A DNA stretch of 29,228 nucleotides from a candidate division WOR-3 bacterium (GTDB lineage: Bacteria; Hydrothermota; Tepidihabitantia; B3-TA06). A program made the position numbers and the translations under genes. The notes beneath the pieces are model-generated. The model was not told the origin of the DNA, ran no database searches, and saw only the letters and a list, made by a program, of their open reading frames with translations. Position 1 is the stretch's first letter. Each line of letters begins with the position of its first letter. Where the stretch lies: the NCBI GenBank assembly GCA_965649265.1, contig CBFGKC010000020.1, forward strand, positions 1-29,228, given 5' to 3'. Below, piece by piece: positions 1-29,228 of the stretch.

Positions 1-2
1 TG

Positions 3-362
3 GCAAAGTTGCTCGTTACATTTTTGAACTTTACCCGAACCGCCTACGGCAACAACGGGCTCCCGCCCGACCAGACAACCGGCCTTTTTAAAAGGGTTGC
101 GGAAAATTTCAGTGACTCACCGGTAATGGTCATTGAAAATGAGTTCCGCATCACCTCGACCTCCTTGCAAAAGGAAAAAATCATCATGGGTTTCGTAGAT
201 TTATTGAAGAAATTCCACGCAGAGCTCGCCCAGATGTGGGGACCAAAGGTTGCATCTTCTCGTTATCACAAGATTTATGATAACTTTCTCAGGGAAACGA
301 AGGGAGACGAGAGAGCGAAAGAGGTTCTTGAATCCGTTGCACCGGAAAGAATCGGCCTCTAG
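3..362 (+). CDS. Small cytoplasmic hypothetical protein (5' truncated by window edge); paralog of 4500..4958
   Basis: Frame is open from the window start. Shares LVT..GLPP...GLF.RV...DSP and G.KV.SSRYH..YD with 4500..4958. Confidence 0.8.
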   Translation, partial: AKLLVTFLNFTRTAYGNNGLPPDQTTGLFKRVAENFSDSPVMVIENEFRITSTSLQKEKIIMGFVDLLKKFHAELAQMWGPKVASSRYHKIYDNFLRETKGDERAKEVLESVAPERIGL

Positions 363-400
363 AAATTACGCAAACTGGAAATTGATTCAAGGAGGAGTTT

Positions 401-1207
401 ATGTCGCGTTCATTTGTCTGGAGCTTGATCGTCTTAGCCGTCCTTTTTCTTCTGACGGCTGTATTTTACGTAATCCCGCCACTTAACGACATCGCCAACA
501 ACACTTTTTACCTTGCTGGGACCATCGTATACCAGGTAGCCCTGCTTATCCCTGTGCTGCTTTTACTCTACGGGTATTCCGGAATTGAGGCTAAATGGAA
601 GGGACGCCGGGGATGGCTGATGGTCCTGCTCGCCATGACTTCTTACTTTGTAGGCGACACGATTTGGAATATTTACGAAACGACCACCATGCTTTCTATG
701 CCGCACCCCGGCCTGGCCGATATCTTCTACGTCATCTTCTACCCGCTGATTGCGCTCGCGATGATTCGTTTCATTCGCGTCGCAGACGTGAAGGTTTCAC
801 CATCGGAAAAACTACTAATAGGCATCGTAGCCGTCCTTCTGGCTGCCGAGGCGATTGGTAGATTCGTGGTTCCCAGCCTTGCCGGGTTCATAAGTGAAGA
901 TTATTCATTATTTGCGCGCATTCTGGACTCCTTCTACCTTCTGTCGGACGTGGCCATTCTTTGCATAGGTCTCATAATCGTCGTCCAATTCTGGGGAGGA
1001 AAGGTCACAACCACTTACATCCTTTTCGTCATAGGAATTTTTGTAATGACCATTACTGACGCGGCTTATGTGTTTGTCTCGGAGAGTTTCGGACTCCGCA
1101 ACCCGCTCGATCTCGGTTGGGCTGCGGCATACAGCCTCCTGGCCCTTGCCGCCGTGTTCGAGCGTTCCCTGCAGGAAACCGCTCGCAAAGGACTCGCAAA
1201 TGCGTAA
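401..1207 (+). CDS. Integral membrane protein (about 7-8 TM), standalone membrane sensor-type domain
   Basis: AAGGAGG RBS upstream and many hydrophobic segments. The GD.IW...P.PGLADIFY..FYP motif is typical of membrane input domains of GGDEF/histidine kinase proteins. There is no output domain. Confidence 0.8.
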   Translation: MSRSFVWSLIVLAVLFLLTAVFYVIPPLNDIANNTFYLAGTIVYQVALLIPVLLLLYGYSGIEAKWKGRRGWLMVLLAMTSYFVGDTIWNIYETTTMLSMPHPGLADIFYVIFYPLIALAMIRFIRVADVKVSPSEKLLIGIVAVLLAAEAIGRFVVPSLAGFISEDYSLFARILDSFYLLSDVAILCIGLIIVVQFWGGKVTTTYILFVIGIFVMTITDAAYVFVSESFGLRNPLDLGWAAAYSLLALAAVFERSLQETARKGLANA

Positions 1208-1904
1208 GATAATATTCTTGATGCTTGCCGTCGCATCCGTTCTCTTTGCCGATCCCTTCAACACTATTTCTGCGAACACCCTGGGCAGGGGCAACGGTTA
1301 TATTGGTCCTTATATTCCTGTTTCATTGTCACTTACAGGTGAGACCGGTTTCGCCACGACCCCGCTTCTCTACATTGGAATTGGACTCGCAGACGTCTTC
1401 GATGTCACCCTTTACGGCGGTGCGACTATTGCAAAAAGTGTTGATTCCACCGGGGCCTCGACTGTTACAGGTGACGATGCTGTGTTTGTTGTGCAGCCAA
1501 AGTTCGAGGTTTTAAAATCGGAAATTGTCACCCTCTCCCCCACATTTGGGCTCGTGATTCCTTTCAAGAACGGCGCGCCGGTCGGGGTCAATCCCGGATT
1601 CCTTACAAGTTTCGATTTTTCGCCTCTTAACCTTCACGCCAACCTCTATTACAACCTCGTTTTCGACGGCTCATACGGCACCGTGTCATTTCTCGCGGCT
1701 CCGGATTTCTGGGTAACCAATAACTTCTCTATTTTCGCGGAGTTAAACGCCTACTACTCGCTCGACGACAAGGAGCTTACGCTCGAAGCCTGGCCGGGGC
1801 TTTGTTATTATCCCATAGATATGCTCTCCATCTGCGCTTCATGCGGCATACCTGCGTCACTTGACTACATTACCCCCGGGCTCGCTCTTTACGTGAATTT
1901 TTGA
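1200..1904 (+). CDS. Probable outer-membrane beta-barrel protein
   Basis: True start is ATG 1200 (MRKIIFLMLAVASVLFA signal peptide), overlapping the upstream stop. Alternating amphipathic strands and C-terminal LALYVNF ending in Phe. Confidence 0.75.
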   Translation: MRKIIFLMLAVASVLFADPFNTISANTLGRGNGYIGPYIPVSLSLTGETGFATTPLLYIGIGLADVFDVTLYGGATIAKSVDSTGASTVTGDDAVFVVQPKFEVLKSEIVTLSPTFGLVIPFKNGAPVGVNPGFLTSFDFSPLNLHANLYYNLVFDGSYGTVSFLAAPDFWVTNNFSIFAELNAYYSLDDKELTLEAWPGLCYYPIDMLSICASCGIPASLDYITPGLALYVNF

Positions 1905-1946
1905 CACCCCAAAAAGACTGCCGGAGGCATTCCTTTTGGGGTCCCC
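1905..1946 (-). repeat. GGGG(T/A)CCCC palindromic element (family 1), reverse orientation
   Basis: Minus strand reads GGGGACCCCAAAAGGAATGCCTCCGGCAGTCTTTTTGGGGTG, directly after a stop codon. Confidence 0.7.
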
Positions 1947-2026
1947 GATGACTTTGCACCCCTCTTTGCACTATAAACTGTTGTTTTGCAACTATTTAGT
2001 GACCAGAAGGTATCTCCGAATGCATT

Positions 2027-2065
2027 AGGTCCCCGAATGAATGCGCAGCAGACGTTCGGGGTGAA
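2027..2065 (+). repeat. Family 1 palindromic element
   Basis: AGGTCCCCGAATGAATGCGCAGCAGACGTTCGGGGTGAA. Confidence 0.75.
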
Positions 2066-2090
2066 GAAGTTGGTCAGAAGTTGGACATTT

Positions 2091-2203
2091 CGGGGCGAAA
2101 AAAGCTGGACAAAAGATGGTCAAAAGATGGACAAAACGGGCATTTTGAGGGTAAAAACAGGGTAAATTCGGGGCGAATTAGGGCGAAATTCGGGTGAAAA
2201 TCG
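2091..2203 (+). repeat. Degenerate tandem repeat with units of about 11 bp
   Basis: GGACAAAAGAT GGTCAAAAGAT GGACAAAAC, followed by GGGTAAATTC/GGGCGAATTA/GGGCGAAATTC/GGGTGAAAATC. Confidence 0.6.
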
Positions 2204-2220
2204 AAAGGTTTCATTCGAAA

Positions 2221-2580
2221 ATCCCCCGGTCTTCGACCACCCCCCTTCAAAAGGGGGGGCATGAAAGTTTCCTCGTAATTTTTGCATGGGGCATGATTCA
2301 GGCAGGTGGGTGTTATTTCCTTTGACAAAAACTGTATATGAGAACGCCCTATGAGATATAGCCATATCTCAAGGGGCGGACCCTGCCCGAAGGGGTACGG
2401 GTGTTGCGGGCCCTCTCCCTTCGGGAGAGGGTTGGGTGAGGGAAACGCATCCCCTTCCCTTGACGGGAAGTGGTTGGAGGCAAGGTAGCGGCTGGGAGCC
2501 GCATGGGCCGAACGATAACGTTCGGCAAACGCTCTTCTAGAGCGTACACCTCCTCCCAGCCTCCCCCATCAAGGGGGAGG
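2221..2580. repeat. Cluster of REP-like GC-rich palindromes
   Basis: Four units: 2221-2260 (CCCCC..TTCAAAAGGGGG), 2411-2442 (CCCTCTCCCTTCGGGAGAGGGTTGGGTGAGGG), 2451-2487, and 2549-2580 (CCTCCTCCCAGCCTCCCCCATCAAGGGGGAGG). Confidence 0.7.
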
Positions 2581-2594
2581 AGAATCAAATGTCT

Positions 2595-4181
2595 CTACCT
2601 TACTATCACGACCTTCCGGGTGATGCCGGAGTTGCTTGCCTGGAGCCGCGCAAAGTAGACGCCTGAGGAGAGTGTCTCGACCTTCACCTCGCCCTGCCCG
2701 CGAACGGTGACGCTCTCAACCATTCTGCCCGATGCGTCGAAGAGCTCGATGGTCCCCGGCTTGCCCTGGCTCAGGGAATAGCGAAGGGTGACCTCCGAAG
2801 CTATGGGAGACGTTATCTCCATTTCTGAGGAGGGCGCGGGTGTTTCTGAGGAGGGCTCGGAGATGCCTGTGCCCTGGCTGTACTTGACGGTGCAGTAATC
2901 CGTCGGTATACCACTTCGCCCCGTAACGTAAACGCCGCCTCGCTTATCCACGGTCAGGTCACAACCGAAATCGAAAGCCTCTGGGCCGACGTAACGTGCC
3001 ACCCATTGTTCAGCACCTTTTGTGTCGTATTTGACAGTCAGATAGTTGTATCCACTCGAACCTGTTATGTAGACACCGCCGTCTCCGCCCACGGTAACGG
3101 CCCTCGCTTCATCTTCCTCGTTGTCGGGCCCATTGTATCGAGCCGCCCAAAGCAGCAAACCTTGAGAGTTGTATTTTAGAACTACATAATCGTTATCCAG
3201 GCTCAAGGAATCCTTGCATGAGCCGGCCACGTAGATATTTCGCGAATCATCCAGGGATATGCCGCACGGTTTGTCGTCCTTGCCCCATGGATCGTTATAT
3301 CGGACCGCCCATAGTTCTTTACCTTGCGAGTTGTACTTCAACGTTACATAATCATAACCGGATATTGAATCCCAGCTCGAGCCGGTGACATAAATATTTC
3401 CCGACTTATCTGAAACGATAGCGCATGCCTGATCATCGCCGTTTCCAGGTCCATTGTACCTGGCAACCCATCGTTCGACGCCAGACCGGTCATACTTCAC
3501 CGTTACAATGTCATTTCCGTTGACTGGATCCCGACTGTAACCGGTGACGCAAACTTCATTTAAAGCATCGACGACCAGGGCTTTTGCTTCTTCCCAACCT
3601 TCCGAAAAACCGCTGTAGCGTGCAACCCATTGCTCACGCCCTTTCGGGCTGTACTTGACGGTTGCATAATCAAAACTGGTGTTTGAATCCCAGCTGTAGC
3701 CCGTGACGTAAACATTGCCTATCCTGTCGACGGCGACGGCAACTGGTATATCTTCCTGGTTTCCAGGACCGTCGTATTGTGCAATCCATTCTTCCTTACC
3801 CTGTGAATCGTATTTCACGGTTACATAGTTCGAGAACGAAGAGGAATCACGACTGTATCCGGTGACGAAAACATTGCCGAAACTGTCCGGCGCAACAGCC
3901 CAGGCACCGTCGTCAAGACCGTCAGTACCGTTGAAACGAGCGACCCATAATTCAAGCCCGTTGGGGTCATATTTGATGGTTGTGAAGTCCGAAAGATTAT
4001 TCGAATCTGCGCTGAAGCCCGTGACAAAGATATTGCCATCATTATCCGCCGCAATATCACACGGGTAATCGATCCAATCGCTGGGCCCGTTGTACCTTGC
4101 CACCCACTCCTCCTTAACCTGGGCGAAAAGCAAAATTGGAATGATTGCGATCATGATTGAAAGAAAACAGATACGTCTCAC
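2595..4181 (-). CDS. Secreted SBBP-repeat beta-propeller protein with T9SS/Por-type C-terminal domain
   Basis: Likely GTG start at 4181 after AAGGAGGAG, with a signal peptide. About 7 repeats of W.ARY.GP....D....D..GNVYVTG.S.....DY.TVKYD. C-terminal LFDASGR...GVYFARL...RKVVIVR. Confidence 0.88.
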   Translation of the reverse strand: MRRICFLSIMIAIIPILLFAQVKEEWVARYNGPSDWIDYPCDIAADNDGNIFVTGFSADSNNLSDFTTIKYDPNGLELWVARFNGTDGLDDGAWAVAPDSFGNVFVTGYSRDSSSFSNYVTVKYDSQGKEEWIAQYDGPGNQEDIPVAVAVDRIGNVYVTGYSWDSNTSFDYATVKYSPKGREQWVARYSGFSEGWEEAKALVVDALNEVCVTGYSRDPVNGNDIVTVKYDRSGVERWVARYNGPGNGDDQACAIVSDKSGNIYVTGSSWDSISGYDYVTLKYNSQGKELWAVRYNDPWGKDDKPCGISLDDSRNIYVAGSCKDSLSLDNDYVVLKYNSQGLLLWAARYNGPDNEEDEARAVTVGGDGGVYITGSSGYNYLTVKYDTKGAEQWVARYVGPEAFDFGCDLTVDKRGGVYVTGRSGIPTDYCTVKYSQGTGISEPSSETPAPSSEMEITSPIASEVTLRYSLSQGKPGTIELFDASGRMVESVTVRGQGEVKVETLSSGVYFARLQASNSGITRKVVIVR

Positions 4182-4226
4182 CTGCTCCTCCTTGAACAAT
4201 GAATGCTCATTATTTTACAATGTTTA

Positions 4227-4254
4227 AGTCTAGCACAAAAGCAATATGTGTCAA
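4227..4254 (-). promoter_or_regulatory. sigma70-like promoter for the SBBP gene
   Basis: TTGACA-16 bp-TAGACT on the minus strand. Confidence 0.65.
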
Positions 4255-4297
4255 GGGGTCTCCCCCTATTTTGGAGGCACCAGGGTTACAACGGTTA

Positions 4298-4352
4298 AGC
4301 ACAATCCATGCACGGTCGGGGTCCCCTGATGCATGCGGGGCAGACGTTTAAG
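4298..4352 (+). repeat. Degenerate family 1 element with AAGCACAATC leader
   Basis: AAGCACAATC...GGGGTCCCCTGATGCATGCGGGGCAGACGTTT. The same leader precedes the copies inside coaE. Confidence 0.6.
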
Positions 4353-4361
4353 AATACAAAC

Positions 4362-4389
4362 TTGACACCCCCCAAGTTTTTTCTATAGT
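4362..4389 (+). promoter_or_regulatory. sigma70-like promoter
   Basis: TTGACA-16 bp-TATAGT. Confidence 0.7.
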
Positions 4390-4499
4390 TGATAGGTAAC
4401 CTAAACCGACAGGAGTGAACGTGGGCACTGGTATATACCAGGTATGGCGTGTCCGCAAGGTTCCGCGCGCAAGTGAAGTGGGAAAAGGCTGATGGTTGA

Positions 4500-4958
4500 A
4501 TGAATGTACTCCATAAGGACGAGGAGTTTCACGTAATTACGCCGGAGACCGACGACGTTATAAGCGGATCGTTACCCAGGGGGCCCCTGCTTGACGCTCT
4601 GGTCACCGTTCTCGAATCCATTTGCAGGTATTATGAAGAGAGCGGTCTGCCTCCAAACATCGTGATGGGGCTTTTCAACCGCGTGACCAGGGTAAGGATA
4701 ACGGATTCACCAATCATTTTCAAGGACAACCGCTTCCAGGCTGCAACCGACGAGAAGGACCCGGAAGTAATACTCGAAACCTTCAAACGGGTACTCTGGG
4801 AACTGCACAAGGCCATGAGCGTGCTGCTCGGGTCCAAGGTAGTCTCCTCGAGGTATCATGACGCTTACGATTTTTGCGTGAAGAAATTCGCCGCCTCCCC
4901 GGCCGAGGCAACCATCATGACCCGAATCCCGCCGGACTACGCGAATATCCAGGGATGA
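4500..4958 (+). CDS. Small cytoplasmic hypothetical protein; paralog of 3..362
   Basis: Motifs shared with the first ORF; ATGA overlap with the next gene. Confidence 0.8.
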   Translation: MNVLHKDEEFHVITPETDDVISGSLPRGPLLDALVTVLESICRYYEESGLPPNIVMGLFNRVTRVRITDSPIIFKDNRFQAATDEKDPEVILETFKRVLWELHKAMSVLLGSKVVSSRYHDAYDFCVKKFAASPAEATIMTRIPPDYANIQG

Positions 4959-5779
4959 AGACGTTTCACGCGAGTCTCTTTAAGAGCTTCTGGTGGGCAC
5001 TCGGGCTTTCCGCAGGGTTATTTGCGATAACCTCGATCTTCTACTACATTCCGCCCCTGAACAATCCGGAGATACTCACATGGCGGCTGGCTGCGGACGT
5101 GGTTTTCGACACCGTAAGCGTGTTCGCGGTACTCCTCCTTCTTTACGGGTGGGCCGGCCTCGATAAAACATGGAAGGGGAAACTCGCGTGGTTCTTGATT
5201 TTCATCAGCGTCAGCGCCCTGGTTGCGGGCGATCTCGCGTGGGATCTTTTCGAGGACATCACGCTCGAGGAAGCTCCCTATCCCGGAGTACCAGATATCT
5301 TCTACGTAGCGGCCTATCCATTCATGGCTGCCGCACTCATCAGGCTTGCACGCATGATGAAGGTCAGGCTCTCTTTATCGAAAAAACTCATACTTGTTTT
5401 TTCGGCGGTCGCGCTCCTGACGCTGGTCACGGTATTCGTGATCATCCCGACCGCGACCGATCCCGACACCGGGTACGGCCTTGGCGAGCGTTTGCTTGAC
5501 GCGTTCTACCCCTTGATGGATGTTGTGCTCGTATGGTTTGCGATACTCCTGCTTCTCGAGTTCTGGGGCGGCAGCGTTCCGACGACCTACGTGCTGCTTC
5601 TGGCAGGAATACTCGTGATGTCCGGGGGCGACGTGTCCTACTTCTTCATATACGAGGATTACGGCTTCCAGAACCCCTTGGACTTGACGTGGCTTTCCTC
5701 GCACTTGCTTCTTGCCCTGGCCGCCGTTCACGAACGCACCCTTCACGCCGAGATAAGGAAAGAACTTGCTGGCCGGTAA
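4955..5779 (+). CDS. Integral membrane sensor-type protein; paralog of 401..1207
   Basis: Start at ATG 4955 (ATGA coupling). Shared motifs FY.IPPLN, WKG, GD..W, PYPGVPDIFY, FWGG.V.TTY, NPLDL.W, AAV.ER.L. Confidence 0.82.
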   Translation: MKTFHASLFKSFWWALGLSAGLFAITSIFYYIPPLNNPEILTWRLAADVVFDTVSVFAVLLLLYGWAGLDKTWKGKLAWFLIFISVSALVAGDLAWDLFEDITLEEAPYPGVPDIFYVAAYPFMAAALIRLARMMKVRLSLSKKLILVFSAVALLTLVTVFVIIPTATDPDTGYGLGERLLDAFYPLMDVVLVWFAILLLLEFWGGSVPTTYVLLLAGILVMSGGDVSYFFIYEDYGFQNPLDLTWLSSHLLLALAAVHERTLHAEIRKELAGR

Positions 5780-5860
5780 AGACCCCGACGCTTTTCTCTA
5801 GCAATCAAGAGTTACTCCCCCTCCCCTGTACAACCCTGAGACGTACCCATTTTATGCCTC

Positions 5861-5888
5861 TTGACAACGCTGACAAAAAGAATATACT
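5861..5888 (+). promoter_or_regulatory. sigma70-like promoter
   Basis: TTGACA-16 bp-TATACT, followed by AGGAGGAG RBS. Confidence 0.7.
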
Positions 5889-5922
5889 TTTATGATTAAA
5901 CATACCTAAATCAGGAGGAGCC

Positions 5923-6792
5923 GTGCGTAAACTGACACCTTTAATTCTTTTATTAGTAAGCGTTCTATGGGGAGACTGGGAAGACCCATTTAATACTTTT
6001 GCGGACTACACACGCAATGTTAAAGCAGACACGTCCATTTTACTTCTCAATCTGGGAAAATCTATGACTGGGGAAACCGTACCACCAGCAATAAAAAAAA
6101 TAAGTTTCGAACCCTCTTTCTCCATAAATATGCCTCTCAACGACACCACTAAAATATCCTTTGAACCTACACTCCATGTAAACTATTCATTGTCGGAAGA
6201 CGTGATTTTTGCGTTAGGAACAACCCTTAAAGAAAACTCACTTCAATCAATCGCCGCATCATTTGATGGTAAGTGGAATTCCTTACTAGGGATAAAAATT
6301 ATTAAACCTACTTTACTTCTGAACTATCAGTATTCAGTTGACACTTCTTCTCGTGGAACAGCCTCTTTCTCAATCTCACCAGGAATAATAAGTACGCTCA
6401 TTGACGCCAAAATATTCTCTCTGGCTCTTTCATTAACTCCAACTTTTTTTTGGACACCAGAGGAATTAACTATACCTATGACACTCGCTATCAAACCTGC
6501 ATTTAAAATCGGAAATGCAACTCTTTACTTCCTTGGAGAAGGTAAAGGGACACCCTTTGACGATAGCTTGAGCCTATCTCTAACATTCACCCCCGCAATT
6601 GAATTTGAGTCGAAGTATCTATCTTCTTTCGGTATCAATGTATCCGTTTCTAATTCTAATGACTCCACATATTTTTCCCCAGCAATAAAATGTTCTCTCG
6701 GTGAAAGTCCAACCACTTTTCTGCTGTCATGCCGTATTCCCCAATCAATGAACAGCTTTGAGCCATGCCTAACCGTTCGTCTCAAATTATGA
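5923..6792 (+). CDS. Probable outer-membrane beta-barrel; distant paralog of 1200..1904; AT-rich
   Basis: Signal peptide then DPFNT in both proteins; both contain LS(L/M)TGET-like and C-terminal SC.IP.S.....P.L motifs. Ser/Thr-rich beta pattern. Confidence 0.7.
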   Translation: MRKLTPLILLLVSVLWGDWEDPFNTFADYTRNVKADTSILLLNLGKSMTGETVPPAIKKISFEPSFSINMPLNDTTKISFEPTLHVNYSLSEDVIFALGTTLKENSLQSIAASFDGKWNSLLGIKIIKPTLLLNYQYSVDTSSRGTASFSISPGIISTLIDAKIFSLALSLTPTFFWTPEELTIPMTLAIKPAFKIGNATLYFLGEGKGTPFDDSLSLSLTFTPAIEFESKYLSSFGINVSVSNSNDSTYFSPAIKCSLGESPTTFLLSCRIPQSMNSFEPCLTVRLKL

Positions 6793-6875
6793 TTCTTAAT
6801 ATGGTAAACTGTTAGGTTTTAACTCTCTACGACCTACAAACTAAAGAACACCCTATCTGTCTTTCAGAAAGTGTT

Positions 6876-7472
6876 TCAGCGTTTTATCACTACGCTTATA
6901 ATCGTGTCCATTGCCCGAAGCTGCCTCACGACAATCATGTCCCTGGAGTTTTCGACCTTGCCGAAAACCACGTAGTCGCCGTCAAGGCTTTTCTGCGCTT
7001 CAAGACAGATGTAGAACTGACAGGAAGCCGAGTTCGGCGCCTGGCTGCGAGCCATACCGACCGAGCCCTTTTCGTGCTTCATGCCCGTTTCCTCGAAATC
7101 GATGGTATAGCCCGAGTTTCCGTAGCCGGTACCTAAAGGATCGCCGCCCTGGATGACGAAACCGGGCTCGTAGCGATGCCACAGGAGACCGTTATAGAAA
7201 CCCGCGTCGGCGAGCCTCACGAAGTTTCGCACTGTCCTGGGGGCTTCACTTGAATAAAGCCTGACGGTGAAGGTCCCCTTGTTAGTGGTGACGACAGCCT
7301 CTTCCTTACCGGTAAGTGTGACTTCCTTGTCCTTCACACGCAGGGCAAGCTCAACGCGTTCCTTCGGCGTGAAATTGAATGTCTGGGGTATCGAAGGTTT
7401 CACCACTCCGGTGCACGCGAGCGCGGCAACGAACGCCGCGGCCGGGACCAGATAGAGTTTAAAAGCTCTCAT
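6876..7472 (-). CDS. Cyclophilin-type peptidyl-prolyl isomerase, lipoprotein
   Basis: AP.TV.NF, GFY.GL.WHRYEPGFVIQGGDP, GMARS, QFYI, LDG.YVVFGKV; lipobox ALAC. Confidence 0.93.
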   Translation of the reverse strand: MRAFKLYLVPAAAFVAALACTGVVKPSIPQTFNFTPKERVELALRVKDKEVTLTGKEEAVVTTNKGTFTVRLYSSEAPRTVRNFVRLADAGFYNGLLWHRYEPGFVIQGGDPLGTGYGNSGYTIDFEETGMKHEKGSVGMARSQAPNSASCQFYICLEAQKSLDGDYVVFGKVENSRDMIVVRQLRAMDTIISVVIKR

Positions 7473-7474
7473 GT

Positions 7475-8056
7475 TTACCTGGTTATCGTTACCGCTCTGA
7501 TTGTATCTCCTGCGCGCAAGGCTTTAACCGCATCCATGCCTTCCAGAACCTTGCCGAAAACGACGTAGCTGCCGTCGAGCCCGTGCTGGGGTTCGAGACA
7601 GATGTAGAACTGGCAGGAGCCTGAGTTGGGATCCTGGGAGCGTGCGACGCCGAGTGCGCCCAGTTCGTGCGTGCGGGCGTTCTTCTCGAAGGGGATGTCG
7701 TAGCCTGCGTCGCCTGTGCCGTTTCCTAAAGGATCGCCGCCCTGGATGACGAAGTTGGGCACGTAGCGGTGCCAGGTGAGGCCGTTGTAGAAGCCTGCGT
7801 CCGAAAGACGGATAAAGTTGGAAACGGTGTTGGGTGCATCTTTCGAGTAAAGCTCGACCACGATGGTGCCTTTATTGGTTTGGATGGTCGCTTTTTCCGA
7901 ACCGCTAAGGGGTATTTCCTTATCCTTCACGCTCAAGGCAAGCTCAATGCGTTCCTTGGGAGTAAGGGTCGATGTGACAGGAATCACGGCCTTCCTCATG
8001 CAGCCCGAGAAGGCAACGACTAAAAGAAAGGCGGTTAGTAATTTTTTTATGTTCAT
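7475..8056 (-). CDS. Cyclophilin-type peptidyl-prolyl isomerase, lipoprotein
   Basis: Same motifs; lipobox FSGC. Confidence 0.93.
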   Translation of the reverse strand: MNIKKLLTAFLLVVAFSGCMRKAVIPVTSTLTPKERIELALSVKDKEIPLSGSEKATIQTNKGTIVVELYSKDAPNTVSNFIRLSDAGFYNGLTWHRYVPNFVIQGGDPLGNGTGDAGYDIPFEKNARTHELGALGVARSQDPNSGSCQFYICLEPQHGLDGSYVVFGKVLEGMDAVKALRAGDTIRAVTITR

Positions 8057-8076
8057 CAGTTCACTTCCCGAAAAAA

Positions 8077-8119
8077 GGTGTGTTACGGGTGGGTGTTACG
8101 GGTGTTACGGGCGGGTTAC
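8077..8119 (-). repeat. CCGTAAC(A) short tandem repeat
   Basis: Minus strand reads TAACCCGCCCGTAACACCCGTAACACCCACCCGTAACACACC, starting at a stop codon. Confidence 0.75.
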
Positions 8120-8763
8120 TGGGCAATGGAGATCTTCTTGATCGTATCGTTAACGCGGATCTTGTTAACGACGTCCATACCCTCGAGCACCTTGCCGAAT
8201 ACCACGTAGTTGCCGTCGAGAGCGTGCGCGGGCGCCAGGCAGATGTAGAACTGGCATGAGCCTGAATTCGGGTCATTGGAGCGCGCGACACCGAGCGCAC
8301 CCAGTTCGTGCGTGCGGGCGTTCTTCTCGAAGTTGATGTTGTAGCCTGCGTCGCCCGTTCCATTGCCTTGGGGGTCGCCGCCCTGGATGACGAAATTGGG
8401 CTCGTAGCGGTGCCAGATGATTCCGTCATAGAAACCGGACTCTGAGAGGCGGATGAAGTTCTTAACGGTATTGGGCGCGTCTTTCGAGTAAAGCTCGGCC
8501 ACGATGGTGCCTTTTGTGGTCTCGATGGTCGCTTTTTCGGTACCCTTGAGGTTAATCTCCGCGTCTTTCACCGATTTGGCAACTTCGATGCGCTGCTGGG
8601 GTGTAGTGAAACCAGATGTGCGCGCTATGCCGAATATTCCCGGCTCGCTTTTAGTCAATTTTGGTGTTTCCACGTTTGGGGTCTCCTCTGTTTTCTTCTG
8701 ACCGCACGAGATGAATGCGGCCGCGACGAATGCGGTTAACGTGATTGCAAGTATCTTTTTCAC
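8116..8763 (-). CDS. Cyclophilin-type peptidyl-prolyl isomerase, lipoprotein
   Basis: Same motifs; lipobox FISC; GTG start after AAGGAGG. Confidence 0.93.
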   Translation of the reverse strand: MKKILAITLTAFVAAAFISCGQKKTEETPNVETPKLTKSEPGIFGIARTSGFTTPQQRIEVAKSVKDAEINLKGTEKATIETTKGTIVAELYSKDAPNTVKNFIRLSESGFYDGIIWHRYEPNFVIQGGDPQGNGTGDAGYNINFEKNARTHELGALGVARSNDPNSGSCQFYICLAPAHALDGNYVVFGKVLEGMDVVNKIRVNDTIKKISIAQ

Positions 8764-8799
8764 AAGATCCTCCTTAGATTTTTGACATAATATGGATTG

Positions 8800-8827
8800 A
8801 TGATACGCAGGAAAGATGGAAGGTCAA
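8800..8827 (-). promoter_or_regulatory. sigma70-like promoter for the cyclophilin operon
   Basis: TTGACC-16 bp-TATCAT on the minus strand. Confidence 0.6.
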
Positions 8828-8932
8828 TACTCCACATCCCGGAAGACCGCGCTCGAGGACGAGTCGCGTTCTTTTGGGAACCCCGATAGGATCGCGACGG
8901 TGTTCCCCTGTTTTATGGAGAAGAAAGTCTTC

Positions 8933-8971
8933 GAGTTCTCCCAGGGCAATGCGGAGCAGCTGCCTGGGGGG
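8933..8971 (+). repeat. Degenerate family 1 element
   Basis: GAGTTCTCCCAGGGCAATGCGGAGCAGCTGCCTGGGGGG. Confidence 0.6.
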
Positions 8972-8974
8972 ATA

Positions 8975-9002
8975 TTGACAGGACTTGATTAAGGATTAAA
9001 GT
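8975..9002 (+). promoter_or_regulatory. sigma70-like promoter
   Basis: TTGACA-16 bp-TAAAGT. Confidence 0.55.
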
Positions 9003-9058
9003 TATATGCGTAGGACGAGTCCAAAGCGCCTTTTTGAAGAAAAAGGCGAGGAGGTTAT

Positions 9059-11482
9059 ATGTTTCCAGGAAGAATAATAGTATTCGCAGGGTTATTCATT
9101 ATGATAGCCGTAGGCTACGCCGGAGAACGATGGTCGCAGGCCCAGTTCGATGATTCATACACCGTCGTCTCACCAGACGGCGGAGGGAAGATCGCTTATT
9201 ACCCCAGGGCCGCATACGCACCAATAGACAGCCTCAACATGCGGCTGGCCGGTTACTATGGTCTCTACCCGGACAATGACCAATTGATAGTTATAGGAAA
9301 TTACCTGTACCTGTCCGCGATGTACGGTTTTGCGGTAATGGATATCGGATCTAACCCGCATTCGCCAGCGATTGTCGCAACGGTAACTAACGGTCCGTGG
9401 TATATTTCAGGTTTTGCCGCTTACGGCAATTACCTTTACGTTATTCAAACTGAAGCCGGTCTTTTTACGTACGATGTCTCGAACCCGCAAAAACCAAGCG
9501 TGGCAAGTCACATTGTTCTGCCCGAACCTTTCGATAGGGCATCACACGGTGTAGTCGTCGGAAACAACCTGTACCTGGTCTGCGAGGATTATGACTATGA
9601 GACCCATCAGAAGATCTCTCAATTGAAGGTTTTTTCCCTCAGCAAACCCTCACAACCTGCGCAAGTCAGCGTTCTCGATTTGCCGGGTTTCACGCAAGTA
9701 GATCGGCTATTTGCGACAGATGACAGCACGCTTGTGATTGCGGGGTTGACGCCCCTTATCGTGAAAGTGAAAATCTCCGATCCCGATGCACCGTCTATCT
9801 CCGCACAGCATAGCTTCTCCGATGATCCCCTCGTTTATTTAGAAAGTTGTTACTATGACACGGATGGCTTTCTTTATTCGTGTTTCATCCAGTTCGACAC
9901 CATCAATTACACGCAATATCATTACCGATTAACTTGCGATATGACTGACTTTTCAAACCCTGTGATAATCGATTCATCATCTATGGGAACAAACTCCGAG
10001 AACTACCTAGGTTTGCTCGGTAAAGATACTCTCATAGTCAGTCGTTCGGACACGATAATTTTTTGTGACATCTCAACGCCCGGCGTGATGAATCGGATCG
10101 CTTACTGGTATAACGGGTCCGCGGGAGCCATCCAACGGGTCATCCCCAATAAAAACGATCTTTTAACCTGCGGAATCTTCTGGGGGCTGCACATACTGGA
10201 CCGAAGCGACATTTCGAATATCAATGATGTATACTCAACTTACGTAGGAGCCGGCTCGCCTTTATCCATATCGGCACCTAAAGAGGGCCGGGTTTTCGCC
10301 ACCTACTGGTGGACTGAAACCGATTACCATGTATATGGCTTCAACAGCACCACAGAAGGACAAATCACTGTTTCCGACAGTCTGATTTTCGAAAGCGGGA
10401 CCGAAATAAGCCATGTCAATAACCTGCTCGGGATTCAAAAGGATAATAACGATATCACTCTTTTCGATGTAACCACCCCCGGAAAATACGACTCCGTCGG
10501 TCGAACCGGTTGCACTTTTTTTCGATATAACAGGTTCAATTCCGAAGGAAACAAGCTTTATCTGGCATCCTGCTATCATTGGTATGGAAATGGGTGCATG
10601 GCGGTTCTGGATGTTTCAAATCCAGCCTCGTGCAGCTTGCTGGCCATGAAAAATCTTAACGGACCATGTTGCGACATCTGTCACCACGGCAGCTATGTAT
10701 ACGTTACCGGCGAAGACACCGCAACCGGCAAGGGATATCTCGAAACGTATTCGCTTACGGGAAGCAATCTCGAGAAGACATCCTCCATCGGACTGGATGA
10801 GGAAGGACTGGGCTTGTGCCGCGTCGGGGATCGCCTTTACTTGTCGCGTTACAACGCACTGGAGATTTTCGACTTATCTGATCCCTCAAAACCCGCGTTT
10901 CTGGGAATGACGGACAGCATCATCAGCGGCAATACCGAGATTCTGGGCAGTGGTGGTCGAAACGACGATGTCATCGCGTCGGGAAACAGGGTGTACGTGG
11001 CGAGCGATGAGGAGCTGGTTGCCTTTGACGTGACCGATCCTGCATCGCCGCTCGTGGTCGGCTACTACATTATACCCAACCAAGCTTCGTGGACCGCTGA
11101 TCTTCGCCAGAGATTGCGTTCCGACGGTAACCTTATCTACTGGTCTACCATGGCTTACGGCATCTGCGTGATTGACCCCTACGCAGACGCCGAGATGGTG
11201 GCCGAAAAACCTGCCCAGAATCCAATGCGATTGGGGCTCGATGTAAACCAAAGCCTGGGACAGGGATGCGTGATAAAGTACACCTTGCCCTTCCGGTCTA
11301 ATGTCGAGATTTCTGTCTACGACGCATCCGGCCGCTTGGTCGAGGTTTTGAGAGCCGCTCGTGAGACCGCAGGCACTCACCACTTCACATGGGATGCCGA
11401 CGGAGTGTCCTCAGGCGTCTACTTCGTGAGGTTAGCGACCGATGCGGGATCGGTAACCACGAAGCTTTTAGTACTGGATTAA
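9059..11482 (+). CDS. Secreted LVIVD-repeat beta-propeller protein with T9SS/Por-type C-terminal domain
   Basis: Signal peptide; repeats of GNYLYV....GL..(Y/F)DVSNP.KP; C-terminal VYDASGRLV...W...GVSSGVYFVRL...TKLLVLD. Confidence 0.88.
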   Translation: MFPGRIIVFAGLFIMIAVGYAGERWSQAQFDDSYTVVSPDGGGKIAYYPRAAYAPIDSLNMRLAGYYGLYPDNDQLIVIGNYLYLSAMYGFAVMDIGSNPHSPAIVATVTNGPWYISGFAAYGNYLYVIQTEAGLFTYDVSNPQKPSVASHIVLPEPFDRASHGVVVGNNLYLVCEDYDYETHQKISQLKVFSLSKPSQPAQVSVLDLPGFTQVDRLFATDDSTLVIAGLTPLIVKVKISDPDAPSISAQHSFSDDPLVYLESCYYDTDGFLYSCFIQFDTINYTQYHYRLTCDMTDFSNPVIIDSSSMGTNSENYLGLLGKDTLIVSRSDTIIFCDISTPGVMNRIAYWYNGSAGAIQRVIPNKNDLLTCGIFWGLHILDRSDISNINDVYSTYVGAGSPLSISAPKEGRVFATYWWTETDYHVYGFNSTTEGQITVSDSLIFESGTEISHVNNLLGIQKDNNDITLFDVTTPGKYDSVGRTGCTFFRYNRFNSEGNKLYLASCYHWYGNGCMAVLDVSNPASCSLLAMKNLNGPCCDICHHGSYVYVTGEDTATGKGYLETYSLTGSNLEKTSSIGLDEEGLGLCRVGDRLYLSRYNALEIFDLSDPSKPAFLGMTDSIISGNTEILGSGGRNDDVIASGNRVYVASDEELVAFDVTDPASPLVVGYYIIPNQASWTADLRQRLRSDGNLIYWSTMAYGICVIDPYADAEMVAEKPAQNPMRLGLDVNQSLGQGCVIKYTLPFRSNVEISVYDASGRLVEVLRAARETAGTHHFTWDADGVSSGVYFVRLATDAGSVTTKLLVLD

Positions 11483-11516
11483 AGCCTTTCCCATAATAGC
11501 GATTAGATGAAAAAGG

Positions 11517-11670
11517 GCGCCGGAGGCGCTGGGCGCAAGCTCAGCTTCCGCCATTTCACCTTTTCTTTCCAATGACACCGCCGGAGGCGCTGGGCAGAAT
11601 GGAATTCTGCTGAGGGACGCGTGAAGTTTGACCTCCGGGGATTAACCAGCGGTCAAACTTCTTAACGACT
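11517..11670 (+). repeat. Composite palindromic repeat (family 2), upstream copy
   Basis: CGCCGGAGGCGCTGGGC twice, GCAGAATGGAATTCTGC, and an AAGTTTGACC..GGTCAAACTT hairpin. The block recurs at 15691-15797 and 16081-16172. Confidence 0.8.
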
Positions 11671-11694
11671 TACGTAGAAAGTCGTAGGGGCACA

Positions 11695-11722
11695 TTGACA
11701 GTTGGAATGCGAAAGGTATAAT
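11695..11722 (+). promoter_or_regulatory. sigma70 promoter of the ATPase operon
   Basis: Perfect TTGACA and TATAAT with a 16-bp spacer. Confidence 0.8.
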
Positions 11723-11764
11723 GTAACAAACATTCGATTCCTTGATTTAACTAAGGAGTATTCT

Positions 11765-12094
11765 TTGGCTCAAGATCTCTTGAAAGAAATACGCGACGCC
11801 GAAAAAGAAGCGGGCGACATGATAAAGGCCGCCGAGGATAAGGCGGCAAAGGAGCTTGCCGGGCAGAGGAAGCGCTCGGAGGAGGAACTGTCCGCACTCT
11901 CCACAGAGCGGGAGAAGACTCTCGAGGACGCTCGCAGGCGTGCAAAGGAAAATGCTGAAAAAGAAGCCTCGCGCCTTGCCGCCGAAGCCAGGGCAGAAGC
12001 GGCAGCACTCAAAGAAAAGGCCGCAAAGAAAGCATCCCGGGCCGCCGAACACGCTCAAAAGAAAGTCGTAAAGCTTTGGGAACAGCAAAAGTAG
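11765..12094 (+). CDS. A/V-type ATPase peripheral stalk subunit H/G
   Basis: TTG start after AAGGAG. LKEIRDAEKEA..I..AE coiled coil rich in A/E/K, directly before subunit I. Confidence 0.8.
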   Translation: MAQDLLKEIRDAEKEAGDMIKAAEDKAAKELAGQRKRSEEELSALSTEREKTLEDARRRAKENAEKEASRLAAEARAEAAALKEKAAKKASRAAEHAQKKVVKLWEQQK

Positions 12095-14427
12095 AAAAAG
12101 TCCTCATCGCGACGCACGCCGAGGACAGGGACGCGCTTCTCAAGACCCTCCAGGAAGAGGGACTTCTACATATTTCAGATTCCGTAAGGGAGGATGGTAA
12201 TCAGCCAACCCGTGATGATTACGGCATGAGGACTAAGGGGGGAGAAAAGAATAAAGACGTTACGTATCAGGGGTCCCCGAAAGATTCCGAAGGATTCTTT
12301 CAGGTCGAAGAGGACTTTTCAGGAACCCTTCAGCGCCTGACTCAGGGCATTACCTTCCTTTCCGCTTATGCCGGAAAACGCAAGGGCGGCGGCATGTTCT
12401 CGGTAAAACCGTCGCTTCCCACGGACGAATTTTCGAGAAGGGTATCAGAGCTTAACGTTCCCGGAAAGCTGAAACGGATCGGTGAGATGAGCGCGCGTGT
12501 GAGCGGTCTGGAAAAGGAGGAGCGGTTTATCAAGTCAGAACTCGAGATTCTTTCGCCGTGGCAGACCCTCCCCCACCCCCCCAGGGAGTACTCCTCACTC
12601 AAGAAGACGGACGTGCGTTTTATAAGCGTACAGGCCGAAGAGAAGGAGGCGCTCGAGGCTTTGCTCGAGCCCTTTACCGTGAGTGTCGGCGAGGCAGGAA
12701 CACAAGGAAAGACGAACCTTCTGGTACTGCTCGCGCCCAGGGAGGAAACAGCAGAGGTTGACGACGTTATCAAATCGAAGGGAATCAGGACCTATCCGCT
12801 TGAAAAATTCGGGAAGAAGGTAAACGAGGAAATTTCGGACCGCGATAAGAGATTGGAACAGATATCACTCGAGCGCAAAGGGATTACAGAAGAAGCACAC
12901 GCCATGAGCGCCGAGCTTTCGGGCTTCGAGACGGCGTTCGATTTTTATGACAACGAGCGCCTGCGCATCGAGGAACGTTCTAAACTCACCCGCAGCGAGA
13001 AGGCTTCATTCATTGAAGGTTGGGTGCGAGAAAAGGATTATAAAAGACTGGAGAAGATAGTCCACGAGTTCCCTGCATCGGAAGTGGTAAAAGCGAAGCC
13101 CCGAGAGGACGAGCAGGCTCCTGTGGCTTTGGAGAACGCTACGGTATTGAAACCGTTCGAGATGCTCATGAACCTTTACGGCTCGCCGGACGGAAGGGAA
13201 GCCGACCCCACGCCTTTCATGACGCCATTCTTTGCCGTCTTTTTTGGACTCTGCATGACGGACGCAGGCTACGGTCTGATCATCACGCTGGTGACGGCCT
13301 ACCTCATATGGATCAAGAAGATAAGGGGAAACCTCATATGGATTCTCTTCTACGGCGGCATAACGACAATCATCGGCGGAGCCCTTACGTCCTCGTGGTT
13401 CGGCAACCTGCCCGATATGCTCGGCATACCCTGGCTCGTGAAATTCCGCAACGCCTTCGTGTGGTTCGACCCCATAAAGGATCCCATGCCGTTTCTTTAC
13501 CTGTCACTTGCCGCAGGCTACATCCAGATGGTGTTCGGGGTCGCTATCGAGTTTTTCGATAATCTTCGACTGCGCAACATCGCCGCCGCGCTCTTCGAGG
13601 CGCTGCCCTGGCTCCTCATATTCGTCTGTGTCCCGCTGATTATCGTAGCCGGAACTGGTGCGATTCCGAAATGGCTGGGCTTGCCCCTGCTGATCCTCGT
13701 ACTCGTGAGCGCGGGTGTGTCCATCGTTCTATCCAACAGGCCGGGACACACATCTGTCACGAGCGCGATCCTTTTCTGGGCGGTCATAACCGCTGGGCTT
13801 CTTGCGCTTGCAAAGGCGGCAGGCGGAATACCCTTCCCCGGCAAGATAATCAAGGGCGTGCTCATCGGCCTCCTGGCGGCACTGTGGCTGTACACGGTTT
13901 TCAAGGGACTATCGGAGAAAAACCTGAAGGCCGCCGGAATCGTGCTCGGAATACTTGGAGTGGCCTCGCTCGTTCTCTACGTGACGGGCGTGACAGGCTC
14001 CAACGCGTTTCTCATCATCGTTTTCATCCTGAACCTCCTGTTTGCGATGATGGTCCTCAAGACGTGGGGCGGCAGACTGGCCTGGGGTTTGTACGGAATA
14101 TATTCGAACGCGACCGGGGTTCTGGGTATAGTGCTTTCGTACGTGCGACTCATGGCTCTCGGAATGATGACCGGCGGCATTGCGACCGCTTTCAATCTCA
14201 TCGCGTGGATGCTCGGCGGAATCCCCGTGGTTTCAATTGTTTTGATCCTTGCCGTTTTAGTCATCGGCCACGGCTACAACCTCGTGATGAGTGCGCTGGG
14301 AGCGTTCGTGCATTCACTGCGTTTGCAGTACGTCGAGTTCTTCCCCCGGTTTTTTACGGGCGGCGGCTTGAAATTTGAACCTTTTGAATTTAAAACACGT
14401 TACATTAAAGTAATAAGGAGGACTTAG
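12076..14427 (+). CDS. ntpI: A/V-type ATPase subunit I (a)
   Basis: IEGWV, P..L.N...KPFE, YG.P...E.DPTP, FFG....DAGYG, SY.RLMALG, H.LRLQYVEFF.RFF.GGG..F.PF. Confidence 0.95.
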   Translation: MGTAKVEKVLIATHAEDRDALLKTLQEEGLLHISDSVREDGNQPTRDDYGMRTKGGEKNKDVTYQGSPKDSEGFFQVEEDFSGTLQRLTQGITFLSAYAGKRKGGGMFSVKPSLPTDEFSRRVSELNVPGKLKRIGEMSARVSGLEKEERFIKSELEILSPWQTLPHPPREYSSLKKTDVRFISVQAEEKEALEALLEPFTVSVGEAGTQGKTNLLVLLAPREETAEVDDVIKSKGIRTYPLEKFGKKVNEEISDRDKRLEQISLERKGITEEAHAMSAELSGFETAFDFYDNERLRIEERSKLTRSEKASFIEGWVREKDYKRLEKIVHEFPASEVVKAKPREDEQAPVALENATVLKPFEMLMNLYGSPDGREADPTPFMTPFFAVFFGLCMTDAGYGLIITLVTAYLIWIKKIRGNLIWILFYGGITTIIGGALTSSWFGNLPDMLGIPWLVKFRNAFVWFDPIKDPMPFLYLSLAAGYIQMVFGVAIEFFDNLRLRNIAAALFEALPWLLIFVCVPLIIVAGTGAIPKWLGLPLLILVLVSAGVSIVLSNRPGHTSVTSAILFWAVITAGLLALAKAAGGIPFPGKIIKGVLIGLLAALWLYTVFKGLSEKNLKAAGIVLGILGVASLVLYVTGVTGSNAFLIIVFILNLLFAMMVLKTWGGRLAWGLYGIYSNATGVLGIVLSYVRLMALGMMTGGIATAFNLIAWMLGGIPVVSIVLILAVLVIGHGYNLVMSALGAFVHSLRLQYVEFFPRFFTGGGLKFEPFEFKTRYIKVIRRT
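12270..12309 (+). repeat. Family 1 element inside the subunit I coding sequence
   Basis: GGGGTCCCCGAAAGATTCCGAAGGATTCTTTCAGGTCGAA, translated as GSPKDSEGFFQVE. Confidence 0.65.
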
Positions 14428-14916
<489 letters not shown>

Positions 14917-14917
14917 G

Positions 14918-15454
14918 ATGGCCGACAAGGTAAGCGCCAAGATTCTCGCGGACGCAGCAAAGCGTGTTGACGAGATGAACAGGGAGTTTGACGAGTTGAA
15001 ATCGAAGCTCGGGGCCGAGCTCGAGGCAAAAAAGAAAACCTACCGCGAAGAGACTCAAAGACTCGCGAAGCTGGAAGAGGAACGCATAAGCCGGGAGATA
15101 CTTTCCGAGGCAAGGCTTTCCGCCCGCCGTGAGCTTCTTTTGGCAAAACACGCATCGATCAAGAACTGCCTCGAACTCGCCGCAAAGGCGCTCACGAACT
15201 CCGGGGAATACACCGGCCTTCTCGACCGCATAGTCAAAGCCGCATCTGCAGAGGATGTCGAGATTCTTATCTCCGAAAACGACCGCGGCCGGCTCGAGTA
15301 CCCGTGGGCAAAAAAATCATCTACAGTCGAAATACAGGGGGGGGTCATATTACGCGGCCGATCGAAGGATGCCAACTTCAGCATCGATGCGGCCTATGAG
15401 GCCCTGGGCGAAAACCTCGTGCTCGAACTGGCAAGAATCCTCTTTTCGGATTGA
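14918..15454 (+). CDS. ntpE: A/V-type ATPase subunit E
   Basis: N-terminal coiled coil, S.A.L.ARR.LL.AK, and I.GG.IL......NFS; position after K. Confidence 0.85.
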   Translation: MADKVSAKILADAAKRVDEMNREFDELKSKLGAELEAKKKTYREETQRLAKLEEERISREILSEARLSARRELLLAKHASIKNCLELAAKALTNSGEYTGLLDRIVKAASAEDVEILISENDRGRLEYPWAKKSSTVEIQGGVILRGRSKDANFSIDAAYEALGENLVLELARILFSD

Positions 15455-15517
15455 ACCCAGCCCGAAGTCGGGGTCGTAACCAAAGGGAAATTCTTTCGGT
15501 CTTCTGCATCAACATGT

Positions 15518-15544
15518 AAAAGCCCCCCTCCCGGGGGCTTTTTT
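15518..15544 (+). terminator. Rho-independent terminator (possibly bidirectional)
   Basis: AAAAGCCCCC-CTCC-GGGGGCTTTTTT. Confidence 0.85.
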
Positions 15545-15690
15545 ACTGCACCATAAGGAATCGTCGATTTAATAGATATCTTCAAAATTAACAAACCGTT
15601 CCTGGAAAAGGGATCCCGGCACAGGTTCGACTGAGCGGCTCAGAGACCACATTAATTATGAAGAAGATTCCTAAAATGGTTCCTGAGGGG

Positions 15691-15797
15691 GGCGCTGGGC
15701 GCAAGCGAGCGCCTGGAAGGCGCATGAGAAGTTTTGCATGAATACTATCGTTTGGAGGCAAAGCTTCGTTTCTGCCATTCCACTTTTGCTTATCAAT
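15691..15797 (+). repeat. Family 2 repeat, first part of the downstream copy
   Basis: GGCGCTGGGCGCAAGC is identical to 11525-11540; 15771-15797 resembles 11547-11573. Confidence 0.65.
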
Positions 15798-15990
15798 ACT
15801 CGCATCTGGAAAACATAAACTAAATCAATCCGATTACTCTCAGTGATGGTTTTCTGAGGAGGGCTGAGGAGGACGACACAGGATGTAGTATGTCGAACTC
15901 CAGTCGACGTTTGACGTTCTGGCTCGTCACTGTGTATCTAAAAAAACAGGAAGTTGTCTAAGAGGGTTCCGGAAGGAGTTGGTGTGTTAC

Positions 15991-16080
15991 GGGGAGGCCA
16001 AGGAAGGCCAAGGAAGTCCGAGGAAGGCCGAGGAAGGCCGAGGAAGGTCGAGGAAGGCTGAGGGAGGCTGAGGAGGGCGA
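15991..16080 (+). repeat. 10-bp tandem repeat AGGAAGGCCG, about 9 degenerate units
   Basis: Read directly from the sequence. Confidence 0.9.
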
Positions 16081-16172
16081 GCGCCGGAGGCGCTGGGCAG
16101 AATGGAATTCTGCCGAGTTAGGGCTTATAGTTTGCCCCAGGAGATTAACTATCGGTCAAACTTTATAGACTA
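16081..16172 (+). repeat. Family 2 repeat, second part of the downstream copy
   Basis: 16082-16113 is identical over 32 bp to 11579-11610, followed by AGTTTG..GATTAAC..CGGTCAAACTT. Confidence 0.85.
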
Positions 16173-16187
16173 CTTTCGACGAAAATC

Positions 16188-16267
16188 GGGGTCCCCGGGG
16201 CGATGCGGAGCAGCGATCTGGGGTGTAAATCGGGATCCCCAAAAAGTCGAAATCGACTTTTTGGGGC
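16188..16267 (+). repeat. Two tandem family 1 elements
   Basis: GGGGTCCCCGGGGCGATGCGGAGCAGCGATCTGGGGTG and GGGATCCCCAAAAAGTCGAAATCGACTTTTTGGGG. Confidence 0.75.
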
Positions 16268-16274
16268 TTAGCGA

Positions 16275-16302
16275 TTGACAAGCACAATCAGCGGAATAAA
16301 AT
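16275..16302 (+). promoter_or_regulatory. sigma70-like promoter
   Basis: TTGACA-16 bp-TAAAAT. Confidence 0.7.
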
Positions 16303-16357
16303 AGCTTCAGAAAGAATTATACAACCCTCATAAAAAAATCGTTAAGGAGGAATTAAC

Positions 16358-17518
16358 GTGAAAAAAGCGACATTCAAGAAATTGGCGGCATTCGTTTTGG
16401 CCGTGGTGGGTACTGCCTCGTTTTTAGGCCTGGACTGCAATCCCGCAAAACCGCCCGACGTTTTGTGGTCCAAGATTTATGATTCCGGAACGAACGATGT
16501 GCCCCATGCCATTGCCGTGGACGCATCCGGCAACGTGTACGTCGGCGGTAGTTCCGAAAACGGAGCTTATGACGACTTCCTCACCCTCAAGTACGATTCA
16601 GCCGGGACCATCATCTGGAACAAGGCTTACGACAGCTCCAATAATGATGAGGTTCTGGGGCTCGTGCTTTCGAGTTCAGGCGACGTTTACGTTACCGGAG
16701 CGTCGGTATGTGTGGATTCCAATGTCAACTGCATCCGGCTCATCAGGTACGACGCATCGGGCAACATGGTCTTGAACAAGGAACTTATGAGCAGCGCATA
16801 CGCGTACGACATGGCCGCCGACGCTTCTGGAAACTTATACATCGCGGGCCGCAAGGTCAACGCGACGAGCGCGGATTTCGTACTTATCAAAACGGATGCC
16901 GACGGCAACATAAGCTGGTCTGAGACTTACGATGCAGGTAACAACGAGCAGGCAAGGGGAATAGCGGTTGATAACTCCGGCAATATCTACGTCTCCGGCT
17001 TCTCGATGCCGCAAGGTTCAGGCTCCGACATTCTGACCCTGAAGTATTCCTCGGACGGAGCCTTGCTCTGGAGTAAGATTTATGATTCAGGTTCGGATGA
17101 CGCGGTGACCGGCCACGGCGTGGCAGTCGATCCACAGGGTGACGTCTACGTCGCGGGGTACACGACCGTTACAGCCCCGGCTGGCGAGTACGTAATCATA
17201 AAATACGATTCCGACGGTAATGTGCTCTGGACAAAGACAAACGCATCGGACAACACAGACCCTACCGCAAGCATAACGACCAACGTTTCGGGATCGGTCT
17301 ACCTTCTCGGCACCTACCTTTCAACGGATAATTACGATTACATGATAGCCAAGTACGACTCCAAAGGCATCCTTGTGTGGGACACGTTGTTCGATTCAGG
17401 TCATAACGATTACGGTTCCGATATCTGCCTTGGAAACGACGGCAGCGTTTACGTGACGGGAAGAACCGCAAGCGGTGCCGGAACGGATTTTCTTACGGTT
17501 AAACTCGGAGCGGAATAA
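16358..17518 (+). CDS. SBBP-repeat beta-propeller, probable lipoprotein
   Basis: AAGGAGG RBS; signal peptide ending LGLDC; about 7 repeats of AVD.SGN.YV.G....D....KYD..G...W...YD; no CTD. Confidence 0.85.
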   Translation: MKKATFKKLAAFVLAVVGTASFLGLDCNPAKPPDVLWSKIYDSGTNDVPHAIAVDASGNVYVGGSSENGAYDDFLTLKYDSAGTIIWNKAYDSSNNDEVLGLVLSSSGDVYVTGASVCVDSNVNCIRLIRYDASGNMVLNKELMSSAYAYDMAADASGNLYIAGRKVNATSADFVLIKTDADGNISWSETYDAGNNEQARGIAVDNSGNIYVSGFSMPQGSGSDILTLKYSSDGALLWSKIYDSGSDDAVTGHGVAVDPQGDVYVAGYTTVTAPAGEYVIIKYDSDGNVLWTKTNASDNTDPTASITTNVSGSVYLLGTYLSTDNYDYMIAKYDSKGILVWDTLFDSGHNDYGSDICLGNDGSVYVTGRTASGAGTDFLTVKLGAE

Positions 17519-17555
17519 AGAAATTGTAAACTTAGGCGTACGTCTTCAGGCACTC

Positions 17556-17584
17556 TTGACAAGACCCCCTCTTTGCCGTAGACT
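17556..17584 (+). promoter_or_regulatory. sigma70-like promoter of the acpP operon
   Basis: TTGACA-17 bp-TAGACT. Confidence 0.7.
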
Positions 17585-17617
17585 TCGCATCAAACTCAAT
17601 CCCTAAGGAGGATGAAA

Positions 17618-17857
17618 ATGGCTCTATTTGACGATGTAAAAAATATAATAGTTGAACAACTTCACGTACCACCCGAAAAGGTGACCAAAGAAGCCAAGTT
17701 CATTGACGATCTCGGCGCCGACTCGCTTGACACGGTCGAGCTCATCATGGCATTCGAAGAGAAGTTCTCGATAGAGATCCCGGACGAGGATGCCCAGAAG
17801 CTCGAAACCGTCGGCAAGGCGATGGACTATCTGGAAACCAAACTCAAAGACAAGTAA
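17618..17857 (+). CDS. acpP: Acyl carrier protein
   Basis: [27 protein letters not shown]; RBS spacing favours ATG 17618. Confidence 0.97.
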
Positions 17858-17884
17858 CCTATTGATTCATTTTAAGGATTCATA

Positions 17885-19138
17885 ATGGATCGCCGAGTCG
17901 TAGTGACGGGCGTCGGGCTGTTGACGTCGCTGGGCCACGACGCCCCCACCACATGGGACAAGCTTCTTTCCGGTGAAAACGGCATACGAAAGATTGAAAA
18001 CTTCGATGCCAGCAACCTTGAAGTCCAGATAGCCGGAGAGGTTCGCGATTTCGATCCCACCAAGCGCATAGATTTCAAACAGGCTCGCCGCATGGACCGC
18101 TTCGCCCAGTTCGCGGTGTGGACGTCGAAAGAAGCCGTTCCCGATTCGGGACTCGATTTTTCGAAGGAAAACCCGGAGCGGTGCGGCGTCCTCATCGGCG
18201 CAGGAATGGGCGGGATACTCGTCTGGGAGCGCGAGCATGAAAAGTTCGTGCAGTCCGGCCCGGAGCAAGGCCCCAAAAGGGTCTCCCCCCTTCTCATCCC
18301 GATGATGATACCGGACATGGGCTCAGGACTCGTTTCTATAGAATACGGCATTCGCGGACCCAACTTCTGCACGGTTTCGGCTTGCTCTTCCGGCGCCCAC
18401 GCGGTAGGCGAGGCCTTCGAGCTCATAAAGCTCGGGAAAGCGGACGTCATGATTTCGGGTGGTTCTGAGGCGGCAATCTCTCCCTTCTCGATTTCGGGAT
18501 TCGCCAACATGATGGCGCTTTCAAAGAACAATTCGGACCCCGAACACGCATCAAGACCGTTTGACGCCAAAAGGGACGGTTTCGTCATAGGCGAAGGCTC
18601 AGGCATTCTGATTCTGGAGGAAGCGGAGCACGCCCGCAAGCGCGGAGCAAGGATATATGCAGAAATCGCGGGCTACGGTCTTTCGGGCGATGCCTTCCAC
18701 ATGACCGCTCCCGATCCCGAAGGCAAGGGACCCATCGTATCCATGCGCATGGCCGCTGAGGAAGCAGGCGTAAAGATGGAAGAAATCGATTACGTCAACG
18801 CTCACGGGACGTCCACCGATCTCAACGACCTGATGGAAACAAAGGCCATCAGGGGGGCTTTCGGCGAGCATGCCGATAAGCTTTGGGTCTCCTCTTCCAA
18901 GTCGATGATAGGTCATCTTCTTGGTGGAGCAGGCGGCGTGGAGGCGGTGGTTTCCGTTCTTTCGATAAGGGACGGCAAGGTTCATGCAACAAGGAATCTC
19001 GAAAAACCAGGCGAAGGCTGCGACCTTGACTACGTGCCCGGCGCGACGAGAGAGAAGAAACTGAACGTGGTCATATCCAACTCGTTCGGTTTCGGCGGAC
19101 ACAACGTCACCCTGCTCTTTAAGAGATTCGACGCTTAA
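17885..19138 (+). CDS. fabF: Beta-ketoacyl-ACP synthase II
   Basis: RRVVVTG.G, SACSSG, NAHGTST, KSMIGH.LG, SNSFGFGG.N. Confidence 0.97.
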   Translation: MDRRVVVTGVGLLTSLGHDAPTTWDKLLSGENGIRKIENFDASNLEVQIAGEVRDFDPTKRIDFKQARRMDRFAQFAVWTSKEAVPDSGLDFSKENPERCGVLIGAGMGGILVWEREHEKFVQSGPEQGPKRVSPLLIPMMIPDMGSGLVSIEYGIRGPNFCTVSACSSGAHAVGEAFELIKLGKADVMISGGSEAAISPFSISGFANMMALSKNNSDPEHASRPFDAKRDGFVIGEGSGILILEEAEHARKRGARIYAEIAGYGLSGDAFHMTAPDPEGKGPIVSMRMAAEEAGVKMEEIDYVNAHGTSTDLNDLMETKAIRGAFGEHADKLWVSSSKSMIGHLLGGAGGVEAVVSVLSIRDGKVHATRNLEKPGEGCDLDYVPGATREKKLNVVISNSFGFGGHNVTLLFKRFDA

Positions 19139-19163
19139 ACCTCTAAACCCGGTTTTCAATATT

Positions 19164-19958
19164 ATGAGATTTATTGTGCTCGTAAAGCAGGTTCCGGATA
19201 CGACCGAGGTCAGGGTCAACCCGGAAACCAACACGTTAATACGCGAGGGCGTACCGTCAGTGGTGAACCCTCTCGACCTTTACGGTGTCGAGGAAGCACT
19301 CTTGCTGAAGGAGAAGACGGAAGCGGAGGTCGTTGCCCTGTCCATGGGGCCTCCCCAGGCCGAGGAAGCGCTCAGGGAGGTCATCTCCATGGGCGTTGAC
19401 AAAGCCATTCTCGTATCGGACCGCAAGTTCGCGGGCGCCGACACCTGGGCAACCTCGCTGACCCTGGCGAAGGCAATTGCAAAGATCGGCGATTTCGACA
19501 TCATCTTCACCGGTAAGCAGGCCGCAGACGGCGACACTGCTCAGGTCGGACCGGGGGTTGCCGAGTTTCTGGATATTCCCCAGGCGACCTTCGTGAGAAA
19601 AGTGGACGGATTGGACGTGGAGAAGCGGACCATAAAGGTCGAATCCATGTGGGAAGAAGGCTCGGAATGCCTTGAATTGCCTCTCCCCTGTCTTATCACG
19701 ACCGTCAAGGAACTCAACGAGCCGCGTCTGCCGAGCCTGAGAGGCAAGATGGCCGCGAAAAAGGCGGAGATTCCAACATGGAAATTCGAGGATCTGGGTG
19801 TGAAGGAAGAAGAGGTCGGCCTTGCGGGTTCACCGACCCAGGTCGTCAAGGTCTTCCCCCCTCCCCCCCGCGGCAAGGGCGAGCTTTACACCGATAAGGA
19901 TGCCTCGGAGATTGCAGCGATAGTGACAGCCAAGCTTCACGAGAAGGGGTTCATCTGA
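19164..19958 (+). CDS. etfB: Electron transfer flavoprotein beta subunit
   Basis: VKQVPDT, SMGP, GADT.ATS, GKQA.DGDTAQVGP. Confidence 0.95.
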   Translation: MRFIVLVKQVPDTTEVRVNPETNTLIREGVPSVVNPLDLYGVEEALLLKEKTEAEVVALSMGPPQAEEALREVISMGVDKAILVSDRKFAGADTWATSLTLAKAIAKIGDFDIIFTGKQAADGDTAQVGPGVAEFLDIPQATFVRKVDGLDVEKRTIKVESMWEEGSECLELPLPCLITTVKELNEPRLPSLRGKMAAKKAEIPTWKFEDLGVKEEEVGLAGSPTQVVKVFPPPPRGKGELYTDKDASEIAAIVTAKLHEKGFI

Positions 19959-21148
19959 TGGCACTCAGGATCGATTACGACAAGTGCACACTTTGCGAGG
20001 CCTGCATACCGGCGTGCCCGTTTGCGGCACTCGAAATAAGGGACGGCAAGCTTTACATCAACGAAAACTGCACCCTTTGCGGCGCCTGCATGCCCGTTTG
20101 CCCGGTATCGGCTCTTTCGATGGAAGAAGTAAAACGCGGCGAGACGGTCAATGCCGACGAATGGCGCGGGATATGGGTGTTCGCCGAACAGCGCAAGGGC
20201 GTCATACAACCCTCGACATTGGAGCTTCTGGGTGCCGCAAGAAGACTCGCCGTGGACATTGATACGCGAGTTACCGCCGTTCTCCCGGGAGCCGCCGTTG
20301 AGAATGTGGAAAGCCTTCTCGGTGCCGGTGCGGACGAGGTTTTATACGTAAAGGACGCTGCGCTTGCAGACTTCGGGATAGAGACGTACACGAAAGCGAT
20401 CTCGAATCTTATTGCGGAGCGCAAGCCGGAGATAGTTCTTGGCGCGGCCACGTTCATCGGGCGTTCGCTTCTGCCGAGAATCGCCGTGCGCGTGCACGCC
20501 GGCCTGACGGCAGACTGTACAGGGCTGGATGTGGACAAGGAGAAAAGACTCCTCCTGCAGACCCGCCCGGCGTTCGGCGGAAACATCATGGCGACGATCA
20601 TATGCCCCAATCACAGGCCGCAGATGGCCACGGTTCGACCCAAGGTCATGAAACCCCTTGAGAACGCGTACGAATCGACGGGCAAGGTGGTCGAACTCGG
20701 AGCAAAAGGGCTATCCAACCGCGTGAAGTTTCTGGATTTCGTGACCGACCAGAGTTCCCACGTAAACATTGCCGCGGCCGACATCATAGTCTCGGCAGGC
20801 AGGGGAATCGCCGATCCCAAGAATCTTGCCATGGTCGAGGAACTAGCCGATCTTTTAGGCGGCGCCGTGGGCGCCACCCGCTCGGCTGTAGACGCGGGAT
20901 GGATTAACTACTCGCACCAGGTCGGTCAGACCGGCCGGACGGTGGCACCCAAGCTCTACATCGCCCTCGGAGTATCGGGAGCCATCCAGCACCTCGTGGG
21001 CATGCAGTCATCGGAGTTCATCGTGGCCGTGAACAAGGACCCCAACGCTCCCATATTCAAGGTGGCGGACGTGGGTATCGTCGGCGACGTATTCGAGATA
21101 GTCCCTAAGCTCATCTCCGAGATCAAGAACCGCGCGTCCAAGGGATAA
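19958..21148 (+). CDS. etfA: Electron transfer flavoprotein alpha subunit with N-terminal 2x[4Fe-4S] ferredoxin domain
   Basis: Two CxxCxxCxxxCP motifs; GLTADCT, TRPAFGGN, QMATVRP, QVGQTG..V.P.LYIA.G.SGAIQH. Confidence 0.95.
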   Translation: MALRIDYDKCTLCEACIPACPFAALEIRDGKLYINENCTLCGACMPVCPVSALSMEEVKRGETVNADEWRGIWVFAEQRKGVIQPSTLELLGAARRLAVDIDTRVTAVLPGAAVENVESLLGAGADEVLYVKDAALADFGIETYTKAISNLIAERKPEIVLGAATFIGRSLLPRIAVRVHAGLTADCTGLDVDKEKRLLLQTRPAFGGNIMATIICPNHRPQMATVRPKVMKPLENAYESTGKVVELGAKGLSNRVKFLDFVTDQSSHVNIAAADIIVSAGRGIADPKNLAMVEELADLLGGAVGATRSAVDAGWINYSHQVGQTGRTVAPKLYIALGVSGAIQHLVGMQSSEFIVAVNKDPNAPIFKVADVGIVGDVFEIVPKLISEIKNRASKG

Positions 21149-21181
21149 CCCGTAACACCGTAACACCGTAACCCGTAACCC
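21146..21181 (+). repeat. CCGTAAC(A) short tandem repeat
   Basis: TAACCCGTAACACCGTAACACCGTAACCCGTAACCC, starting at the etfA stop codon. Confidence 0.85.
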
Positions 21182-21260
21182 GGGGAGCATCTTCCCCGCG
21201 AGGGATGGAGTGGAAAGAAGGTGCGTGGTTTCTTCATTTCAAAGAGAGGCGGCTAATCGA

Positions 21261-21997
21261 ATGACTGATGAAAAGAAGATGCTGGTTGGAGTGACCGGAA
21301 GGGCAGGCTCAGGGAAAACTACGTTTGCCCGCCTTCTGGCTAATGAAGCCCAGACTTACTTTGCCGATAGAACAAAGCACAATCGAAGTGAAAAGCCGGG
21401 GTCCCCAAACGGATACGAAGTAGACGCTTGGGGTGAAAAAACGGGTTCCCCGAAAGGATGCGAAGCAGACGCCCGGGGTCAGGTAATCGAGGCCGATCCC
21501 CTGGCCTGGGAACTTTATTCGAAACCCGATGTAAAAGATAATCTTGTTCGAGCATTCGGCAAGGGGATATTTGACCCGAAAGGCGAGCTTTGCCGCTCAA
21601 CACTCGCGGGAATCGTCTTTTCCGACAGGGAAAAACTTGAAACCCTCAATTCAATCATCCACCCCCCCTCCTTGCAGAAATAGCCGCAAGGATCGAGCGG
21701 TCACGGTCGAAGGTAGTGATTCTCGACGCCGCCCTCCTTCTCGACTGGCCTATTGCGAACGACTGCTCAATCAAGATAGCGGTTCTTGCCTCAAGCTCAG
21801 TCTCGCTCGAACGATTGCAAAGTAAGGGCTACCCGATCGACAGGGCTCGCGCAATACTGGCAAATCAGCGTCCTGATGCCGGCTTCAGAAGACTTTGCGA
21901 CGTAATCGTGATCAACAACGGTTCCATGGAAGCACTTGCCGGAAAGGCGAAATCCACCTGGTGCAAAAGAATAGCACCTCTGCTCGACAAGCTTTAA
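21261..21997 (+). pseudogene. coaE: Dephospho-CoA kinase, frameshifted at a C7 tract (or sequence error), with an in-frame repeat insertion
   Basis: VGVTG..GSGKTT, L.R..LA.IVFSD.EKL..LN.I.HP, then a frame change to VILDAALL, A..ILA.Q, D.IV.N.GS. One extra C at 21662-21668 joins the two halves. Confidence 0.85.
21375..21480 (+). repeat. Two tandem family 1 elements with AAGCACAATC leader inside coaE
   Basis: GGGGTCCCCAAACGGATACGAAGTAGACGCTTGGGGTG (21398-21435) and GGGTTCCCCGAAAGGATGCGAAGCAGACGCCCGGGGTC (21443-21480). Confidence 0.85.
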
Positions 21998-22013
21998 CTG
22001 CGGCCGGGACATC

Positions 22014-22041
22014 TTGACAAGTAATTATCCTTGAATAGACT
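22014..22041 (+). promoter_or_regulatory. sigma70-like promoter
   Basis: TTGACA-16 bp-TAGACT. Confidence 0.7.
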
Positions 22042-22072
22042 CCGGTAGAAAACTCAAACCCAAGGAGGATGC

Positions 22073-22459
22073 ATGAAAAAACTACTTCTTCTTATCCCTA
22101 TCGTGTCATTGCTAGTGCTCGGCGGATGCGCCTGGGAGGCGGTATCCCAGGTTCCACCGTCAAGCGATGTTTTCATGACAACAGGCGATCTTAAAGACGG
22201 CAACTACAAGCCCATAAGCATGGTTCGCGCCATGAAGATAAACCTTGCTTTCAGCTGCATCGGTGTACTGCCTCCCCTCTACCCGATGTTCGGCCCCCAG
22301 ATCCAGAACGTTCTTTACGAACAGCTGGCCAAGGAAGCCAAGAAAGCGGGCGCCAACGCCGTGATCAACATCAGAACCTCCATCATGCCGATGGGACTGA
22401 TTCCCGGTATCATATGGATTCCGGTGGTCGAGATGAGCGGCATGGCCGTCAAGATGTAG
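22073..22459 (+). CDS. Small lipoprotein, YbjQ-like domain
   Basis: Lipobox LGGC; TTGDL...YKPI, L.KEAKK.GANAVINIR, SG.AVK; AAGGAGG RBS. Confidence 0.75.
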   Translation: MKKLLLLIPIVSLLVLGGCAWEAVSQVPPSSDVFMTTGDLKDGNYKPISMVRAMKINLAFSCIGVLPPLYPMFGPQIQNVLYEQLAKEAKKAGANAVINIRTSIMPMGLIPGIIWIPVVEMSGMAVKM

Positions 22460-22480
22460 TTTGCTTTCTAAAAATTCCAG

Positions 22481-22506
22481 GAGGGTGCGCAAGCACCCTC
22501 TTTTTT
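22481..22506 (+). terminator. Rho-independent terminator
   Basis: GAGGGTGC-GCAA-GCACCCTC-TTTTTT. Confidence 0.9.
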
Positions 22507-22584
22507 ATTTGAATTCACCGTAAAATCGAATTACAAACCGCGCTTTTTATGGATTTGCGTAACAAAATACAAGCCCCAATTCAG

Positions 22585-22612
22585 TTGACAACGGCACTAT
22601 TCTGATTAATAT
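22585..22612 (+). promoter_or_regulatory. sigma70-like promoter, probably giving a leaderless gcvPB mRNA
   Basis: TTGACA-16 bp-TAATAT, with 6 nt between it and the ATG. Confidence 0.65.
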
Positions 22613-22618
22613 CCTCGG

Positions 22619-24076
22619 ATGAAATTGCTTTTTGATTTGAGTGAAAAAGGTCGGAAAGGATATTACTTCGCCGAACCGGACGTTCCACAGCGAAAGATTT
22701 CAGATTACATCCCCGAGAGATACTTGAGAAAAAAAGAAGCCCTTCTGCCTGAGGTTTCGGAACCTGAACTGGCGCGTCACTTTACGAATCTGTCTTCCTT
22801 GAACCACCATCTCGACAAGGGTTTCTATCCCCTCGGCTCTTGCACAATGAAGTACAACCCCAAAATAAACGAGGCCGTTTCCAGATTGCCCGGATTTACA
22901 GCTATTCACCCGCTGGCCCCGGTAGAACTCACGCAGGGATCACTGGAACTGATTTACGAACTCGAGCGACTGCTCGCGGAGATATCAGGATTTCAGGCAG
23001 TCACCCTTCAGCCTGCGGCAGGCGCGCATGGCGAGCTTTGCGCGAATTTGATTACACGAGCATATTTCAAAAACAAGGGTGAGCATCGTACAAAGGTTCT
23101 TATTCCAGATTCCGCACACGGCACGAACCCTGCAAGTGTCACGCTTTCTGGATTCGAGTCCGTAACGGTGTCATCGACCTCAGATGGTCTTATCGATATT
23201 CAGGACCTTGAATCGAAACTGGGGCCTGACGTTGCGCTGATAATGGTGACGAATCCCAACACGCTCGGGCTCTTCGAAAGAGATATCTGCCAGGTAATCG
23301 AAAAGGTCCATGCGGCAGGCGCGCTCGCTTACATGGACGGCGCCAATCTGAATGCCCTCGCGGGCATCGTGAGACCGGCCGAGATGGGCTTCGACATCAT
23401 GCATTTCAATCTCCACAAGACGTTTTCGACCCCTCATGGAGGGGGAGGACCCGGTTCCGGCCCGGTGGGAGTGACAAAAGAGCTCGAACCGTTTCTGCCC
23501 GTACCTGTTGTGGAAAAGAAACAGGAAGGATACCGTCTCGTTTACGCGAGACCGCTTTCGATCGGCAAGATGCTGGGATTCTATGGCAATTTCCTCGTCC
23601 TTGTGCGGGCTTTTACTTACATAAGAATGCTCGGCCCCCAGGGAATTCAGGATATCTCCAAAAACGCCATCTTGAATGCCAATTATCTGAGAAAGTTATT
23701 TGAAAAAATTCTTGAAATACCGTTCAACCGTAACTGCATGCACGAATTTGTGGCTTCCGGAAAACCTCTGCGCCAGCACAATCTGAAAACCACGGACCTG
23801 GCAAAACGTCTTCTGGATTACGGCTTCCATGCTCCCACTATATACTTCCCATTGATAGTCTCGGAGGCATTCATGGTGGAACCCACCGAAACAGAGTCGA
23901 TTGAGACGCTGGATGCCTTTGCCGAGGCCTCTAAACGAATCATGGAAGAAGCTCGTATTAACCCCGAAATGCTCCGCAAGGCGCCGCATACAACGCCGGT
24001 AAAACGCCTGGATGAAGTGCGGGCGGCAAAGGATCTTGATGTTTGCTTCAGACCTGACAGAGGAACGCAAAACTGA
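22619..24076 (+). CDS. gcvPB: Glycine dehydrogenase (decarboxylating) subunit 2
   Basis: YPLGSCTMKYNP, QPAAGAHGE, SAHGTNPAS, NLHKTFSTPHGGGGPG (PLP lysine), EPTETE. Confidence 0.97.
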   Translation: MKLLFDLSEKGRKGYYFAEPDVPQRKISDYIPERYLRKKEALLPEVSEPELARHFTNLSSLNHHLDKGFYPLGSCTMKYNPKINEAVSRLPGFTAIHPLAPVELTQGSLELIYELERLLAEISGFQAVTLQPAAGAHGELCANLITRAYFKNKGEHRTKVLIPDSAHGTNPASVTLSGFESVTVSSTSDGLIDIQDLESKLGPDVALIMVTNPNTLGLFERDICQVIEKVHAAGALAYMDGANLNALAGIVRPAEMGFDIMHFNLHKTFSTPHGGGGPGSGPVGVTKELEPFLPVPVVEKKQEGYRLVYARPLSIGKMLGFYGNFLVLVRAFTYIRMLGPQGIQDISKNAILNANYLRKLFEKILEIPFNRNCMHEFVASGKPLRQHNLKTTDLAKRLLDYGFHAPTIYFPLIVSEAFMVEPTETESIETLDAFAEASKRIMEEARINPEMLRKAPHTTPVKRLDEVRAAKDLDVCFRPDRGTQN

Positions 24077-24374
24077 ACTCTGCACGAAGATTGCGGAGCG
24101 CATCGTTAATTTCCGCCTTTCTCCGGTAGCTATCATCCTTTTGGAGTCCATAAAACCCTTGAGCTTTCTTGGAAGTCAACTGATGGTTTTTATCGCTCCA
24201 ATGGTCGGAGCCTTTACTACAAGTCCGTTTTACGACGAAATGACCGCCTTTTTAGAAGACCGCCCGAATCTCGAAAGGTTGATCCAGAGAATAGAGGAGC
24301 TGGAATCGGAGAGGAATCTCAAGGAGAAGGAGTTAAAGCAAGCAAGGAGCGAAAAGCGTGGCAAAAGAAAGTAA
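24039..24374 (+). CDS. Small hypothetical protein with hydrophobic core, coupled to the glmL-like gene
   Basis: KIA..IV...L..VAI..LES.KPLSFLGSQ; overlaps both neighbours; exact start uncertain. Confidence 0.75.
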   Translation: MFASDLTEERKTELCTKIAERIVNFRLSPVAIILLESIKPLSFLGSQLMVFIAPMVGAFTTSPFYDEMTAFLEDRPNLERLIQRIEELESERNLKEKELKQARSEKRGKRK

Positions 24375-26202
24375 ATCGTTTGGAAAGGTCGAGACAATCC
24401 TGGCAACGGATTGCGGTTCTACCACAACAAAAGCAATACTCATAGAAAAACAGGGTGACGAGTATCGGCTCGTTGTACGCGGCGAGGCCCCTACCACGGT
24501 AGAAGCACCCTTCGAAGACGTGACGAAGGGCGTTCTGAACTCGATAAGGGAAGTGGAAGAACTCACAGGAAAAAAGATTCTTGACGGCGAGAAGATAATC
24601 AAGCCGGCGAAATCCAAAAAGGAAGGCGTCGACGTTTACATCTCGACATCGTCCGCCGGAGGCGGTCTTCAAATGATGGTCGCGGGGGTCGTTCTGTCGA
24701 TGACGGGCGAAAGTGCCGCTCGTGCGGCTCTGGGTGCCGGGGCTATAGTGATGGATGTTATCGCCTCAAACGACGGACGTCTCCCCTACAAAAAGATCGA
24801 ACGCATACGCCACCTGCGTCCGGACATGATTCTCCTGTCGGGCGGCGTTGACGGAGGCACGATTTCGCACGTGGCCGAGCTGGCCGAACTCATCCGCGCC
24901 GCAGATCCTCGCCCCCGATTCGGAACCACTTACAGGCTTCCGGTCATTTACGCCGGCAACAAGGATGCAAGACAGGTGATTCTTGACACCCTTAAGGACT
25001 CCACCGAACTAGTAGTCGTCGAGAACCTGAGACCTGTTCTTGAACGTGAAAACCTGCGTCCCGCGCGCGACAAGATACATGATCTTTTCATGGAACACGT
25101 AATGGCTCATGCTCCTGGTTACAAGAAACTCATGGAATGGACCGACGTGCCCATAATGCCCACCCCCGGTGCCGTAGGGCTCCTTATCGAGCGTATGGGA
25201 AAACGCGAAGGCATAGACGTTCTGGGCGTCGATATCGGCGGAGCCACGACTGACGTGTTCAGCGTCTTCGGCGAAAAACAGGCGGACACGGACAAAATAG
25301 AGAGGATATTCAACAGAACCGTCAGCGCCAACCTCGGAATGAGCTACAGTATCTCCAACGTGCTGGTCGAAGCCGGAAACGATAACATCCTGCGCTGGAT
25401 TCCCTTCGAAGTGGATATTACGGACCTGCGCAACAGGATACGCAACAAGATGATCAGACCCACTACCATTCCTGCGTCCCTTGCCGATCTCAAGATGGAA
25501 CACGCAGTCGCCCGCGAGGCGCTGCGGCTTGCCCTTGTCCAGCATCGATCGATGGCCGTGGGTCTCAAGGGGGTACAGCAGGAGCGCTCAATTGCCGACG
25601 CTTTCTCCCAGACCTCATCCGGTGCCACCCTCGTCAACATGATGTCTCTCGCCCTCGTTGTCGGCTCGGGAGGAGCGTTATCTCACTCTCCCAGGCGCGC
25701 GCAAGCGGCAATGCTGATGCTCGACGCTTTCTTGCCTGAAGGTGTCACGCAGCTCGCCGTTGATTCGATATTCATGATGCCTCATCTGGGCGTTCTCACC
25801 GAAGTCAACGAAGCTGCGGCGGAGGAAGTCTTCCGCAAGGACTGCCTCATCCGCCTCGGCACGGCGATAGCGCCCGTCGGACAGGGCAAAGACGGCGCTA
25901 AATGCCTGAGAATAGTTCTCAAGCCGCAGCAGGGATCTCAGCAGGAGATCACGGTAAACTACGGCGATATGCTTAAGCTTCCACTGGGCGTCGGGGAAAA
26001 GACACTCGTGGAGCTTTATCCCGAACGCGGCTTCGACGTGGGCGCAGGTTCCGGAAAGAGCATGGAAACCGAGATAGAGGGCGGACAGGTAGGTTTGATA
26101 CTGGACTGCCGCGGAAGACCGTTTAACCTGCCCCTGGACAACCGTAAACGCATTGAAGCGCTCAACCGCTGGGCAAAGGCCCTGGAGATGTATCCGGAAT
26201 GA
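24358..26202 (+). CDS. glmL: Glutamate mutase L-like protein (ASKHA/actin-fold ATPase)
   Basis: DCGSTTTK, TSSAGGGL, LLSGG.DGG, IYAGN, HAPGY, PTPGAV, VDIGGATTDVFS, RTV.ANLGM, GSGG.L. Confidence 0.88.
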   Translation: MAKESKSFGKVETILATDCGSTTTKAILIEKQGDEYRLVVRGEAPTTVEAPFEDVTKGVLNSIREVEELTGKKILDGEKIIKPAKSKKEGVDVYISTSSAGGGLQMMVAGVVLSMTGESAARAALGAGAIVMDVIASNDGRLPYKKIERIRHLRPDMILLSGGVDGGTISHVAELAELIRAADPRPRFGTTYRLPVIYAGNKDARQVILDTLKDSTELVVVENLRPVLERENLRPARDKIHDLFMEHVMAHAPGYKKLMEWTDVPIMPTPGAVGLLIERMGKREGIDVLGVDIGGATTDVFSVFGEKQADTDKIERIFNRTVSANLGMSYSISNVLVEAGNDNILRWIPFEVDITDLRNRIRNKMIRPTTIPASLADLKMEHAVAREALRLALVQHRSMAVGLKGVQQERSIADAFSQTSSGATLVNMMSLALVVGSGGALSHSPRRAQAAMLMLDAFLPEGVTQLAVDSIFMMPHLGVLTEVNEAAAEEVFRKDCLIRLGTAIAPVGQGKDGAKCLRIVLKPQQGSQQEITVNYGDMLKLPLGVGEKTLVELYPERGFDVGAGSGKSMETEIEGGQVGLILDCRGRPFNLPLDNRKRIEALNRWAKALEMYPE

Positions 26203-28841
26203 CGTTCTTTTTGCTCTTATCTATATTGGGAGCAGGCGTACAAGGACCGTTCATAAATAAAACCTTCATTGAACCTGAAGAAAACTCGAATCTTCTGTTC
26301 CTTGAGAAAGGCACTGTAGACGCCGGCATCCCTCAAGACCTTCAAGAAACAAGCACGAATCGCTTTGTGGTAAAATTCGACCACCCCATCACCGAAAACG
26401 ACAGGTCACTCTTGAAGCAAAACGGCTTGATTGTTGAAGGCTACCTGCCCGACTACGCATTTCTTGTTACCTGTAAAAAAGATAATGTCGCCTCGCTTAT
26501 GAACCGGAAAAGCCTGAGTTGGGCTTCACCCTACAAAGCGGAATGGAAAGCAGCCCCCTCACTTTTTGGCAATGAGAATCTGCCTGACACTATCCACGTT
26601 TGGCTCTTTAACGATGCCCTTGTCAATGAGATTTCAGAGGAAATAAAAACGAATCTCGGAGCCGTGGTCTATTCATCTCACGACGGACTCAACAAGACCT
26701 TGCTGATTTCGATAGATAGATCGAGAATAATGGAATTGGCCTCGCTGAACGCCGTGCGCTGGATAGAACCCTTTTACGCTCCGGAATTCTTCAACGACAA
26801 TGCTCAATGGGTGTTACAAAGCTGGAAAGAAAACATAAGAGACCTCTGGACTCGCGGGCTTGACGGCACCGGCGTGGTGGCAAGCACAGGCGACGCCGGA
26901 CTCACAACAACTCACGTGATGTTCAGGGATTCAACAACGACAATCACAACCTGGGGGGACTTCCCCGATCACAGGAAGGTAATAGCCTACCAGCCGTCGG
27001 CCGCAGGGGCAGTCTTCGGCGACGACCCTTCGGTAGATTATCACGGCACTCACACCGCATGCACCGTCTGCGGTGAAGACTCGTACTGGGGGGGGACCTC
27101 CCCCTACGACGGCATGGCACCCGGGGCCAAGCTGTATTTTGTGGACGTCGGCAATAACGCCTCCGGAATAGCTTATCCGGCCGACTACAATGACATGTAC
27201 CTGATGCCGCGGAATGGAAACCAGGGCGGCAAGGCGAAGCTCATGTCAAACAGCTGGGGATCGGGCGGTGCGCTGCGCAGCTACGACATTCCTTCGCGCC
27301 AGACGGATGAGTTCATCTGGAACCATCCCGATTTCCTTATCTTCTATTCCGCAGGCAACTCGGGCGGCTCCGGGATATCACCCCCGGCCACGGCCAAGAA
27401 CATCGTCACCGTGGGAGCAACCGGCAACGGTTATTCCGCAACCACGCCGGCAAGCTTTTCGAGCCTGGGTCCTACCGCCGACGGGCGGCTGAAGCCGACG
27501 ATCACCGCTCCCGGGATGCTCATGTCCGCGAACGGCGGCGGCACGGATTCCTATCAGTTCATGGAAGGAACGAGCATGTCATCGCCGGCGGCGGCCGGAA
27601 TATGCGTGCTTTTGGCCCAGTATTTCCGTGAAGGTTGGTATCCCTCCGGGACGAACACCTTCAAATCTCAAGACAGCCTGGACCCTTCCGCCGCACTTCT
27701 CAAGGCTCTTTTAATCAACTCCGCCATAGCCGACTTCTCGAACCCAATACCCAACAATTCGGTCGGATGGGGCAGGATTTGCCTTGATTCAGTCCTTTAC
27801 TTTCAGGGGGCGACGAAACAGCTTTTCGTTCACGACAATACAACGGGATTGGAAACAGGTGACGACGCGGTCTATCTCGTGGATGTTACCGGAAAGGATT
27901 GGCCTCTGCGTGCCACACTCGTCTGGTCCGATCCCCCGCCAGAAATCTCTGCATTAAAAAAACTCGTAAACGATCTTGACATACAAGCAGAATCCCCGAC
28001 AGGCAAGATATACAAGGGCAGTGTTTTTGCAGACGGGTTCTCGACAACCGGGGGAACGAAGGATGCCACAAACGTCGAAGAGTGCATCCGAATCAACAAG
28101 CCTGAACTCGGCACATGGAAGATACACGTTCTCGCTGCCAACGTACCTCAAGGCCCGCAGCCTTACGCACTTGCATTGACCGGCGTGCTCGAACCAAAAG
28201 AAGTCAGTTTTGAGGTTTCAGGAACAAGGATCGATGATTCATCAAGCCCGTCACCAAACAAGGCAATTGATCCGGGTGAATCTGTTCTTATTTTTCCGAG
28301 ACTTTTTAACAAGGGAAATGTTGAAGCGGCCAACGTAAACGCCACTATCGCCTGTTCGGACTCTAACTTGACCGTTACCGACTCGTCGGCCGAATATGGC
28401 ACCATCCAGACGAACGTTTATGCTGAAGGCTCCGGGTTCGCCGTGACGCTTTCTCCAGACGCAAGCCCGGGCGACACCCTCGGCTTCGTTCTTATCGCAG
28501 AAAGCAACGGCGGATCGGAAATTGACACAGTCCTTTTCCAGACTATAGTAGGATTATCCGGAATAGAAGAGAAAAGGCCGGAAGCAGTCCCTGTGATATC
28601 GTGTCCGTTTGTCTTAAAACAGGGTTCGAAGATACATTTAGAACTACCCGGAAATCAACGGGTGGTTTTGGAGATTTTTGACGTAACAGGCAGAAGAGTT
28701 GAACTTCTCGCAAACGGGAATTACAATGCCGGCACTCACGAATTTGTGGTTCAGGACAGAAAGACTCAAGGGGTTTATTTCATATTCTTCAACACGAACG
28801 GCCACCAACAGAGGATCAAAACAATAGTTTTGGGTCATTAA
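26199..28841 (+). CDS. Secreted S8 subtilisin-like protease (KP-43-like) with T9SS/Por-type C-terminal domain
   Basis: Triad GDAG, HGTHT, GTSMS; AGN oxyanion site; TLVWSDP..LVNDLD and NVE..QPYAL beta domain; FDVTGR..GVYFI tail. Confidence 0.93.
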   Translation: MTFFLLLSILGAGVQGPFINKTFIEPEENSNLLFLEKGTVDAGIPQDLQETSTNRFVVKFDHPITENDRSLLKQNGLIVEGYLPDYAFLVTCKKDNVASLMNRKSLSWASPYKAEWKAAPSLFGNENLPDTIHVWLFNDALVNEISEEIKTNLGAVVYSSHDGLNKTLLISIDRSRIMELASLNAVRWIEPFYAPEFFNDNAQWVLQSWKENIRDLWTRGLDGTGVVASTGDAGLTTTHVMFRDSTTTITTWGDFPDHRKVIAYQPSAAGAVFGDDPSVDYHGTHTACTVCGEDSYWGGTSPYDGMAPGAKLYFVDVGNNASGIAYPADYNDMYLMPRNGNQGGKAKLMSNSWGSGGALRSYDIPSRQTDEFIWNHPDFLIFYSAGNSGGSGISPPATAKNIVTVGATGNGYSATTPASFSSLGPTADGRLKPTITAPGMLMSANGGGTDSYQFMEGTSMSSPAAAGICVLLAQYFREGWYPSGTNTFKSQDSLDPSAALLKALLINSAIADFSNPIPNNSVGWGRICLDSVLYFQGATKQLFVHDNTTGLETGDDAVYLVDVTGKDWPLRATLVWSDPPPEISALKKLVNDLDIQAESPTGKIYKGSVFADGFSTTGGTKDATNVEECIRINKPELGTWKIHVLAANVPQGPQPYALALTGVLEPKEVSFEVSGTRIDDSSSPSPNKAIDPGESVLIFPRLFNKGNVEAANVNATIACSDSNLTVTDSSAEYGTIQTNVYAEGSGFAVTLSPDASPGDTLGFVLIAESNGGSEIDTVLFQTIVGLSGIEEKRPEAVPVISCPFVLKQGSKIHLELPGNQRVVLEIFDVTGRRVELLANGNYNAGTHEFVVQDRKTQGVYFIFFNTNGHQQRIKTIVLGH

Positions 28842-28854
28842 GACAAAAGCATCG

Positions 28855-28882
28855 TTGATAGTCTAACAGGGTTGGATAGAGT
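28855..28882 (+). promoter_or_regulatory. sigma70-like promoter
   Basis: TTGATA-16 bp-TAGAGT. Confidence 0.5.
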
Positions 28883-28970
28883 TTAAGAAGAAAAAATAAA
28901 ACTTCAAGCAGCAGTTTTAATGCAGTTTAAGTGCAATTAAAACATTGCTAACGAAAGGAACAGAATAGCG

Positions 28971-29228
28971 ATGCACGTTTCCTTGTTTTTGTTAATTTTA
29001 GGCGCATTACCAGTAAAGGGAACTTTTACCCCACAATCCTTACCTGATGCGCATTTGATTCAGATGCGAGCGAGAACGATAGACACAAAAACAGCCGCAC
29101 TTAATTATGGGAATGAAGAGAATTTAACTACATCCCGCCGCTTAATCATACATTTCGATCACCCGATAAGGGGGATGGAAAAAGAAATATTAAAATCCAA
29201 CGGACTTTCCGTTGAAAGTTATCTTCCG
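28971..29228 (+). CDS. N-terminus of a second secreted protein paralogous to the S8 protease prodomain (3' truncated)
   Basis: MHVSLFLLILGA...RLIIHFDHPI...LKSNGLSVESYLP aligns with RFVVKFDHPI...LKQNGLIVEGYLP. Confidence 0.8.
   Translation, partial: MHVSLFLLILGALPVKGTFTPQSLPDAHLIQMRARTIDTKTAALNYGNEENLTTSRRLIIHFDHPIRGMEKEILKSNGLSVESYLP

Follow-up and report, generated by a model that had tools for sequence, protein, structure and literature searches.

Judged by homology and gene order, the conserved unit in this stretch of DNA is a two-gene module, in which a gene for a soluble protein (A) is followed by one for a membrane protein (B). Our preferred reading, to which a probability of roughly 0.55 is given, is that of a split sensor: B would receive the signal, while A would dock via its C-terminal domain and relay the signal through PATAN-like N-terminal domains. 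The window, i.e. the whole stretch of 29,228 nucleotides that was analysed, carries two such pairs, each with a gene for a secreted protein (C) on its 3' side, so that six ORFs follow one another in the order A1-B1-C1, A2-B2-C2, all on the + strand.

A1 (3..362) is open at its 5' end, at the contig start, and covers the final 119 of the 331 residues of a soluble protein, including the G.KV.SSRY motif. The sequence-only reading had described it as a small protein, whereas it is the C-terminal tail of a longer one cut by the contig start: its head (first 185 residues) was located on another contig (G000:C26:555-1), behind an ODP gene, and the 119 residues present in the window share 97% identity with P0164, a protein of 331 aa in the public collection. 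After a gap of 38 nt, with AAGGAGG 5 nt before its ATG, comes B1 (401..1207), coding for a 268-aa membrane protein of a sensor-type eight-helix family without output domain. Its stop overlaps by 8 nt (ATGCGTAA) the start of C1 (1200..1904), the gene for a 234-aa secreted protein. As for the second copy, A2 (4500..4958) encodes a 152-aa short form, restricted to the C-terminal domain of the A family, and its stop overlaps by 4 nt (ATGA) the start of B2 (4955..5779), coding for a 274-aa paralog of B1 that was modelled with eight helices. C2 (5923..6792; region GC of 0.40), a 289-aa secreted orphan, lies 143 nt downstream and has a GTG start behind AGGAGG. Two promoter-like sites, both on the + strand and matching 11 of 12 positions, were found ca. 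110 nt upstream of A2 (TTGACA-16-TATAGT, 4362..4389) and inside the B2-C2 gap (TTGACA-16-TATACT, 5861..5888); they stem from a consensus scan only, which returned 14 sites vs. 6.6 expected in shuffles.

The earlier claim that the same three-gene order occurs twice, with motifs common to all three pairs, holds as far as the ORFs, their order and the start/stop overlap in each copy are concerned. Duplication is borne out for A (31% identity over 113 aa; E 5e-19) and B (42% over 265 aa; E 1e-68), but not for C, whose two members match at the N-terminus only. No further copies exist beyond the window, the two A-B pairs being the only ones of the source genome (G000), and none of the PADLOC anti-phage families matched any of the six window proteins at E<=0.01.

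That A and B belong together is supported outside the window as well. In all seven loci with visible upstream DNA, the gene immediately 5' of B is an A gene of the same strand, the spacing ranging between an overlap of 4 nt and a gap of 56 nt. These loci belong to two phyla: two are in G000, two in the second genome of the genus (G001) and three in the Dictyoglomota MAGs L077, L076 and L090, just the last 79 aa of A being visible in L076. The Dictyoglomota A protein matches P0164 with an E of 4e-30 over 245 aa, and the L090 pair was recovered by HMMs of the A N-terminal part (3e-37), the A C-terminal domain (4e-15) and B (1.6e-30). Among six pairs, the identity matrix for the C-terminal domain of A correlates with that for B (r = 0.88; reached by 3 of 720 permutations), a value for which kinship alone could suffice.

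Judged by its relatives, B is a member of a very large superfamily of membrane sensor modules without a Pfam name. A profile built from five B proteins retrieved 6163 proteins at E<=1e-3, of which 1436 also pass E<=1e-10, the long ones aligning at profile positions ca. 40-255 with E values of 1e-17 to 1e-22. The best 149 matches divide into 76 proteins of more than 350 aa and 73 stand-alone ones. Of the 74 long relatives that were scanned, 37 have GGDEF, 22 EAL, 20 HATPase_c and 16 HisKA, many have PAS, and at least 58 of these 74 are signalling proteins (37 with GGDEF, 20 more with HATPase_c and one more with an HD domain). The statement that this domain, recognised by PxPxxADxFY, is normally fused to a GGDEF or kinase output thus applies to about half of the best matches and not to the other, stand-alone half. 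It is from the fusion partners alone that a sensor role of the module would follow.

B itself ends directly after its last helix, without output domain, as had been noticed from the letters. Its structure model (pLDDT 82.6) has eight helices, and the P-x-P-[GS]-x-x-D-x-x-Y motif lies at the start of helix 4, with P108, P110, G111, D114 and Y117 invariant in the five closest B proteins and the P and D invariant across the 74 long relatives. The Dictyoglomota copy on C62 lacks this motif, which therefore cannot be essential to the family. No Pfam family was matched by B1 or B2 at E<=1, no structure was returned by Foldseek at E<=1e-3 with the B model, and the Atlas clusters placed B near MASE3/MASE4 at only 0.78-0.79.

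The nearest described counterparts are the MASE domains, membrane sensor modules of signalling proteins of which MASE9-12 are treated in bioRxiv 10.1101/2021.11.05.467447. Like MASE1 to MASE12, B is a six- to eight-helix membrane module with conserved aromatic and charged residues, of the kind that precedes GGDEF, EAL, HD-GYP and histidine-kinase outputs. Unlike them, B makes up an entire protein, and a dedicated gene for a soluble partner accompanies it. Concerning sequence, the Pfam MASE1-5 models gave a single match (MASE3, E 3.6e-4) among 75 stand-alone members, and MASE6-12 were compared by published description only.

The conserved residues of B (D93, D114, D189, D226, E234, D243, together with a number of W and Y) are concentrated near the ends of helices, and such acidic and aromatic positions would also suit a small transporter or membrane enzyme, e.g. 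for a cation, with A as its cytoplasmic regulatory or assembly subunit. The stand-alone half of the family would agree with this, as would the surroundings of the pairs, which are found among iron/oxidative-stress genes here and beside chromate-transporter genes in L090. However, the N-terminal position of the same module in so many long signalling relatives is what marks an input domain, and no transporter family of Pfam or NCBIfam was matched by B. In the fold search, residues 34-274 superposed on receptor-like seven-helix bundles rather than on transporters, with Z scores (10-12.8) within the chance range for helical bundles. We consider a transporter or enzyme quite unlikely.

As for A, its long form begins with two alpha/beta domains, which by profile comparison are probably relatives of DUF2226 and DUF4388 (PATAN), and continues with the C-terminal domain. 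This conserved domain of ca. 125 residues, in which the G, S, R and Y of the G.KV.SSRY motif are invariant, is the only part retained in the short forms, and family and fold searches with it returned no match. The N-terminal half has a homolog in Syntrophorhabdus (hhalign probability 96.8%, E 2.6e-10), a protein which in turn matches Pfam DUF2226 (PF09987; 41.2 bits, 1.8e-10) over residues 1-117, aligning with residues 1-117 of A, and DUF4388 (6e-6; 26.7 bits, above the 25-bit cut-off). The gene for this relative comes after one for an sCache-HAMP membrane protein, which is also without output. The DUF2226 model matched none of the A proteins directly, being reached only via this intermediate. 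DUF4388/PATAN (PF14332) was matched below its cut-off of 25 bits by three of the four long forms (21.0, 22.5 and 17.2 bits) and not by the fourth, and the Dictyoglomota A gave no match to the DUF4388 model. The structure model of A is of middling quality (pLDDT 71.4, pTM 0.47) and had no convincing structural neighbour (best Z of 6.9).

PATAN domains work by protein-protein contact (bioRxiv 10.1101/2021.06.11.447907). Long A forms may be akin in their N-terminal half, with matches below cut-off and via an intermediate, to PATAN regulators such as the PatA-type response regulators which, in Synechocystis, bind to the motor of the type IV pilus. They differ in having no receiver domain and in carrying a C-terminal domain without known family or fold, and the source genome has no T2SSE (PilB/PilT) match. 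None of the 13 other DUF4388 genes of this genome adjoins a gene for a multi-helix membrane protein, so that the A-B pairing is no general rule of PATAN proteins.

The split-sensor reading joins these observations as follows. B, an inner-membrane protein of eight helices that stops right after the last of them, would be the sensor module; in about half of its closest relatives this module forms the N-terminal input part of a diguanylate cyclase, phosphodiesterase or histidine kinase, and B resembles the half without output. The cytoplasmic part that B lacks would be provided in trans by soluble A. The C-terminal domain of A, the sole part kept in short forms, would dock on the cytoplasmic face of B, and the DUF2226/DUF4388-related domains of long A would hand on, by protein-protein contact, the signal of a ligand received by B to a target downstream. 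The earlier proposal that the conserved G.KV.SSRY protein acts as transducer is likely, A being directly upstream of B in every locus where this could be seen. Sensory rhodopsin II with HtrII and GPCRs with G proteins are seven-helix receptors read by a separate transducer. The A-B pair would share with them an output-less helical membrane receptor and a separate reader protein, but B lacks a retinal-binding lysine context and any sequence relation to these receptors, and A is soluble, unlike HtrII. More tentatively, A-B may represent an undescribed prokaryotic pair, in which an output-less seven/eight-helix receptor is read non-covalently by a dedicated PATAN-like cytoplasmic transducer, and thousands of stand-alone members may be partnered in trans likewise, by the A family here and by an unrelated protein of ca. 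75 aa in Coriobacteriia; we regard this wider proposal as possible rather than probable.

In both genomes of the genus (G000 and G001), the gene directly upstream of the first A, on the same strand, belongs to the ODP family of di-iron oxygen/iron sensors (PF19583; 146.5 and 152.4 bits, respectively, for a cut-off of 27.2). The surrounding cluster also holds ferritin-like and rubrerythrin genes and one that we take to be a thiol-peroxidase-like gene. In this genus, the A-B pairs were inserted into an oxidative-stress gene cluster, right behind the ODP gene. ODPs have been described as sensors recruited into varied signalling pathways via operons or fusions (PMC7319448, summarising Muok et al. 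2019). The arrangement recalls the ODP of Treponema denticola and Thermotoga maritima, which has a chemoreceptor as its partner transducer (PMC7319448), in that the ODP gene here is directly upstream of a candidate transducer gene. The partner here is no chemoreceptor, and the source genome (96% complete) has no MCPsignal match at all, so that the known ODP partner is missing from it. One may ask whether A-B are transducers of ODP, which would sense O2 or Fe(II) and pass its state to A and B in place of the chemoreceptor used by other bacteria.

The distribution of the genes argues against such a role. The adjacency is limited to one genus: A, B and C matches were absent (E<=1) from ten ODP regions of other genomes of the phylum, and in G004 the genes for ODP and the ferritin-like protein are present but A-B is not. 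In the Dictyoglomota genome G273, the ODP homologs and the two A-B pairs lie on different contigs, and the stretches around the ODP genes gave no A or B match. Moreover, 267 nt separate ODP from A1 in G000, and the C-terminal extension of ODP is not homologous to the A C-terminal domain. A-B as transducers of ODP is consequently judged unlikely; in this genus, A-B may take ODP input or share the ODP regulon.

Concerning the third gene, C1 probably encodes an outer-membrane beta-barrel: its product has a signal peptide ending in ..VLFA, followed by DPFNT, and 217 mature residues ending in ..YVNF, with a terminal Phe. It has eight alternating-hydrophobic runs, a number reached in 37 of 500 shuffles. 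One of seven members of the C1 family matched the Phenol_MetA_deg-like model (PF13557) at E 0.0099 (16.4 bits, below the cut-off of 22), and no relative of solved structure was found by sequence. The sequence-only reading had combined barrel C, membrane B and soluble A into one envelope-spanning signalling or uptake unit, duplicated and diverged in specificity. A secreted-protein gene is indeed found 3' of both copies in the window, B1 and C1 overlap, their G001 counterparts (first pair) are only 17 nt apart, and DPFNT just past the signal peptide is common to C1 and C2. The overlap suggests co-translation of C1 with pair 1 in the source genome, where a local functional tie is conceivable.

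However, the C1/C2 similarity (27% identity over 115 columns with 26% gaps; E 4e-4) is confined to the signal peptide, DPFNT and the first strands, and the probability of the C1-family profile against C2 falls from 65% (E 6e-5) to 6% (E 0.006) once signal peptide and DPFNT are removed. The match thus collapses without the N-terminus, and homology of the barrel pair is not demonstrable. Co-occurrence of the trio in other genomes, whose absence had been named beforehand as one refuting outcome, was not found. Of the 272 genomes of the phylum, 9 have C1 homologs, and in seven of these the queries used detected neither A nor B. In the two of the seven whose gene context was read (G003 and G006), C1 comes right after rubrerythrin and near ferritin-like genes, which indicates that C1 was already there when A-B arrived. 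For C2, neither the 272 genomes nor a collection of 5.8 billion proteins gave a homolog, and a promoter-like site of its own precedes it in the gap from B2. Finally, four of the seven A-B pairs lack C (pair two of G001 and the three of Dictyoglomota). TonB-dependent transducers with FecR and FecI are a known type of trans-envelope signalling, and here too genes for (probable) outer-membrane, inner-membrane and cytoplasmic proteins form one cluster; C, however, is not conserved with A-B, C1 is small, and the window proteins matched no TonB-dependent receptor, anti-sigma or sigma factor family. The trans-envelope reading is thus largely refuted by distribution, and we hold it very improbable: the barrel is not part of the module, C1 and C2 being only adjacent genes that code for secreted proteins.

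A false lead is thereby removed, no three-part envelope-spanning system being present here. Few inputs of bacterial signalling are as poorly understood as sensor modules embedded in the membrane, and the B family counts thousands of members without a Pfam or NCBIfam model, about half of the closest ones having no output. A dedicated, conserved partner gene offers a concrete and testable answer to how output-less sensors could signal. The hitherto unannotated A family gains its first context, the N-terminal half of its long form being tied to the little-studied DUF2226 and DUF4388. If the wider proposal on output-less receptors is true, the A-B pair would be a bacterial counterpart of the receptor-plus-transducer logic.

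The six open reading frames of the two copies lie on the forward strand within positions 1-6792, in the order given by the sequence-only reading: A1 (3-362, 5' end open), B1 (401-1207) and C1 (1200-1904), then A2 (4500-4958), B2 (4955-5779) and C2 (5923-6792), where A stands for soluble, B for eight-helix membrane and C for secreted proteins. Each copy has the start-stop overlap ascribed to it, ATGCGTAA at B1/C1 and ATGA at A2/B2. As for the proposed duplication of all three genes, it holds for A1/A2 (E 5e-19, 31% identity) and B1/B2 (E 1e-68, 42% identity) but not for C1/C2, which align over 115 columns with 26% gaps (E 4e-4): the C1-family profile reaches C2 with a probability of 65% when the signal peptide and the DPFNT motif are included, and 6% once they are removed. 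The 143 nt between B2 and C2 carry a promoter-like site (11 of 12 positions matching), and a strong AGGAGG precedes the GTG start of C2. A genome search found two copies in the own genome, both in the window. Between the two A-B copies, a stretch of ca. 690 nt following C1 (1905-2594) holds only short overlapping ORFs of 59-84 aa and a terminator-like hairpin (2253-2274), and is followed by an unrelated gene on the reverse strand (2595-4199) coding for an SBBP beta-propeller with a Por_Secre_tail domain. By domain matches, an LVIVD beta-propeller with the same tail is encoded at 9059-11482 (forward strand); judged by this C-terminal sorting domain, both products are type IX secretion cargo.

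A1 had been described as a small protein, which it is not. Position 1 of the window is the first base of its contig and A1 is truncated there, its residues 1-185 being found on contig C26 of the same genome, where the gene runs off the contig start; a full-length relative of 331 aa in the public collections shares 97% identity with the 119 residues present in the window. Since A1 is a truncated long form, the A family comprises a long form (331-340 aa) and a short form (ca. 130-150 aa), the latter retaining the C-terminal domain only.

A, B and C do not form a three-gene unit: C1 occurs in seven genomes in which the queries used found neither A nor B, C2 has no homolog in the collections searched, and A-B pairs exist without C. 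Of 272 genomes of the phylum, 9 contain a C1 homolog, each a member of the window's own family, while the A profile matched only the own genome and G001, the other genome of the genus (plus two marginal rows of 17.8 and 15.8 bits), and a B2 search among relatives gave 2 of 41; hence the seven genomes, with the queries used. The C1 context was fetched for four of them. In G003 and G006, which represent a sister genus, genes for ferritin-like and rubrerythrin proteins stand immediately ahead of the C1 homolog and the same cyclophilin genes are close by, which makes C1 part of an old neighbourhood there; in the same scan, none of these neighbours adjoined C1 in G002 and G004, except for the cyclophilins in G004. 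The cyclophilins correspond to three tandem paralogs at 6876-8763 of the window (reverse strand), which are 198, 193 and 215 aa long and begin with sequences resembling signal peptides or lipoprotein leaders. The first is a cyclophilin-type prolyl isomerase (Pfam, 133.7 bits), and in G003, G004 and G006 these genes recur inside the 14 kb surrounding C1. Only in the window's genus are a gene of the di-iron sensor family ODP and the A-B pairs found between the ferritin-like gene and C1, the order in G001 being ferritin-like, ODP, short A, B, long A, B, C1, so that the short pair of G001 has no C. Concerning C2, no homolog was found in the 272 genomes or among 5.8 billion proteins searched; its stretch has a GC content of 0.40. 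A PDB sequence search with a seven-row C1 profile returned nothing.

By contrast with the trio, the A-B pair is a unit, also beyond this phylum. In all seven loci whose sequence extends upstream of B, the gene directly ahead of B is A, and no A gene with visible downstream DNA was found without B. Two B relatives (E 1e-40) led to three Dictyoglomota MAGs. In locus L077, the A-type ORF has at least 288 aa, ends 15 nt ahead of B and matches the public protein P0164 at E 4e-30 over 245 aa; in L076, A can be seen for its final 79 residues and likewise ends 15 nt ahead of B; L078 begins at B and is uninformative on the upstream gene. In mid-contig, the genome of L077 carries a second, complete A-B pair, with an A of 340 aa and a B of 253 aa separated by 1 nt; its neighbours are genes for glutamine synthetase and chromate transporters, and it has neither ODP nor C. 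Over six pairs, identity in the A C-terminal domain correlates with identity in B (r 0.88, a value reached by only 3 of 720 permutations). This fits inheritance and duplication as a pair, kinship alone being able to yield the same. The long pair is orthologous between the two genomes of the genus (61% identity for B, 54% for the A domain); the short pairs are only 35% alike and are therefore old or separate paralogs. Complex prediction for B2 and A2, from alignments of 8 and 6 rows, scored 0.28 and 0.18 (mark: 0.32), which speaks neither for nor against contact. None of the other DUF4388 genes of the own genome is paired with a membrane gene.

A parallel to this arrangement is found in a distant stand-alone branch of B, from Coriobacteriia and Eubacteriales MAGs. 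There, two of three loci have a gene for a soluble protein of ca. 75 aa adjoining the B-type gene: it ends 2 nt ahead of the B start at L072:2702-2935 and overlaps it at L073:2645-2959 (50% identity between the two proteins), with no match in L074. In one gene call, that of the public protein P0049, the small protein forms residues 1-75 of a fusion with B. These small proteins were rejected as A homologs (hhalign 0.05%).

No match to Pfam or NCBIfam was obtained for any of the six proteins, or to PADLOC for A, B and C. For A, three long forms score 21.0, 22.5 and 17.2 bits with DUF4388 (PATAN), all under the cut-off of 25, and a fourth has no match. The long A model (pLDDT 71.4) has three domains, two alpha/beta (1-104 and 116-194) and one helical with a hairpin (206-331). 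Foldseek returned nothing at E<=1e-3, and the structural neighbours are unconvincing, the best (VIA, Z 6.9) being a phage baseplate protein; H-NOX gave Z 5.8 and 4.6. A PDB sequence search with a four-row A profile yielded four chance rows (E 0.56-0.85), and the Atlas clusters, at 0.86-0.89, are unnamed and under the level counted as a match. For the N-terminal half of A, hhalign shows homology (96.8%, E 2.6e-10) to a Syntrophorhabdus protein of 387 aa with DUF2226 and DUF4388 domains, both over cut-off. This was the sole match of the four long A forms among genome contigs, and metagenome contigs gave the same organism again, at a second locus with the gene arrangement described below. The C-terminal part of the Syntrophorhabdus protein was rejected as a homolog of the A C-terminal domain (hhalign 0.2%). 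A literature search for DUF2226 found nothing. The Syntrophorhabdus gene is preceded by those for a DUF4388 protein and for an output-less membrane protein of sCache-HAMP type, with a protoglobin kinase nearby; as a whole, the cluster (L014:2138-9221) encodes a protoglobin histidine kinase, a B12-binding radical SAM enzyme, the DUF4388 protein, the sCache-HAMP protein, the DUF2226-DUF4388 protein and a TPR protein. It holds a further output-less membrane sensor next to PATAN-like proteins.

The B2 model has eight helices (pLDDT 82.6, pTM 0.84). Helices 2 and 4 are each followed by a Lys/Arg-rich loop, and the protein is basic at its two ends, so the N and C termini would lie inside the cell. 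In this orientation, the conserved PYPG..D..Y, D..YP..D and E.YG..NPLD motifs would be at the outer face, and the inner face would hold the WGG loop and the HER.LH sequence that ends helix 8. When 1.84 billion representatives were searched with a profile built from five B proteins, 6163 matched at E<=1e-3; of these, 1436 reached E<=1e-10 and 6 reached E<=1e-30. Among the best 149 of the 6163 (query excluded), 76 exceed 350 aa and 73 do not, so that stand-alone forms are as common as fused ones among close relatives. Domain scans of 74 of the 76 long matches (the two longest were dropped for size) identified GGDEF in 37, EAL in 22, HATPase_c in 20 and HisKA in 16, with PAS in many. The earlier view that the PxPxxADxFY domain is normally fused to a GGDEF or kinase output is therefore correct in that fused forms exist, but overstates their prevalence. 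In 75 short matches, the membrane part belongs to no family, save stray single matches, and NCBIfam has none for it either. The module is of the kind of the membrane-associated sensor (MASE) domains, yet falls outside MASE1-5 by Pfam; a named series MASE1-12 appears in a preprint (bioRxiv 10.1101/2021.11.05.467447). In a narrow literature search, no account turned up of a soluble protein dedicated to a module of this kind as its partner. Residues 34-274 of B compare with seven-helix receptor bundles at Z 10-12.8, a range open to chance for helical bundles. Neither Foldseek with the B model (E<=1e-3), nor a PDB sequence search with a 75-row B profile, nor genome-contig locus searches with B2 alone and the public protein P0016 alone returned anything, and the Atlas clusters are unnamed (0.96; Cyanobacteriota, Nitrososphaerota and Chloroflexota). 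The public protein P0019 (525 aa) consists of two tandem B-type modules, seen as two matched stretches, with no further domain and no Pfam family.

Upstream of A1, contig C26 encodes the ODP-family di-iron protein (146.5 bits vs. a cut-off of 27.2), a rubrerythrin-like ferritin-fold protein, a thiol-peroxidase-like protein named from sequence alone and, further upstream, a protein classed as rubrerythrin-like from its 75-76% identity with the copies of sister genera. The adjacency of ODP and A in both genomes of the genus could mean that ODP is coupled to the A-B pairs, a minority reading against which stand ten ODP regions fetched from other genomes of the phylum (nine with full-length orthologs), with no A, B or C match at E<=1, and the Dictyoglomota ODP homologs, none of which shares a contig with either A-B pair and around which the stretches retrieved contain no match to A or B. 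The 2.7-Mb own genome has 3 GGDEF and 14 DUF4388 matches (13 over cut-off) and none to MCPsignal or T2SSE; known partners of the ODP and PATAN domains were thus not found in it, and PATAN is expanded there with its usual motility partners not found. In the ODP proteins of the own genome (C26:823-1929, reverse strand) and of locus L005 (4404-5501, reverse strand), the Pfam domain ends near residue 226, leaving ca. 140 C-terminal residues with no family match; this extension was rejected as a homolog of the A C-terminal domain (hhalign probability 0.3%). A whole-length profile of the two proteins has strong matches in Dictyoglomota and in nine other genomes of the phylum, of 367-383 aa in seven of the nine and 420-422 aa in the other two. 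In three genomes of one family (L067, L068 and L071, from G116, G119 and G118), the ODP ortholog adjoins a conserved trio of 781-783, 122 and 384-387 aa, on the opposite strand in all three loci; judging by their first residues, the 122-aa protein may be of Roadblock/MglB type and the 384-387-aa one a PilT-type ATPase.

From the observed homologies, architecture and linkage of A and B, we infer a mechanism involving A-B binding, a ligand and a target: B would perceive a signal in the membrane or at its periplasmic face, the C-terminal domain of A would bind the cytoplasmic face of B, and the long A would relay the signal via its PATAN-like domains, while the short A may modulate or compete.
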